Assembly (NCBI RefSeq): GCF_001598855.1
Contig: NZ_BCZS01000012.1
Location: 93,551-157,550, forward strand
Direction: 5' to 3'
Source of the DNA: Pluralibacter gergoviae ATCC 33028 = NBRC 105706
Lineage (GTDB): Bacteria; Pseudomonadota; Gammaproteobacteria; Enterobacterales; Enterobacteriaceae
DNA: 64,000 nucleotides
Part shown: one piece after another, positions 1 through 64,000 of the stretch
Layout: each line of letters begins with the position of its first letter
Numbering within the stretch: position 1 is the first letter of the stretch
Position numbers and translations under genes: made by a program
Notes under the pieces: model-generated
What the model was told of the DNA's origin: nothing
The model's input: the letters and a program-made list of their open reading frames with translations, nothing else
Databases searched by the model: none

Positions 1-97
1 GACGTAGATGTCATAGAAAACGGTGATGATCACACTCTTTGCAGGGTTTTTACCCTCAACCTGGCGCACCCCGCTGGCAGGGTGCGTCAGTGAGTAC

Positions 98-1291
98 TTA
101 CATTACGGCAGCAAAGGCTTTCGCCACGCGCTGCACGTTGCGGCTGTTCAGCCCCGCCACGCACATGCGGCCGCTGGCGATCAGGTAGACGCCAAACTCT
201 TCGCGCAGCCGCTCGACCTGGGCCGCGCTGAGGCCGGTATAGCTGAACATGCCGCGCTGCTTAAGCAGATAATCAAAGTTGCCTTCCGGCATCTCCTGCC
301 TGAGCACCGCCACCAGCGCCTGGCGCATCTCCAGGATACGGGTGCGCATAATCTCCACTTCCGCCAGCCAGTTGGCCTTCAGCTCGGCGCTGTTAAGCAC
401 CGCCGAGACGACCTGCGCGCCGAAGTTCGGCGGGCTGGAGTAGTTGCGGCGCACGGTCGCCTTCAGCTGACCCAGCACGCGGCCCGCCGTGGCGGCATCG
501 TCGCAGATAACCGACAGCCCGCCGACCCGCTCGCCGTACAGCGAGAAGATTTTCGAGAACGAGTTGCTGACCAGCGCGGGCAGGCCGGCGCTGGCGATGG
601 TGCGGATAGCGTACGCGTCCTCTTCCATCCCGGCGCCAAAGCCCTGGTAGGCGATATCGAGGAACGGGATCAGGTTGCGCGCCTTCAGCACTTCGGTCAC
701 CGAGTCCCACTCGGCGTTCGTCAAGTCGGCGCCGGTGGGGTTGTGGCAGCAGGGATGCAGCAGAACGATATCTTTTTCCGGCAGGGTGCCGAGCTTCTCC
801 AGCAGGGCCTCAACGCGCACGCCGTTGCTCTCACTGTCGAACCAGGGGTAAGTACCCACTTCGAAGCCGGCCCCTTCAAAGATGGCGATGTGGTTTTCCC
901 AGGTCGGATCGCTGACCCACACCTTCGACTGCGGGAAGTAGCGCTTAAGGAAATCGGCGCCGACCTTCAGCGCGCCGGAGCCGCCGAGGGTCTGAATGGT
1001 CGCCACGCGCTGCTGGGCCAGCACCGGATGGTCGGCGCCAAACAGCAGGGGCGCAATGCCGCTGCGATAGGTATTCAGGCCTTCCATCGGCAGATACACC
1101 GAGGCGCCGTGCGGCTGGGCATTCAGGCGGGACTCCGCCTCGGCAACCGCCTGCAGCTGAGGGATAATGCCCTCTTCGTTGTAGTAGAGGCCGATGCTGA
1201 GATTGACCTTGTCGCTGCGGGGATCGTCTTTGAATTTTTCCATCAGAGAGAGGATGGGATCGCCGGCGTAGGCGTCAACGTTCTGAAACAC
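98..1291 (-). CDS. tyrB: aromatic-amino-acid aminotransferase TyrB; GTG start at 1289-1291 with GGAG RBS; the longer track ORF 98..1552 is 5' UTR read-through
   Basis: Near-identical along full length to E. coli TyrB ([14 protein letters not shown]...[10 protein letters not shown]). Confidence 0.95.
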
Positions 1292-1558
1292 GCGATGGTT
1301 CTCCTGGAGTCTGTTATGTAGGGCAGGGATCACCACAATAAACTGGATGCGGGGGAAGATCGAGGGGGATGTTCGCCGTCTGACCGACAGGAGGTTACCG
1401 CCAGATAAGGTGGCGCCCCGCATCCTGGTGCTGGCTAAGAATGCGGATAATGATAATGTCCATCGCGGTCTGCAGGAAATAAAGCGTATGGCGTGCAACG
1501 GGAAGTGAAAAAATCCCTTCCCCAAGTTCGGGACGGCGGGTCCCAATCGCATTACTGC

Positions 1559-1690
1559 TTAATATTCAAAGAGTTCAGACATGTGCGCGATATAACGATC
1601 GGCACACGTCTCACCCAACTGCCGGAAGCCATAATGCCAGATGGCCTCCAGATCCTCATTTGCCCGGGGCGTGAGTTTAACGGTCTTCAC
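1559..1690 (-). pseudogene. parE/relE-family toxin remnant. 43 codons (VKTVKLTPRANEDLEAIWHYGF...) are followed by an in-frame TAA. ParE-like residues continue after the stop ([23 protein letters not shown]), then similarity is lost
   Basis: GTG start overlaps the upstream antitoxin stop in the usual TA arrangement; N-terminal ParE motif; premature TAA at 1559-1561. Confidence 0.55.
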
Positions 1691-1943
1691 TGTCCTTCCT
1701 TGTGCCCTTTTTCACATTGCGCAGGAAAGCATCCTTTTCCCACGCCTGCGGTTCGCCGCTGCTTAACCCTTCAGCCAGCAGGTCACGTAGCGTCTGTAAG
1801 CGCGACTCGGCCTGCTTTTCTCTGAGGAGTCTTAGCGATTCACGAATGACTTCACTCTGCGTACGGTAATCGCCAGCCTCAATGAGGGACTCAATAAATT
1901 CACGCAGCTCATCACCGAGATCGACCGTTACTGTGCGTGCTAT
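1677..1943 (-). pseudogene. ParD/CC2985-family RHH antitoxin-like ORF (VTVDLGDELREFIESLIEAGDYRTQSEVIRESLRLLREKQAESRLQTLRDLLAEGLSSGEPQAWEKDAFL...). There is no in-frame ATG/GTG/TTG between the upstream TAG and the conserved N-terminus
   Basis: Hand translation of the minus strand; RHH antitoxin motif; absence of a canonical start suggests decay or a non-canonical start. Confidence 0.5.
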
Positions 1944-2035
1944 AAGGCACCTCTCTGTAAGAACATATCTTACAAAGATGATAGAGCACTGAACCGACTG
2001 TGGCTATATAGTCTTAAGATGCCTGCCACTAAGAA

Positions 2036-3115
2036 TTAATCAATATACTCCATCGCCACCCTTGACGTCAGGCGCGTGATAAGTTCGTAAGCACTCACTT
2101 TCGTAATCTCAGCGATACGCTCAACCGGCAGGCCCTTGCCCCACATAATCACCGGATCGCCCGCTTTGTCGCGCGACTCTGGGCCAAGATCGACGCAAAT
2201 CATATCCATCGCCACCCGCCCGACCAGCGGCACTTCGCGGCCGTTGACCCGCACCGGCGTGCCCGACGGCGCGCCGCGCGGGTAACCGTCGCCGTAGCCC
2301 ATCGCCACCACGCCGAGGCGGGTATCGCGCTCGCTGACCCAGGTGCCGCCGTAGCCCACCGGCTCGCCCGCCTTGTGCTCGCGCACGGCAATCAGGCTGG
2401 AGGTGAGCGACATCACCGGCTGCAGGCCCAGCTCGATGCCCCAGGGATGCTGCTCCAGCGGCGAGACGCCGTAGAGGATAATGCCCGGACGCACCCAGTC
2501 GAAGTGGGACTGCGGAAAAAGGATAATGCCGCCCGACGCGGCAATAGAGCGCAGGCCGGGTTTGCCTGCGGTGAAGGTGTTGAAGATATCCAGCTGCCGC
2601 TCGGTGGCGCCGCTCTCCGGCTCGTCGGCGCGGGCAAAGTGGCTGACGACGTTAACCGGCTGGCGAACGTTTTTGCACTGGCACAGCCGCTGGTAGAAGG
2701 CTTCAGCTTCTTCCGGGCGCACGCCGAGGCGGTGCATACCGGTGTCGAGCTTCATCCACACTGCGATCGGCTCGGAAAGGGTAGCCTTTTCAAGAGCCTC
2801 AAGCTGCTCAAGATTATGCACCGCCGTCTGCATACCCTGCACGGCGATCACCGGCAGGTCGTCGGCGTTAAAGAAGCCTTCCAGCAGCAGAATGGGCTGC
2901 ACGATACCGCCGGCGCGCAGGCGCAGAGCCTCTTCCAGGCGGGCGACGCCGAAGGCATCGGCATCGGGGAGCGTACGCGCGGTCTCCAGCAGACCGTGCC
3001 CGTAGGCGTTTGCTTTCACCACTGCAACGATTTTGCTGGCGGGCGCCAGCTCGCGAATGCGCTGCAGGTTGTGTCGCAGAGCGCGGCGGTCAATAACCAC
3101 AGTTGCCGCTTGCAT
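2036..3115 (-). CDS. alr: alanine racemase, biosynthetic
   Basis: 359 aa, [11 protein letters not shown] motif; synteny dnaB-alr-tyrB as in E. coli. Confidence 0.95.
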
Positions 3116-3131
3116 GTGTCTTCCTTAAAAA

Positions 3132-4547
3132 TTACTCATCGTCATACTGAGGGCCCGCGTAATTATCAAAACGCGACCACTGCCCGTTAAAGGTCAGGCG
3201 CACCGTGCCGATAGGGCCGTTACGCTGCTTACCAATAATAATTTCGGCGATCCCCTTCAGGTCGCTGTTCTCGTGATAAACCTCATCGCGGTAGATGAAC
3301 ATGATAAGGTCTGCATCCTGCTCAATGGAGCCGGATTCACGCAGATCCGAGTTGACCGGCCGCTTGTCGGCGCGCTGCTCAAGGGAACGGTTAAGCTGCG
3401 ACAGGGCCACCACCGGCACCTGCAGCTCTTTCGCCAGCGCTTTGAGGGAGCGGGAAATCTCCGCGATCTCCAGGGTGCGGTTATCGGAGAGCGACGGCAC
3501 GCGCATCAGCTGCAGGTAGTCGATCATTATCAGACCGATGCCGCCGTGTTCGCGGGCGATGCGCCGGGCGCGGGAGCGCACTTCCGTCGGCGTCAGGCCG
3601 GAGGAGTCGTCGATATAGATATTGCGCTTCTCCAGCAGAATGCCCATGGTGCCGGAGATCCGCGCCCAATCCTCGTCGTCGAGCTGGCCGGTACGGATGC
3701 GGGTCTGATCCACCCGCGACAGGGAGGCGAGAGAACGCATCATAATCTGCTCGGAGGGCATCTCAAGACTGAAGATGAGTACCGGCTTATCCTGCAGCAT
3801 CGCCGCATTTTCAACGAGGTTCATCGCAAATGTCGTTTTCCCCATCGACGGACGGGCGGCGACGATGATCAGGTCCGACGGCTGGAGGCCGGCGGTTTTC
3901 TTGTTGAGATCGTCATAGCCGGTGTTCACGCCGGTCACGCCGTCGTGGGGCTGCTGGAACAGCTGCTCGATGCGGGCGACGGTGGCGTCCAGCACGTCGG
4001 CGATGTTCTTCGGGCCTTCATCCTTATTGGCGCGGCTTTCGGCAATTTTAAACACCCGCGACTCGGCGAGGTCGAGCAGATCTTCGCTGGTACGCCCCTG
4101 GGGATCGAAGCCAGCTTCGGCGATCTCGTTAGCCACCGAGATCATTTCGCGCACCACCGCGCGTTCGCGCACGATGTCCGCATAGGCCGTGATATTTGCT
4201 GCACTTGGCGTATTTTTTGACAGCTCGGCCAGATAGGCAAAACCGCCCACGCTATCGAGCTGCCCCTGGCGCTCCAGCGATTCGGCGAGGGTGATCAGGT
4301 CAATCGGGCTGCCCGACTCCTGCAGGCGCGCCATCTCGGTAAAGATATGGCGGTGCGGACGGGTGTAGAAATCGTCAGAGACCACGCGCTCGGCGACGTC
4401 GTCCCAGCGCTCGTTATCCAGCATCAAACCGCCCAACACCGACTGTTCCGCTTCAATCGAGTGCGGCGGGACCTTCAGACCGTCGACCTGAAAATCGCGT
4501 TCGCGGGGCTCAGCCTGCTGTTTGTTGAAGGGTTTATTTCCTGCCAT
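3132..4547 (-). CDS. dnaB: replicative DNA helicase DnaB
   Basis: 471 aa, full-length match to DnaB including Walker A (GKT) and C-terminal RecA-like domain. Confidence 0.97.
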   Translation of the reverse strand: MAGNKPFNKQQAEPRERDFQVDGLKVPPHSIEAEQSVLGGLMLDNERWDDVAERVVSDDFYTRPHRHIFTEMARLQESGSPIDLITLAESLERQGQLDSVGGFAYLAELSKNTPSAANITAYADIVRERAVVREMISVANEIAEAGFDPQGRTSEDLLDLAESRVFKIAESRANKDEGPKNIADVLDATVARIEQLFQQPHDGVTGVNTGYDDLNKKTAGLQPSDLIIVAARPSMGKTTFAMNLVENAAMLQDKPVLIFSLEMPSEQIMMRSLASLSRVDQTRIRTGQLDDEDWARISGTMGILLEKRNIYIDDSSGLTPTEVRSRARRIAREHGGIGLIMIDYLQLMRVPSLSDNRTLEIAEISRSLKALAKELQVPVVALSQLNRSLEQRADKRPVNSDLRESGSIEQDADLIMFIYRDEVYHENSDLKGIAEIIIGKQRNGPIGTVRLTFNGQWSRFDNYAGPQYDDE

Positions 4548-4616
4548 AGTGAATGGAGCTTACCGAGATAAAGAGTGGGCCGAAAGGTTACCACATTTTC
4601 AGGAGGAATCAGAATC

Positions 4617-5600
4617 ATGGCAACACGTATTGAGTTTCACCAGCACGGCGGGCCGGAGGTTCTGCAACCCGTCGAATTCACCCCCGCGGCTCCCGCAGAG
4701 AATGAGGTACAGGTCGAGAACAGAGCTATCGGCATCAACTATATCGACACCTATATTCGCAGCGGGCTCTATCCGCCGCCGTCGCTGCCGAGCGGCCTGG
4801 GCAACGAGGGCGCGGGCGTGGTGGTCAAAGTGGGCCGCGGCGTCAGCCACCTGAAAGAGGGCGACCGGGTGGTCTACGCCCAGTCGCCGCTGGGAGCCTA
4901 CAGCACGGTGCACAATGTCCCGGCGGATAAGGCCGCCCTGCTGCCCGACGCCATCTCCTTTGAGCAGGCCGCGGCCTCGTTCCTGAAGGGACTGACGGTG
5001 TTTTATCTGCTGCGCAAAACGTATGAGATCCGGCCCGGCGAGCCGTTCCTGTTTCACGCCGCCGCCGGCGGCGTGGGGCTTATCGCCTGCCAGTGGGCAA
5101 AATCGCTGGGGGCGAAGCTTATCGGCACCGTCGGCTCAGCGGAAAAAGCGCAGAGCGCGCTGGACGCCGGGGCATGGCAGGTCATTAACTACCGCGATGA
5201 GAACATCGCCGAACGCGTGCGCGAGATAACCGGCGGCGAAATGCTGCGGGTAGTGTACGATTCGGTGGGGAAAGAGACCTGGGAGGCGTCGCTGGACTGC
5301 CTGCAGCGGCGCGGCCTGATGGTCAGCTTCGGCAACTCTTCCGGCCCGGTAACCGGCGTCAACCTCGGGATCCTCAACCAGAAGGGCTCCCTGTACGTCA
5401 CCCGCCCTTCCCTGCAGGGCTATATAACGACGCGGGAGGAGCTGGCGGAGGCCAGCAATGAGCTGTTCTCGTTGATCGCCAGCGGCGCGATAAAGGTCGA
5501 TGTGGCGGAAAATCAGAAGTACCCGCTGGCGGACGCCAGCCGGGCGCACGAGGTGCTGCAGAGCCGGGCTACGCAGGGGTCGAGCCTGCTGATCCCCTAA
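4617..5600 (+). CDS. qorA: NADPH:quinone oxidoreductase; true start MATRIEFHQHGG at 4617 with AGGAGG RBS
   Basis: Near-identical to E. coli Qor; the track ORF starts at an upstream GTG. Confidence 0.95.
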   Translation: MATRIEFHQHGGPEVLQPVEFTPAAPAENEVQVENRAIGINYIDTYIRSGLYPPPSLPSGLGNEGAGVVVKVGRGVSHLKEGDRVVYAQSPLGAYSTVHNVPADKAALLPDAISFEQAAASFLKGLTVFYLLRKTYEIRPGEPFLFHAAAGGVGLIACQWAKSLGAKLIGTVGSAEKAQSALDAGAWQVINYRDENIAERVREITGGEMLRVVYDSVGKETWEASLDCLQRRGLMVSFGNSSGPVTGVNLGILNQKGSLYVTRPSLQGYITTREELAEASNELFSLIASGAIKVDVAENQKYPLADASRAHEVLQSRATQGSSLLIP

Positions 5601-5608
5601 AAGAATTA

Positions 5609-5639
5609 GGGCTTCCCGGAGGAAGCCCTTTCTTTTTTT
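5609..5639 (+). terminator. rho-independent terminator after qor (GGGCTTCC-CGGA-GGAAGCCC then TTTCTTTTTTT)
   Basis: GC hairpin plus T-run seen directly. Confidence 0.7.
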
Positions 5640-5755
5640 ATCGTTGGCTGTATGTAGGGTACAGCACGATGAATTCGTTATTTGGCTAATAATGACAGAT
5701 TTATTGCGCACCGCCTATCGGCTTGTTCTCAGGTTGTGACGCGCTCCGCAATACC

Positions 5756-5998
5756 TTAATAGCGCCACTCCCTGCCCCGCCGGGCGCGCGGCACTTTCGG
5801 TGAATTTATCGCCCGAATCGCCCACACGATGCCAATCGCCAGCAGCAGCCAGGGCAGCAGCTTGATCATCAGGGCAAACAGGCCGCCGATAAACATCACC
5901 GCCGTCGCGACAACCAGCGCCGCAATAATCCCCACCAGCGAGACGCCGGTCACCAGCAGCATGACAAAAAAGCCAATCACAAATAACAGTTCAAACAT
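5756..5998 (-). CDS. pspG: phage shock protein G; ATG at 5996-5998, the track ORF starts at an upstream TTG
   Basis: MFELLFVIGFFVMLLVTGVSL... matches E. coli PspG. Confidence 0.9.
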   Translation of the reverse strand: MFELLFVIGFFVMLLVTGVSLVGIIAALVVATAVMFIGGLFALMIKLLPWLLLAIGIVWAIRAINSPKVPRARRGREWRY

Positions 5999-6032
5999 GG
6001 CTATTCCTCGCAAATTGATTATGCATAGAGCA

Positions 6033-6049
6033 TTACAAGAAGCGTGCCA
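6033..6049 (-). promoter_or_regulatory. sigma54 (-24/-12) promoter for pspG: TGGCAC-GCTTC-TTGT on the minus strand, with an AT-rich IHF-like tract upstream
   Basis: Match to GG-N10-GC sigma54 consensus; pspG is PspF/sigma54-dependent in E. coli. Confidence 0.55.
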
Positions 6050-6133
6050 TTTTTTAAGTTCATGAATAATAAAGAAAATACCTCGCAGCGATGGGCGAGG
6101 CGTGGTGAATTTGACCAGGTTTTAGCGTAAAAA

Positions 6134-7132
6134 TCAGCGCCGGCTGGCGACCAGCAGCAGCGCCTGCTCGAGAACGTTAACGTCGGCGCCGGCCTTGTGG
6201 GCGTTCTCGCTCAGGTAGCGGCGCCACTGGCGCGCGCCGGGAATGCCCTGGAACAGGCCGAGCATGTGGCGGGTGATATGACCCAGGTAAGTCCCGCGGC
6301 TCAGCTCGCGCTCAATGTAGGGATACATGGCGCGCACGACGGCCACCGGATCGGCGTCAGCGCCATCTGCGCCGAAGATCTCGCGGTCTACCGCCGCCAG
6401 GATGCCGGGATTCTGATACGCTTCGCGCCCGACCATGACGCCGTCCATATGCGCCAGGTGGGCCTTTGCCTCTTCCAGCGATTTGATGCCGCCGTTAATC
6501 GACATCGTCAGCTGCGGAAAATCGCGCTTAAGCTGATAGACGCGCGGATAGTCGAGCGGCGGGATCTCGCGGTTCTCTTTCGGGCTGAGGCCCGAGAGCC
6601 AGGCCTTGCGGGCGTGGATAATGAACGTGTCGCATTCGCCGCGGCCGGAAACCGTGTCGATAAAGTCGCAGAGGAAGGCGTAGCTGTCCTGGTCGTCAAT
6701 GCCGATGCGGGTTTTCACCGTCACCGGAATGGAGACGACGTCGCGCATCGCCTTAATACAGTCCGCCACCAGCGCCGCGTTGCCCATCAGGCAGGCGCCG
6801 AACATACCGTTCTGCACGCGATCGGACGGGCAGCCGACGTTAAGGTTGATTTCATCATAGCCGCGCGCCTCGGCAAGCTTAGCGCAGTGCGCTAGCGCCG
6901 CCGGATCGCTGCCGCCCAGCTGCAGCGCCAGCGGATGCTCTTCGTCACTGTAGGCCAGATAGTCGCCCTTACCGTGGATAATCGCCCCGGTAGTGACCAT
7001 CTCGGTATAGAGCAGGGTCTGGCGCGACAGCAGGCGCAGGAAGTAGCGGCAGTGCCGGTCCGTCCAGTCGAGCATCGGGGCAATCGAGAAGCGGTGCGCG
7101 GGAAAGGCGGGTGTTTGAGTCTCTGGCGACAT
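6134..7132 (-). CDS. dusA: tRNA-dihydrouridine(20/20a) synthase DusA
   Basis: 332 aa, full-length DusA similarity; adjacent to pspG as in E. coli. Confidence 0.95.
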
Positions 7133-7212
7133 GGTGAAAATTCAGGCATCCGGTTAAAAAGGGGCGCTACTATAGCACAAAGGTGAGCGGGAGGCGCGCG
7201 CCCGCGCCGCCG

Positions 7213-7701
7213 CTATTTTCGCGACGGCCTGCCGTCGTGCGGACCAAAGAACTGCGGAGGATGGTCTATCCAGCGGTCCGCCCGGGTGGCGGCATACTCC
7301 GAATTGAGCGGATAGTAGATGCGGTTGTGCTTTTTGTTCACTTCGCCAATCACCAGCAGGCACGCCTCCTCCTCAGTGTTATTGATAAAGGTATGGCAGA
7401 CGCCGGTGCCCGCCGGAAAGCCGACGCTGTCGCCGGGTTCAAGCTGCCACAGGTAGCCGTTGATCCACGCCTGCGGATGCCCTTCCAGCACGTAGATAAA
7501 CTCCTCTTCATCGCTCTCGGCGTGCGGATAAGAGGTACGTCTGCCCGGCGGCAGACGTTCATGATGGATACCCAGCCGCAGCAGCCCCAGCTGGCGCGCC
7601 AGCGGAGCGCCAATCGAAAAGCGCTCGCTGCTGTCGGGATAGCCCGGCTGGTCGGGTTCTTCGGCGTCGCGCCAGTGGCGAATACAGTCGGGTCTTTTCA
7701 T
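7213..7701 (-). CDS. cupin-domain protein (start could be 7701 or 7710); occupies the position of yjbL/yjbM in E. coli
   Basis: Cupin-2 beta-barrel motifs (G..H.H...E..YVLEG); no close E. coli K-12 counterpart recognised. Confidence 0.6.
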   Translation of the reverse strand: MKRPDCIRHWRDAEEPDQPGYPDSSERFSIGAPLARQLGLLRLGIHHERLPPGRRTSYPHAESDEEEFIYVLEGHPQAWINGYLWQLEPGDSVGFPAGTGVCHTFINNTEEEACLLVIGEVNKKHNRIYYPLNSEYAATRADRWIDHPPQFFGPHDGRPSRK

Positions 7702-7814
7702 GATAAACATCCAAAAGAGTGAGATGAGTCAGGTATAGCACAGCGGGCAGAATCTCGGTGTTTTTACCATTCCATGATAGAATAGGGGTTTACGTTTACC
7801 ATTCGAGAATGCCA

Positions 7815-8336
7815 ATGGACAAGACCACTTCGCAAAGTATGCTCGCCCACGCTGAGAAGATCTGCGCCCAGCGTAGCGTACGTTTGACGCCCCAGCGTCT
7901 CGAAGTATTACGCCTGATGACCCTGCAGAAAGGGGCCATTAGCGCGTATGACCTGCTCGATTTGCTGAAAATCAGCGAACCGCAGGCCAAGCCGCCTACT
8001 GTCTATCGTGCGCTGGACTTCTTGCTGGAGCAGGGTTTTGTTCACAAAGTCGAGTCGACCAACAGCTACGTGCTGTGCCATCTGTTCGACCATCCGTCGC
8101 ACTCGTCGGCAATGTTCATCTGCGACCGCTGCGGCAGCGTCAAGGAGCAGGGTGCGGAAGGCGTTGAAGATATCATGCATTCGCTGGCGGCGAAGATGGG
8201 CTTTGCCCTGCGCCACAATGTGATTGAGGCCCACGGTCTGTGCGCCGAGTGCGTTGAAGTGGAGTCCTGCAGCAGTCAGGAGTGCTGCGAGCACGACCAC
8301 ACCATTCAAATCAAGAAAAAGCCGGGCCACAAATAG
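7815..8336 (+). CDS. zur: zinc uptake regulator Zur (MDKTTSQSML start; an alternative ATG lies at 7809)
   Basis: Near-identical to E. coli Zur including C-terminal CxxC metal sites. Confidence 0.93.
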   Translation: MDKTTSQSMLAHAEKICAQRSVRLTPQRLEVLRLMTLQKGAISAYDLLDLLKISEPQAKPPTVYRALDFLLEQGFVHKVESTNSYVLCHLFDHPSHSSAMFICDRCGSVKEQGAEGVEDIMHSLAAKMGFALRHNVIEAHGLCAECVEVESCSSQECCEHDHTIQIKKKPGHK

Positions 8337-8404
8337 ACGTCGGGCGGCTTGCGCCGCCCTTCGGGGTTAACTTCCCTGTTGCTCGGTGTGAGCCGTGAGT
8401 CAGG

Positions 8405-8614
8405 TTACCAACGATAGTCGTTGTGGGTTTCCCAGTCTTTCACTTCTTTCTCGGCCTGGTCTTTACCGTAGCCGTAGCGCTCCTGGATTTTGCCGACCAG
8501 CTGATCGCGCTTACCTTCCATTACCTGGAAATCGTCGTCAGTCAGCTTGCCCCACTTCTCTTTCACTTTACCTTTGATCTGCTTCCAGTTACCGCTAGCC
8601 TGGTCTTTATTCAT
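8405..8614 (-). CDS. yjbJ: CsbD-family stress protein YjbJ
   Basis: MNKDQASGNWKQIKGKVKEKWGKLTDDD... matches E. coli YjbJ. Confidence 0.9.
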   Translation of the reverse strand: MNKDQASGNWKQIKGKVKEKWGKLTDDDFQVMEGKRDQLVGKIQERYGYGKDQAEKEVKDWETHNDYRW

Positions 8615-8763
8615 GATCGTGTCCTCATCGTTCAGTGATACAGAGTTAACTGCCATCGTCCTGTTAAAGCGTCGTTTTGTGCTGGACGTGATAATAAGTG
8701 TAGATGAGGATTTTACGGGGCCGGAAAAACTCAGAATCTTTTACCATCCGAATGGCTGAGCCG

Positions 8764-10083
8764 CTATACGAACCAGGTATTGTTGCGCCAGTGCCGGCGC
8801 CAGATCCACGCCAGCGACAGGCCGCGGAGAGCAAGAAACACCGTGAGCGCCAGCCACAGCCCGTGATTGCCCAGCAGCGGCACGCTCAGCAGAGTAAGGC
8901 CGAAGCCCAGAGCGGCGATAGCCATGCTGTTGCGCATCTCCGCCCCGCGCGTGGCGCCGATAAACATGCCGTCGAGCAGATAGCACCAGACGCCGACCAC
9001 CGGCAGCACCATCTGCCAGATAACGTAGCGATCCGCCAGCTGCTGCAGCGCGGGAATGGAGGTGAGCAGGGCGACGATCTGCTGTCCGAATAAAGCATAG
9101 ACCAGGGCAAAGCTCAGCGCGACCAGCCCGGACTGACGAATGGCCGCCTTCCACACCGCCATCAGCTGGCTGCCGTCGCGGGCGCCGTAGGCCTGCCCCG
9201 AGTGGGCCTCCACCGCATAGGCGAAGCCGTCGAGCGCGTAGGCGGTAAAGGTCAACATGGTCATCAGTACCGCGTTAATTGCCACAATGTCGCCACCGAG
9301 ACGGGCGCCGTAGACCGTCAGCGCGCCGAAGCAGAGCTGCAGCAGCAGGGAGCGCAGCATGATGTCGCGGTTGAGCGCCAGCAGGCGGCGAATATTGCCG
9401 CGCCAGGCCTTTTTCAGCAGAGTGAGGCAGATGCCGCGCAGGCGCAGCACTTTCACCACCATCAGCAGGCCGACCAGCAGCGTGGCGTATTCCGCGCAGG
9501 CCGTTGCCAGCGCCGCGCCGCGCACGTTCATCTGCAGGCCCATTACCAGCCAGAGGTCGAGCACGATATTCAGCGCGTTGCCGACGATCAGCAAAATGAC
9601 CGGCGCGCGGGCGTACTGCACGCCCAGCAGCCAGCCGAGCAGCACCAGGTTGGCCAGCGCGGCCGGGGCGCTCAGCCAGCGAATTTCAAGAAAGCGCCGC
9701 GCCTGCTCCAGCACCTCGCCGCTGCCGCCGACGACGTACAGCGCCAGGTCGATAAGCGGGCCGCGCAGCAGGACAATCGCCAGCCCGGCCACCAGCGCCA
9801 GCAGCAGCGGCTGCACCAGCGCGCGGGCAAGCCCCTCGCGGTCCTGAGCGCCCAGCGCCTGCGCCGTCAGCCCGGTGGTGCTCATGCGTAAAAACAGCAG
9901 CAGCATAAACAGAAAGCTGGTGGCGGTAGCGCCCACCGCCACGCCGCCGAGATAGGCCGGACTGTCGAGGTGGCCGATAACGGCAGTGTCCACCAGGCCG
10001 AGCAGCGGCACGGTGATATTGGACAAAATCATCGGCAGCGCAAGGCGCCACAGCGCTTTGTCCGCATGAGTCAGCAGAGGCAT
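8764..10083 (-). CDS. dinF: MATE-family efflux protein DinF (lexA-dinF operon)
   Basis: 439 aa polytopic membrane protein, matches DinF; located directly downstream of lexA. Confidence 0.93.
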   Translation of the reverse strand: MPLLTHADKALWRLALPMILSNITVPLLGLVDTAVIGHLDSPAYLGGVAVGATATSFLFMLLLFLRMSTTGLTAQALGAQDREGLARALVQPLLLALVAGLAIVLLRGPLIDLALYVVGGSGEVLEQARRFLEIRWLSAPAALANLVLLGWLLGVQYARAPVILLIVGNALNIVLDLWLVMGLQMNVRGAALATACAEYATLLVGLLMVVKVLRLRGICLTLLKKAWRGNIRRLLALNRDIMLRSLLLQLCFGALTVYGARLGGDIVAINAVLMTMLTFTAYALDGFAYAVEAHSGQAYGARDGSQLMAVWKAAIRQSGLVALSFALVYALFGQQIVALLTSIPALQQLADRYVIWQMVLPVVGVWCYLLDGMFIGATRGAEMRNSMAIAALGFGLTLLSVPLLGNHGLWLALTVFLALRGLSLAWIWRRHWRNNTWFV

Positions 10084-10141
10084 GGGTAAAGCCTGTCAGG
10101 ATCAAGCGCAGCGCCGGAGAGGCGCTGCGGGGAAAAGCGGG

Positions 10142-10750
10142 TTACTGCCAGTCGCCGTTGCGGATCACGCCGACGGCCAGCCCTTCGATTGAGAAGCTCT
10201 GCTGGCGCAGATCGACGACAATCGGAGAAAATTCGCTGTTTTCCGGCAGCAGCTCAACGGTGCTGCCCTGCTTTTTCAGACGCTTAACGGTGACTTCATC
10301 GTCAATGCGGGCGACAACCACCTGGCCGTTGCGCACGTCCTGGGTTTTGTGCACCGCCAGCAGGTCGCCGTCGAGGATGCCGATATCGCGCATCGACATG
10401 CCGCTGACCCGCAGCAGGAAATCGGCGCTCGGCTTAAACATCGCCGGGTCAACCTGGTAGTGGCCTTCGATATGCTGCTGCGCCAGCAGCGGCTCACCGG
10501 CAGCGACGCGGCCGATCAGCGGCAGGCCGTCTTCCTCTTCGACCAGCAGGCGGATGCCGCGCGAGGCGCCGGAAACAATTTCGATAACGCCTTTACGCGC
10601 CAGCGCCTTGAGGTGCTCTTCGGCAGCGTTCGGGGATTTGAATCCCAGGCGCTGCGCGATTTCGGCACGCGTCGGCGGCATGCCCGTTTGGCTGATGTGA
10701 TCCCGAATAAGATCAAACACCTCTTGCTGCCTGGTGGTTAACGCTTTCAT
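10142..10750 (-). CDS. lexA: LexA repressor
   Basis: 202 aa, full-length LexA identity ([23 protein letters not shown]...). Confidence 0.97.
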
Positions 10751-10758
10751 TCCGCCCC

Positions 10759-10795
10759 CTGGGTGTATATACAGTTATGCTGTGAGTATATACAG
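10759..10795 (-). promoter_or_regulatory. two tandem SOS boxes in the lexA promoter: CTGTATATACACCCAG (10759-10774) and CTGTATATACTCACAG (10780-10795), read on the minus strand
   Basis: Matches to the CTGT-N8-ACAG LexA consensus; same arrangement as the E. coli lexA promoter. Confidence 0.85.
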
Positions 10796-10858
10796 TTAAT
10801 GGTGATTTTGGAACCGTAAAATGCACAAAAAACCAGATGGTTGTGCAAAAATGGGGGG

Positions 10859-11227
10859 CTAGTGATAATGCGCCCACAGCAGGGTTGCCCAGGTGAAGAC
10901 GGCAATGAGGATTGCCAGCAGCACCGCCGCCGATGCCATGTCTTTCGCCCGCCCCGAGAGTTCGTGGCGCTCTGAACCAATCCGGTCCACCACGGCTTCA
11001 ACGGCGCTGTTGAGAATTTCGACCACCACAATCATCAGCACCGAGCCAATCAGCAGCACCCGGGTAATGGCATCGACGTCCAGCCAGCAGGCGACAATGA
11101 TGGCGACGACGCTGAGCAGCGTCTCCTGGCGGAAGGCCGCCTCGTTTTTCCACGCGGCGTGAAAACCTTTGCAGGAGTAGCCTGCTGCTTTAATGATTCG
11201 GGTTAAGCCGGTGTTATCATTGGCCAT
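10859..11227 (-). CDS. dgkA: diacylglycerol kinase
   Basis: 122 aa, matches E. coli DgkA. Confidence 0.95.
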
Positions 11228-11358
11228 CAGAAAGAACCTTTTCGTTTATTAAGCGTCATATGTTACTGCGCGCCGGCAGTGGGACAACAGAAATTCTCCA
11301 CGCTTTCTGTTATCCTTGCGGCGCATTTGCACGATTAACCAGAGGCTTTACATCGTTT

Positions 11359-13779
11359 ATGTCTGGCTGGCCAAGAATTTACTACAAATTACTGAATTTA
11401 CCATTAGGCTTGCTGGTGAAAAGCAAGTCTATTCCGGCAGAACCGGCTCAGGAACTTGGGCTCGATACCTCGCGTCCCATCATGTACGTCCTGCCGTATA
11501 ACTCAAAAGCCGATCTGCTGACCCTGCGCGCCCAGTGCCTGGCGCACGATCTGCCGGATCCGCTGGAACCGCTGGAGATCGACGGCACGCTGCTGCCGCG
11601 CTATGTCTTTATCCACGGCGGTCCGCGCGTGTTTACCTATTACACGCCGAAAGAAGAGTCCATTAAGCTGTTCCACGACTATCTCGATCTGCACCGCAGC
11701 AACCCGCAGCTGGACGTGCAGATGGTGCCGGTCTCGGTGATGTTCGGTCGTTCGCCGGGGCGCGAAAAGGGCGAAGAGAACCCGCCGCTGCGTATGCTTA
11801 ACGGCGTGCAGAAGTTTTTCGCCGTCTCCTGGCTCGGCCGCGACAGCTTCGTGCGCTTCTCGCCTTCCCTCTCTATGCGCTGGATGGCGGATGAACACGG
11901 CACGGATAAAACCATTGCCCAGAAGCTGGCCCGCGTGGCGCGCATGCACTTCGCCCGCCAGCGCCTGGCGGCCGTCGGCCCGCGCCTGCCCGCCCGTCAG
12001 GATCTGTTCAATAAGCTGCTGGCCTCCAAGGCCATCGCCAAAGCGGTAGAAGACGAGGCGCGCAGCAAGAAGATTTCGCACGAGAAGGCGCAGCAGAACG
12101 CCATCGCGCTGATGGAAGAGATTGCGGCCAACTTCTCCTACGAGATGATCCGCCTCAGCGACCGCGTGCTGGGCTTTACCTGGAACCGCCTCTATCAGGG
12201 CATCAACGTCCATAACGCCGAGCGCGTGCGCCAGCTGGCCCACGACGGCCACGAGATAGTCTACGTGCCCTGCCACCGCAGCCACATGGACTACCTGCTG
12301 CTCTCCTACGTGCTCTACCACCAGGGCCTGGTGCCGCCGCACATCGCCGCCGGCATCAACCTGAACTTCTGGCCGGCGGGTCCGATTTTCCGCCGCCTGG
12401 GCGCGTTCTTTATTCGCCGCACCTTTAAGGGCAACAAGCTCTACTCCACGGTGTTCCGCGAATATCTCGGCGAGCTGTTCAACCGCGGCTACTCGGTCGA
12501 GTACTTTGTCGAAGGCGGACGCTCCCGCACCGGCCGCCTGCTGGATCCGAAGACCGGCACGCTGTCGATGACGATTCAGGCGATGCTGCGCGGCGGCACC
12601 CGTCCGATTACGCTGGTGCCGATTTACATCGGCTACGAGCACGTGATGGAAGTGGGCACCTACGCCAAAGAGCTGCGCGGCGCGACCAAAGAGAAAGAGA
12701 GCCTGCCGCAGATGCTCAAGGGCCTGAGCAAGCTGCGCAATCTCGGCCAGGGCTACGTCAACTTCGGCGAGCCGCTGCCGCTGATGAGCTACCTCAATCA
12801 CCACGTGCCGGAGTGGCGCGAGTCTATCGATCCTATCGAAGCGATACGCCCGGCGTGGCTGACGCCGACGGTGAACAATATCGCCGCCGATCTGATGGTG
12901 CGCATCAACAACGCCGGGGCGGCCAACGCCATGAACCTGTGCGTGACCGCCCTGCTGGCCTCACGCCAGCGCTCGCTGACCCGCGAGCAGCTGACCCAGC
13001 AGCTGGAGTGCTACCTTGAACTGATGCGCAACGTGCCCTACTCGCCGGATTCAACGGTGCCGGCAGTGAGCGCCAGCGCGCTTATCGATCACGCCCTGCA
13101 GATGAACAAGTTTGAGGTTGAGCAGGATACGATTGGCGAGATCATCGTTCTGCCGCGCGAGCAGGCGGTGCTGATGACCTACTACCGCAACAATATCGCC
13201 CACATGCTGATGATCCCGTCCCTGCTGGCGGCGATCGTGACCCAGCACCGCAAAATTACCCGCGAAGAGCTGGTGCGCCACGTGGAAATCCTCTATCCGA
13301 TGCTGAAGAGCGAACTGTTCCTGCGCTGGGACAGCGCGGAGCTGGCGGGGCTTATCGATAAGCTGCTGGCTGAGATGCAGCGCCAGGCGCTGGTGACGGT
13401 GCAGGATGACCTGATCAGCATCGACGCCACGCATTCGCGCATCCTGCAGCTGCTGGCCGCCGGCGCGCGCGAAACGCTGCAGCGCTACGCGATCACCTTC
13501 TGGCTGCTGAGCGCCAACCCGGCGATTAACCGCAGCACGCTGGAAAAAGAGAGCCGCACCGTGGCCCAGCGTCTGTCTGTGCTGCACGGCATCAATGCGC
13601 CGGAGTTCTTCGATAAGGCGGTGTTCAGTACCCTGGTGCTGACCCTGCGCGACGAGGGCTACATCAGCGATTCCGGCGATGCGGACGCGGAAGAGACGAT
13701 GAAGGTCTACCAGATGCTGGCGGAGCTGATTACGTCGGACGTGCGGCTGACGATTGAGAGCGCGAGTCAGGATAGTTAA
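11359..13779 (+). CDS. plsB: glycerol-3-phosphate 1-O-acyltransferase PlsB; true start MSGWPRIYY at 11359
   Basis: Near-identical to E. coli PlsB over about 806 aa; the track ORF has an upstream out-of-gene extension. Confidence 0.96.
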
Positions 13780-13788
13780 GCGCTTTTC

Positions 13789-13813
13789 GCCCTCTCCCCG
13801 ATGGGGAGAGGGC
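13789..13813. repeat. REP-like palindrome GCCCTCTCCCC-GATG-GGGAGAGGGC between convergent plsB and ubiA; likely acts as a bidirectional terminator
   Basis: Perfect 10-bp stem seen directly; the same CCCTCTCCC/GGGAGAGGG unit recurs at 20544-20626 and 58926-58969. Confidence 0.6.
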
Positions 13814-13821
13814 ATCTGCGG

Positions 13822-14691
13822 TTAGCCGAAATAGCTCACCGCCAGGCCGACAAACAGCGCCAGCCCGACATAGTTATTGTTGAGAAACGCCTTAAAGCAG
13901 GCATCGCGATCGCGATCCTTGATAAGCCCCTGCTGATAGACAAAGAACCCGCCCGCCACCAGAATCGACGCATAGTAAACCCAGCCAAGGCCGCTCAGCC
14001 AGCCGACGGTCGCCATCAGCGCCATCACCACCACCTGCAGAATGCCGATAATCAGCCTGTCGTTTTTGCCAAACAGAATGGCCGTCGATTTGACGCCGAT
14101 CTTCAGGTCGTCGTCGCGGTCAACCATCGCATACTGGGTGTCGTAGACCACCGACCAGCAGATATTCGCCAGAAACATCAGCCAGCAGCTGAGCGGCAGG
14201 GTCTCGCTGACCGCCGCGTAGGCCATCGGAATCGCCCAGCCGAAGGCCGCGCCGAGCACCACCTGCGGCAGATGGGTATAGCGCTTCATAAACGGATAGA
14301 CCCACGCCAGCGCCAGGCCGCCGACCGACAGCACGATGGTCATGGTGTTGAGGGTCAATACCAGCAGAAACGACAGCAGCACCAGTACCGCGAAGAGGAT
14401 GCGGGCCTCTTTTTCGCTGACGTCGCCGCTCGGCAGCGGGCGGCGGGCGGTGCGCTTAACGTGGCCGTCAAATTTGCGGTCGGCGTAGTCGTTCACCACG
14501 CAGCCGGCGGCGCGCATCAGCCAGACGCCCGCCACGAATACGACCAGGATCCACAGCGGCGGCACGCCGGGCGTCGCCACCCACAGCGCCCACAGGGTCG
14601 GCCACAGCAGCAGCAGGGCGCCAATGGGCTTGTCGGTGCGCATCAGGCGATGAAACGCCAGCAGCTTATTCTGGCTCAGACTCCTCTCCAT
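13822..14691 (-). CDS. ubiA: 4-hydroxybenzoate octaprenyltransferase
   Basis: 289 aa, NDYADRKFD motif, matches E. coli UbiA. Confidence 0.95.
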
Positions 14692-14704
14692 ATTTTACTT
14701 CCTC

Positions 14705-15202
14705 TCAGTACAGCGGCGATGCGGGTAAAAAAAGTTCGGTTAGCAGCAGCGGCTTGCCGCCCAGGCGCAGGCGGGAGCGCCGCCCCCACAGTTCGCCACA
14801 TTGGCCTACCTCGATAAAATCCCGGGTCAGGGACGAGGAGGTAAACAGATAGCGCCCCAGCGGCGTGGTGCCGAGCTGCCTAAGGGCGAGTTCAGGCCCG
14901 TTCAGCGTGGATTCAGGTACTACGGTGCGCCCGGCAAGCCACGGCTCGCCGTCGGCGCAGAGCAGGATCTCGCGCAGCCAGTAGCGGGGCTCGTCAGCGA
15001 GCAGCGGCCGCTCTGATTCGATGTCGGCGCCAGTGACCCACTCTTCCCGCAGCAGGGTGACCGTGACCCGTTTTTTCTGCTGCTCAAAGCGCTGGGTCAT
15101 TGAGTCTTCCAGCAGCAGCCAGTCCAGCAGGCGCGCATCGAGCTGCGGCAGAGTGGTGAAATAGCGTAGCGCGCGCAGCTGCGCCAGCGCAGGGTGTGAC
15201 AT
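14705..15202 (-). CDS. ubiC: chorismate pyruvate-lyase; true start [14 protein letters not shown] at 15202
   Basis: Matches E. coli UbiC; the track ORF has a 50-codon upstream extension. Confidence 0.92.
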
Positions 15203-15302
15203 GTCCGTCTCTCCGATACCTGGTATCAAGGCATTGTATCGTAGAAACGGCGCGACGAAAGGAGGAAAGGGCAATATACGATCATTGGCGCAACAATAGC
15301 GC

Positions 15303-15335
15303 AACAGAAAAAACAGTACGCCCCGAAGGGCGTAC
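15303..15335 (-). terminator. rho-independent terminator of the malK-lamB-malM operon (GTACGCCC-TTCG-GGGCGTAC followed by a T-run on the minus strand)
   Basis: Hairpin plus TTTTTTCTGTT read directly on the minus strand. Confidence 0.6.
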
Positions 15336-15382
15336 CGAAAGGCTAAGGCCAAACATCAAACATCAGCAGCGTGGGGCAGCCA

Positions 15383-16351
15383 TCACCCCTTGCCTTTTAC
15401 GCTGCTGATAAAGGTGGAACGCGCGGAGGTCGAGCCGAGGCGCTCGGCTTCGTTGAGCAGCTTCAGCGCTTTATCAATATTGCCCTCTTTAACGGCCTGC
15501 TTAATGCCGTTGTTGAAGTAGGTTTCAGTGTCGTTGAGTACGGGTTCGGACTTCACCGGTGCGGCAGCGACAGGCGCCGCAGCAGGGGCCGAGGCGGGTG
15601 CCGTAGCCGGTGCCGCAGCCGGTGCGCTGTAGGCCGGCGCAGCGGTGTTGCCGACGGTTACCGGCGCCGGGCCGGAAGAGCCAAACAGCGGACCAACCAG
15701 CACGCTGGAGCTGGTGTTGGTTTTTACCTTCAGCTTCAGCGTACCCTCAGCGGAGTGGCGGGCAATCGGATCGGGAATATCCGGTATCGCGTTACCCGTG
15801 CCTTTGGCATAGGCTTTCGCCGGATCGAGCAGTTTCGTGGTCTGCTGCAGATCCTGCGGCGTGGTAAAGACCAGCACGTAGATTTTCTGCTGGCCCAGCG
15901 CCGGCGTCAGACGCATGACGCCCTCCAGGCGGTCGGCGCTCATCACGCCCGGCTCCTGATAGGTAAAGTAGCTGCTCGGGAAGAAGGCGGACGGCGTCAT
16001 GTTCTGGTCAAGGATCAGCACGTTCGGCGCGTACACGCCGCTATGCTTGTTCACTTCGCTGGTCAGCGTCAGGGTTATCTCACCGATATTGGCCGGCACG
16101 CTGTAGGCCGCCACCGGCCCGGTGATGCCGGACACATGCAGGCTCTGCCCGGCGGTCGCCAGCGGCGTAGTATGGGATTTTGACTGGTCAACGGGAGTCC
16201 AGGTCAGCTGCTGCAGCGCAGCGGTCGGGATCGCCGGCGCGGCGGCGGTATTCTGCGGCACCACGTTGACATCGGCAAAGCTGACTGCCGGGGCGCTGGC
16301 CAGCAGGCCGGCGGACAGGCAGAGGGCAACGAGCGTTTTATTCATTTTCAT
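15383..16351 (-). CDS. malM: maltose regulon periplasmic protein MalM
   Basis: MKMNKTLVALCLSAGLLASAP... full-length match to MalM. Confidence 0.93.
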   Translation of the reverse strand: MKMNKTLVALCLSAGLLASAPAVSFADVNVVPQNTAAAPAIPTAALQQLTWTPVDQSKSHTTPLATAGQSLHVSGITGPVAAYSVPANIGEITLTLTSEVNKHSGVYAPNVLILDQNMTPSAFFPSSYFTYQEPGVMSADRLEGVMRLTPALGQQKIYVLVFTTPQDLQQTTKLLDPAKAYAKGTGNAIPDIPDPIARHSAEGTLKLKVKTNTSSSVLVGPLFGSSGPAPVTVGNTAAPAYSAPAAAPATAPASAPAAAPVAAAPVKSEPVLNDTETYFNNGIKQAVKEGNIDKALKLLNEAERLGSTSARSTFISSVKGKG

Positions 16352-16465
16352 TGTTATCACCTCAAAACGGGGGCGCAGCGGTGGCCAGGCAATAGCGCGC
16401 TGCGTCGAAGAGAGAGGGGCTTTCGCCCCTCTTTTATTCAGGCATTACATCGGGTTAAACAGGGT

Positions 16466-17884
<1,419 letters not shown>

Positions 17885-17898
17885 TTAATTGGGAAGCC

Positions 17899-19008
<1,110 letters not shown>

Positions 19009-19084
19009 GCCCTTCTCCCTAAAAACATCAAGATGGGCCTGACTATGCGTTATCCGTTACGGGCGTAAATCCTCCGCCTGCGGG

Positions 19085-19300
19085 CTTTTTGATGGGGGAG
19101 GAGACGGGAGGATGAGAAGGTCGGTGCGAAAGCGGCGGCCGGCGGACAGGGCAAAAAATCGTGATGCCGCCTGCAAAATTCAGCCGGTGATTATGTGCGC
19201 CAGCGCGCATAACGGCGATTTAAGCAATGCAGATCACACAAACACCGCCGGGGGCGTAGGCGCGGGGAGGATGGAAAGAGGATGTCATATAAAGAAACTA
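19085..19300. promoter_or_regulatory. malK-malE divergent control region with MalT-box-like GGGGAGGA / GGAGGATGAG / GGGGAGGATGG motifs
   Basis: GGA(T/G)GA repeats seen at about 19091-19124 and 19262-19280; the architecture is known from E. coli malEp/malKp. Confidence 0.5.
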
Positions 19301-19301
19301 A

Positions 19302-20537
<1,236 letters not shown>

Positions 20538-20543
20538 CGGCTG

Positions 20544-20626
20544 CCCCTCACCCCGGAGGGGAGAGGAAGAAACACAACCCCGGCCCGCCCCTCTCCCCCA
20601 CCGGGGAGAGGGTTAAGGTGAGGGGG
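20544..20626. repeat. cluster of two REP-like palindromic units (CCCCTCACCCC-GGAG-GGGAGAGG and CCCTCTCCCC-CACC-GGGGAGAGGG, then GTTAAGGTGAGGGGG) in the malE-malF intercistronic region
   Basis: Seen directly; the E. coli malE-malF spacer likewise carries REP elements. Confidence 0.55.
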
Positions 20627-20651
20627 AAAATGCTACAGAGGAAGATTCCCC

Positions 20652-22190
20652 ATGGATGTCGTTAAGAAGAGTCACTGGTGGCAGAGCGATGCCCTGAAGT
20701 GGTCCATCATCGGGCTGCTGGGCCTGCTGGTCGGCTATCTTGTTGTCGTGATGTACGCCCAGGGGGAGTACCTGTTTGCCATCATGACGCTGATATTAAG
20801 CTCGGCTGGCCTCTACATTTTTGCAAACCGCAAAACCTATGCCTGGCGCTACGTCTACCCGGGTCTCGCCGGAATGGGGCTGTTTGTCCTCTTCCCGCTG
20901 ATCTGCACCATCGCCATCGCTTTTACCAACTACAGCAGCACCAACCAGCTGACCCAGGAGCGGGCGCAGCAGGTGCTGATGGAGCGCGCCTATCAGGCGG
21001 GTAAAACCTACCAGTTTGCCCTCTATCCGGCCGGGGAGCAGTGGCGGCTGGCGCTCAGCGATAACGATAAATATTATGTTTCCGACGCCTTTACCTTCGG
21101 CGGTGAACAAAAGATCCCGCTCAGGCAGGCCGACGCCCTGCCGGACGGCGAGCGCGGCAACCTGCGGGTGATAACCCAGAATCGTCAGGCACTCGGCCAG
21201 TTGACGGCGATCCTGCCGGATAACAGCAAAGTGACCATGAGCTCACTGCGCCAGTTCTCCGGCACCCGCCCGCTTTACGCCCTGGCGGACGACGGCGAGC
21301 TGACCAATAACCAGACCGGCGTCAAGTATCGCCCCAATAACCACATCGGCTTTTACGAATCGGTCAATGGCGACGGCAGTTGGGCGGGCGAGAAGCTGAG
21401 CCCCGGCTATACCGTCAGCATCGGCGTTGACAACTTTACCCGCGTCTTCACCGACGAGGGGATCCAGAAGCCCTTCTTCGCCATCTTCGTCTGGACGGTG
21501 GTGTTCTCGGTGCTGACGGTGATTCTGACCGTCGCCGTGGGGATGGTGCTGGCCTGCGTCGTGCAGTGGGAAGCCCTGAAGGGCAAGGCGATTTACCGGG
21601 TGCTGCTGATCCTGCCCTACGCCGTGCCGTCGTTTATCTCGATCCTTATCTTCAAAGGGCTGTTCAACCAGAGCTTCGGCGAGATCAACATGATGCTCAG
21701 CGCCCTGTTCGGCATCAAGCCGGCCTGGTTCAGCGATCCGACCACCGCCCGGGCGATGATCGTGATCGTCAACACCTGGCTCGGCTACCCGTACATGATG
21801 ATCCTCTGCATGGGGCTTTTGAAAGCGATCCCGGACGATCTGTACGAAGCCTCGGCGATGGACGGCGCGGGGCCGCTGCAGAACTTCTTTAAAATTACCC
21901 TGCCGCTGCTGATCAAGCCCCTGACGCCACTGATGATCGCCAGCTTTGCCTTTAACTTTAACAACTTCGTGCTGATCCAGCTGCTGACCAACGGCGGCCC
22001 GGACCGGCTCGGCACTACCACGCCGGCGGGCTATACCGACCTGCTGGTGAGCTATACCTACCGCATCGCCTTTGAAGGCGGCGGCGGCCAGGACTTCGGG
22101 CTGGCGGCGGCGATTGCCACGCTGATCTTCCTGCTGGTGGGCGCACTTGCGGTTGTGAACCTCAAAGCCACGCGCATGAAGTTTGATTAA
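20652..22190 (+). CDS. malF: maltose ABC transporter permease MalF
   Basis: 512 aa with large periplasmic P2 loop; full-length match. Confidence 0.96.
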   Translation: MDVVKKSHWWQSDALKWSIIGLLGLLVGYLVVVMYAQGEYLFAIMTLILSSAGLYIFANRKTYAWRYVYPGLAGMGLFVLFPLICTIAIAFTNYSSTNQLTQERAQQVLMERAYQAGKTYQFALYPAGEQWRLALSDNDKYYVSDAFTFGGEQKIPLRQADALPDGERGNLRVITQNRQALGQLTAILPDNSKVTMSSLRQFSGTRPLYALADDGELTNNQTGVKYRPNNHIGFYESVNGDGSWAGEKLSPGYTVSIGVDNFTRVFTDEGIQKPFFAIFVWTVVFSVLTVILTVAVGMVLACVVQWEALKGKAIYRVLLILPYAVPSFISILIFKGLFNQSFGEINMMLSALFGIKPAWFSDPTTARAMIVIVNTWLGYPYMMILCMGLLKAIPDDLYEASAMDGAGPLQNFFKITLPLLIKPLTPLMIASFAFNFNNFVLIQLLTNGGPDRLGTTTPAGYTDLLVSYTYRIAFEGGGGQDFGLAAAIATLIFLLVGALAVVNLKATRMKFD

Positions 22191-22202
22191 GGGAGAAAAA
22201 TC

Positions 22203-23093
22203 ATGGCTATGGTACAACCCAAATCCCAGAAGCTGCGGCTGTTCATCACCCACCTGCTGCTGCTGCTGTTTATCGCCGGGATCATGTTCCCGCTGCTGAT
22301 GGTCATCGCCATCTCTCTGCGCGAGGGCAACTTCGCCACCGGCAGCCTGATCCCGGAACACATCTCCTGGGAGCACTGGCGGCTGGCGCTGGGCTTCAGC
22401 GTTGAGCACGCCGACGGCCGGGTGACGCCGCCGCCGTTCCCGGTGCTGCTGTGGCTGTGGAACTCGGTGAAGATCGCCGGGATCACCGCCGTCGGCATCG
22501 TGGCGCTCTCCACCACCTGCGCCTACGCCTTCGCCCGGATGAAGTTTCCCGGCAAGGCGACGCTGCTGAAGGGAATGCTGATTTTCCAGATGTTCCCGGC
22601 GGTGCTGTCGCTGGTGGCGCTGTACGCCCTGTTCGACCGCCTGGGCCAGTACATTCCGTTTATCGGCCTCAACACCCACGGCGGAGTGATCTTCGCCTAC
22701 CTCGGCGGCATCGCCCTGCACGTCTGGACCATTAAGGGCTACTTCGAAACCATCGACGGCTCGCTGGAAGAGGCCGCCGCGCTGGACGGCGCCACGCCGT
22801 GGCAGGCGTTCCGCCTGGTGCTGCTGCCGCTGTCGGTACCGATCCTCGCGGTGGTCTTTATTCTGTCGTTCATCGCCGCGATCACCGAAGTGCCGGTGGC
22901 CTCGCTGCTGCTGCGCGATGTCGACAGTTACACCCTGGCGGTCGGGATGCAGCAGTACCTGAATCCGCAGAACTACCTGTGGGGCGACTTTGCGGCGGCG
23001 GCGGTGCTGTCCGCGATCCCGATCACCGTCGTCTTCCTGCTGGCCCAGCGCTGGCTGGTCAACGGCCTGACGGCGGGCGGCGTGAAGGGCTAA
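22203..23093 (+). CDS. malG: maltose ABC transporter permease MalG
   Basis: 296 aa, EAA-loop motif, full-length match. Confidence 0.96.
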
Positions 23094-23149
23094 ATTTCAT
23101 CATCATTATTGCCACTGTTATCCTCAACATTTGATCCTGGAAGTTCTTT

Positions 23150-23182
23150 GTAGCGATCGCGCAAGCCATCGCTACTTTTTTT
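23150..23182. terminator. bidirectional hairpin GTAGCGAT-(CGCGCAAGCC)-ATCGCTAC followed by T7, between convergent malG and the gntP-like gene
   Basis: 8-bp perfect stem plus TTTTTTT seen directly. Confidence 0.55.
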
Positions 23183-23185
23183 GAT

Positions 23186-24547
23186 CTACAGCACGGCCCA
23201 CAGCAGCCAGATGATGGCGAAGCCGCTGAGGCCCATCAGGGTAGTTAGCACCGTCCAGGTCTTCAGGCCGTCGGAGACCGACAGGCCGAGGTAGCGGGTC
23301 ACCACCCAGAAACCGGCGTCGTTGACGTGGGAGAGGCCGAGGCCGCCGAAGCAGGCCGCCAGGGTCACCAGCACCCGCTGCATGTCGGTGACGTCGCCTA
23401 CCGCCTGGCTCAGCAGGCCGCTGGTGGTGAGAATGGCGACGGTGGCCGACCCCTGCGAGGCGCGCAGGGCCAGCGACAGGATAAAGGCCGCCGGGATCAG
23501 CGGCAGGTGCAGCGTCTCCAGCGTCAGGGCCAGCGCTCTGCCGACGCCGGACTCCACCAGCACCTTGCCGAAAGCGCCGCCCGCCCCCGCCACCAGGATG
23601 ACGCTGGCGGAGCCGGGAATGGCGTGGCCGGTCAGATCCTCAAGCTTCTCCTTGCTCCAGCCGCGGCGCACGCCCAGCAGCCAGGCCGCCAGCGCGAGGG
23701 CGATCAGCAGGGCAACCGGCGGGTTGCCGAGCACCATCATGGTAGCCCGCAGCGCGCTGCCCTCCGTCAGCATCGAGTGCGCGAGGGTGCCCAGCACGAT
23801 CAGGACAATCGGCACCACGATAAGCCCGGCGATAGTCATTGCCCCCGGCGGCGCCACCTTCGGCGCCGCTTTACCTTCCGCGTCGGCGGGTTCCGCCAGC
23901 TGCAGCTGCTCCAGCACCTCAACGGAGAGGTGGTACCGGCGTCGGTTCATCGCCTTCGCCACGTAGTAGCCCACCGCGCCCACCGGAATCGACACCAGAA
24001 TACCCAGCATCATTAGCCAACCCATATCGCTGTGCAGAATGCCCGCCGCCGCCGCCGCGCCGGGATGGGTCGGCAGCGCCACGTGCACCGTCAGCATCAC
24101 CCCGGCCATCGGCAGGCCGAACTTGAGGGGCGATACCTGCGCCACCTTGCTGAAGCCGTAGATCAGCGGAATGACGATGATAAAGCCCACCTCAAAAAAG
24201 ACAGGAATGCCGAGGATAAAGGCGGCGATAGTCAGGGCGGCGACGGTGCGCTTCATCCCCAGTCGGCGGCTGAAGTGCTGCGCCAGCGACTCGGCGCCGC
24301 CGGAGGCCTCAATCACTGCTCCAAGCATCGCGCCCAGCACGATGATGATCGTGATATGTCCCAGCAGGTTGCCCATGCCGCTGAAGATGGTCTCCATAAT
24401 TTTATCGGCGGGAATGCCGGTGGCGATGGCCACCAGCAGACTGACCACCAGCAGGGCCACGAAAGGATGGACTTTGGCTTTGATCACCAGCAGCAGCAGG
24501 ATCAGAATGCTGGCGACGGCAATGGCTAACAGCAGGGCGGTTGACAT
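23186..24547 (-). CDS. GntP-family acid-sugar permease (YgbN-like); ATG at 24545-24547 with AGGTGA RBS
   Basis: About 450 aa, 12-13 TM GntP-family topology; last gene of the ygbJKLMN-like operon. Confidence 0.85.
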   Translation of the reverse strand: MSTALLLAIAVASILILLLLVIKAKVHPFVALLVVSLLVAIATGIPADKIMETIFSGMGNLLGHITIIIVLGAMLGAVIEASGGAESLAQHFSRRLGMKRTVAALTIAAFILGIPVFFEVGFIIVIPLIYGFSKVAQVSPLKFGLPMAGVMLTVHVALPTHPGAAAAAGILHSDMGWLMMLGILVSIPVGAVGYYVAKAMNRRRYHLSVEVLEQLQLAEPADAEGKAAPKVAPPGAMTIAGLIVVPIVLIVLGTLAHSMLTEGSALRATMMVLGNPPVALLIALALAAWLLGVRRGWSKEKLEDLTGHAIPGSASVILVAGAGGAFGKVLVESGVGRALALTLETLHLPLIPAAFILSLALRASQGSATVAILTTSGLLSQAVGDVTDMQRVLVTLAACFGGLGLSHVNDAGFWVVTRYLGLSVSDGLKTWTVLTTLMGLSGFAIIWLLWAVL

Positions 24548-24608
24548 AGTAATCACCTGATTTAATTAGAATAATAGGGTACAGACTGGCGTTTTCAGGG
24601 TGCACGCG

Positions 24609-24640
24609 GTCTGCCGCCGCGCGGGGAGCGCGGCGGCAGA
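24609..24640. repeat. GC-rich perfect palindrome GTCTGCCGCCGCGC-GGGGA-GCGCGGCGGCAGAC (14-bp stem) between otnI-like and gntP-like genes; no T-run on either side
   Basis: Seen directly. Confidence 0.5.
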
Positions 24641-24655
24641 CGTCACGACACAGGA

Positions 24656-25435
24656 TTAATTAAGGTACGGCGCTATCCAGCCGAGCCCGGCGTCGGTGCG
24701 GCCGCGCGGAATATATTCGCAGCCGATCCAGCCATCGTAGCCCACCTCATCCAGCAGGTTAAACAGGTACGGGTAGCTGATTTCGCCCTCGTCCGGCTCG
24801 CGCCTGTCCGGCACCGAGGCAATCTGGATGTGGCGGTAGCGGCCCGCATACTCGCGGATCAGGTGGCTCAGGTTGCCGTCCACCCGCTGGGCGTGGAACA
24901 GATCGAGCTGGGTGAAGACGTTGGGCCGGTCGATGCGCGCCACCATCTCCAGGGTCTGGTACTGGCTGGCGTAGAGATAGTTGGGCTTAGTGAGCGGATT
25001 GAGCGCCTCCAGCAGCAGGTTAATGCCGTGCGGCGCAAAGCGCTCTGCGGCATAGCGCAGGTTGCCGATCAGCGCGGCTTCATACGCCCCGCGGTCCGCG
25101 CCCGGCGGCACGACGCCCGCCATGACGTGCACCTGCGGGCAGTTGAGGGCCAGGGCGTACTCCAGCGCCTGGTCGATGTCGGCCCGGGCCTGCGCCTCGC
25201 ATCCCGGCACGGCGGACAGCCCCCACTCCCCCGCCTGCACGTCGCCCGGCGCGGTATTGAACAGCACCAGCTTTAGCTGATGCTTATCCAGTTCAGCTTT
25301 GATGACCTCCGCCGGGTAGTCATAGGGAAACAGAAACTCCACGGCGCGAAAGCCCGCCTTTGCCGCCGCGCCGAAGCGATCAGGGAAAGCGTATTCGTTA
25401 AATTGGGTCGATAAGTTTGCTGCGAATTTTGGCAT
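24656..25435 (-). CDS. otnI: hydroxypyruvate-isomerase-family protein, 2-oxo-tetronate isomerase-like (OtnI/YgbM-like)
   Basis: 259 aa TIM-barrel xylose-isomerase-like fold; operon context with DUF1537 kinase and class II aldolase. Confidence 0.8.
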
Positions 25436-26061
25436 TAGTAGTCCCTCAGTTCAGCCACTTCGCCGTCGGTCAGATAGCGAATGGCGCGGTCGCCGAGCGT
25501 GAACATCAGACGCGCGGTCTCTTCCAGTTCTTCAAGATTATCGGCGGCCTGGCGCAGGGACGTTCCCGTCACCACCGGGCCGTGGTTAGCCAGCAAAAAC
25601 GCGCGATGCCCGCCCGCCCGGCGGGCCAGCTCCTGCGCCAGCCGGATATCGCCGGGTTTGTAATAGGGCACCACCGGCACGTCGCCGACCCGCATCACCA
25701 CGTAGGGCGTAAAGGGCCGGATGCAGTTCTGCGTGTCCAGGCCCTCCAGGGAGGAGAGCGCCGTCAGATAGTGGCAGTGCAGGTGTACGACGGCCCGGCA
25801 CTGCGGGTTATTCAGGTACAGCTCCCGGTGAAAGGCGATCTCTTTCGACGGCTTATCGCCGCTGAGCCACTCGCCGCTGAGGGTCACTTTCGACAGCCGC
25901 TCCGGCGCCAGCTCGCCCAGGCAGGAGCCGGTGGGCGTCGCCAGCAGGGTGCCGTCCGCCAGCAGGACCGAGAGATTGCCCGCCGAGCCGGTGGCGTAGC
26001 CGCGCTGAAAGAAAGAGGCGCCGAGCCTGACCATCTCCTCCCTTGCCCGCTGTTCACTCAT
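25435..26061 (-). CDS. otnC: class II aldolase/adducin-family protein, 3-oxo-tetronate 4-phosphate decarboxylase-like (OtnC/YgbL-like)
   Basis: 208 aa, fuculose-phosphate-aldolase-like motifs (HxH metal site); 4-nt overlap with the upstream gene. Confidence 0.8.
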
Positions 26062-27317
26062 GGCAAAAACTCCTGCTGGGCGCGGGCGAAGAACTGCTCA
26101 TCGCCGAAGTTACCGGACTTGAGGGCCAGCGACAGCGGCTGGTGAATGTCGCGCACCCAGGGCACGCCGGGCGAGATGGCCGGACCGATATGGAACGCCG
26201 TGACGCCCAGGGCCTGCGCCACCACGCCGGAGGTTTCGCCGCCCGCCACAATAAAGCGCTGCCAGCCGCGGTTTTTCAGCGCGCGGGCGACGGCGGCAAA
26301 CAGCTGCTCTACCGCCTCGCTGCTGCGGGCCGCGCCGTACTGCCGCTGGATGGCCTGCAGCTGCTGCGGATCGGCGGTGGCGTAGAGCAGCGGCGCCAGG
26401 GGCGACGCCGCGTTTGCCTCAACCCAGTCGCAGAGGGCGGCGGCATAGCCTGCGGCATCGGCGATGCAGCGCTCTACGTTCACCTCCTGCGCCGGGGCCT
26501 GCTGGCGGTAGGCCGCCACCTGCCGGTTGGTCATCGGCGAGCAGGAGCCGGAGAGCACCACCGCCCGCTCTCCCTGCGGCCAGCCTGCCTGCTGTGCATC
26601 GTTCCCCTGCCGCGCCGGGGCCCACGCCCGGGCGATGCCGAGCGCCAGCCCCGATCCGCCGGTCACCAGCCGCATTTGCTTCAGCGCTTCGCCCTGGGTC
26701 AGCAGGTGCCGCTCGTGGAGCGCATCGAGGACCGCGTAGCGAATGCCCTGCGCGCGCAGGTCGTCCAGCCGGGCAGCGACCACCGCCGCGCCCTTGTCCA
26801 GCTCTGCGGCGTCTATCACAGCCGCCCTGCCCTGCGCCTGGCGCTCCATCAGCCGCACCAGGCTGCTGTCGGTCATCGGCGTCACCGGATGGTGGCGCAT
26901 ACCCGACTCTGCCAGCAGCTGGTCGCCGACGAACAGGTAGCCGCGGTAGACAGTGCGGCCGTTGACCGGCAGCGCCGGAGAGATAACGGTCTGCGTTTCG
27001 CCCAGCGCCGCCAGCAGCGCGTCGGTCACCGGACCGATGTTGCCCTGCGCGGTGCTGTCGAAAGTAGAACAGTACTTGAAGTAAAAGCGGTCGCAGCCCT
27101 GCTGCTGCAGCCACTCCAGCGCCGCCAGCGACTGCGCAACGGCCTGCGCCGGCGGGCAGGAGCGCGACTTGAGGCTGATGACGATGGCCTGCGCGCTGAG
27201 CGGGCCGCTCTGCGTCGGGACGCCGCTGAACTGAATGGTGGACAGCCCGTTCTGCACCAGGAAGCTGGCGATGTCCGTGGCGCCGGTAAAATCGTCGGCG
27301 ATGACCCCTAAGCGCAT
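26058..27317 (-). CDS. otnK: four-carbon acid-sugar kinase, DUF1537/DUF4392 (OtnK/YgbK-like)
   Basis: 419 aa, MRLGVIADDFTGATD N-terminus typical of the DUF1537 kinase family. Confidence 0.8.
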   Translation of the reverse strand: MRLGVIADDFTGATDIASFLVQNGLSTIQFSGVPTQSGPLSAQAIVISLKSRSCPPAQAVAQSLAALEWLQQQGCDRFYFKYCSTFDSTAQGNIGPVTDALLAALGETQTVISPALPVNGRTVYRGYLFVGDQLLAESGMRHHPVTPMTDSSLVRLMERQAQGRAAVIDAAELDKGAAVVAARLDDLRAQGIRYAVLDALHERHLLTQGEALKQMRLVTGGSGLALGIARAWAPARQGNDAQQAGWPQGERAVVLSGSCSPMTNRQVAAYRQQAPAQEVNVERCIADAAGYAAALCDWVEANAASPLAPLLYATADPQQLQAIQRQYGAARSSEAVEQLFAAVARALKNRGWQRFIVAGGETSGVVAQALGVTAFHIGPAISPGVPWVRDIHQPLSLALKSGNFGDEQFFARAQQEFLP

Positions 27318-27319
27318 GG

Positions 27320-28225
27320 CTATTTCTCCCCGCCGGGCAGCGTGATACCGCTGAAAATTTTGATCACCGCGCTGTCGTCCTCGCGGCCGTATCCGGCGTT
27401 GCTGGCTTCGGTGAACATGTTCAGCGCGGTGGAGGCCAGGGGCAGCGGGAAGTGCAGCGACTTCGCCGTTTCGGCCACCAGATTGAGATCTTTAACGAAG
27501 ATATCGACCGCCGATTTCGGCGAGTAGTCGCCGTCCACCACGTGGCGCATGCGGTTTTCGAACATCCACGAATTGCCGGCGGCATTGGTCACCACGTCAT
27601 ACATGGTCTCCAGCGGAATGCCCGCCCGGACGGCCAGCGCCATCGCCTCCGCGCCGGCGGCGATGTGTACACCCGCCAGCAGCTGGTGAATAATTTTCAC
27701 CGTCGCCCCGAGGCCGATTTTATCGCCGACGCGATAGACCTTCGCCGCGACGGCATCCAGCACCGGCTGCAGGCGGGCGAAGGCGTCATCGCTGCCGGCG
27801 GCCATCACCGTCATCTCGCCGAGGGCCGCTTTCGCCGCGCCGCCGGAGACCGGGGCATCCAGCATCAGCAGCTGATGCTCCGCGAGCCGCTGCGCGATGG
27901 CCTGCGCGTCCTGCGCGGAAATGGTGGAGGAGACCATCACCGCCGTGCCGGGCCTCAGCCGCGCCGCCAGCCCCTCTTCGCCGAACAGGATCGCGTTGAC
28001 CTGGGCGGCGTTAACCACCAGCAGTACAACCGCCTCCAGCTCGCCGGCGAACGCGGCGGCGGAGGGCTGCGCATCGCGCGCCCCCGCCTTGCGAAGGGTT
28101 TCCAGCGCCTGGGGATTCAGATCCGCCCCCCAGGTGTTCAGCCCGGCGCGAATGCAGGACTGCGCGGCGCCCATGCCCATAGAGCCTAATCCAATAATGC
28201 CAACGTTGTTAACGGGTGCTGACAC
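27320..28225 (-). CDS. ltnD: 3-hydroxyisobutyrate-dehydrogenase-family NAD-dependent dehydrogenase, L-threonate/D-erythronate dehydrogenase-like (LtnD/YgbJ-like)
   Basis: 301 aa, GxGxMG Rossmann motif at the N-terminus; first gene of the operon. Confidence 0.8.
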   Translation of the reverse strand: MSAPVNNVGIIGLGSMGMGAAQSCIRAGLNTWGADLNPQALETLRKAGARDAQPSAAAFAGELEAVVLLVVNAAQVNAILFGEEGLAARLRPGTAVMVSSTISAQDAQAIAQRLAEHQLLMLDAPVSGGAAKAALGEMTVMAAGSDDAFARLQPVLDAVAAKVYRVGDKIGLGATVKIIHQLLAGVHIAAGAEAMALAVRAGIPLETMYDVVTNAAGNSWMFENRMRHVVDGDYSPKSAVDIFVKDLNLVAETAKSLHFPLPLASTALNMFTEASNAGYGREDDSAVIKIFSGITLPGGEK

Positions 28226-28426
28226 GGCAGACCTCCAGTGTTAATTTAAGTGATAATTTGTTCCGATAGGTTAACTTTGCCGCAATGGCGGGCAGATAAA
28301 CGTGCTGATAATCACAAAAATTAACTTATCACAGTCGAAAATAACAGATATTCACATGCTGGCGGCTCCCACCGGCGGCAAAAAGCGTGCTGTAGGCGGC
28401 AGGCCGATGATCTACAATGTGAAAAA

Positions 28427-29230
28427 ATGATAAAGAGAGCGGCTATGATCCCAACCGAGCGACATCAAAAAATTTTAGCCCTGGTGGCGGAGCGCGGCGT
28501 CATCAGCATCAGCGAGCTGACCGAGCGCCTGGGCGTCTCGCACATGACCATTCGCCGCGACGTGCAGAAGCTTGAGGAGCAAGGGGCCCTGCTGTCGGTG
28601 TCCGGCGGCGTGCGATCGACAGACCGCCTGGCGGCAGAGCCGACGCATCTGGCGAAAACCGGCATGTACAGCGAGGAAAAAACGGCGATTGGCCGCTGCG
28701 CCGCCCGTTACATCCCGCGCAACAGCTGTATCTATCTCGACGCCGGGACCACGACGCTGGCGCTGGCCCGCGAGCTGCTGGAGCGCGACGATCTGCTGGT
28801 GGTCACCAACGACTTCGCGATCGCCGGCCTGCTGATGGAGAGCAGCCGCTGCCGCCTGATCCACATCGGCGGCACCGTCTGCCGGGAGAACTGCTCCACC
28901 GTCGGCGAATCCGCCGCCCGCAGCCTGCGCCAGCTGGCGATCGATATCGCCTTTATCTCCGCCTCCTGCTGGGGGCCGCGCGGGCTGTTTACTCCGGATG
29001 AGGAGAAGGTGCCGGTCAAGCAGGCGGCAAGCGGCGTCAGCAGCAAGCGGGTGCTGCTGAGCGACAGCTCGAAGTACAACAAGATAGCGACCCATCTGGC
29101 GCTGCCGCTGACGCAGTTCGATATGCTGATTACCGACGCCGGACTGAGTAAGAGCGGACGCGAGGTGCTGGAGGGTGAGCGCTGGGCGCTGGTGATTGCG
29201 GCGGCGGTTTCAGAGAGCGGCGCCTCCTGA
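28427..29230 (+). CDS. DeoR-family transcriptional regulator (YgbI-like), divergent from the ltnD operon
   Basis: N-terminal HTH (ISISELTERLGVSHMTIRRDV) plus DeoR C-terminal sugar-phosphate-binding domain. Confidence 0.85.
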   Translation: MIKRAAMIPTERHQKILALVAERGVISISELTERLGVSHMTIRRDVQKLEEQGALLSVSGGVRSTDRLAAEPTHLAKTGMYSEEKTAIGRCAARYIPRNSCIYLDAGTTTLALARELLERDDLLVVTNDFAIAGLLMESSRCRLIHIGGTVCRENCSTVGESAARSLRQLAIDIAFISASCWGPRGLFTPDEEKVPVKQAASGVSSKRVLLSDSSKYNKIATHLALPLTQFDMLITDAGLSKSGREVLEGERWALVIAAAVSESGAS

Positions 29231-29253
29231 AGACGCCGCGCCCGCAGCAAACG

Positions 29254-29733
29254 CTATTCGGGTATCGCGATCCCCAGCATCTCGCCCAGAGTGGCAATCA
29301 CCAGGCAGTGATCGTCGCGCTGGGGCGCGCCGGATACCGTGACGCTGCCCGCCATTGTCCCATCAGTCAGGTAAAGCGGATAGCCGCCGCCAAAGGCGGC
29401 ATAATCGCGGCTGTCCAGGCCGTAGCGCTCCGCAAGCGTGGTCTGCCGCTCCTGCAGCATCAGCCCGGCGGCCCACGAACTGATACCGAGAAAATCAACC
29501 AGGTTACGCTTGCGGCGAACCCAGTCCTGATTTTCGGCGCAGGCGCCGGGCATCAGGGCGCTGAACAGGCAAAGGTGATTGACGCGGATCTCAATGGCCA
29601 GCGCAAAGTCGCGTCCGGCCGCATTGTGATACAAGGACTGGCCGAGCGCCCAGGCCTGCGCGGCGCCGAATGCGGGGAAGCGCAACATGGCCTGATGCTC
29701 CCGGCAGACGGCGAGCTGCCGTTCAGTATTCAC
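29254..29733 (-). CDS. UPF0303 (DUF336/GlcG-like) family protein
   Basis: 159 aa; FGGGYP and QRDDH motifs match the UPF0303 family. Confidence 0.7.
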   Translation of the reverse strand: MNTERQLAVCREHQAMLRFPAFGAAQAWALGQSLYHNAAGRDFALAIEIRVNHLCLFSALMPGACAENQDWVRRKRNLVDFLGISSWAAGLMLQERQTTLAERYGLDSRDYAAFGGGYPLYLTDGTMAGSVTVSGAPQRDDHCLVIATLGEMLGIAIPE

Positions 29734-31058
29734 AGGCCCCTCCCGCTTTTAAGCGCTGCCGATGCCGGCTTTCCCGCTTTTGCGGTTTTATCCGCAGACA
29801 CCAGATCGCACTTCGCCGGCAGGAAGAAGGTGATTGTCCCGGCGATAATCAGCGAGCCCGCCAGGGCGCAGATCGCCACATTCTGCCCGTAAAAGTAGAT
29901 CATCACGCCGACCAGGTAAGGCCCGCAGAAGCCACCCAGGTTGCCCAGGCCATTGATAGCGCCGCGCGCACTGCCCGCCACTTCCGGCGAGGCGATGCGG
30001 CCCGGCATCGACCAGAACGGGCTGGTCGCCGCTTTGAGGAAGAAGCCGCACATCACCAGCGCAATGTAGGCGGCGACAATGTGCTCCTTAAGCAGAACCG
30101 AGGCCAGCAGACATCCGGCGAAGCAGTAGAGCGAAAGCCGCACCATCGCCCGCCGCCTGCCGGTGCGATCGCTGAGCAGGGAGATGACGTAGATCCCGGC
30201 GAGGGTCGCGACAAAGGGCAGGATAGCCAGTGCGCCGACGCCCGCCATATTGGCCCCGGTCAGGTTTTTAAGGATCGTCGGCAGCCACAGCGTGTAGCCG
30301 TAGTCGCCGGTCTGATAAAAGAAGTTAAGGACGATAAGCTTCAGCAGGCCGGAGTTGCGGAAGACCTCTTTGATGGAGGCGCTGGCGACCGGCGGGTTCT
30401 CTCTCAGCCGCGCCTCACGCTCCTGATTAAGCGTCGTCACCAGATACTCGCGCTCGCTCGCCGGCAGCCAGTGCGCCTCTTCCGGCCTGTCACTTATCAA
30501 AAACCACCAGATAAAGAGCACCACAAACGAAAGCAGCCCCTCGATAATAAACAGCCAGCGCCAGTCAAAGGCGGCGATGATGGCGCCCGATACCGGCGCC
30601 GTCAGCATCCCGCCCAGCGGAGCGAACATCATCACAAAAGCGTTGGCGCGGCCAATCTCCTTCTCAGGAAACCAGTTGCTGACCATGGTCAGCACCACCG
30701 GCAGCATGCCGCCCTCGGCGACGCCGAGAATAAAGCGCAGCGCCAGCAGCTGATATTCGTGGGTGACGAAGCCGGTTGCCACCGAAACCACCGCCCACGC
30801 CACCAGCGACCAGGCAATAAAGCGCTTGCCGCTGCCGTTAACCGCAATGCGCCCACCGGGAATTTGCAGAAAAAGGTAGCCGATAAAGAAAATGCCGCTG
30901 GCGACGCCCGCCATCTGGCTGGTAATCCCCAGATCGGACTCCATACCGCCGGGGAGGGCGAAGCTAATATTCACCCTGTCCATAAAGGAAATAATGCAGG
31001 CAATCAGCACCGGGGCAATAATGCGCCACCAGCGGGTGCCGGGTATTTTAGTATTCAT
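29730..31058 (-). CDS. MFS transporter, anion:cation symporter type (acid-sugar permease); ATG at 31056-31058 with GAGGAAACAGG RBS
   Basis: 12-TM MFS topology; the track ORF begins at an upstream TTG. Confidence 0.85.
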   Translation of the reverse strand: MNTKIPGTRWWRIIAPVLIACIISFMDRVNISFALPGGMESDLGITSQMAGVASGIFFIGYLFLQIPGGRIAVNGSGKRFIAWSLVAWAVVSVATGFVTHEYQLLALRFILGVAEGGMLPVVLTMVSNWFPEKEIGRANAFVMMFAPLGGMLTAPVSGAIIAAFDWRWLFIIEGLLSFVVLFIWWFLISDRPEEAHWLPASEREYLVTTLNQEREARLRENPPVASASIKEVFRNSGLLKLIVLNFFYQTGDYGYTLWLPTILKNLTGANMAGVGALAILPFVATLAGIYVISLLSDRTGRRRAMVRLSLYCFAGCLLASVLLKEHIVAAYIALVMCGFFLKAATSPFWSMPGRIASPEVAGSARGAINGLGNLGGFCGPYLVGVMIYFYGQNVAICALAGSLIIAGTITFFLPAKCDLVSADKTAKAGKPASAALKSGRGL

Positions 31059-31099
31059 CCTGTTTCCTCTGTGCAATAAGACAGAAACGACGCAGCTAA

Positions 31100-32050
31100 T
31101 CAGATAATTTGGTTAGGTAAGGGACGCCGGGAAAAATAAGCCTCAACGTTGGCAAACACCACATTGCTCATATTCTGCCGCGTTTCGCGGGTGGCGCTGG
31201 CGACGTGCGGCTGAAGTACGACGTTGTCGAGCGCCATTAATGCCGCTGGGACATTCGGTTCATCTTCGTAGACGTCAAGCGCCGCGCCGGCAATGGTCTT
31301 ATTCTGCAGCGCCTGAATAAGCGCGGCCTCATCAATCAGCGATCCGCGGGCGATATTAATCAGCCAGGCGTGCGCCGGCATGACCTCAAAGACATTCGCA
31401 TTTATCAGCCTGCGGTTTTCCGCGCTGCCTGAGGCGGCGATAACCAGAAAGTCGCTTTCGCGGGCAAGGGCGTGCAGGCTGCTGCACCACTGATAGTCCA
31501 GCTGCGGATTTGGATTGCGGTCGTGATAGAGGATCTGCATATCAAAGCCGCTGGCGCGCCGGGCAATCGCCTGCCCAATGTTGCCCATACCGAGAATGCC
31601 GATGCGCTTGCCGCTGACCTGGGTCGCCAGCGGCAGCGTCGAGTTTAACCAGCGCCCCTCGCGCACAAAGCGGTCGCCGAGGCACAGCTGCCGCGCGCCC
31701 GCCAGCAGCAGGCCCATCGCCAGGTCCGCTACGCCCTGGGTCAGAACGCCGGAGGTAATGGTCACCGCAATGTCGCGGGAACGGGCATACGGCAGATCCA
31801 CGGCGTCGGTGCCGACACCGAAGATGGCGATGAGTCCGACACGGGGAAGCGCGTCCAGTACGGCACGGGTGACGCCGATATCGCCGCGCGTCACCACGAC
31901 CTGCACCCGGTCGCCGACGCGCTGTAAAAAGTCGTCCGGATCCTCCTGCTGGTCGTAGAGCCGGTAGACGGTATACGCCGCAGAGAGGCGCGTTATGAGG
32001 TCGTCAACCACGGGAGCAATCAGGAGTACAGCCTGGGTGTCATTAGTCAT
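31100..32050 (-). CDS. D-isomer-specific 2-hydroxyacid dehydrogenase (2-ketogluconate/glyoxylate reductase-like)
   Basis: 316 aa, GxGxxG NAD site, catalytic R/E/H triad region conserved. Confidence 0.85.
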   Translation of the reverse strand: MTNDTQAVLLIAPVVDDLITRLSAAYTVYRLYDQQEDPDDFLQRVGDRVQVVVTRGDIGVTRAVLDALPRVGLIAIFGVGTDAVDLPYARSRDIAVTITSGVLTQGVADLAMGLLLAGARQLCLGDRFVREGRWLNSTLPLATQVSGKRIGILGMGNIGQAIARRASGFDMQILYHDRNPNPQLDYQWCSSLHALARESDFLVIAASGSAENRRLINANVFEVMPAHAWLINIARGSLIDEAALIQALQNKTIAGAALDVYEDEPNVPAALMALDNVVLQPHVASATRETRQNMSNVVFANVEAYFSRRPLPNQII

Positions 32051-32194
32051 AGGGAGATCCGTTTGAGCATGTAAGAACGTTATTTACGTCTTATCAAACG
32101 GGTTTTGGGCAGTTCGTTTTGCGACCTGCATCACACTGAATCGTGTTAAAAAAACGTGTTACAGGCTTCGTGATCGGCGCAGAATAATCGCGGG

Positions 32195-33187
32195 CTAAAT
32201 AGTTTCGCCCATTGAAAGACGGTAGTGAAGATCGACGTGTTCGATGGTCGGCAATCCGTTGATTTTCTTTATGATAATCTCCGTAGCCACTTTTCCCATC
32301 TCATAGCGGGGCGTCAGCACGCTCGCCAGTCTGGGCGTCGTCACCTGGCCGATCTCCAGGCCGTGAAAGCCGGCAATGGCCATTTGCGACGGGACGCTGA
32401 TACCGCGCGCCAGGCACTCCTGCAGAACGCCAACGGCCAGATCGTCGTTGGTGCAGAGGATGCCGTCCATATCGGCATACATCTGCCGCGCGAGGGTCAT
32501 CATGCCCGCGCCGATTGAAATCGACGAGACTTTATTCGGCGAGATGCGCCCGACGGGCATCCCCTGCTCCGCCATCGCCCGGCAGTAGCCGGCATAGCGC
32601 TGTTCATCGCGGATATCTGACATTGAGCCAAAGTAGATGATGCGCTTTTTGCCGCTGGCCAGCAGCATAGTGGTCATATCAAAGCCGGCCTTATCATTGT
32701 CAAAGCCGACGTTGATCCTGTCCGGCGTGTCCGACAGGCCCATAATTTCCGCAATCGGGATTTTTGCCGCTTTAAGGAATTTTTCCGCCCGCAGGCTGTG
32801 GACCGACTCGGTGAGCAGCAGACCTTTGATCTTAAAGGCAAGCACGGCCGCGATTTGCTCCTCTTCCCGCTGGCTATCGTAATCATAATTCACCACCAGC
32901 GTCCGGTAGCCGTTGGCGGACGTCACGGACTCAATGCCCGCCAGCACGTCGGCAAAAATTTGATTATGAAAGGAGGGGATCAATACGCCGATGCGCGGCT
33001 GGCCGCTGGCAAATACCGCCGCATTATCGGGATCGGGCCGGTAGCCCACTTCGGCAATAACGCTGGCGATACGCTCGGCGGTATCGGGCCGGACCTGCTC
33101 CGGCGTGCGCAGATAGCGGCTGACCGTCATCTTTGTTACGCCAGCCAGGGTAGCGATATCACTTAAGGTAATGCGGTGTGCTTTCAC
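32195..33187 (-). CDS. LacI-family regulator, IdnR/GntR-like; GTG start at 33185-33187
   Basis: ITLSDIATLAGVTKMTVSRYLR...IPSFHNQIFADVLAGIESV closely resembles E. coli IdnR. Confidence 0.85.
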   Translation of the reverse strand: MKAHRITLSDIATLAGVTKMTVSRYLRTPEQVRPDTAERIASVIAEVGYRPDPDNAAVFASGQPRIGVLIPSFHNQIFADVLAGIESVTSANGYRTLVVNYDYDSQREEEQIAAVLAFKIKGLLLTESVHSLRAEKFLKAAKIPIAEIMGLSDTPDRINVGFDNDKAGFDMTTMLLASGKKRIIYFGSMSDIRDEQRYAGYCRAMAEQGMPVGRISPNKVSSISIGAGMMTLARQMYADMDGILCTNDDLAVGVLQECLARGISVPSQMAIAGFHGLEIGQVTTPRLASVLTPRYEMGKVATEIIIKKINGLPTIEHVDLHYRLSMGETI

Positions 33188-33414
33188 TATTAACCCCCGC
33201 CGGACGCCAGTCTGAGTCGGACATTATGCCCTCTGCGTCAGCAAAAGAGAACGCATGTCAGTGCGCCGGGGACGGCAGTAACCTGCCCGATTGCCGCCAG
33301 CATCACACTAAAAGTAACCCCTTTTTGTAACATGGATTCTGGTGATCTGCATCACAGTTCATCGCCCCTAAAAACCGTGAGATAGGTAATACATTACCGT
33401 TTCAGGAAAGCACC

Positions 33415-34179
33415 ATGACGAATCTTTTTGACTTGCAGGGTCAGCGTATATTAATCACCGGCGCCGGTCAGGGTATTGGCTTTATTCTGGCTCAGGGGCT
33501 GGCGAAATATGGCGCGGAAATCGTGATTAACGACGTTTCGGCAGAGCGCGCCGGACAGGCCGCGATGAAATTACGCGATGAAGGCGCGACGGTCTGGACC
33601 GCAATATTTGATGTCACGGACAGCGACGCCGTCGAGCAGGCGATTAACGATATCGAAATCAATATCGGGGCGATCGATGTCTTATTTAATAATGCCGGCA
33701 TTCAGCGGCGTCATCCTTTTACCGAATTTCCGGTGGCGGAGTGGAATGCGGTGATCGCCGTCAATCAGACGGCCGTATTCCTGGTATCCCAGGCGGTCGC
33801 CAGACGCATGGTGACGCGCAAAAAAGGCAAAATCGTCAATATTGGCTCGATGCAGAGCGAGCTTGGCCGCGACACCATTACGCCCTACGCCGCCGCTAAA
33901 GGCGCGGTAAAAATGCTCACCCGCGGCATGTGCGTTGAGCTGGCGCGCCACAATATTCAGGTCAACGGCATCGCACCGGGCTACTTTAAAACCGCAATGA
34001 CCCAAACGCTGGTGGACGATAAAGCCTTTACCGACTGGCTGTGTAAGCGGACGCCGGCTGCGCGCTGGGGCGATCCGCAGGAGCTGGTGGGCGCCGCGGT
34101 GTTCCTTTCATCCAAAGCCTCTGATTTCGTTAACGGCCATCTACTGTTTGTTGACGGCGGCATGCTGGCGGCGGTGTAA
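33415..34179 (+). CDS. idnO: 5-keto-D-gluconate 5-reductase (gluconate 5-dehydrogenase), SDR family
   Basis: 254 aa, near-identical over the C-terminal half to E. coli IdnO (CKRTPAARWGDPQELVGAAVFLSSKASDFVNGHLLFVDGGML). Confidence 0.88.
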   Translation: MTNLFDLQGQRILITGAGQGIGFILAQGLAKYGAEIVINDVSAERAGQAAMKLRDEGATVWTAIFDVTDSDAVEQAINDIEINIGAIDVLFNNAGIQRRHPFTEFPVAEWNAVIAVNQTAVFLVSQAVARRMVTRKKGKIVNIGSMQSELGRDTITPYAAAKGAVKMLTRGMCVELARHNIQVNGIAPGYFKTAMTQTLVDDKAFTDWLCKRTPAARWGDPQELVGAAVFLSSKASDFVNGHLLFVDGGMLAAV

Positions 34180-34189
34180 GGAGCGCAAA

Positions 34190-34720
34190 ATGGCAGGACA
34201 GTGCATTATTTTAATGGGCGTTTCCGGCACCGGTAAATCCACCGTGGGACTGGCCCTTGCCGGCGCAATGCGGGCGAAATTTATCGATGGCGATGACCTT
34301 CACCCGCGAAATAACATCCGCAAAATGGGCGCCGGAGAAGCGTTGAACGACGACGATCGCGCCCCGTGGCTGGAGCGGCTTGCCGATGTGATCTTTAGCC
34401 TTGAGCAGAAAAATGAGTTGGGCGTGCTGGTTTGCTCGTCGCTCAAGCGGCGCTACCGCGACCGGTTGCGCGAGGGCAATCCCAACGTCCGCTTTCTGTG
34501 GCTCAAAGGCGACTACGCCTGCGTGCTGGACAGGATGCAGCGCCGCAAGGGGCACTTTATGCCGGAAGCGCTGCTGAAGAGCCAGTTCGCCGCGCTGGAG
34601 ACGCCCGCAGAGGATGAAACGGACGTCATCGCCGTCGATATTACACCGCCGGTGGAGGCCATCGTGACCACAAGCCTCGACCTGCTCCAATACGCCGCTG
34701 CCCGGAGGGAGCCAGCATGA
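34190..34720 (+). CDS. idnK: gluconokinase (IdnK/GntK family); ATG at 34190 with AAGGAG RBS
   Basis: P-loop GVSGTGKST, about 176 aa; the track ORF has a 14-codon upstream extension. Confidence 0.88.
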   Translation: MAGQCIILMGVSGTGKSTVGLALAGAMRAKFIDGDDLHPRNNIRKMGAGEALNDDDRAPWLERLADVIFSLEQKNELGVLVCSSLKRRYRDRLREGNPNVRFLWLKGDYACVLDRMQRRKGHFMPEALLKSQFAALETPAEDETDVIAVDITPPVEAIVTTSLDLLQYAAARREPA

Positions 34721-35190
34721 TTATTGATACGTTATCTGCGGGTGCCGCCAACCCGCTCTATCCGCCCGTAATTCGCCGCACCCTGCAGGCCATCATTGAC
34801 ATGAAGCCGGACACGCTGCCTGCCGGTAAATATCCGCTGCAGGGCGATACGGTCTTCTTTTCCGTCAACGAGGGGCAGACGCGCCCGCATCAGGAGCAGC
34901 GGCCGGAGTTTCACCGCCAGTACCTTGATATCCACATTGTCCTCGCCGGAGAAGAGATCATCGGCGCGGCGCCTCAGGGCCAGCCGCTGCATCAGAGCGA
35001 GCCGTTCAACGATGCTTTCGATCTGGGCTTCTGCACCGGTATCAGCGGCGAAACGCTGATCCACCTGGCGCCGGGATCGCTTGCCATCATCTTCCCGCAG
35101 GAGCTGCATCGCCCGATGTGCGCCACAGGCGCGCCTGCGGCGATCCGCAAAATTGTGGTAAAGATTGATTGCGTGCTATTACGCGCCTGA
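34717..35190 (+). CDS. YhcH/YjgK/YiaL (DUF386) family protein; 4-nt overlap with idnK
   Basis: 157 aa, family-level similarity only. Confidence 0.7.
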   Translation: MIIDTLSAGAANPLYPPVIRRTLQAIIDMKPDTLPAGKYPLQGDTVFFSVNEGQTRPHQEQRPEFHRQYLDIHIVLAGEEIIGAAPQGQPLHQSEPFNDAFDLGFCTGISGETLIHLAPGSLAIIFPQELHRPMCATGAPAAIRKIVVKIDCVLLRA

Positions 35191-35332
35191 CCCGCTCCGA
35201 ACAGCCTCACCGGCATGATGAGGCCTGTCCGAAGAGATTTCAGTCCTTTCCTCATTGCCCCACCCGACTATTTTACCTAACCTCAAGAGGTCCGGAACAA
35301 TTGTTCCTCAGCATCAACTTCAGGAGGTTAGG

Positions 35333-35782
35333 ATGAGTCTCTTTAGTTTTGTGAAAGACGCGGGTGAGAAACTGTTGGACGCGGTAAGCGATAAAAGCCC
35401 CGAAAGCCTGGGCCAGACGCTGAAGTCGCACCTGCAAAAGCTGAATCTGCCGGGGGCCGATAAGGTCGATGTGAAGGTGGATGAGAACGGTAAAGCCGAA
35501 GTGTCAGGTGACGGCCTGAGCCAGGAGGCGAAGGAAAAAATGATGGTGGCGGTGGGTAACGTCTCCGGCATCGCCGAGGTGGTCAACAATATGAAAGCCA
35601 CCGACGGCGGCGCAGAGAGCACCTACTACACCGTGAAGTCCGGCGATACGCTGAGCGCTATTGCAAAGTCGCAGTACGGTGATGCCAACGCCTACAATAA
35701 GATTTTTGAAGCCAACAAGCCGATGCTCAGCCATCCGGATAAGATCTATCCCGGCCAGACGCTGATCATTCCGAAGAAATAA
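35333..35782 (+). CDS. BON+LysM potassium-binding protein, YgaU/Kbp-like ([14 protein letters not shown] start)
   Basis: Full-length resemblance to E. coli YgaU; C-terminal LysM ([14 protein letters not shown]...IYPGQ). Confidence 0.85.
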
Positions 35783-35820
35783 TAACCTCACCGCAGGGGC
35801 GCACTGCCCCTGCAGTTTCG

Positions 35821-36231
35821 CTACTCCCGCCGCAGCCGCTTCGAGTTACAGATCCACAGCGTCACCACCAGCAGCAGAATCGATCCGGAATACATCAGCA
35901 CGTCAACGGGCGACTGGTGATCGACGATAATCAGCCGCACAATGGCGGTGATGCCGATATAGACGAAATAGCGCAGCGGGAAGTGAAATCCCGACTGGAA
36001 ATACTTCACGATCAGGGCGATAAACTCGAAGTAGAGAAAGTAGACCACCAGCCCCTCGACCAGCTCAAACTTGCTGGTCTTTTCCGGCGCAAACAGGACG
36101 TCGGCGAGGTGCAGCGTCTCCTTACCGAGAAACACGACCAGGATTACGGCCAGGCACAGCAGCCCAAGGTTAAGCACAATCTGCAGAAGCGTTGAGATAA
36201 GCTCGACCAGCGGTCGTGGCAGGGAATTCAT
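35821..36231 (-). CDS. psiE: phosphate-starvation-inducible protein PsiE
   Basis: 136 aa, near-identical to E. coli PsiE. Confidence 0.93.
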
Positions 36232-36349
36232 GACGTCAGCTCCATTGTTAACATGGAGTGTTGTATAGCGCAGAAATGTGACGCAGATCTACATTTTTTA
36301 CTTATCTTTTGTGATGTTTTTATTGTCCGTTTATCCCGGGAGGAGAGCG

Positions 36350-36862
36350 ATGCTACAGATACGGCTCGCGACCGAAGAAGATGCCCCGCGGCTCAGCGCG
36401 ATGGGGAAAATCAGCTATCCGCACCACTTTGCCCACCTCTGGCACAGCCCGCAGGAACTTGCGGCTTTTGTCGAGAAAGAGTACGCGCCGGAGTCCATCG
36501 CCAGAACTATGACGCACGACGCCAGCCGCTGGCTGATCGCCACGCGCGACAGCGCTGACGCCGGCTTCGCGAAGTTCAGCTTTCAGCGTAGCGCTGAGCC
36601 GGGCGGCGTAACGGGAACCCTGCTGCACAAACTTTACCTGATGCCGGGCGCAACCGGGGCAGGATGCGGAGAGGCAATGATGAATGAGGTGATCCGCCAG
36701 GCAAAAGCGCACGGCGAACGCTACCTCTGGCTGGAAGTGCTGGCTGAAAATCCGCGCGCCAGGCGGTTTTACGAACGCCTGGGTATGACGCACCTCAGAG
36801 ACACGACCTTTGCCTCCGCTACGCAGGTTAGCGTGCTGCAGGTGCTGGGGATGAGGATTTGA
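36350..36862 (+). CDS. GNAT-family N-acetyltransferase (MLQIRLATEEDA start, GGGAGGAG RBS)
   Basis: Acetyl-CoA binding motif region (RFYERLGM); occupies the position of yjbEFGH in E. coli. Confidence 0.75.
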   Translation: MLQIRLATEEDAPRLSAMGKISYPHHFAHLWHSPQELAAFVEKEYAPESIARTMTHDASRWLIATRDSADAGFAKFSFQRSAEPGGVTGTLLHKLYLMPGATGAGCGEAMMNEVIRQAKAHGERYLWLEVLAENPRARRFYERLGMTHLRDTTFASATQVSVLQVLGMRI

Positions 36863-36916
36863 GGGCGAGAAGACAAAAAGCCCTTCTCACCGGGAAGGGC
36901 TTACTGTATTAGGCGA

Positions 36917-38566
<1,650 letters not shown>

Positions 38567-38809
38567 AACAATACTCTTTCTGGTGTGAGATTTGTGACCT
38601 TGGTCGATTGTAGCGCCTGAGATCGGGATTGTGATGATTTTTATATCATTGCCAGGGCGATACACCGTTATTCGTAAAATGCCCCGCAAAGTATAGTTGT
38701 TATAAGCGCCATTACTTCGTCTTATCTCTGCATGAAAAATCCGCATAACCGCAACATTGACAGCACACCGTATTAACCCGTATTTATTATGTACAACCTG
38801 CACTTACGC

Positions 38810-39060
38810 AGGCCAGAAGAGGCGCGTTGCCCAGGTACGGTGTTTGAGAAGCCGGTTCGACGAAAGCACCTGAGGGGGAGCAACGCCGAGGTGATTAAAC
38901 GTCCTGGCGCGTTAATCACCGGCTACAGGGGCTGAATCCCCTGGGCTGTCACCAGAAACGTTCCCAGTCGGGCGTTTCGCAAGGTGGAGCACTTCTGGGT
39001 GAATTCGTAGTTGTTAACTGCTCTGCGCCCACCCTGTTTTTCGCTCTTCCCTTGTGCCAT
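38810..39060 (+). ncRNA. lysine riboswitch (LYS element/L-box) in the lysC 5' leader
   Basis: Leader nearly identical to the E. coli lysC leader (GGCCAGAAGAGGCGCGTTGCCCA...CTGAGGGGG...GGGGCTGAATCCCCTGGG...GTCGGGCGTTTCGCAAG...GGAGCACTTCTGGGTGA). Confidence 0.85.
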
Positions 39061-39091
39061 GGCTGAATACTTGACACGAGGTTTTACACTA

Positions 39092-40453
39092 ATGACTACT
39101 GCTCTCTCCTCATTCGTCGTGGCCAAATTTGGCGGCACCAGCGTGGCCGATTATGACGCCATGAACCGCAGCGCCGACGTGGTGCTGGCCGACAGCGCCG
39201 TGCGCCTGGTGGTGCTCTCTGCGTCTGCGGGCGTCACCAACCTGCTGGTGGCACTCTCTGAAGGCCTGGAGGCCACCGAGCGCTTTGTGAAGCTCGATGC
39301 CCTGCGCAAGATTCAGTTCGATATTCTGGAGCGGATGCAGAACCCGCTGGTGATCCGCGAAGAGGTGGAGCGCCTGCTGGATAATATTACCACCCTTGCC
39401 GAAGCGGCCTCGCTGGCGACGTCTGCGGCGCTGACCGACGAGCTGGTCAGCCACGGGGAGCTGATGTCCACCCTGCTGTTTGTCGAGATCCTGCGCGAGC
39501 GCCGCGTGGAAGCGCAGTGGTTCGATGTGCGTAAAGTAATGCGCACCAACCACCAGTTTGGCCGCGCCGAACCGGACGTTCCCGCGCTGGCGGAGCTTGC
39601 CACCCAGCAGCTGGCGCCGCGCCTGGCAGAGAGCCTGGTGATCACCCAGGGCTTTATCGGCAGCGAAGATAAAGGCCGCACCACGACGCTGGGCCGCGGC
39701 GGCAGCGACTATACCGCCGCCCTGCTGGGTGAGGCCCTGCACGCCGGGCGGGTCGATATCTGGACCGACGTGCCCGGTATCTACACCACCGATCCGCGCA
39801 TTGTGCCCGCCGCCCGCCGCATCGACGTTATCGCCTTTGAAGAAGCCGCCGAGATGGCGACCTTCGGCGCCAAGGTACTGCATCCGGCTACCCTGCTGCC
39901 CGCCGTGCGCAGCGACATTCCGGTGTTCGTCGGCTCCAGCAAAGAGCCGAAAGCGGGCGGGACGCTGGTGTGCAATAAAACCGAGCAGCCGCCGCTGTTC
40001 CGCGCCCTGGCCCTGCGCCGCAAGCAGACGCTGCTGACCCTGCACAGTCTCAACATGTTGCATTCGCGCGGCTTTCTGGCGGAGGTGTTCGGCATTCTGG
40101 CGCGCCACAGCATCTCGGTTGACCTGATCACCACCTCGGAAGTGAGCGTCGCCCTGACGCTGGACACCACCGGCTCCACCTCCACCGCCGACACGCTGCT
40201 GACCCAGGCGCTGCTCACCGAGCTGTCGTCCCTGTGCCTGGTGGAAGTTGAGCAGGACCTGGCCCTGGTGGCGCTGATTGGCAACAATCTGGTCAACGCC
40301 CGCGGCGTCGGTAAAGAGGTGTTCGGCGTGCTGGATCCGTTTAATATCCGCATGATCTGCTACGGCGCATCCAGCCACAACCTCTGCTTCCTGGTGCCCG
40401 GCGGCGACGCCGAGCAGGTGGTGCAGAAGCTGCATCATAATTTGTTTGAATAA
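39092..40453 (+). CDS. lysC: lysine-sensitive aspartokinase III; true start at 39092
   Basis: Near-identical to E. coli LysC (VVAKFGGTSVADYDAMNRSA...); the track ORF extends into the riboswitch. Confidence 0.96.
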   Translation: MTTALSSFVVAKFGGTSVADYDAMNRSADVVLADSAVRLVVLSASAGVTNLLVALSEGLEATERFVKLDALRKIQFDILERMQNPLVIREEVERLLDNITTLAEAASLATSAALTDELVSHGELMSTLLFVEILRERRVEAQWFDVRKVMRTNHQFGRAEPDVPALAELATQQLAPRLAESLVITQGFIGSEDKGRTTTLGRGGSDYTAALLGEALHAGRVDIWTDVPGIYTTDPRIVPAARRIDVIAFEEAAEMATFGAKVLHPATLLPAVRSDIPVFVGSSKEPKAGGTLVCNKTEQPPLFRALALRRKQTLLTLHSLNMLHSRGFLAEVFGILARHSISVDLITTSEVSVALTLDTTGSTSTADTLLTQALLTELSSLCLVEVEQDLALVALIGNNLVNARGVGKEVFGVLDPFNIRMICYGASSHNLCFLVPGGDAEQVVQKLHHNLFE

Positions 40454-40481
40454 TATTTAGTGAAGACGGCCCGGAGCTACG

Positions 40482-41285
40482 CTACCGGGCCTTTTTATTT
40501 TGCAGAACGGTGTTCATCAATAGCCAGTCCAGCGCTCGGATGTCACCTTTGCGGCTGTCCGGTAGCGTCGACGGTGTCTCCCCCCGCACCAGTTCCTGCT
40601 GGATAAAAGCGTGCAGCTCCGGCATTCGCGCACCGTAATGCGCCTCCCCGGCGCGCTGCTTTTTCTCAAGCAGCAGAGAGATCTCCTCGCGCAGCGCTGC
40701 ATCCAGCTCACTTCCCGCCAGCAGATCGGCGAAACGCATAGGTGGAATACCTTTTCCCTCCTCGACCCAGCGCACTGCCAGCAGCGGACGCAGCACGTAG
40801 AAATACTTTTTCAGACGCACTTCGCTGCCCTGCAGATAGCCGCGAAAGTTTTTTCGCGCCATTGAGTAGTAATGCCAGCGAGCACGCAAGGGAGAGAACC
40901 ACAGCGGCACCTGCTGGCGTAACTGCCCTACGACCTCATCGTCCTGACGATAGACAATGGGCGATCGCAGCCATTCGATGAGCGTGGGGTTTGCCCCCTT
41001 CAGCAGTCCCAGCGCCTTGCGCCACTCCCAGCCGGAGACATCCAGCTCGTCGTCGATCGGCAGTTCAATAACGTCGCGCTGCGGTTCCACCCTCAGGTAC
41101 CATTCGGGGGCATGCACATAGATAAAGCGGACATCGTAGTCGCTATCCGGTGAAGCGAACCCCCAGCCCCTGCTGCCGGACTCGCAGGCGTAAAGAATGC
41201 GCACATCGTGTTGCTGTTCGATATCTCCGAGCTGCCGCAGCACGCGCTCGCGCATCGCGGTATCAACGCTGTTTAAGGTCATCAT
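40482..41285 (-). CDS. pol-beta-superfamily nucleotidyltransferase (COG3541/Nuc-transf-like), last gene of the RtcR-controlled operon
   Basis: CESGSRGWGFASPDSDYDV = G[GS]x9-13Dx[DE] NTase motif; start lies 3 nt after the rtcB stop. Confidence 0.75.
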   Translation of the reverse strand: MMTLNSVDTAMRERVLRQLGDIEQQHDVRILYACESGSRGWGFASPDSDYDVRFIYVHAPEWYLRVEPQRDVIELPIDDELDVSGWEWRKALGLLKGANPTLIEWLRSPIVYRQDDEVVGQLRQQVPLWFSPLRARWHYYSMARKNFRGYLQGSEVRLKKYFYVLRPLLAVRWVEEGKGIPPMRFADLLAGSELDAALREEISLLLEKKQRAGEAHYGARMPELHAFIQQELVRGETPSTLPDSRKGDIRALDWLLMNTVLQNKKAR

Positions 41286-41288
41286 TTA

Positions 41289-42515
41289 TTATCCTTTCAC
41301 GCACACTACCTGCCGTAGCGTATGTACAATCTCCACCAGCGATAACTGTGCCGCCATCACGGCATCGATATCTTTATAGGCCATCGGGATCTCGTCTATC
41401 ACCTCTGCGTCTTTGCGGCATTCAACGTGCGCCGTAGACCTGATCTGATCCGCAACGGTAAACTGTTTTTTTGCCGCGGTACGGCTCATTGTTCTGCCGG
41501 CGCCGTGGCTGCAGGAGCAGAAGCTCTCAGCATTTCCCAGCCCGCGCACGATAAAACTTTTCGCGCCCATTGAGCCGGGAATGATCCCCATCTGCCCTTT
41601 CTGCGCTGAAACCGCGCCTTTGCGGGTGATAAGTACCTCCTCGCCAAAGTGCGTCTCTTTTTGTACATAGTTGTGGTGGCAGTTAACCGCCTCCTGATGC
41701 GTGGTAAACGGTTTTGCCACTATAAGGGACAGCGCTGCCAGCACCCTGGACATCATGACCTCACGGTTGTGGCGGGCAAAGTCCTGAGCCCACTCAACCG
41801 CTTCAATATAATCATCATAGTGCCGGCTACCCTCGCGGAAATAGGCCAGATTGCAGTCCGGCAGGTTGGCAATATGTTGCTGCATATCTTTCTGCGCCAG
41901 CGTAATAAACAGGTTGCCGATGGCATTCCCTACGCCCCGCGATCCGCTGTGCAGCATGACCCAGACCTGCTGTTGCTCATCCAGGCAAACTTCAATGAAG
42001 TGGTTCCCGGTGCCGAGCGTCCCCAGATGTAAATAGTGATTAGTTTTCTGCAGTTGCGGGTATTTATCCGTCAGTTGCTTAAAACGCGGTGCCAGCACAG
42101 ACCAGTGTCCGTCTACGATTTCAGGCGGCGTATGCCAAGCGCCCTTATCGCGCCGGGAGCGCATATTTGTCCGCCCGTGCGGCACCACCGACTCAATGGC
42201 GCTGCGCAGGCCGCTAAGGTGGTCGGGCAGATCGCCTGCCGTTAGCGACGTGCGCACGGCAATCATGCCGCAGCCGATGTCCACGCCAACTGCGGCCGGG
42301 ATAATTGCGCCTTTAGTAGGAATAACGCTGCCAATAGTCGAGCCTTTTCCGAGATGCACATCAGGCATCACCGCCAGATGCTTAAAAATAAAGGGCATTT
42401 TTGCGGTATTAAGCAGTTGCTCCTGCGCTTTTGCATCGACCGGCACACCGCAGGTCCACATTTTTATCGGCGCGCCGCCTGGCGCACTCACTAACTGGAA
42501 TTGTTCTGTTTCCAT
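41289..42515 (-). CDS. rtcB: RNA-splicing ligase RtcB (3'-phosphate/5'-OH ligase)
   Basis: 408 aa, near-identical to E. coli RtcB, including the NHF metal-site region and the C-terminal CRKDAEVIDEIPMAYKDIDAVM. Confidence 0.95.
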   Translation of the reverse strand: METEQFQLVSAPGGAPIKMWTCGVPVDAKAQEQLLNTAKMPFIFKHLAVMPDVHLGKGSTIGSVIPTKGAIIPAAVGVDIGCGMIAVRTSLTAGDLPDHLSGLRSAIESVVPHGRTNMRSRRDKGAWHTPPEIVDGHWSVLAPRFKQLTDKYPQLQKTNHYLHLGTLGTGNHFIEVCLDEQQQVWVMLHSGSRGVGNAIGNLFITLAQKDMQQHIANLPDCNLAYFREGSRHYDDYIEAVEWAQDFARHNREVMMSRVLAALSLIVAKPFTTHQEAVNCHHNYVQKETHFGEEVLITRKGAVSAQKGQMGIIPGSMGAKSFIVRGLGNAESFCSCSHGAGRTMSRTAAKKQFTVADQIRSTAHVECRKDAEVIDEIPMAYKDIDAVMAAQLSLVEIVHTLRQVVCVKG

Positions 42516-42519
42516 TGCC

Positions 42520-43647
42520 CTATCCTTTAATGTTCACGAGGCCGTTCAATACCTGATCCAGGCCACCGAAAACGGAAATTTTGTCGATACGCTCTGCGAC
42601 TCTCTCAAGCGTCTCCAGTTCTTTAAGACGCAACGCCACGGGGTTGTTCTCCATCACCTTTGCGGTATTCAGCAAAGAGCGCGTCGCGGCCGTCTCTTCT
42701 CTTCGGCGAATAACATTTGCCTGCGCTGCCTTTTCAGCTTCGACCACTCTGGAGAGGATCGCTTTCATATCACCGGGCAGAACGATGTCCTTTACGCCAA
42801 GAGAAGCGATTTCGATACCGAATGCGGCCATTCGCGCCTTCACCTGAGCGCTGACGACCTCATCGATGAGCTGCTTGTCTTCCAGAAGTTCATCGAGCGT
42901 GCGGGTGCCTACTGCTTCCCGCAGCGCGAACTGCAGCTCGCGGTAGAGATATTCCAGCGGTTTTGCCAGTTGCTCGAAAACCTGCATAACGGCGCTATAG
43001 CGCCAGTTTGCCGCCAGGTTCAGGCGCAGGTTTACCTTATCTTTTGTCAGAATCTCCTGACCGCTAACCTCCAGCGCCTGCAGACGGGTGTCTACCACCT
43101 CCGCCTCGACCAGATGATTAACCTGCCACCAGCCCGTCACGCCTGGCGGCAGCAGAGGCTGCGTCTTACCGTCAATTTTCAGCACACCCACGTGCCAGGC
43201 CGGTACCGACACGGCCAGTATGGCGTCCCGGCCTTTTACCGGCTCATTAGCCCGCGGCTGCAGCACCGCACTCATTACTTCGGCGGGTACCCGGGCCTCT
43301 CGGCTATCCATCCGCACCAGCGTGAGTGCATCACCGGCCTGCCAGTACAGTCGACGGGTTAACGGCGGGATAATCTCCTGCAATACGCCGTGCAGATAGA
43401 GGGCGCCGGCTTCGTTTTCCGTCATGTCAGCCTGCAGACAGTAGCGCTCTACCCACTCCGGCTGGAAGCGGCGCAGATAGTCAGCCAGTGAACGTTCAAC
43501 GGCATTGCCATCGGCATTCACGGTCAGGACCTGCGGCGCATTAAACCACGGCAGGCGGTGCTCGCCGGCTTCCAGCACCTTAACGTAGTCTCCGTTTCTG
43601 GAAAGAAGGCCAAGCTGGCCTTTTTTTAGGGTCACTTTTTTCATCAT
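42520..43647 (-). CDS. SPFH/band-7 domain protein without an N-terminal transmembrane segment; first gene of the operon, 4 nt upstream of rtcB
   Basis: C-terminal SPFH signature (TKDKVNLRLNLAANWRY...LGVKDIVLPGDMKAILSRVVEAEKAAQANVIRRRE); N-terminal ~180 aa not recognised; no hydrophobic anchor. Confidence 0.7.
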   Translation of the reverse strand: MMKKVTLKKGQLGLLSRNGDYVKVLEAGEHRLPWFNAPQVLTVNADGNAVERSLADYLRRFQPEWVERYCLQADMTENEAGALYLHGVLQEIIPPLTRRLYWQAGDALTLVRMDSREARVPAEVMSAVLQPRANEPVKGRDAILAVSVPAWHVGVLKIDGKTQPLLPPGVTGWWQVNHLVEAEVVDTRLQALEVSGQEILTKDKVNLRLNLAANWRYSAVMQVFEQLAKPLEYLYRELQFALREAVGTRTLDELLEDKQLIDEVVSAQVKARMAAFGIEIASLGVKDIVLPGDMKAILSRVVEAEKAAQANVIRRREETAATRSLLNTAKVMENNPVALRLKELETLERVAERIDKISVFGGLDQVLNGLVNIKG

Positions 43648-43940
43648 TTCTCTGATCCTTTTTCTGGACAGGCGCGGGTGCCGTACGGAGCGGCAGGGGA
43701 AGACCTTTTCGCCTGTCGCCCGGTATCTTTACCGGCTGCCTGCTTTGGGGACGCCCAACTGCGCGCTGCCCCGGTATTGCTCTGTAAACCATTTATCACT
43801 GAGAAGAGTGAGTCGGGAATCGAACCCTGTTCAGGTGTCAGCGGCTGACGGAACACGTCGGAAATACAGCCAGTGCTGTTTCGGAAGTGCCGGCGGGGTA
43901 CAAACCCCTGCGCTTTCAGCGTATTGACCCATACGTTAAA

Positions 43941-43955
43941 GCCAGATACGTGCCA
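43941..43955 (-). promoter_or_regulatory. candidate sigma54 promoter TGGCAC-GTATC-TGGC (minus strand) about 290 nt upstream of the SPFH-rtcB-NTase operon
   Basis: GG-N10-GC spacing matches the -24/-12 consensus; RtcR is a sigma54 activator by established knowledge. Confidence 0.5.
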
Positions 43956-44093
43956 GAAGCGGAAGATCACGTTTTTTTTGCTTTCAATTAACTGATAAAT
44001 AAAGAATTAAAAATTTAAATGCTGGGTTGCTATTGTTTGAAAAATGCAAATTAACTATCTTTTAATATCGCTATTTATCCCACAGGATAAGAT

Positions 44094-45677
44094 ATGAAAA
44101 AGCGTCGAGTAGTGATTGGCGTACTGGGTACGGTACTGGATAAGCGTGGAAAACGAGCGAATCGCCACCGCAAGTGGCGCCCTACGGTCGGGTTATGCCT
44201 GCAGCCCGATTTCTCTATTGACCGCCTGGAGTTGATTCACCAGCCTCGTGACGCCGGACTGGCGAAGCAGCTTGCTGAAGATATAACTCAGGTATCTGCC
44301 GGTACTCATGTCAGGCCGCACGCCATTGCGCTGCAAAATCCGTGGGATTTCGAGGAGGTGTACGCCGCCTTTCTCGATTTCGCCATCCACTATCCGTTCG
44401 ATACTGAAAATGAAGAGTATCTGGTACATATCACCACCGGTACGCACGTCGCTCAGATCTGCTGGTTCCTGCTGACGGAGGCCCGCTATCTGCCAGCCAC
44501 CCTGCTGCAAACCGGTCCCGCGCCCAAAGATTCAACACAGGAAGCAACAGTCGCCGGCGTCTGCTCGATGATCGACCTGGACTTAAGCCGCTATGCCACC
44601 CTCACAAGCCGCTTTCAGCGCGAGCAGCAGCAGTCGGTCTCTTTTCTTAAAGCGGGAATTGAGACACGAAATCCCACTTTTAACAGGCTTATTGATCAGA
44701 TTGAGCGAGTCGCACTCCGTTCCTCCGCTCCCATACTGTTGACGGGCCCGACTGGTTCGGGAAAATCCTTTCTCGCTCAGCGTATTTTTATGCTGCGCCA
44801 AAGCCGCCATCTTGTTGCGGGAAAATTCGTGGCGGTTAACTGCGCGACGCTACGCGGGGATAATGCCATGTCGACGCTATTTGGCCATGTAAAGGGGGCG
44901 TTCACCGGAGCGCTGTCGGCCAGAAGCGGTTTGCTTAAAGAGGCCAACGGCGGCGTACTTTTTCTTGACGAAATAGCGGAACTGGGACTCGACGAGCAGG
45001 CGATGCTCCTCAAGGCCATCGAGGAGAAAACCTTCTTACCCTTCGGTTCTGATAACGAGGTAAAAAGCGATTTTCAACTGATTGCCGGGACACATCGCGA
45101 TCTGCGCCAGTGGGTCAAAGAGGGGCGCTTTCGTGAGGATCTTTACGCGCGAATTAATCTCTGGAGTTTCGCACTGCCGGGACTGGCCCAAAGACGGGAA
45201 GATATTGCGCCCAACGTCGAATATGAGCTTCAGCGATTTTGCCATGAGCAACAAAATCAGGTGCGCTTTGATAAAGAGGCAAGGGAACGCTTTCTGGCTT
45301 TTTCCAGTTCCTCGCAGGCCAGCTGGCGCGGTAATTTCCGCGAACTTGGCTCCTCAATAACCAGAATGGCAACGTTAGCTGAGCAGGGGCGAATTACCGT
45401 AGCGCTCGTTGAGGAAGAGATTATGCGCCTACGTGAAAGCTGGTATGAAGAGTCGCGGGAACCGCTAATGGAACAGGAGATCGACCTCTTCGATCGCCAG
45501 CAGCTTGAAACGGTACTTGAGGTCTGCCGCCGTAGCGAATCGCTGTCGCAGGCTGGAAGAGAACTGTTTGCCGTTTCAAGATTGAAAAAAGCCAATCCGA
45601 ATGATGCCGATCGCCTGCGTAAGTATCTGGCACGCTTTGGTTTCAGCTGGGAAACTATTCGCGATAGGCATTTTTAG
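44094..45677 (+). CDS. rtcR: sigma54-dependent transcriptional regulator RtcR (CARF + AAA+ + HTH)
   Basis: 527 aa, collinear with E. coli RtcR (GPTGSGKSF Walker A; GAFTGA; C-terminal DADRLRKYLARFG). Confidence 0.93.
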   Translation: MKKRRVVIGVLGTVLDKRGKRANRHRKWRPTVGLCLQPDFSIDRLELIHQPRDAGLAKQLAEDITQVSAGTHVRPHAIALQNPWDFEEVYAAFLDFAIHYPFDTENEEYLVHITTGTHVAQICWFLLTEARYLPATLLQTGPAPKDSTQEATVAGVCSMIDLDLSRYATLTSRFQREQQQSVSFLKAGIETRNPTFNRLIDQIERVALRSSAPILLTGPTGSGKSFLAQRIFMLRQSRHLVAGKFVAVNCATLRGDNAMSTLFGHVKGAFTGALSARSGLLKEANGGVLFLDEIAELGLDEQAMLLKAIEEKTFLPFGSDNEVKSDFQLIAGTHRDLRQWVKEGRFREDLYARINLWSFALPGLAQRREDIAPNVEYELQRFCHEQQNQVRFDKEARERFLAFSSSSQASWRGNFRELGSSITRMATLAEQGRITVALVEEEIMRLRESWYEESREPLMEQEIDLFDRQQLETVLEVCRRSESLSQAGRELFAVSRLKKANPNDADRLRKYLARFGFSWETIRDRHF

Positions 45678-45715
45678 TTTGAATTAGACAGCGCCACGCG
45701 ATAAACAATACCTAA

Positions 45716-45741
45716 GGCCGGGCTCGAACCCGGCTTTTTTA
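45716..45741 (+). terminator. rho-independent terminator after rtcR (GGCCGGGCTCGAACCCGGC then TTTTTTAT)
   Basis: Hairpin plus T-run seen directly. Confidence 0.7.
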
Positions 45742-45783
45742 TAAAAACACAACAACAACCTTCACAATCGCAAGGATATCCCT

Positions 45784-46707
45784 ATGTTATCGACGCTGAC
45801 GCGGCTGTTCCCGCTCTGGGCGCTGCTGCTCTCCGTACTGGCGTACTTTACGCCCGCCACGTTTACTCCCATTGGCCCCTGGGTCGCCACGCTGCTGATG
45901 CTGATTATGTTCGGCATGGGCGTGCATCTGAAAATTGACGACTTTAAGCGGGTGTTGTCGCGCCCGGCGCCTGTCCTGGCCGGCACCTTTCTGCACTATC
46001 TGGTGATGCCTTTCGCGGCGTGGCTGCTGGCGCTGATTTTTCATATGCCGCCTGAACTGTCGGCGGGGATGGTGCTGGTGGGCAGCGTTGCCAGCGGCAC
46101 GGCCTCCAACGTGATGATCTATCTGGCGAAGGGTGACGTAGCGCTGTCGGTGACGATTTCGTCGGTCTCTACTCTGGTGGGCGTCATCGCCACGCCGCTG
46201 CTGACCCGCCTGTACGTCGACGCCCACATTCAGGTGGACGTCTGGGGGATGCTGCTGAGCATTATGCAGATTGTAGTGATCCCGATTGGGTTAGGGCTTA
46301 TTGTCCACCACCTGCTGCCGCGCGTGGTAAAAGCCGTGGAACCGTATCTGCCGGCGTTTTCGATGGTCTGCATTCTGGCCATTATCAGCGCGGTGGTGGC
46401 CGGTTCGGCGTCGCATATCGCCTCCGTGGGCCTGATGGTGATTGTGGCGGTGATCCTGCACAACGGTATTGGCCTGCTGAGCGGCTACTGGGGCGGGCGG
46501 CTGTTCGGCTTCGACGAATCCACCTGCCGCACGCTGGCGATTGAGGTAGGCATGCAGAACTCCGGCCTTGCCGCTGCGCTGGGGAAAATCTACTTCGGCC
46601 CGCTCGCCGCCCTGCCCGGCGCGCTATTCTCGGTGTGGCACAATCTGTCTGGCTCGCTGCTGGCGGGATACTGGTCGGGGAAGGCAGTCAGTAAAGACAA
46701 AACCTGA
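45784..46707 (+). CDS. bile acid:sodium symporter (BASS) family transporter
   Basis: 307 aa, about 9-10 TM, BASS family pattern. Confidence 0.8.
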
Positions 46708-46751
46708 GCGTGAACCTTCGCCGAACGAGCCGGGTCGTTCGGCAACGCACG

Positions 46752-47066
46752 CTAAATGCCGTCGAGAAGGAAATCTATCGCCGCTTTAATTTGCGGACGG
46801 TAGTGAGAAGCATCGCAAAACACTGGCCCCAGCACGCTAACAGGGATACTCGCCATCTCATGCGTCATGACGGCATATTCCTTGCCGTCACTCAGCCTGA
46901 TTAACGGGATCAGGCGTTCAGGACGCTGGCTTGCGGGATACTTTTCTAAAGGTAAAAGTGGAATCGCAATATGTCGATTGAGCTGTCCGATGATGTCGCT
47001 CGTCACGTCAATCAGTAAAGGATAAACAGCACTTTTTCCGGTATTTCCATATACGGTAAATTGCAT
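46752..47066 (-). CDS. ccdB: CcdB-family gyrase-poison toxin
   Basis: MQFTVYGNTGKSAVYPLLIDVTSDII... aligns with F-plasmid CcdB ([25 protein letters not shown], C-terminal WGI/DGI). Confidence 0.85.
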   Translation of the reverse strand: MQFTVYGNTGKSAVYPLLIDVTSDIIGQLNRHIAIPLLPLEKYPASQRPERLIPLIRLSDGKEYAVMTHEMASIPVSVLGPVFCDASHYRPQIKAAIDFLLDGI

Positions 47067-47068
47067 CA

Positions 47069-47305
47069 CTAAAATGTCCTGTAGTCATCGCTGAAGCCGC
47101 CATGCTCATCGTGGAATTGATTGAGCGCCTCAATAGCCGCGCTGTTTTCTACCTGCCATTTTTTTGTTTCGTACTGGCTCACTTCGGCACTGAGCGCTGC
47201 AGCCAATACAGCACTGAGATTAATACCGGCCTCACGCGCACGCGCAAGAAGATTACGATCGATGGTCATAGTAACGCTCTGCGTTGTTCGCTGTTTTATT
47301 GACAT
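47069..47305 (-). CDS. ccdA: CcdA-family antitoxin, overlapping the ccdB start
   Basis: MSIKQRTTQSVTMTIDRNLL... aligns with F-plasmid CcdA (MKQRITVTVDSDSYQLL...); typical TA gene overlap. Confidence 0.85.
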   Translation of the reverse strand: MSIKQRTTQSVTMTIDRNLLARAREAGINLSAVLAAALSAEVSQYETKKWQVENSAAIEALNQFHDEHGGFSDDYRTF

Positions 47306-47497
47306 ACTTTCCGCCCCGCTCGTTTATTATGCACAATAATATAAACGAACATTTGCACGGGGATCCACACGAGTCTGTATAATCTCCTGCGGCGATAAAG
47401 GCAACTGAAAGTCGGTGCCATAATTTCTGCACGCGATCCTCATTCCAGTTCTGATTGTACGATACACTCAGCATTCATCCTTCAGGAGACTCCCATC

Positions 47498-47770
47498 ATG
47501 GCCATCCCACGCCTCACCCAGCAGGACATGACCGAGCAGGAAAAGCGCGAGCTGAAAACCCGGCTCGACCGCGCCAGAATCGCCCACGGCCGGGTACTGA
47601 CCAACGCGGAAACCAATCAGATCAAGAAGGCCTACATTGACGCGCTGATGGCCGAGCGCGAAGCGGAAGCGAAGAAGGCCCGCCAGCTGAAGAAGAAGCA
47701 GGCCTATAAAACGGATAAGGAAGCGACGTTCTCGTGGTCAGCCAGCGCGCCGGTGCGCGGCAGGCGCTAG
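47498..47770 (+). CDS. yjbD: DUF3811 protein YjbD
   Basis: Resembles E. coli YjbD (MALPRITQKEMTEREQRELKT...). Confidence 0.8.
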   Translation: MAIPRLTQQDMTEQEKRELKTRLDRARIAHGRVLTNAETNQIKKAYIDALMAEREAEAKKARQLKKKQAYKTDKEATFSWSASAPVRGRR

Positions 47771-48109
47771 TTAGCCGACCTGAAGAGTGACCGGTTTGCC
47801 GAGCCGGGCGAGCATCAGGACCAGCGCATCGAGGGTAAATTTGCTGGTCTTCTGATTCACCACGTCGGAAACGCGCGGCCGGGAAATGTGCAGCCTGCGG
47901 GCAACCTCCGCCTGCTTGAGATGATGCTCGTCAATCCAGCCGGCGATCTCGTTCATCAGCTGGCGCTTAAGGTTAAGCAGTTGCGCGGCTTCCTGCTCTG
48001 CCTGCTGCTTAAGCTGCTGCGCCTCATCGGCAGCAACGCCGAGATCGGCAAAAATATTGCCGTCCGCCGGGGTGATGTGGGCGATCTTACCGTCAGTCAT
48101 CTGTTTCAT
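47771..48109 (-). CDS. XRE-family HTH protein, HigA-like antitoxin fold (orphan; no adjacent toxin ORF)
   Basis: NIFADLG N-motif and C-terminal HTH (LKQAEVARRLHISRPRVSDVVNQKTSKFTLDALVLMLARLG). Confidence 0.7.
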   Translation of the reverse strand: MKQMTDGKIAHITPADGNIFADLGVAADEAQQLKQQAEQEAAQLLNLKRQLMNEIAGWIDEHHLKQAEVARRLHISRPRVSDVVNQKTSKFTLDALVLMLARLGKPVTLQVG

Positions 48110-48318
48110 GGCCTACCCTGCAGTTTGTTAATACCGAGCGAGACGAAGCATATTACATTTTTGTATAAAATTTTATACCACAATCAGTCCTCGAACTGCC
48201 AGCACGTTACGCGCGATAAAAAATAGGGCAAAAGCGTGAGATGCTGTGAGCGGCCTGCAGAAGACATGCGCGATACGGCGCCGGGACAGAAGACCCCGGC
48301 GCGAAAAGAGAGTAAACC

Positions 48319-49191
48319 TTAGCGTCCCTTCTTCTTCCTGCCCGGGGAGGTAAAGCGCTTGCGCGACGCCAGCTCGGCGGGGGTTTTCGCCATATTCTTG
48401 CCGCCGCCGGCGGGCTTCTTCGGCGCGCCCGCTTTCGGCTTCGCCTTCGCTTTCGCCGGTTTCGCCTCGGACGAGGAGCCTTCAATCAGCTTAAACAGTT
48501 CAATCAGCTCGTCGTCGGTCAGATCGCGCCACTCGCCGACGGGCAGCCCCTTCAGGCTGACGTTCATGATGCGGGTGCGCTCAAGCTTCGTCACCTCATA
48601 GCCGAAGTGCTCGCACATACGGCGTATCTGCCTGTTGAGGCCCTGTACCAGGGTAATGCGGAAGGCGAACGGCGCCTCTTTCTTTACCTTACATTTCTTC
48701 GTTACCGTGCCGAGGATCGGCACCCCGGCGCCCATGCCGCGAATAAAGTCGTCGGTTACCGGCTTATTAACCGTCACCACGTACTCTTTCTCGTGATTGT
48801 TGCCGGCGCGCAGGATCTTGTTCACCAGATCGCCGTGGTTGGTGAGAAAAATCAGCCCCTGCGACTCTTTATCGAGGCGGCCGATGGGGAAGACGCGCTT
48901 GCTGTGGTTAACAAAATCGACGATGTTGTCGCGCTCGCCGTCTTCGGTAGTGCTGACGATGCCGACCGGTTTATTGAGGGCGATCAGCACCAGGTCTTCC
49001 GCATCGCGCGGCTCAATCAGCTGCCCGTTAACCTTTACCTCGTCGCCGGGCATCACCTGGTCGCCGACGCTGGCGCGCTTGCCGTTAATAAAGACGTTTC
49101 CCTGCTCTATATAGCGGTCGGCGTCGCGGCGGGAGCAGATGCCGCTCTCGCTAATGTACTTGTTTAAACGGGTGGATTGGGCTGGCAGCAT
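48319..49191 (-). CDS. rluF: 23S rRNA pseudouridine(2604) synthase RluF ([17 protein letters not shown] start)
   Basis: Near-identical to E. coli RluF including the lysine-rich C-terminal tail. Confidence 0.93.
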
Positions 49192-49418
49192 AAGGTCTCC
49201 TGTCAATTGCCGCGCAATATACCGCACATTGCGGGTGAGAAAAAACAGCCATTTTTACCCATCCGGGGAATAAATGTGATGCAAAGCGATGTTTTGCATA
49301 TAAATGACTGAAAATCAGGATGATGACCCGGCTATCCGGGGCTATACCTGAAAGCCGTTGTGGGATATGGTCAGGACAGCGCAATACTTTCTGCAGCCCC
49401 ACGCCGAGGAGATTTAAG

Positions 49419-50231
49419 ATGATCAACCGCGACACTCAGCTGTGCATGTCGCTTGCCGGACGCCCCGGCAATTTTGGTACCCGCTTTCACAATTATCTGT
49501 ACGAGAAGCTGGGCCTCAACTTTATCTACAAAGCCTTTACGACCCAGGATATCGGGGCGGCGGTCAAAGGCGTCAGGGCGCTGGGCATCCGCGGCTGCGC
49601 GGTGTCGATGCCCTTCAAAGAGAGCTGTATGCCGTTTCTGGACGCTATCGATCCGTCGGCGAAGGTCATTGACTCCGTGAACACCATCGTCAACGACGGC
49701 GGCCATCTGACGGGCTTCAATACCGACTATATTGCGGTGAAAAGCCTGATTGACAGCCACCGGCTTGATACGGCTGCCCGGGTGATGATCCGCGGCAGCG
49801 GCGGCATGGGTAAGGCGGTGATCGCCGCCTTCCGCGACGCGGGATTTAAGAACGTCATTATTGCGGCGCGCAATGAGCAGAGCGGTACGGCGCTGGCGCG
49901 CCAGTACGGCTTCCAGTGGCAGCCGCTGCCGGAGGGTATTCAGGCGGATATCCTGGTGAACGTCACGCCCATCGGCATGGCCGGCGGCAGCGAGAGCGAC
50001 GCGCTCTCCTTCAATGAGGAAATGGTCGCGGCGGCGGGCGTGGTGTTCGACGTGATTGCCCTGCCGGCGGAAACGCCGGTCATCAGGCTGGCGCAGAAGC
50101 TGAATAAAAAGACCATCAGTGGCGCGGAGGTCATCGCCCTGCAGGCCGTCGAGCAGTTTGCGATGTACACCGGCGTGCGTCCGGATGACGCGCTGATCGC
50201 CGAAGCTGCCGCCTTTGCCCGCGCGGGCTAA
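49419..50231 (+). CDS. shikimate 5-dehydrogenase-family (AroE/YdiB-like) oxidoreductase; ATG at 49419 with GAGGAG RBS
   Basis: Family-level similarity only; occupies the pepE position of E. coli. Confidence 0.7.
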   Translation: MINRDTQLCMSLAGRPGNFGTRFHNYLYEKLGLNFIYKAFTTQDIGAAVKGVRALGIRGCAVSMPFKESCMPFLDAIDPSAKVIDSVNTIVNDGGHLTGFNTDYIAVKSLIDSHRLDTAARVMIRGSGGMGKAVIAAFRDAGFKNVIIAARNEQSGTALARQYGFQWQPLPEGIQADILVNVTPIGMAGGSESDALSFNEEMVAAAGVVFDVIALPAETPVIRLAQKLNKKTISGAEVIALQAVEQFAMYTGVRPDDALIAEAAAFARAG

Positions 50232-50268
50232 TCGTTAATGAGGCAGCCTTTCCGGCTGCCTCTTCCTG

Positions 50269-51900
50269 TCAATATCCGTCCCGCTCGTCGTCTTCGTCCG
50301 GCTGCTCCAGCACGCTGTAGGCCACCGCGCAGAACAGAGAATTCAGACGCTTCATATCGCCCAGCAGCCCCAGGTGCAGGGAGCTGGTCTCGATGCTCTG
50401 TACGTTCTGCTGGTGCAGCCTGTCCACGTGGGCGTGCGAATAGCGGCGGTTCATAATGCGAAAGCGGTGCTTATTGCGGCGCAGGCGGCGGGCGCTGTCC
50501 ACGTCGCCGGAGAAGAAGACCGACATCGCCAGCTGCAGGTTGCTGAGCAGCTGCTCGTACAGCGCGTCCAGCTCTTTCAGCCCTTCCAGCGAGAAGGCGC
50601 GGCGGGCCGCCAGCGACTTATCGGCAATCTCGCTGCCCATGCGCTCGATAATATCCGACGCCTGCTCCAGATTGAGCGACATCTCAATGATTTCCGCCCA
50701 GCGCCGGGACTCTTCCTCCGCCAGATCCTCTTTCGGCAGCCGCGCCAGATAGAGCTTGATGGCGGTATAGAGCACGTTGATGTCGTCGGCAATCTTGCGC
50801 AGCGCCTTCTCTTCGCGCGGCTCGCCGTGCATCACCTTGTGCAGCCCCGTCATCATGTTTTCCATCGCATCGCCGATGCGCAGCGCTTCGCGGGCGGCGT
50901 TGGCCAGCGCCAGGGTGGGCGTATCCAGCGCGGTCGGATCCAGATGCTTCGGCTTGAGGCGCCCGTCCAGCTCAGGCTGGTCCTGGATCACCCGCTTGCA
51001 GAAGCGCGCCATCGGTTCGGCAAAGGGCACCATCGCCAGGCAGCGGATCAGGTTATAGAAGACGTGGAAGTAGATAACCAGTTCGGATTTCGATACCGGC
51101 AGATCGGCCATCAGGTTCGCCAGCGGATGGATAAACGGCAGGACGATCAGGCTGCCGATAAGCTTGAACAGCAGGCTGCCCAGCGCGACGCGGCGGGCGG
51201 CGGCATTGGCGGCGCTGTTGTTGAGCATCGCCAGCAGGCCGGAACCGAGGTTGGCGCCAATCACCAGGCACAGCGCTACCGGGAATGAGATGACGCCGGT
51301 GGCGGTCAGGGTCGCGGTCAGCAGCACCGCCGCCAGGCTGGAATAGGTGATGATGGCGAATACCGCGCCAATCAGCGCATCAAGGATGATATCCCCGGTA
51401 AGCGAGGCGAAAATGACCTGTACGCCGTTGGCCTGGGTGATGGGATGCACCGCCTGGACGATAAGCTCCAGCGCCAGCAGGATCAGGCCGAGGCCGATGC
51501 CAACGCGGCCAAGCTGGCCGGCGCGGGTCTGCCGGCGGCCGAGGAAGAAGATCACGCCGACAAAAATCAGCAGCGGCGACACCCAGGAGAGGTCGAAGGT
51601 CAGCACGCGGGCCATCAAGGCGGTACCGACGTCGGCGCCGAGGACGATCACCAGCGCGGGCGTCAGCGCCACCAGATCCTGGGCAACGAAGGAGGTCACC
51701 AGCATGGTGGTGGCGTTGCTGCTCTGCACCAGGGCGGTGACGCCGATACCGGCGCAGAAGGCGAGCGGTTTTTTCTCTACGCTGCGGCTGAGCACGGTGC
51801 GCAGGCGGGCGCCGAAGACGCGCATCACGCCGGTGCGCACGATGTGGGTGCCCCACACCAGCAGCGAAACGGCGGAAAGCAGGTGTAACAAGGTTAGCAC
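50269..51900 (-). CDS. yjbB: Na+/phosphate cotransporter family protein YjbB
   Basis: 543 aa, NptA-like membrane domain plus PhoU-like C-terminus. Confidence 0.9.
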   Translation of the reverse strand: MLTLLHLLSAVSLLVWGTHIVRTGVMRVFGARLRTVLSRSVEKKPLAFCAGIGVTALVQSSNATTMLVTSFVAQDLVALTPALVIVLGADVGTALMARVLTFDLSWVSPLLIFVGVIFFLGRRQTRAGQLGRVGIGLGLILLALELIVQAVHPITQANGVQVIFASLTGDIILDALIGAVFAIITYSSLAAVLLTATLTATGVISFPVALCLVIGANLGSGLLAMLNNSAANAAARRVALGSLLFKLIGSLIVLPFIHPLANLMADLPVSKSELVIYFHVFYNLIRCLAMVPFAEPMARFCKRVIQDQPELDGRLKPKHLDPTALDTPTLALANAAREALRIGDAMENMMTGLHKVMHGEPREEKALRKIADDINVLYTAIKLYLARLPKEDLAEEESRRWAEIIEMSLNLEQASDIIERMGSEIADKSLAARRAFSLEGLKELDALYEQLLSNLQLAMSVFFSGDVDSARRLRRNKHRFRIMNRRYSHAHVDRLHQQNVQSIETSSLHLGLLGDMKRLNSLFCAVAYSVLEQPDEDDERDGY

Positions 51901-52002
51901 GGGTTATTGTTCTCCTTATCGTTATAGGTAGTCCTTACGCTCTTTTGCGGCCTCTTCCTGAGGATGGAGAAAAAAGCGTTATCTTTCAGTATAGAGACTT
52001 AC

Positions 52003-52037
52003 GCGCCAGAAAGAGACAGGGCACCGTGAAGGTGCCC
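52003..52037 (-). terminator. metH terminator hairpin GGGCACC-TTCAC-GGTGCCC followed by a T-rich tract (minus strand)
   Basis: Seen directly. Confidence 0.5.
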
Positions 52038-52071
52038 CGTTTGTTGTAAACAAAAATGACAGTTTTGTGAA

Positions 52072-55000
52072 TCAGTCGGCGTCGTAGCCGAGGTTTGGCG
52101 CCAGCCAGCGCTCCGCTTCCGCCACGGTCATGCCTTTACGGCGGGCATAATCCTCCACCTGATCGCGCTGGATCTGCGCCACGGCGAAGTATTTGCTGTC
52201 GGGATGGCTGAAGTACCAGCCGGAAACCGAAGCGCCCGGCCACATGGCGTAAGACTCGGTAAGCTTCATGCCGGTGTGGGTCTCCACGTCCAGCAGCTGC
52301 CAGATCGTCGCTTTCTCCGTGTGCTCCGGGCAGGCCGGATAGCCCGGCGCCGGACGAATGCCCTGATAGTTCTCGCGAATGAGATCTTCATTGCTGAGAT
52401 TCTCATTGGCGGCATAGCCCCAGTAAACCTTACGCACCCGCTCGTGCAGGTACTCGGCGAAGGCTTCCGCCAGGCGGTCGGCCACGGCCTTAATCATGAT
52501 TTTGTTATAGTCGTCGTGCTGCACGTCGTAGGCCTCCGCCAGAGCGTCCTCCTCCAGGCCGCCGGTGACGGCGAAGGCGCCGATGTAATCCTCTTTGCCG
52601 GAAAGTTTCGGCGCCACGAAGTCCGCGAGGCAGTAGTTGGCGAAGCCGACTTTTTCGGTCTGCTGGCGCAGGTGGCGGCTGACGGCAATCACGTGGGTGC
52701 GGGTGTCGTCGCGGTAAATCTCGACGTCATCGCCGACGCGGTTGGCCGGAAACAGCCCCACCACGCCGCGCGGGTTGAGGGATTTCTCCGCGCTGAGCCG
52801 GTCGAGCATGTCGTTCGCGTCCTTAAACAGGCGCTGCGCCTCTTCGCCCACGACCTCGTCTTCGAGGATGCGCGGGTATTTGCCCGCCAGCGACCAGGTC
52901 ATGAAGAACGGCGTCCAGTCGATGTAGTTGCGCAGCGTCTCGATGCTGGCGCTTACCGCCTGCACGCCCGGACGGTGCGCCACCGGCGGCGTATAGCTTT
53001 CCCAGTCAAAGGCCAGATCGTTTTCGCGCGCCGCCTGCAGCGTGACCGGCGGCGTGCGCGGCTTTTTGCGGCCGTGCTGGATGCGCACGGTTTCATACTC
53101 TTTGCGGGTGCGGGCGACGAAATCGTCGCGCTGGCTATCCGACAGCAGGGCCGCCACCACGCCGACGGTGCGGGAGGCGTTCTGTACGTAGACGGTGGGC
53201 CCGCTGTAGTTCTGTTCGATTTTTACCGCCGTATGGGCCTTGGAGGTGGTCGCCCCGCCGATCAGCAGCGGAATGGTGAAGCCCTGGCGCTCCATCTCTT
53301 TCGCCACGTTGACCATTTCGTCGAGCGACGGCGTGATGAGGCCGGAGAGGCCGATCAGGTCGGCGTTCACTTCCCGGGCGGTTTTGAGGATTTTCTCCGT
53401 CGGCACCATCACGCCGAGATCGATAATCTCGTAGTTGTTGCACTGCAGCACCACGCCGACAATGTTCTTGCCGATGTCGTGAACGTCGCCCTTCACGGTG
53501 GCGATCACCATTTTGCCGTTGCTTTTGCCCTGCTCTTTGCTGGCTTCGATAAACGGCTCCAGGTAGGCCACCGCCTGCTTCATTACGCGGGCGGATTTCA
53601 CCACCTGCGGCAGGAACATCTTGCCTTCGCCGAACAGGTCGCCGACCACGTTCATGCCGTCCATCAGCGGACCTTCAATGACCTGGATCGGCCGCTCCGC
53701 CTGCTGGCGCGCCTCTTCGGTATCCTGCTCGATAAATTCGGTGATGCCCTTGACCAGCGAGTACTCCAGCCGCTTTTTTACCTCCCAGCCGCGCCACTCC
53801 GCCAGCTGGGTATTGGCCGCTTCGTCGCTCTTGCTGCCGCGGTACTTCTCAGCGAGATCGAGCAGTCGCTCGGTGCTATCGTCCCGGCGGTTGAGGATCA
53901 CATCTTCGACCGCATCGCGCAGTTCCGCGGGCAGATCGTCATAGATGGCGAGCTGGCCGGCGTTGACGATCCCCATGTCCATGCCGTTGCGGATAGCGTA
54001 GTAGAGGAACACCGCGTGAATGGCCTCGCGCACCGGGTCGTTACCGCGAAACGAAAACGAGACGTTGGAGACGCCGCCGGAGATCAGGGCGTGGGGTAAC
54101 TCGCGCTTGATATCTTCGCAAGCGCCGATAAAGTCCTGGGCGTAATTGTTGTGCTCTTCAATGCCGGTGGCGACGGCAAAGATATTGGGATCGAAGATGA
54201 TGTCTTCCGGCGGGAAACCCACCTCTTCGGTAAGAATTTTATAGGCCCGGCGGCAGATCTCGATTTTACGCTCGCGGGTATCGGCCTGGCCCACTTCGTC
54301 AAAGGCCATCACTACCACCGCCGCGCCGTAGCGGCGAACCTGCTTCGCGTGGTGGATAAAGGGCTCCACGCCCTCTTTCATCGAGATGGAGTTAACGATG
54401 CCTTTGCCCTGAATGCACTTCAGCCCCTTCTCGATCACCTCCCACTTAGAGGAGTCGATCATGATCGGCACCCGGGCAATGTCCGGCTCGCCGGCAATCA
54501 GGTTGAGGAAGCGCACCATCGCCGCCTCGGCGTCGAGCATCCCTTCGTCCATGTTAATGTCGATAATCTGCGCACCGCTCTCCACCTGCTGGCGGGCGAC
54601 GTCCAGCGCTTCGGCGTATTTCTCTTCTTTGATCAGGCGCTTAAACTTCGCCGAACCGGTGACGTTGGTGCGCTCGCCGACGTTAACGAACAGGCTGTCG
54701 TCGCCGATATTGAGCGGCTCCAGGCCGGAGAGGCGGCAGGCGACGGGCACGTCCGGCAGCCGGCGCGGCGGCAGGCCGGTAACCGCCCGGCTCATGGCGG
54801 CAATGTGCTCCGGGGTGGTGCCGCAGCAGCCGCCGACAATATTGAGGAAACCGGATTCGGCCCACTCGCGGATCTGCGTCGCCATGGTATCGGCATCGAG
54901 ATCGTACTCGCCGAAGGCGTTGGGCAGCCCGGCGTTGGGGTGCGCGGTGACGTAGCATTCGGCGATGCGCGACAGCTCCTGCACGTACTGGCGCAGCTCG

Positions 55001-55755
55001 TCCGGGCCCAGCGCGCAGTTGAGGCCGAAGCTCAGGGCGTCGGCGTGGCGCAGGGAATTGTAGAAGGCCTCGGTGGTCTGCCCGGAGAGCGTGCGCCCGG
55101 AGGCGTCGGTGATGGTGCCGGAGATCATGATCGGCAGATCGACGCCGAGCGCTTCAAACTCCGCCTTCACCGCGTAGACCGCGGCCTTGGCGTTGAGGGT
55201 ATCGAACACCGTCTCAATCATGATCAGGTCCGCCCCGCCCTCCACCAGCGCTTTAGTGGACTCGCGGTAGGCGGCCACCAGCTGGTCAAAGGTGATATTG
55301 CGAAACGCCGGGTCGTTAACGTCAGGTGAGATAGAGGCGGTGCGGTTGGTCGGGCCGAGCACGCCCGCTACATAGCGCGGCTTGTGCGGATCTTTCGCCG
55401 TCCACGCATCGGCGCAGGCGCGGGCCAGCTTCGCCGCGGCGTAGTTGATCTCCGCCGACAGAGACTCCATCTGGTAGTCCGCCATGGCGATAGTGGTCGA
55501 GTTAAAGGTGTTGGTCTCGACGATATCCGCCCCGGCCTCGAAATAGGCGTTGTGAATAGCGGCGATAATGTCGGGCTGCGTCAGCACCAGCAGGTCGTTA
55601 TTGCCCTTCAGGTCGCAGGGCCAGTCGCTAAAGCGGTCGCCGCGAAACTGCGCTTCGCTGAGGCGATGGCTCTGGATCATGGTGCCCATGCCGCCGTCGA
55701 GGACGAGGATGCGGTCATTTAATTGCTGTTTTAATGTAGTAACGAGGCTGCTCAC
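52072..55755 (-). CDS. metH: cobalamin-dependent methionine synthase MetH; GTG start at 55753-55755 with GGAG RBS
   Basis: Near-identical to E. coli MetH; 14 residues precede RILVLDGG exactly as in E. coli; the track start (ATG 55785) adds 10 codons. Confidence 0.96.
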
Positions 55756-55898
55756 GTAAAACTCCGACAAGGCGCTAATCAACACGTCATAGTGGCATAA
55801 TCACCCGATGCGGAAAAGAGAACCCCAATAAACATGAGAGATGTTCACCACGACTGATCCGATCAGTTGTTTAACGGTTGCATTATAACCATATAAAA

Positions 55899-55913
55899 CG
55901 AAAATAGTTTCCA
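55899..55913 (+). promoter_or_regulatory. IclR-box-like half-palindrome CGAAAATAGTTTCCA in the iclR promoter (autoregulation)
   Basis: Resembles TGGAAATnATTTCCA; positioned about 25-40 nt upstream of the iclR start. Confidence 0.45.
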
Positions 55914-55936
55914 CGATACAGAAAAAGGAGGCCGTC

Positions 55937-56767
55937 ATGGTTGCCACCGTACCCGCTAAGCGCGGCAGAAAACCCGCTCCGGCCACCGCTGCCGCCCAGA
56001 CAGGCGGTCAGGTTCAGTCCCTCACCCGCGGCCTGACGCTGCTGGAGTTTATCGCCGAGGCCCACGGCAGCGTCGCGCTGACCGAGCTGGCCCAGCAGGC
56101 GGGGCTGCCTAACTCGACGACGCACCGCCTGCTGACCACCATGCAGCAGCAGGGCTTCGTCCGCCAGGTGGGCGAGCTCGGCCACTGGACCATCGGCGCC
56201 CACGCCTTTATCGTCGGCAGCAGCTTTCTGCAGAGCCGCAACCTGCTGGCCATTGTGCACCCGATCCTGCGCAAGCTGATGGAGGAGTCGGGCGAAACCG
56301 TCAACCTGGCGGTGCTGGACCAGAACGATCATCAGGCGATTATCATCGATCAGGTGCAGTGTACCCAGCTGATGCGCATGTCGGCGCCCATCGGCGGCAA
56401 GCTGCCGATGCACGCCTCCGGCGCGGGGAAGGCCTTCCTCTCCCAGCTGAGCGAAGAGCAGGTAAGCAATCTGCTGCACCGCAACGGGCTGCACGCCTAC
56501 ACCCATGCGACGCTGGTGTCGCCGGTGCATCTGAAGGAAGATTTAGCCCAGTCGCGCAAGCGCGGCTATTCGTTTGACGATGAGGAGCACGCCCTCGGCC
56601 TGCGCTGCATCGCCTCCTGCATCTTTGACGAACACCGCGAGCCGTTCGCCGCCATCTCCATTTCCGGGCCGATTTCGCGCATGACCGACGACCGGGTGAC
56701 CGAACTGGGCGCAATGGTTATCCGGGCGGCAAAAGAGGTGACTCTGGCCTACGGCGGTACGCGCTGA
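55937..56767 (+). CDS. iclR: glyoxylate-bypass repressor IclR
   Basis: 276 aa, near-identical to E. coli IclR. Confidence 0.95.
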   Translation: MVATVPAKRGRKPAPATAAAQTGGQVQSLTRGLTLLEFIAEAHGSVALTELAQQAGLPNSTTHRLLTTMQQQGFVRQVGELGHWTIGAHAFIVGSSFLQSRNLLAIVHPILRKLMEESGETVNLAVLDQNDHQAIIIDQVQCTQLMRMSAPIGGKLPMHASGAGKAFLSQLSEEQVSNLLHRNGLHAYTHATLVSPVHLKEDLAQSRKRGYSFDDEEHALGLRCIASCIFDEHREPFAAISISGPISRMTDDRVTELGAMVIRAAKEVTLAYGGTR

Positions 56768-57177
56768 TGGAGCGCAAAGCACGCTGGCTGGAGAAATACC
56801 CGGACGCGCACTGCTGGGCGTTCGGCGATTCGCCCGCGCTGGCGGACGAGCTGGCGGCGCTGGTGATTGCCGGGAAAAAGCGCGGCACCTGCGGCTCGCT
56901 GGCCAGCTTTCAGGCCGAAGCGCGCGCGGTTAAGCCGGGGGATTATCATATTGTCCTCAACGGGCGCGGCGAGCCCGCGTGCGTTATCCGCACCCTGTCG
57001 CTGACGCTGGTGCGCTTTAATGAAGTGAGCGAGGCGCAGGCCGCGCTGGAGGGCGAAGGCGATCTGAGCCTGAACTACTGGCGCAGCGCCCACCGGCAAT
57101 TTTTCGAACGTGAGGGAGGCTGGTCTCCTGAGATGGAGCTGGTTTACGAAACCTTCGCGCTGATTGCGTCGGCGTAG
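56767..57177 (+). CDS. ASCH-domain protein, overlapping the iclR stop by 1 nt and the aceK 3' end by 34 nt
   Basis: 136 aa; ASCH-like fold inferred from sequence pattern; no E. coli K-12 counterpart at this position (arpA is there in K-12). Confidence 0.6.
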
Positions 57178-58892
57178 CGGACGCAGAACCGCTGCCGCCG
57201 GCGGTAGGCAAATACGTCCTCAACGTGGCCGCCCTTGATGCGGGCCTGCAGCTCGCGCCAGTAAGCGGCGCGGAACAGGTCGGCATGCATCTCCTCAAAC
57301 AGCGGACCAATGCGCGGATCGGCGCACAGCCAGTGGCGAAACTCCTCCGGGAAGACGTCGCCGGGCGAGACGCTGTACCACGGCTCGCCTGAGAGTTCAT
57401 CCTCCGGATAGCGCGGCTGAGGAATGTCGCGAAAGTTTACCTCGGTCATGTAGCAGATTTCATCGTAGTCGTAGAAGACCACCCGACCGTGGCGGGTGAC
57501 GCCGAAGTTCTTGAACAGCATGTCGCCGGGAAAGATGTTGGCGGCGGCCAGCTGGCGAATGGCGTTGCCGTACTCCTCGACCGCATCGCGCAGCTGCTGG
57601 CCGTCCACCTGCTCCAGCCACAGGTTCAGCGGCACCATCCGCCGCTCAATATAGAGGTGGCTGATGGCGATTTTCTCCCCGAGATCGGTCAGCTTTTGCG
57701 GCACCTCCTGCTGAAGAAGCGCCATCAGTTGGGGAGAGATCTGCCGCTTCTCCAGCACGAAATTCTCGAACTCCTGGGTGTCCGCCATGCGCCCCACTCT
57801 GTCGTGCTCCTTGACCAGCTGATAGCAGGCGCGGACGTGGGCGGCGCTCATCTCCTTCTGCGGCGCGAAGCGGTCCTTGATCACCTTGAAGACCCGATCG
57901 TAGCCCGGCAGGGTGAAGACCAGCATCACCATGCCGCGAATGCCCGGCGCCTCGATAAACTGCTCGTCGCTCTGTTGGATCCAGGTCAGGTACTCCCGGT
58001 AGCTCTCGGTTTTGCCGTGCTTCTGGCAGCCGATGGCCATGTAGAGTTCGGCGGTGGTTTTGCCGGGCAGGATCTCGCGCAGCCACTCCACCAGCGCGGC
58101 GGGCAGCGGGGCATAGACCATAAAATAGGAGCGGGCGAAGCCGAAGACGATGCTGGCCTCGGCGGCGGTCGTCAGACAGGTATCGACAAACAGCTCGCCC
58201 TCGTCGCTGCGGTGGATGGGCAGCAATAGCGGCACCGTGCCGTCGGGGGTGCAGAGTTTTGCCACCAGCCAGGCGGCCTTGTTGCGGTAGAACAGCTCGT
58301 TGGCGACCTGCAGGTGCGAGTCGCGCAGGGTGCGGGCGGCAAAGTGCTCGTTCAGATGGGCGACAATATAGCTGACGTCGCGGGCCTTATCCTGCCACGG
58401 CAGGCGCAGGGGCAGATCGCTCAGGACCCGCGTCAGCAGCGTGCTCCAGCCGTCATGAGGCCAGAAGTCCTTCGCCAGCGGACGCGGAATAGCGCGAAAC
58501 CGCCGTTCGGGCTGGGAGCTGAAAATAAAGAGCCGCTCCGGCGTCAGCGAGCGGTGGTCAAATAACCGGCAATACACGGAGTTAAAAAAGCTTTCCGCAA
58601 TCTCGAAGCGAGGGTAGTCGGGCAGCAGGGCGATGTAGTGGGCCTTTACGCTCTGCAGGAAATCGGCATCGGGCAGCCTGCCGTCGGTAATACAGCGCAG
58701 CTGCTCCACCACCAGCCCCACGTGATGGTCATAGAGGTGAATGCGCTGCTTCATCGCCTGCTGCACCGCGTGCCAGTCGGCCTGCTCAAAGCGCTGCTGG
58801 GCGCCGGAGGTCACTTCCAGAAAGCGGCCATACTGGGCGTCGAAACCCTGCAGTATGGTGTGGGCGATCAGCAGCGGCAGGCCTCGGGACAT
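57144..58892 (-). CDS. aceK: isocitrate dehydrogenase kinase/phosphatase
   Basis: 582 aa, near-identical to E. coli AceK. Confidence 0.95.
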
Positions 58893-58925
58893 GGGGTTTC
58901 CTTTTTGCTGGCGAGTCGTGGTTTT

Positions 58926-58969
58926 CCCTCACCCCACCCTCTCCCAAAGGGACAGGGTGAGGGTGAGGG
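58926..58969. repeat. REP-like imperfect palindrome CCCTCACCCCACCCTCTCCC-AAAG-GGACAGGGTGAGGGTGAGGG in the aceA-aceK spacer
   Basis: Seen directly; the E. coli aceA-aceK spacer also contains REP elements. Confidence 0.55.
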
Positions 58970-58975
58970 ACGGTT

Positions 58976-60280
58976 TTAAAACTGCGATTCTTCCGTCGAG
59001 CCGGTCAGCGCGGTAACCGACGACGCGCCGCCCTGGATGATGGTCGTCACCTTGTCGAAGTAGCCGGTGCCCACCTCCTGCTGGTGCGAGACGAAGCTGT
59101 AGCCCTTGCCGGCAGATTCAAACTCGGGCTGCTGCACCTTCTCGACGTAGTGCTTCATGCCTTCGCCCTGGGCGTAGGAGTGGGCCAGGTCGAACATGTT
59201 GAACCACATGCTGTGGATGCCCGCCAGGGTGATGAACTGGTACTTGTAGCCCATATCGGAGAGCTGCTGCTGGAAGCTGGCGATGGTGTTGTCGTCGAGG
59301 TTCTTCTTCCAGTTGAACGACGGCGAGCAGTTGTAGGCCAGCAGCTTGCCCGGATATTTGGCGTGAATAGCCTCGGCGAAGCGGCGCGCCAGGTCGAGGT
59401 CCGGCGTGGAGGTTTCGCACCACACCAGGTCGGCGTAAGGCGCGTAGGCCAGGCCGCGGCTGATGGCCTGCTCGATACCGGCGCGGGTGCGGAAGAAGCC
59501 TTCGCTGGTGCGCTCGCCGGTAATGAACTCGCTGTCGTACGGATCGCAGTCAGAGGTGATCAGGTCAGCCGCGTCGGCGTCGGTGCGGGCGATCACCAGC
59601 GTCGGGACGTCGAGGACGTCGGCCGCCAGGCGCGCGGCAACTAGCTTCTGCACGGCTTCCTGCGTCGGCACCAGCACCTTGCCGCCCATGTGGCCGCACT
59701 TCTTCACCGAGGCCAGCTGATCTTCAAAGTGTACGGCGGCCGCGCCGGCTTCAATCATCGACTTCATCAGCTCAAAGGCGTTCAGCACGCCGCCGAATCC
59801 GGCTTCGGCATCGGCGACGATCGGCAGAAAGTAGTCGATAAAGCGCGGATCGTTCGGCTCAATGCCCGACGACCACTGGATCTGATCCGCCCGGCGGAAG
59901 GTATTGTTGATCCGATCGACCACCGCCGGCACCGAGTTGGCCGGATAGAGCGACTGATCCGGGTACATGCTGGAGGCCAGGTTAGCGTCCGCCGCCACCT
60001 GCCAGCCGGAGAGGTAAATAGCCTCAATACCGGCCTTCGCCTGCTGCAGCGCCTGGCCGCCGGTCAGGGCGCCGAGGCTGTTAACGTAGCCTTTTTTCGA
60101 TTCACCGTGCAGCAGGCGCCACATTTTTTCCGCCCCGCGGCGGGCGAGGGTATTTTCCGGGTTAACCGAACCGCGCAGCTTAATCACCTCTTCCGCGCTG
60201 TACGGGCGGCGAATGCCTTCCCAGCGCGCGTCGGTCCATGCCTGCTTGATGTCTTCAATTTGTTGGGTACGGGTTTTCAT
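58976..60280 (-). CDS. aceA: isocitrate lyase; true start [13 protein letters not shown] at 60280
   Basis: Near-identical to E. coli AceA (KKCGHMGGK active-site region). Confidence 0.96.
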
Positions 60281-60311
60281 ATGCAGATGCTCCATATTTT
60301 TATGTGAGGGA

Positions 60312-61913
<1,602 letters not shown>

Positions 61914-62013
61914 CGCATGGCTCCTCAATCGTTGATCCAAAATCACTCCCGCGTGCGAACGAAGATCCTTGTCTCTTTTTCGTTCAGCAGGGTCTAGCCT
62001 ACTCATTTATTTT

Positions 62014-62039
62014 TCAAAATCAAAAACAATTTCCATTTT
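62014..62039 (-). promoter_or_regulatory. IclR operator in the aceBAK promoter: AAAATGGAAATTGTTTTTGATTTTGA (minus strand)
   Basis: Matches the sequence I recall for the E. coli aceB IclR site; AT-rich promoter context. Confidence 0.7.
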
Positions 62040-62110
62040 CAATTTAAATTGCATTTAACATTATGATAAATATGAATTTAAAGTTAATTAACAAATTGGT
62101 TTATCTTTCG

Positions 62111-62138
62111 GAAATAAAAAAGGCACCCGAAGGTGCCT
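62111..62138 (-). terminator. rho-independent terminator of metA (AGGCACC-TTCG-GGTGCCT followed by TTTTTTATTTCC on the minus strand)
   Basis: Hairpin plus T-run seen directly. Confidence 0.7.
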
Positions 62139-62181
62139 GAGATGGAGTGCTGAATCGCTTTACGATCGTGGCAGCAGAAGA

Positions 62182-63111
62182 TTAATCCAGGGTTGGATTC
62201 ATACGGCGCAGATCGTACGGGGTGATCTGGTAGACATAATAGTTCAGCCAGTTGGTGAACAGCAGATTACCGTGGCTGCGCCAGGTCGCCCTTGGCTTGT
62301 TCTGCGGGTCATTTTGCGGGAAATAATTGTAAGGTACCTCCGGCGATAGGCCGGCCTCAACGTCGCGGAAATACTCCCCGGCAAGCGTGTGGGCGTCATA
62401 TTCCGGGTGGCCGGTGACGAAAGCGATACGCTTGTCCTTGCTGGCGAACAGATAGGCATCTCCCGCGTCCGTCTCGGCGAGAATATCCAGATCGGTGTAG
62501 TCGCGGATCAGCTGCGCGGGAAAATCTGCGTAGCGTGAGTGGGGCGCGAGGAAAGTATCGTCAAATCCGCGCGTCAGCAGCGCGTGCGGGTGGAGGATGT
62601 GGTGTTCATATACGCCGGAGAGCTTTTCAGTGCGGGTCTGCTTGGGGATACCGTAGAGGATGTTGAGGGCGGCCTGTACCGCCCAACAGACAAACAGCGT
62701 CGAGGTGACGTGATCTTTTGCCCACTCCAGCACCTGCTCGATCTGCGGCCAGTAGGCGACGTCGTTGAACTCCACCAGGCCCAGCGGCGCGCCGGTGACA
62801 ATCAGGCCATCGTAGTTATCCTGACAGATATCTTCGAAGTTGCAGTAGAAGTTATTCAGGTGCTCCGCCGGCGTGTTCCGCGATTCCCTGGAATCGATAC
62901 GCAGGAGCTGAATATCCACCTGCAGGGGGGAGTTAGAGAGCAGGCGCAGGAACTGGTTTTCAGTCTCGATCTTCTTCGGCATCAGGTTGAGGATCAGCAC
63001 CTTCAGCGGACGAATTTCCTGAGTTGTGGCACGCGATGACGGCATCACGAAGACGTTTTCATTGCGCAAGAAATTGACGGCTGGCAGCTCGTCCGGAACC
63101 CGAATCGGCAT
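62182..63111 (-). CDS. metA: homoserine O-succinyltransferase
   Basis: 309 aa, near-identical to E. coli MetA. Confidence 0.95.
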
Positions 63112-63267
63112 ATCTTCATTACCTCAAAGCATACGTTTAAACGTTTAGACATCCAGATAGCCGAAGATAACCGGGAATGATGTGAATGTCGAGCCTGCAG
63201 GTTCAGGGTGAGAAAATTTCACGGCCATATCTACGTTAGAATATAAGAACAAATAAAAGGAGCAAAT

Positions 63268-63705
63268 ATGGTTATTAAGATCCGCCGTTCGCGGCATGAG
63301 GAAGGGAAACAACTGATTGCTATCTGGTGCCGGTCGGTCGATGCAACGCACGATTTCCTGTCAGGAGCGTACAGGGCAGAACTGGAAGGTCTGGTGAGCG
63401 CGTTTTTACCCGAAGCGCCGCTGTGGGTAGCGGTGACGGAGAAAGACGAGCCGGTCGCCTTTATGCTCCTTACGGGGGAACATATGGATGCGCTATTCGT
63501 TGATCCCGCCGTCCGCGGCCGTGGTGTGGGTAAACTGTTGATTGAACACGCACTGACATTAGCGCCCAGGCTGACGACCGATGTGAACGAGCAGAATGAA
63601 CAGGCGGTCGGTTTTTACAGGAAGATGGGCTTTAAGGTGGCGGGGCGCTCTGAAACGGATGACCTTGGAAAACCCTATCCGTTATTGAATCTGGTACATG
63701 AGTAA
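63268..63705 (+). CDS. yjaB: GNAT-family acetyltransferase YjaB
   Basis: 145 aa; adjacent to metA as in E. coli; GNAT motif VRGRGVGKLL. Confidence 0.85.
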   Translation: MVIKIRRSRHEEGKQLIAIWCRSVDATHDFLSGAYRAELEGLVSAFLPEAPLWVAVTEKDEPVAFMLLTGEHMDALFVDPAVRGRGVGKLLIEHALTLAPRLTTDVNEQNEQAVGFYRKMGFKVAGRSETDDLGKPYPLLNLVHE

Positions 63706-63792
63706 GGCCGGATGGCCCAGGCAGCAATAACGCAAGGCAAATTCGCTCCCGGCGAATTTGTCCTGCTCCCGGAGAGCGCTCACCGACAGACA

Positions 63793-63833
63793 GCAGACAA
63801 ACGAAAAAGCCCCATGCTTTCGCATGAGGCTTT
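63793..63833 (-). terminator. rrn operon terminator hairpin (AGCCTCATGC-GAAA-GCATGGGGCT then TTTTTCGTTT on the minus strand)
   Basis: 10-bp stem with one G.U pair plus T-run, immediately downstream of the 5S rRNA. Confidence 0.6.
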
Positions 63834-63845
63834 CACGTTTGTTTG

Positions 63846-63965
63846 ATGCCTGGCAGTTCCCTACTCTCACATGGGGAGACCCCACACTACCATCGGCGCT
63901 ACGGCGTTTCACTTCTGAGTTCGGCATGGGGTCAGGTGGGACCACCGCGCTAGTGCCGCCAGGCA
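63846..63965 (-). rRNA. rrf: 5S ribosomal RNA (terminal gene of an rrn operon whose 23S lies beyond the window end)
   Basis: 120 nt, essentially identical to E. coli 5S rRNA (TGCCTGGCGGC...GGAACTGCCAGGCAT) on the minus strand. Confidence 0.95.
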
Positions 63966-64000
63966 AATTCTGTTACCAACGTCGAAATCTTCCACGCCGG

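Follow-up and report, generated by a model that had tools for sequence, protein, structure and literature searches.

The 64-kb stretch of Pluralibacter gergoviae DNA analysed here (the window) carries a genuine RNA-repair operon, predicted to be damage-inducible and of a kind that comparative genomics had already described. The genes and features of the locus are given below by position in the window and strand.

44094-45677, + strand: rtcR, encoding a CARF-AAA+ sigma-54 activator of 527 aa (ORF list, Pfam, NCBIfam and the PADLOC RtcR model)
43941-43955, - strand: predicted sigma-54-type promoter TGGCACGTATCTGGC, a motif match facing the operon
43842-43928, - strand: 5' domain of the leader, a predicted three-way junction (covariation)
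43813-43829, - strand: T-arm-like hairpin, C-A-GGG UUCGAUU CCC-G-A (conservation, covariation)
43796-43811, - strand: putative hairpin P5, UCACU-CUUCUC-AGUGA, immediately 3' of the T-arm (read from the sequence)
43747-43772, - strand: putative hairpin P6, GGGG...CCCC with the tip GCGC-AGUUGG-GCGU (read from the sequence)
43667-43744, - strand: 3' domain of the leader, P7, a predicted long two-part hairpin (covariation)
42520-43647, - strand: Band-7/SPFH gene, encoding a soluble stomatin-like protein of 375 aa
41289-42515, - strand: rtcB, encoding a 3'-phosphate/5'-OH RNA ligase of 408 aa
40482-41285, - strand: rlaP, encoding a PF10127 nucleotidyltransferase of the pol-beta superfamily, 267 aa
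40468-40501, + strand: intrinsic terminator of lysC, GGCCCGG-N10-CCGGGCC-TTTTTATTTT (read from the sequence)

The four ORFs, their strands, the divergent rtcR and the short gaps within the operon were all as a sequence-only reading of this DNA had claimed. The gap was 4 nt between the Band-7 gene and rtcB (TAG-GGCA-ATG) and 3 nt between rtcB and rlaP (TAA-TAA-ATG), and at both an AAGGA Shine-Dalgarno sequence lay within the 3' end of the upstream gene. The operon strand showed no promoter or terminator signal inside the operon. The lysC gene is convergent with the operon and lies 28 nt from its end; the lysC terminator overlapped the final rlaP codons, marking the end of the operon.

The families proposed for the products (RtcR, SPFH/Band-7, RtcB and a nucleotidyltransferase) were borne out by Pfam HMM searches. 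RtcR contained PF06956 and Sigma54_activat (PF00158), scored 818 bits against the NCBIfam equivalog NF038308 (cut-off 650), and was 62% identical to E. coli RtcR. RtcB (PF01139, E=2e-129; 72% identical to the E. coli enzyme) kept 11/11 positions equivalent to E. coli D75, C78, N167, H168, H185, R189, H281, K299, H337, R341 and R345, which we take, from the RtcB literature, to be the metal-binding and guanylylation (active-site) positions.

The nucleotidyltransferase matched PF10127, a family now named RlaP, with E=2e-97 (326 bits; cut-off 23). Among 18 homologs the motif ESGSR-WGF-S--SD-D-RF was invariant or nearly so, and GS...DxD and a downstream Asp, which may provide the catalytic carboxylates, were invariant. 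Pseudomonas RlaP adds 1-2 NMP to RNA 3'-OH ends, according to a 2025 study (PMC12776372), in agreement with the earlier idea of a nucleotidyltransferase modifying RNA ends for repair. The products end in 3'-OH and are not ligatable by RtcB, a mismatch flagged by the authors of that study (PMC12776372).

The reported absence of RtcA and Rsr was confirmed within the window. No RtcA match was obtained in the 64 kb by tblastn with the E. coli query (E<=1e-5); the same query detected RtcA in 15 related loci. The ORF list and Pfam gave no Rsr (TROVE) ORF between rtcR and lysC, and Rsr was absent from the whole window.

The Band_7 domain (PF01145, E=3e-28) covered residues 147-318 of the 375-aa protein. 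The architecture consisted of two N-terminal beta modules (1-140), the SPFH domain (142-288) and long C-terminal helices (290-355). An SPFH domain followed by oligomerisation helices is as in stomatin. In place of the N-terminal membrane hairpin or anchor of stomatin, the first 140 residues were predicted to form soluble beta modules, and no hydrophobic segment was found in the protein (maximum Kyte-Doolittle mean over 19 residues, 1.34). The fold is stomatin-like, without a membrane anchor. No known RNA-binding fold was found in the N-terminal domain. By likeness to the 16-mer stomatin and to HflK/C the protein would assemble into a ring or cage, the models made here being monomeric. The cage-forming SPFH proteins (stomatin, HflK-HflC, prohibitin and flotillin) are among the closest known systems, and the major vault protein is more distant.

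Orthologs of the Band-7 protein adjoined RtcB in about 35 loci. In other phyla a homolog lay beside AAA ATPases or a DEAD-box helicase rather than RtcB. The statement that the combination, and Band-7 especially, lacked experimental characterisation still holds; deletion of the Band-7 homolog PaFlo8 in PA14 was followed by generic assays only.

The sigma-54 motif lay 308 nt 5' of the Band-7 ATG and was the sole match in the window. In a shuffled-sequence control at least one match occurred in 37/100 shuffles, making a single match statistically unremarkable. The argument for a promoter therefore rests on its position and its conservation, the motif being kept in 13/13 loci of the enterobacterial type.

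Between this promoter and the Band-7 gene, covariation supports a structured leader RNA of about 290 nt, which would be transcribed from the promoter. This leader with its lone tRNA-like T-arm was previously unnoted. [quoted passage not shown]

In the 5' domain, helix H1 was formed by GCUGA (43916-43920) and UCAGC (43844-43848), H2 was a GGGG/CCCC hairpin, and H3 was a long bulged hairpin. The alignment (A5) of the 28 pairs was 93.5% paired, with 17 of the pairs showing compensatory changes, compared with 6.3 +/- 1.7 in shuffles; over 21 sequences, compensatory changes were seen at 23/28 pairs. In loci from Pseudomonas and from beta-proteobacteria, a model of this domain (R1) located it directly 5' of the tRNA-like genes. 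The domain matched no Rfam family.

The T-arm core, GGUUCRAYUCC, was present in 13/13 enterobacterial-type leaders and varied only between G and A at position 6 and between U and C at position 8. Its stem covaried (GGG/CCC versus AGG/CCU) and reached five perfect pairs in Mangrovibacter, Lonsdalea, Providencia and the locus L091. The arm sits where other lineages have tandem tRNA-like genes.

P5 and P6 were not formed in the MFE fold of the P. gergoviae leader itself. When relatives were folded individually, most formed P5 from another stem sequence (for example UUUCAU/AUGAAA in Klebsiella), and its alignment was too poor for a covariation test. A GGGG..CCCC hairpin comparable to P6 also appeared in the folds of most relatives. 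The GG in the loop was not conserved among them, so that P6 cannot be taken as an established D-arm.

P7 ends about 20 nt 5' of the Band-7 start codon. Its alignment (A9; 23 pairs) was 92.6% paired, with 16 of the pairs showing compensatory changes, compared with 7.8 +/- 1.9 in shuffles. Beyond the training set, the P7 model (R2) matched only Gilliamella, and with filters off it found no P7 in Pseudomonas-type leaders.

A b7a-tRNA is expected to be a gene 5' of Band-7 with a strong likeness to genuine tRNAs; none was found here, and only the T-arm remains. ARAGORN detected no tRNA genes in the window or in seven enterobacterial loci. The Rfam tRNA and YrlA models did not match the 321-nt leader sequence even at E<=10, the YrlA and Y-RNA models had no match in window positions 36000-50000, and neither YrlA nor YrlB matched the P. 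gergoviae leader or the other enterobacterial leaders. In most non-enterobacterial loci Band-7 was preceded on the same strand, at a distance of 250-430 nt, by a single tRNA-like gene or a pair of them, and the Pseudomonas locus L008 scored 50.8 bits as tRNA. Such full genes accompanied Band-7 even in loci that lacked RtcR and its promoter. Some related loci carried large tRNA gene arrays just upstream, and the YrlA model partially matched across the tandem b7a-tRNAs of Pseudomonas. Position, the T-arm and the common 5' domain suggest kinship between the leader and these elements. The leader would be a degenerate descendant of the tandem b7a-tRNAs that occupy the same site in other proteobacteria.

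The comparative-genomics study by Burroughs and Aravind (NAR 2016) describes RtcB/Band-7/RlaP systems with a "band-7-associated tRNA", and bioRxiv 10.1101/312249 likewise places RtcB beside genes for a Band-7 protein and a putative b7a-tRNA. The same order under RtcR was found in Pseudomonas, Burkholderia, Dechloromonas, Azonexus, Chitiniphilus, Acidovorax and Delftia, with rtcA as the next gene in most of them, and the same gene order, usually with rtcA, occurred in many beta-proteobacteria. The identical three-gene operon was present in Cedecea neteri and is the standard P. gergoviae locus, its RtcB sequence being indexed in 34 assembly-collection blocks. The sequence-only reading had called the content non-canonical, and had allowed that this novelty would be lost if the arrangement proved to be a common, already described rtc locus. 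It is the common rtc locus of P. gergoviae, in an arrangement known since 2016, and the claim of novelty falls. The locus is a reduced variant of the known Band-7/RtcB/RlaP class under RtcR.

Loci lacking rtcB, with rtcR, the leader and intact Band-7 and RlaP at the same chromosomal site, were found in Citrobacter, Klebsiella michiganensis/oxytoca, Superficieibacter, Lonsdalea and Mangrovibacter, and also in a second 'P. gergoviae' genome and a Cedecea-like contig. The junction was compatible with deletion between 9-nt direct repeats. This apparent precise loss of the ligase gene in close relatives was previously unnoted.

Compared with the Pseudomonas aeruginosa rtc locus (rtcR, PaFlo8, rtcB, rlaP, rtcA), P. 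gergoviae shared the divergent RtcR and the sigma-54 promoter but had no rtcA after rlaP. Identities to Pseudomonas sp. 21, which has the same order, were 60% for Band-7, 76% for RtcB and 57% for RlaP. In both systems Band-7 is membrane-less and the long leader is predicted to contain the 5' three-way-junction domain. On the other hand, Pseudomonas-type leaders are about 510-590 nt long, carry two tandem ARAGORN-detectable tRNA-like genes in place of the single T-arm and small hairpins, and lack the enterobacterial-specific P7, and their Band-7/rtcB gap is 50-900 nt.

The E. coli rtcR/rtcBA locus is likewise divergent, with the same type of promoter (TGGCAC-N5-T(T/G)GC), located 40 nt 5' of rtcB. 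It contains rtcA, lacks Band-7, RlaP and the long leader, and lies at a different chromosomal site; for the P. gergoviae region, megablast (roughly >=85% DNA identity) returned nothing from 5,426 E. coli genomes. The Salmonella rsr-yrlBA-rtcBA operon is also RtcR-controlled, and there too a putative scaffold protein and a tRNA-like structured RNA precede rtcB. The succession of T-arm, hairpin and further hairpins in the P. gergoviae leader recalls the permuted tRNA-like domain of YrlA, but the Rsr/TROVE protein and any YrlA/YrlB match are absent, and Band-7 stands in the place of Ro60.

We propose the following scheme. Nuclease cuts in tRNAs (or rRNA) would leave 2',3'-cyclic-phosphate and 5'-OH ends. 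The CARF domain of RtcR would bind the tRNA fragments, causing oligomerisation and firing of the promoter at 43941-43955, as judged from the signal for RtcR in Salmonella (PMC7790460). A single transcript would carry the leader (5' three-way junction, T-arm, two small hairpins and long 3' hairpin) and then Band-7, RtcB and RlaP, translationally coupled. RtcB would reseal cyclic-phosphate or 3'-phosphate ends with 5'-OH ends. Band-7 may form a soluble ring or cage that scaffolds or sequesters RNA and enzymes, probably together with the leader RNA. Co-transcription, induction and leader processing are predictions for P. gergoviae. Induction in Salmonella requires RtcA (PMC7790460), and the lack of RtcA in the P. 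gergoviae window counts against the mechanism, as does the mismatch between the 3'-OH products of RlaP and the ends that RtcB can join. Overall, we put the probability of a reduced, RtcR-controlled Band-7/RtcB/RlaP repair locus working in this way at roughly three in four.

The relatives that retain Band-7 and RlaP without rtcB indicate that the module need not act through RtcB. Carried further, Band-7, RlaP and the leader would form a self-sufficient RtcR-controlled module for something other than ligation, such as tagging broken RNA 3' ends and sequestering or triaging the fragments in a stomatin-like cage, with rtcB as an optional passenger. This fits the several genera that keep the rest of the locus at the same site, the 3'-OH products of RlaP, which are not RtcB substrates (PMC12776372), and the pairing of Band-7 with AAA ATPases or a DEAD-box helicase in other phyla. 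However, Band-7 adjoins RtcB in most sampled lineages beyond Enterobacterales, rtcB may lie elsewhere in the rtcB-less genomes, and the 4-nt and 3-nt gaps in P. gergoviae favour joint expression with RtcB. We regard a module independent of ligation as possible but doubtful.

The leader, too, might act merely in cis, as a 5' UTR for mRNA stability, processing or translation, with no part as a trans-acting cofactor or as a tRNA mimic; in that case the T-arm would be an evolutionary leftover or a handle for processing by RNase P, RNase Z or TruB. No terminator lies between the leader and Band-7, the leader stops short of the start codon and leaves the AAGGA Shine-Dalgarno unpaired, P7 is lineage-specific, and the enterobacterial tRNA-like part is reduced to one hairpin that tRNA and YrlA models do not match. 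A specific ligand is nevertheless suggested by the T-arm core, which all 13 leaders keep although they diverge by about 40% outside it. Conservation of the 5' domain, with covariation, extends from enterobacteria as far as beta-proteobacteria, and full tRNA-like genes stay with Band-7 even where RtcR and the promoter are missing. A purely cis-acting role seems to us the lesser chance. That the locus is mainly an anti-phage or anti-toxin conflict island, rather than one for housekeeping RNA repair, is improbable. PADLOC does include RtcR-type CARF regulators, and tRNA arrays upstream of some related loci recall phage-host tRNA conflicts, but Band-7, RtcB and RlaP were unmatched by any PADLOC model. 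In several genera the locus occupies one conserved site, between lysC and an SBF-family transporter gene, and its composition resembles that of the flanks, which favours vertical inheritance over a mobile island.

Beyond the reduced repair locus that we favour, a bolder proposal may be made, which we consider rather unlikely as a whole. The leader would be an uncatalogued structured RNA partnering a soluble Band-7 cage of vault- or stomatin-like type, its 5' domain, from enterobacteria to beta-proteobacteria, always preceding band-7-associated tRNA-like elements. The enterobacterial RNA/Band-7/RlaP unit would have shed the anticodon arm, RtcA and often RtcB, and may serve ligase-independent handling of broken RNA ends rather than act as a classical repair operon.

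The four open reading frames were recovered at exactly the coordinates and strands assigned by the sequence-only reading, and HMM searches bore out its family calls.

40482-41285, (-) strand: rlaP, 267 aa (PF10127, E=2e-97)
41289-42515, (-) strand: rtcB, 408 aa (Pfam RtcB, E=2e-129)
42520-43647, (-) strand: Band-7 gene, 375 aa (Pfam Band_7, E=3e-28, residues 147-318)
44094-45677, (+) strand: rtcR, 527 aa (Pfam RtcR and Sigma54_activat)

The rtcR product was identified as the RtcR equivalog of NCBIfam (818 bits; cut-off 650). PF10127 is currently named 'RlaP, RNA repair pathway DNA polymerase beta family'. RlaP retained the GS...DxD motif, and a PDB sequence search with it returned no entries. 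RtcB kept all the active-site residues checked against E. coli. Its identity was 76-80% to Band-7-linked RtcBs versus 72% to E. coli RtcB, placing it nearer to the former.

The genes were packed as tightly as had been claimed. The junctions read TAG-GGCA-ATG (Band-7/rtcB) and TAA-TAA-ATG (rtcB/rlaP), each with AAGGA within the end of the upstream gene. The proposed lack of a membrane anchor in the Band-7 protein also held, as its 19-residue hydropathy peaked at 1.34, too low for any membrane span. The same was true of the missing RtcA: tblastn with E. coli RtcA gave no match in the 64-kb window, and the same query matched 15 related loci.

The end of the operon was separated by 28 nt from the convergent lysC. 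Three features were found in the flanks.

38809-39002, (+) strand: lysine riboswitch preceding lysC, as expected for this gene (Rfam RF00168, 100 bits)
40468-40501, (+) strand: intrinsic terminator of lysC, GGCCCGG-N10-CCGGGCC-TTTTTATTTT, overlapping the 3' end of the convergent rlaP (its final eight codons plus stop)
46752-47305, (-) strand: ccdA/ccdB-type toxin-antitoxin pair, just past the SBF-family transporter gene adjoining rtcR

Because the terminator hairpin overlaps the 3' end of rlaP, it is shared by lysC and rlaP. The toxin-antitoxin pair was present in P. gergoviae contigs and absent at the same position from the Citrobacter and Klebsiella loci.

The Band-7 protein matched one from Pluralibacter gergoviae at 99% identity, and the exact RtcB sequence was indexed in 34 blocks of an assembly collection. 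Among the matches listed, all RtcB places had a common layout: SBF-family transporter, rtcR, Band-7, RtcB, RlaP, lysC and pgi. Cedecea neteri carried an identical operon at the same chromosomal site. Megablast, sensitive to roughly 85% DNA identity and above, gave no matches to the locus in 5,426 E. coli genomes.

A sample of 80 species-representative genomes with a Band-7 homolog was surveyed by tblastn, with RtcA added as a query. In Pseudomonas, Burkholderia, Dechloromonas, Azonexus, Chitiniphilus, Acidovorax, Delftia and others, rtcR was divergent from Band-7, RtcB and RlaP, usually followed by RtcA. Providencia, Gilliamella and P. soli had a longer Band-7 gene and then RtcB. RtcB preceded Band-7 in Methylomicrobium, Cellvibrio and Methylobacter. 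In Cyanobacteria and others, Band-7 was partnered otherwise, for example with AAA ATPases or a DEAD-box helicase. This Band-7/RtcB/RlaP order across many lineages showed that the three-gene content is widespread, and it is already covered by the literature. The claim of novelty therefore fell. As gene content goes, the window locus stands out only by missing rtcA.

Where RtcB did not adjoin, Band-7 was followed by an AAA ATPase gene in two loci or by one for a DEAD-box helicase that carries an MrfA Zn-binding domain. In several genomes whose flank lacks RtcR, tRNA arrays of up to 24 ordinary-looking genes in a row lay directly upstream of a b7a-tRNA-like gene (band-7-associated tRNA) and Band-7. 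This hints that the arrays may be linked to the Band-7 module. L-numbers denote related loci.

L041 7198-8316; L042 7177-8238; L071 7224-9881: non-RtcB neighbours of Band-7
L059 1533-4746; L038 1687-4714; L029 1332-2406; L042 4420-5406; L057 3370-4009 and 7184-7426; L009 4145-4705; L030 2901-3697: tRNA arrays

According to Carruthers, Fatma and Huang (bioRxiv 2025, PMC12776372), Burroughs and Aravind (NAR 2016) coined the name RlaP from its linkage to RNA ligases. Wang et al. (bioRxiv 10.1101/312249) describe the 2016 prediction that, in some bacteria, RtcB adjoins a Band-7 gene and a closely tRNA-like 'band 7-associated tRNA', which they give as lacking experimental validation as of 2018. No later validation was found in the literature. 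The abstract of the 2016 paper reportedly mentions SPFH/Band-7 scaffolds together with a novel tRNA-like molecule.

The predicted structure of the Band-7 protein (pLDDT 87.8) consisted of two N-terminal beta modules, the SPFH domain and long C-terminal helices. Its best structural matches were stomatin, prohibitin, HflK/C, erlin and flotillin, which are cage formers. The match to major vault protein was weaker, with a longer alignment. In a consensus comparison, residues of the N-terminal modules repeated the motif that opens the SPFH domain. We read these modules as partial duplications of the SPFH domain and not as a known RNA-binding fold. In Providencia, Gilliamella, Pseudomonas soli and a metagenomic enterobacterial contig, a Band-7 protein of about 520 aa had the beta-module region duplicated once more (L010 6001-7521; L025 3304-4869; L032 5998-7518; L091 834-2402). 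The sole Band-7 knockout removed PaFlo8, an SPFH protein noted in a 2026 study within the rtc locus of P. aeruginosa; in generic assays, none of them for RNA damage, the deletion strain showed no phenotype.

The region between rtcR and Band-7 was 446 nt long and contained a promoter motif and two leader domains.

43941-43955, (-) strand: sigma-54-type motif TGGCACGTATCTGGC, the sole such motif in the window, 308 nt 5' of the Band-7 ATG
43842-43928: 5' domain of the leader, a three-way junction
43667-43744: P7, a long hairpin forming the 3' domain

The equivalent motif in E. coli is 40 nt from rtcB, in contrast to the 308 nt here. Between the promoter and the start codon, conservation among Pluralibacter, Klebsiella and Citrobacter was far higher than in the AT-rich DNA 5' of the promoter. 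Folded as a single sequence, the leader had an uninformative z of -0.85, and the structure was based on covariation only.

In 11 enterobacterial-type sequences, the 28 pairs of the 5' domain were 93.5% paired, and 17 were compensatory (6.3 +/- 1.7 in shuffled and at most 8 in slid controls). A search with a covariance model of this domain (R1) located it at the expected place, 3' of the promoter and 5' of the tRNA-like genes, in loci from Dechloromonas, Azonexus, Pseudomonas and Accumulibacter, among others. With 21 sequences, 23/28 pairs were compensatory versus 12.6 +/- 1.8 shuffled, in an alignment that was fitted to the model and so biased toward structure. Weak R1 matches (E 0.03-0.17) also fell within the coding sequence of rtcA, at one relative position in both of two loci (L012 9607-9715; L028 9961-10069), probably by chance in GC-rich sequence.

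P7 was 92.6% paired, with 16/23 pairs compensatory versus 7.8 +/- 1.9 shuffled. Searches with its model (R2) confined it to Enterobacterales and Gilliamella. In Pseudomonas-type leaders R2 found no P7 even with filters off, giving insignificant matches only (E 2-3) at the expected place. A 3' domain shared with these leaders, suggested by a short resemblance in L008 (Pseudomonas sp. 21), was dropped on this negative search. The covariation-supported domains are absent from Rfam, and the conserved 5' domain is a candidate for a new RNA family there.

In the middle of the leader, only a tRNA-like T-loop hairpin (T-arm) aligned across lineages, and RNAalifold recovered it alone. Its core, GGUUCRAYUCC, was kept in 13/13 sequences, with either G or A as the sixth base and either U or C as the eighth; the stem of the hairpin covaried. 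Hairpins 3' of it recurred in most relatives with differing sequences, as known from folds and not from aligned statistics. An order like that of YrlA (T-arm, acceptor-like hairpin, mini D-arm with a UGGU loop) may be present. An acceptor-like stem may likewise surround the T-arm, GCGAA/UUCGC in Superficieibacter and Mangrovibacter and UGAUA/UAUCG in Lonsdalea. The segment that directly follows the T-arm, UAUCG in Lonsdalea and UUCGC in Superficieibacter, could pair upstream in this stem or downstream in P5, the next hairpin (L007 5741-5822; L006 5754-5838). Such dual pairing may act as a structural switch or be left over from tandem tRNA units.

In most non-enterobacterial loci, ARAGORN placed one or two tRNA-like genes 250-430 nt 5' of Band-7 and on its strand, often as a directly abutting pair and often with anticodon loops of 6 or 8 nt. 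As a rule, two T-loop motifs lay 70-75 nt apart, and the promoter was at -510 to -590. The window and all other enterobacterial-type loci had the promoter at -298 to -364 and one T-loop motif at about -175 to -221. ARAGORN found no tRNA in the window or in these loci. Rfam gave no match to tRNA or YrlA, here or in the other enterobacterial-type leaders; in the window, only chance hits appeared at E<=1 over 14 kb and at E<=10 over the 321-nt leader. With both searches blank, b7a-tRNA and YrlA were dropped as identities of the leader. The first tRNA-like unit of Pseudomonas sp. 21 scored 50.8 bits as tRNA (Rfam). The YrlA model matched the same locus partially, starting at the first unit's T-arm and reaching the D-arm of the second (L008 5614-5665; 33 bits versus a cut-off of 69, Rfam); together the abutting units mimic the permuted tRNA-like domain of Salmonella Y RNA.

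Judged by covariation, the leader is a genuine structured RNA. We conclude that it is homologous, by position and 5' domain, to the b7a-tRNA-bearing leaders, and that its tRNA-like part has been reduced to the T-arm.

Loci lacking rtcB, with rtcR, the leader, Band-7 and RlaP retained at the chromosomal site they occupy here, were present in Citrobacter, Klebsiella michiganensis, K. oxytoca, Superficieibacter, Lonsdalea, Mangrovibacter, another genome labelled P. gergoviae and a Cedecea-like contig. Band-7 and rtcB shared a 9-nt 3' end, AAAGGATA(A/G), which comprises the C-terminal Lys-Gly, the stop and the Shine-Dalgarno sequence of the next gene. The repeats at the putative rtcB-loss site are AAAGGATAA.

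42520-42528, (-) strand: 9-nt direct repeat at the end of Band-7
41289-41297, (-) strand: 9-nt direct repeat at the end of rtcB
L090 4105-4145 and 5335-5375; L092 4105-4145: corresponding sites in related loci

The rtcB-less junctions fit exactly what a deletion between the two repeats would leave. Since direct repeats end both genes, precise loss of rtcB could recur.

These relatives, which keep everything except rtcB, raised the idea that Band-7, RlaP and the leader work without the ligase, as a module for end-tagging or sequestration. We consider this a tentative alternative, rather unlikely. It is equally doubtful that the leader acts purely in cis as an untranslated region. A defence island appears more improbable still; in PADLOC, RtcR was the sole match, and Band-7, RtcB and RlaP gave none.

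The best-supported reading is that of a damage-induced repair operon, whose genes would be co-transcribed. [quoted passage not shown] A soluble stomatin-like assembly, if the Band-7 protein oligomerises and binds RNA, may scaffold the repair together with the leader RNA. The analysis itself established the protein families, catalytic residues, promoter motif, RNA structure and distribution; the steps built on them are inferred. The activating signal for RtcR in Salmonella is a 5' tRNA half with a cyclic-phosphate end, and induction there also requires RtcA (Hughes et al. 2020, PMC7790460). Pseudomonas RlaP extends RNA 3'-OH ends by one or two NMP, preferring mimics of broken tRNA, and its 3'-OH products, as the authors point out, are not substrates of RtcB (PMC12776372). 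Any cooperation between RlaP and RtcB would have to reconcile this mismatch in chemistry.

The finding is thus real and correctly annotated, and the system is of a known kind. We filed the locus as a reduced variant of the Band-7/RtcB/RlaP class, and not as a plain member, because a recognisable b7a-tRNA, one defining feature of the class, and RtcA are both missing. Its interest is moderate and lies in the covariation-supported leader domains, the natural presence/absence polymorphism of rtcB and the role of Band-7. Among the enterobacteria, a single chromosomal site presents naturally occurring, near-isogenic versions of the locus, all with a compact leader RNA: rtcB-bearing in Pluralibacter gergoviae and Cedecea, and rtcB-less in Citrobacter, Klebsiella and other Pluralibacter and Cedecea genomes. 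Their tractable genetics would allow direct tests of scaffold and RNA function, of the need for the ligase and of induction by RtcR without RtcA.

Follow-up and report, generated by a model that had tools for sequence, protein, structure and literature searches.

The untranslated leader of an RNA repair operon of Pluralibacter gergoviae is a conserved folded RNA of about 283 nt, composed of a 100-nt 5′ domain, a small middle module and a 115-nt 3′ domain. The middle module is best read as tRNA-derived, and its forms in related operons suggest that it shrank stepwise across lineages. The RNA is encoded on the minus strand of a 64-kb stretch of contig NZ_BCZS01000012.1 (64,000 nt, hereafter the window), between the divergent regulator gene rtcR and a slipin gene. 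A preliminary description, made from the letters of this DNA alone, had drawn attention to a T-arm-like motif in the leader. The motif is real, but the RNA to which it belongs has three domains and is far larger, with the motif at its centre only.

The leader follows a sigma54-type promoter with a −24 TGGCAC and a −12 TGGC element (43941..43955, minus strand), which reads TGGCAC-GTATC-TGGC. The spacing of the −24 GG and −12 GC is correct and the divergent rtcR adjoins the promoter. In the 64-kb window, the pattern TGGCAC-N5-TKGCW had one match only, at 43955-43941 on the minus strand, and among the genome loci described below the strict sigma54 pattern was found at the same place in 31 of 34. 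The element thus has the features of an RtcR/sigma54-dependent promoter, and the sigma54 −24/−12 element that the preliminary description had placed upstream of the slipin-rtcB operon is both present and conserved. The leader length given there, about 290 nt, also holds: with transcription estimated to start near 43930, about 283 nt remain untranslated before the slipin ATG at 43647. None of the conserved helices includes the translation start (43645..43660, minus strand), where the Shine-Dalgarno reads AAGGA (43660-43656) and slipin begins with its start codon at 43647-43645. Neither a terminator-like nor a sigma70 promoter-like site was found on the transcript (minus) strand of the leader; the lack of a terminator and of a second promoter speaks for the scaffold role discussed below.

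Three minus-strand genes follow the leader. They encode the slipin (SPFH/Band-7; 42520..43647; Pfam Band_7, E-value 3e-28), the RNA ligase RtcB (41289..42515; Pfam RtcB, E-value 2e-129) and the nucleotidyltransferase RlaP (PF10127; 40482..41285; Pfam RlaP, E-value 2e-97). No TROVE protein is present among these operon products (slipin, RtcB and RlaP). On the plus strand, rtcR (44094..45677) encodes a sigma54 activator with a CARF-type RtcR domain, which matched Pfam RtcR and Sigma54_activat and scored 818 bits against NCBIfam RNA_repair_RtcR (cut-off 650). RtcR has been proposed to be activated by tRNA halves with cyclic phosphate ends or by damaged tRNA fragments (PMC7790460, PMC10159003). 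RlaP adds one or two nucleotides to RNA 3′-OH ends according to a preprint that makes no mention of a leader RNA (PMC12776372). A 442-aa ORF beyond rlaP (39110-40438) was considered as a further operon member and rejected. It has no Pfam match and lies opposite a lysC-sized ORF on the plus strand, and we take it for a shadow ORF that runs antisense to lysC because its tblastn matches coincide with annotated opposite-strand lysC in two loci (L001 and L002).

We determined how widespread the leader is by scanning for the slipin protein in one genome per species, which yielded 34 loci, and in metagenomes, which yielded 80 further loci, including one slipin identical to that of the window. E. coli, Citrobacter, Klebsiella, Enterobacter, Kosakonia and others all have a leader that is conserved from promoter to ATG. 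E. coli has it in 169 of its 5,426 complete genomes, and a Citrobacter record has it too. All 30 enterobacterial genome loci with a T-arm have GGTTCGA 172-201 nt before the slipin ATG, and all but three of them have the strict promoter pattern 294-346 nt before it. In total, promoter and GGTTCGA are present together in 76 distinct leader sequences with varying flanking sequence. Loose versions of these patterns are expected by chance 0.2-0.3 times per window, a rate at which counts from one window leave chance alone as an explanation, so it is the conservation across loci that decides that the motif is real.

The leader is strictly linked to slipin. A slipin/Band-7 gene lies downstream of the leader in all loci recovered, and the constant gene set identified by tblastn consists of rtcR, leader, slipin and RlaP. 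RtcB is found in about half of the loci, and some genomes have leader, slipin and RlaP without it. In the slipin-less rtcR-rtcBA operon of E. coli K-12 the leader is absent (the best score of R1, our model of the 5′ domain, was 8.3 bits), so the structured leader tracks slipin and not RtcR operons as such. This argues against the earlier suggestion of an orphan element: the leader always precedes a slipin/Band-7 gene, and the likely partner of the RNA is the adjacent slipin. Viral contigs yielded a single locus, which means that within the collection searched the system is not carried by phages.

The slipin itself has no predicted membrane anchor, as judged by eye. Matches to stomatin in the PDB span residues 181-373 only, and the N-terminal ~150 aa had no match in Pfam or the PDB. 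A protein search returned 39 relatives, all of them close and most of them truncated, and the AlphaFold model had a pLDDT of 45 and was not used for a fold search.

The secondary structure of the leader is supported by compensatory changes. RNAalifold predicted 52 base pairs from 33 leaders, 25 of which showed such changes. The fold of the single window sequence (MFE −98.6 kcal/mol, z = −0.36) was uninformative. We built covariance models for the two flanking parts, R1 for the 5′ domain and R2 for the 3′ domain. The 5′ domain (43833..43932, minus strand; 94 bits with R1) forms a three-way junction, in which the long-range helix P1 (43928-26/43839-37 and 43920-16/43848-44, pairing GTC with GAC and GCTGA with TCAGC) closes the GGGG/CCCC hairpin P2 (43908-05/43898-95) and a long arm made of P3 (43892-87/43856-49) and P4 (43882-75/43870-61). 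Across 80 loci, R1 had one match per locus, always just past the promoter and upstream of slipin. This domain is the most widely conserved part of the leader, extending from Enterobacterales to Betaproteobacteria.

In the alignment of the 5′ domain (A6), 96.7% of the cells were paired and 19 of 26 pairs showed compensatory changes. When partners were slid by one to three columns, only 40-55% were paired, with four to six compensatory pairs, and none of 500 shuffles reached the observed values. The alignments of both flanking domains were fitted to their models, which favours structure. Still, covariation counts in both domains lie well beyond those of slid and of shuffled controls, and these controls, together with an RNAalifold prediction obtained independently, argue for a real signal. 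Frequent G-U pairs in both flanking domains are consistent with a transcript from the minus strand only.

The 3′ domain (43665..43778, minus strand; 95.8 bits with R2) consists of the hairpin P8 (43772-43747) and the long helix P9 (43742-31/43679-69), which encloses P10 (43719-43690); the helices of R2 were assigned by hand. In its alignment (A9), 90% of the cells were paired, against 32-53% in slid controls, and 22 of 27 pairs showed compensatory changes. R2 found no credible match in the betaproteobacterial group, and beyond Enterobacterales the 3′ domain was detected in a few metagenomic relatives only. Pairing of CTGCAC with the loop of P8 as a pseudoknot, considered by eye, was dropped because it is unconserved in the type-A leaders described below. 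Neither flanking domain matched an Rfam family in searches of the region and of the whole window, and both may represent new RNA families.

The preliminary description had thus been right to suspect a structured RNA, since the alignment of orthologous leaders shows compensatory changes in both flanking domains, but the local pairings that it proposed have to be replaced. The letters of its GTCAG-CCG-CTGAC hairpin are present, yet they are not a conserved pairing: TCAGC pairs over a long range with GCTGA near the 5′ end. Likewise, TGTTC and GAACA can both be read in the window, but the GAACA partner is missing in most orthologues. Instead, GTGTTCCG is the 3′ strand of another helix, and the GTGTTCC segment is a strand of a long-range helix. 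Both local pairings were rejected because the long-range helices P1 and P3 show compensatory changes.

Between the two domains lies the middle module, which takes one of two forms in enterobacterial leaders, type A or type B. The window has type B. Its most conserved part is the T-arm (43815..43827, minus strand), a canonical T-loop TTCGATT between GGG and CCC strands, with GGTTCGA invariant in T-arm-bearing leaders. In the window it reads GGGTTCGATTCCC at 43827-43815, where it is unique. The preliminary description had pointed to this T-loop and its GGG/CCC flanks, and had held that the idea would fall if the segment were not conserved among orthologous leaders. Conservation is in fact complete: the 13-nt motif GGG-TTCGATT-CCC is invariant across enterobacterial T-arm-bearing leaders, while neighbouring positions vary. 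A fourth T-stem pair varies between CG, UG, UA and AU in 25 of 38 distinct type-B sequences.

The T-arm is followed immediately on its 3′ side by a hairpin, TCACT-CTTCTC-AGTGA (43796..43811, minus strand), at the position of the 'acceptor-like' stem-loop of YrlA. It shows compensatory changes, with TCACT/AGTGA in the window and TTCAT/ATGAA, TTCAC/GTGAA and CTCACC/GGTGA in other leaders. It is followed by a conserved UGGUU segment, TAAATGGTTTA (43785..43795, minus strand), which may be what is left of a D-loop. [AC]TGGT[TCA] occurs in each of the 38 distinct type-B leaders that were compared, mostly as CTGGTTG. A stem of 3-5 bp flanking UGGUU has weak comparative support (AAC/GTT, TAC/GTA and AACAC/GTGTT) and is set in another register in the window. 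We also considered, and set aside, a closing stem formed by CTGGTTG with the bases 5′ of the T-arm. Although 4-6 bp are possible in each lineage, the registers differ against an invariant 3′ strand, which puts this stem beyond covariation testing. The order of type B is T-arm, hairpin and CUGGUUG, with the upstream strand lost.

The window element is not a genuine tRNA gene, having neither a full cloverleaf nor a 7-nt anticodon loop with U33. ARAGORN found no tRNA genes in the window region, the Rfam tRNA model had no match in the window leader even at E ≤ 10, and the window 13-mer matched only the T-arm columns of the Rfam tmRNA model, with 5.8-9 bits. The idea of a tRNA mimic therefore needs dividing. 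Its tRNA ancestry is borne out by relatives that carry cloverleaves in the same slot, but the likeness that is left in the window is minimal, with a T-stem of 3 bp. This minimal likeness and the weakly supported D-like stem speak against a scaffold role.

The relatives preserve more of a tRNA. Type A is found in Kosakonia, Franconibacter, Siccibacter and others and has the sequence TGCGAA-AAGUCGGUU...-UCGGG-UUCGAAU-CCCGA-(A)UUCGCA-ACC, in which a 5-bp T-stem is stacked on an acceptor-like stem of 5-7 bp and an encoded ACC or ACCA comes next. Both stems show compensatory changes between leaders, the T-stem as TCGGG/CCCGA, ACGGG/CCCGT, TCAGG/CCTGA and GCGGG/CCCGC and the acceptor-like stem as GCGAA/TTCGC, GGCGAA/TTCGTC and GCAAA/TTTGC. 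In two leaders (L098 and L101), the strand after the T-arm has both an upstream and a downstream partner, so they are intermediates between types A and B, or possibly switches.

More distant slipin operons, with 54-60% protein identity, carry complete tRNA-shaped units. In two of them (L032 and L034), a full cloverleaf comes after a minihelix that ends in ACCA, and three others (L114-L116) have two directly abutting cloverleaves. The Rfam tRNA model recognised one full cloverleaf each in L032, L034, L114 and L116, with 50-58 bits against a cut-off of 29. ARAGORN assigned odd or undetermined anticodons to the distant units, in which the anticodon loop either has no U33 or gives way to a UUCG-type loop on a stem with compensatory changes. 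With filters off, the best R1 match in the distant loci lies immediately upstream of the tRNA-like unit, with E-values between 3e-5 and 2.5e-3 and a weaker one in L034. Over all loci, a few to ~45 nt separate the 5′ domain from the beginning of the tRNA-like unit or T-arm. The window T-arm thus sits in the slot that these tRNA-shaped units fill, and the best reading is that it descends from them by reduction. In the distant relatives, the junction between tandem units, with the order T, acceptor and D, scores 25-33 bits with the YrlA model, which is below the threshold of 69; type B resembles that order. In Providencia (L031), the 5′ domain is kept and the T-arm is gone. At least one lineage can thus do without the tRNA mimic, a point against the scaffold role discussed below, and the main function may rest with the flanking domains.

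What does such an RNA do? With a confidence slightly better than even, we favour the view that the RNA is transcribed along with slipin, RtcB and RlaP and serves their repair system as a cofactor or scaffold. Its stable expression, any processing, its protein partner and its function are inferred. RNA damage would activate RtcR, and the leader RNA would then be made together with slipin, RtcB and RlaP, of which it would probably be the RNA subunit. A tRNA-elbow mimic held on an oligomeric slipin scaffold could recruit or position the tRNA-recognising RlaP, RtcB or damaged tRNA substrates, analogous to Y RNA and Ro60. The leader RNA may also be excised from its mRNA; where an acceptor stem is preserved, RNase P, for instance, could do this.

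Alternatively, the RNA could act in cis, as a riboswitch-like or protein-binding leader that tunes translation or stability of the slipin-rtcB-rlaP mRNA and has no role in trans. As its ligand, it might sense a tRNA, damaged or uncharged, that docks on the T-loop, or else a protein of the operon acting in feedback. T-box leaders and RNase P use T-loops for docking tRNA elbows, and large conserved multi-helix domains are typical of riboswitch aptamers. The RNA is part of the 5′ UTR and sits immediately before the Shine-Dalgarno, ending about 10-25 nt upstream of it, a position that also fits cis-regulation and in that respect speaks against a scaffold. The alternative pairing in L098 and L101 could switch, but it occurs in these two lineages only. 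Moreover, the transcript strand contains no terminator-like site, the Shine-Dalgarno is 3′ of all conserved helices, and no conserved pairing that would sequester it was seen. This missing expression platform counts against regulation in cis, and the complete tRNA-shaped units with ACC tails in relatives suggest a mimic of tRNA, not a receptor for it. We consider a purely cis-acting leader rather unlikely.

A decoy or feedback element would be another use for a tRNA-like module, which could compete with cellular tRNAs for a tRNA-targeting nuclease, or feed or dampen RtcR activation through the CARF domain, for which binding of tRNA halves with a 2′,3′-cyclic phosphate end has been proposed. 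This would agree with the proposed activation of RtcR by damaged tRNA fragments (PMC7790460, PMC10159003), whose authors proposed YrlA's tRNA-like domain as a possible competitive inhibitor of anticodon nuclease. The stable tetraloops that replace the anticodon loops in L114-L116, on stems with compensatory changes, would indeed make an uncleavable tRNA body. The window form, however, has lost anticodon arm, D-arm and acceptor stem, and that so little of a tRNA body survives in this lineage counts against a decoy. The strict linkage is to slipin, not to RtcR or RtcB, and the two large flanking domains would be left unexplained. A decoy or feedback role thus appears improbable. That the T-arm is a functionless leftover of a tRNA or b7a-tRNA gene (see below), with only the flanking leader of importance, would agree with the progressive reduction of the module across lineages and its disappearance in Providencia but is hardly credible, as neutral decay preserves neither an invariant 13-mer among varying neighbours nor an adjacent hairpin maintained by compensatory changes.

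RtcB/RtcR repair operons are widespread, and the RNA offers several handles on their substrates and on the roles of their accessory parts. It is much larger than a tRNA and shows strong covariation, which provides concrete constructs and mutants for tests of a slipin-RNA particle in tRNA repair, and the family occurs in tractable enterics including Klebsiella, Citrobacter, Enterobacter and E. coli. Its flanking parts are two candidate new RNA domains for family databases.

Among the known systems, E. coli K-12 has in its canonical rtcR-rtcBA operon a divergent rtcR, RtcB and a sigma54 promoter with the −24 hexamer TGGCAC, all in common with the window. The K-12 operon differs in its −12 region (TTGCA versus TGGCT in the window), in that the ATG of rtcB follows the promoter by only ~40 nt, and in lacking slipin, RlaP and a structured leader. 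The tRNA-like domain of tmRNA, mascRNA and viral tRNA-like structures have the canonical T-loop GGUUCGAUUCC in common with the window element. Type-A relatives resemble a minihelix, as they form a 12-bp stack of acceptor and T stems with an ACC tail, whereas the window form lacks both the acceptor stem and the tail.

The preliminary description had likened the element to Y RNAs. Like YrlA and YrlB (RF02553; PMC4201824), it belongs to an RtcR-controlled repair operon and is co-transcribed with the repair genes, and the order of its T-arm, hairpin and possible D element resembles the T-arm, acceptor-like stem-loop and D-arm of YrlA, the candidate D element in the window being a conserved UGGUU with a weak stem of variable register. 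The window operon, however, has no Rsr/Ro60 gene, and the element has no Ro-binding closing stem. It is located in a 5′ leader and not in an intergenic region, and its flanks are independently closed domains. The Rfam YrlA model (gathering threshold 69 bits) had no window match at E ≤ 10 in a search of 121 nt. We therefore do not regard the element as a YrlA Y RNA.

The closest precedent is b7a-tRNA, the Band-7-associated tRNA-like RNA, which Burroughs and Aravind predicted in 2016 next to Band-7 and RtcB (Nucleic Acids Res 2016;44:8525), as summarised by Wang et al. from the Wolin laboratory (bioRxiv 10.1101/312249). According to that summary, functional redundancy with YrlA has been proposed, and b7a-tRNA was without experimental validation as of 2018; the later literature that we searched contained no further mention of it. 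As in b7a-tRNA, the window has a tRNA-derived non-coding RNA adjoining a Band-7/slipin gene in an RtcB-type repair operon, and its T-arm occupies the slot of the cloverleaves in related operons (L114-L116, L032 and L034). The window copy differs in not being a cloverleaf: T-arm, one hairpin and UGGUU remain, in permuted order. Another difference from b7a-tRNA, as that summary presents it, is that the window copy is set between two larger conserved domains without likeness to tRNA. As a tentative proposal, possible though clearly short of probable, b7a-tRNA could be the variable centre of an undescribed three-domain RNA of at least ~265 nt, which together with a cytosolic slipin oligomer would make up a new damage-induced tRNA-repair RNP. 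Such a particle would follow the logic of Ro60 and Y RNA with unrelated parts, and its module would have been circularly permuted to the YrlA order via tandem units. On the sequence comparisons made here, we place the middle module of the window leader with the b7a-tRNA kind, as a variant that is reduced and permuted and lies within a larger RNA of three domains: this kind of RNA has been predicted before, and the form that it takes in the window is new.

The tRNA-derived middle module of the leader is dispensable in the lineage of Providencia stuartii. In the leader of this species (L031, 3668-3980), the 5' domain is retained (covariance model R1, 28 bits) and the 3' domain perhaps so (R2, 18.9 bits), while the T-arm is wholly absent. 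The 3' domain itself varies at hairpin P10, whose otherwise conserved loop carries a hairpin insertion of ~16-20 nt in L026, L028, L029, L093 and L095-L098, which comprise Franconibacter, Siccibacter and some metagenomic relatives. This loop is a tolerated expansion point of the domain. In Enterobacter sp. EA-1 (L036, 1958-8484), rtcR, slipin, rtcB and rlaP all appear to be in pieces. A T-stem mismatch (TGG/CCC) occurs in the leader of this locus, whose 3' domain is shortened by an 8-nt deletion. Either the locus is decaying or its assembly is rich in errors.

The leader was found in 169 of 5,426 complete E. coli genomes. Gene content among these carriers was examined at one locus, that of E. 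coli DSM 103246 (L001, 5960-9206), which consists of the leader, slipin and RlaP and adjoins a zeta-toxin family gene. There, rtcB is absent and rtcR is not adjacent. Since the sigma54 promoter is kept despite the lack of an adjacent rtcR, the locus might be driven by the cell's other RtcR.

The slipin of the window (42520-43647, minus strand) showed no obvious N-terminal membrane segment, and its residues 1-150 had no matches in Pfam or PDB. This uncharacterised N-terminal region of ~150 residues is therefore a candidate for the RNA-binding part of the protein. The end of the repair operon is convergent with lysC (about 39011-40453, plus strand), upstream of which lies a lysine riboswitch (38809-39002, plus strand; Rfam, 100 bits). 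A 442-aa ORF (39110-40438, minus strand), for which Pfam gave no match, is interpreted as a shadow ORF antisense to lysC. A 5S rRNA gene (63848-63963, minus strand; Rfam, 90 bits) lies at the window edge, which probably marks the start or the end of an rRNA operon.

Among the scanned slipin loci, leaders L114-L116 contain two cloverleaf units without any spacer (about 2570-2716 in L114), with the discriminator of the first unit overlapping the initial base of the second. In place of anticodon loops these units have short loops of the UUCG type, accompanied by compensatory changes in the stems, which makes them tRNA bodies that cannot decode. In L098 (approximately 2778-2850) and L101 (approximately 2752-2830), the strand 3' of the T-arm has two possible partners, and this dual pairing represents either a stage in the evolution of a circular permutation or a switch between conformations. 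Pairing with the upstream partner closes an acceptor-like stem in tRNA order; pairing with the downstream partner forms a hairpin in the order of the bacterial Y RNA YrlA.
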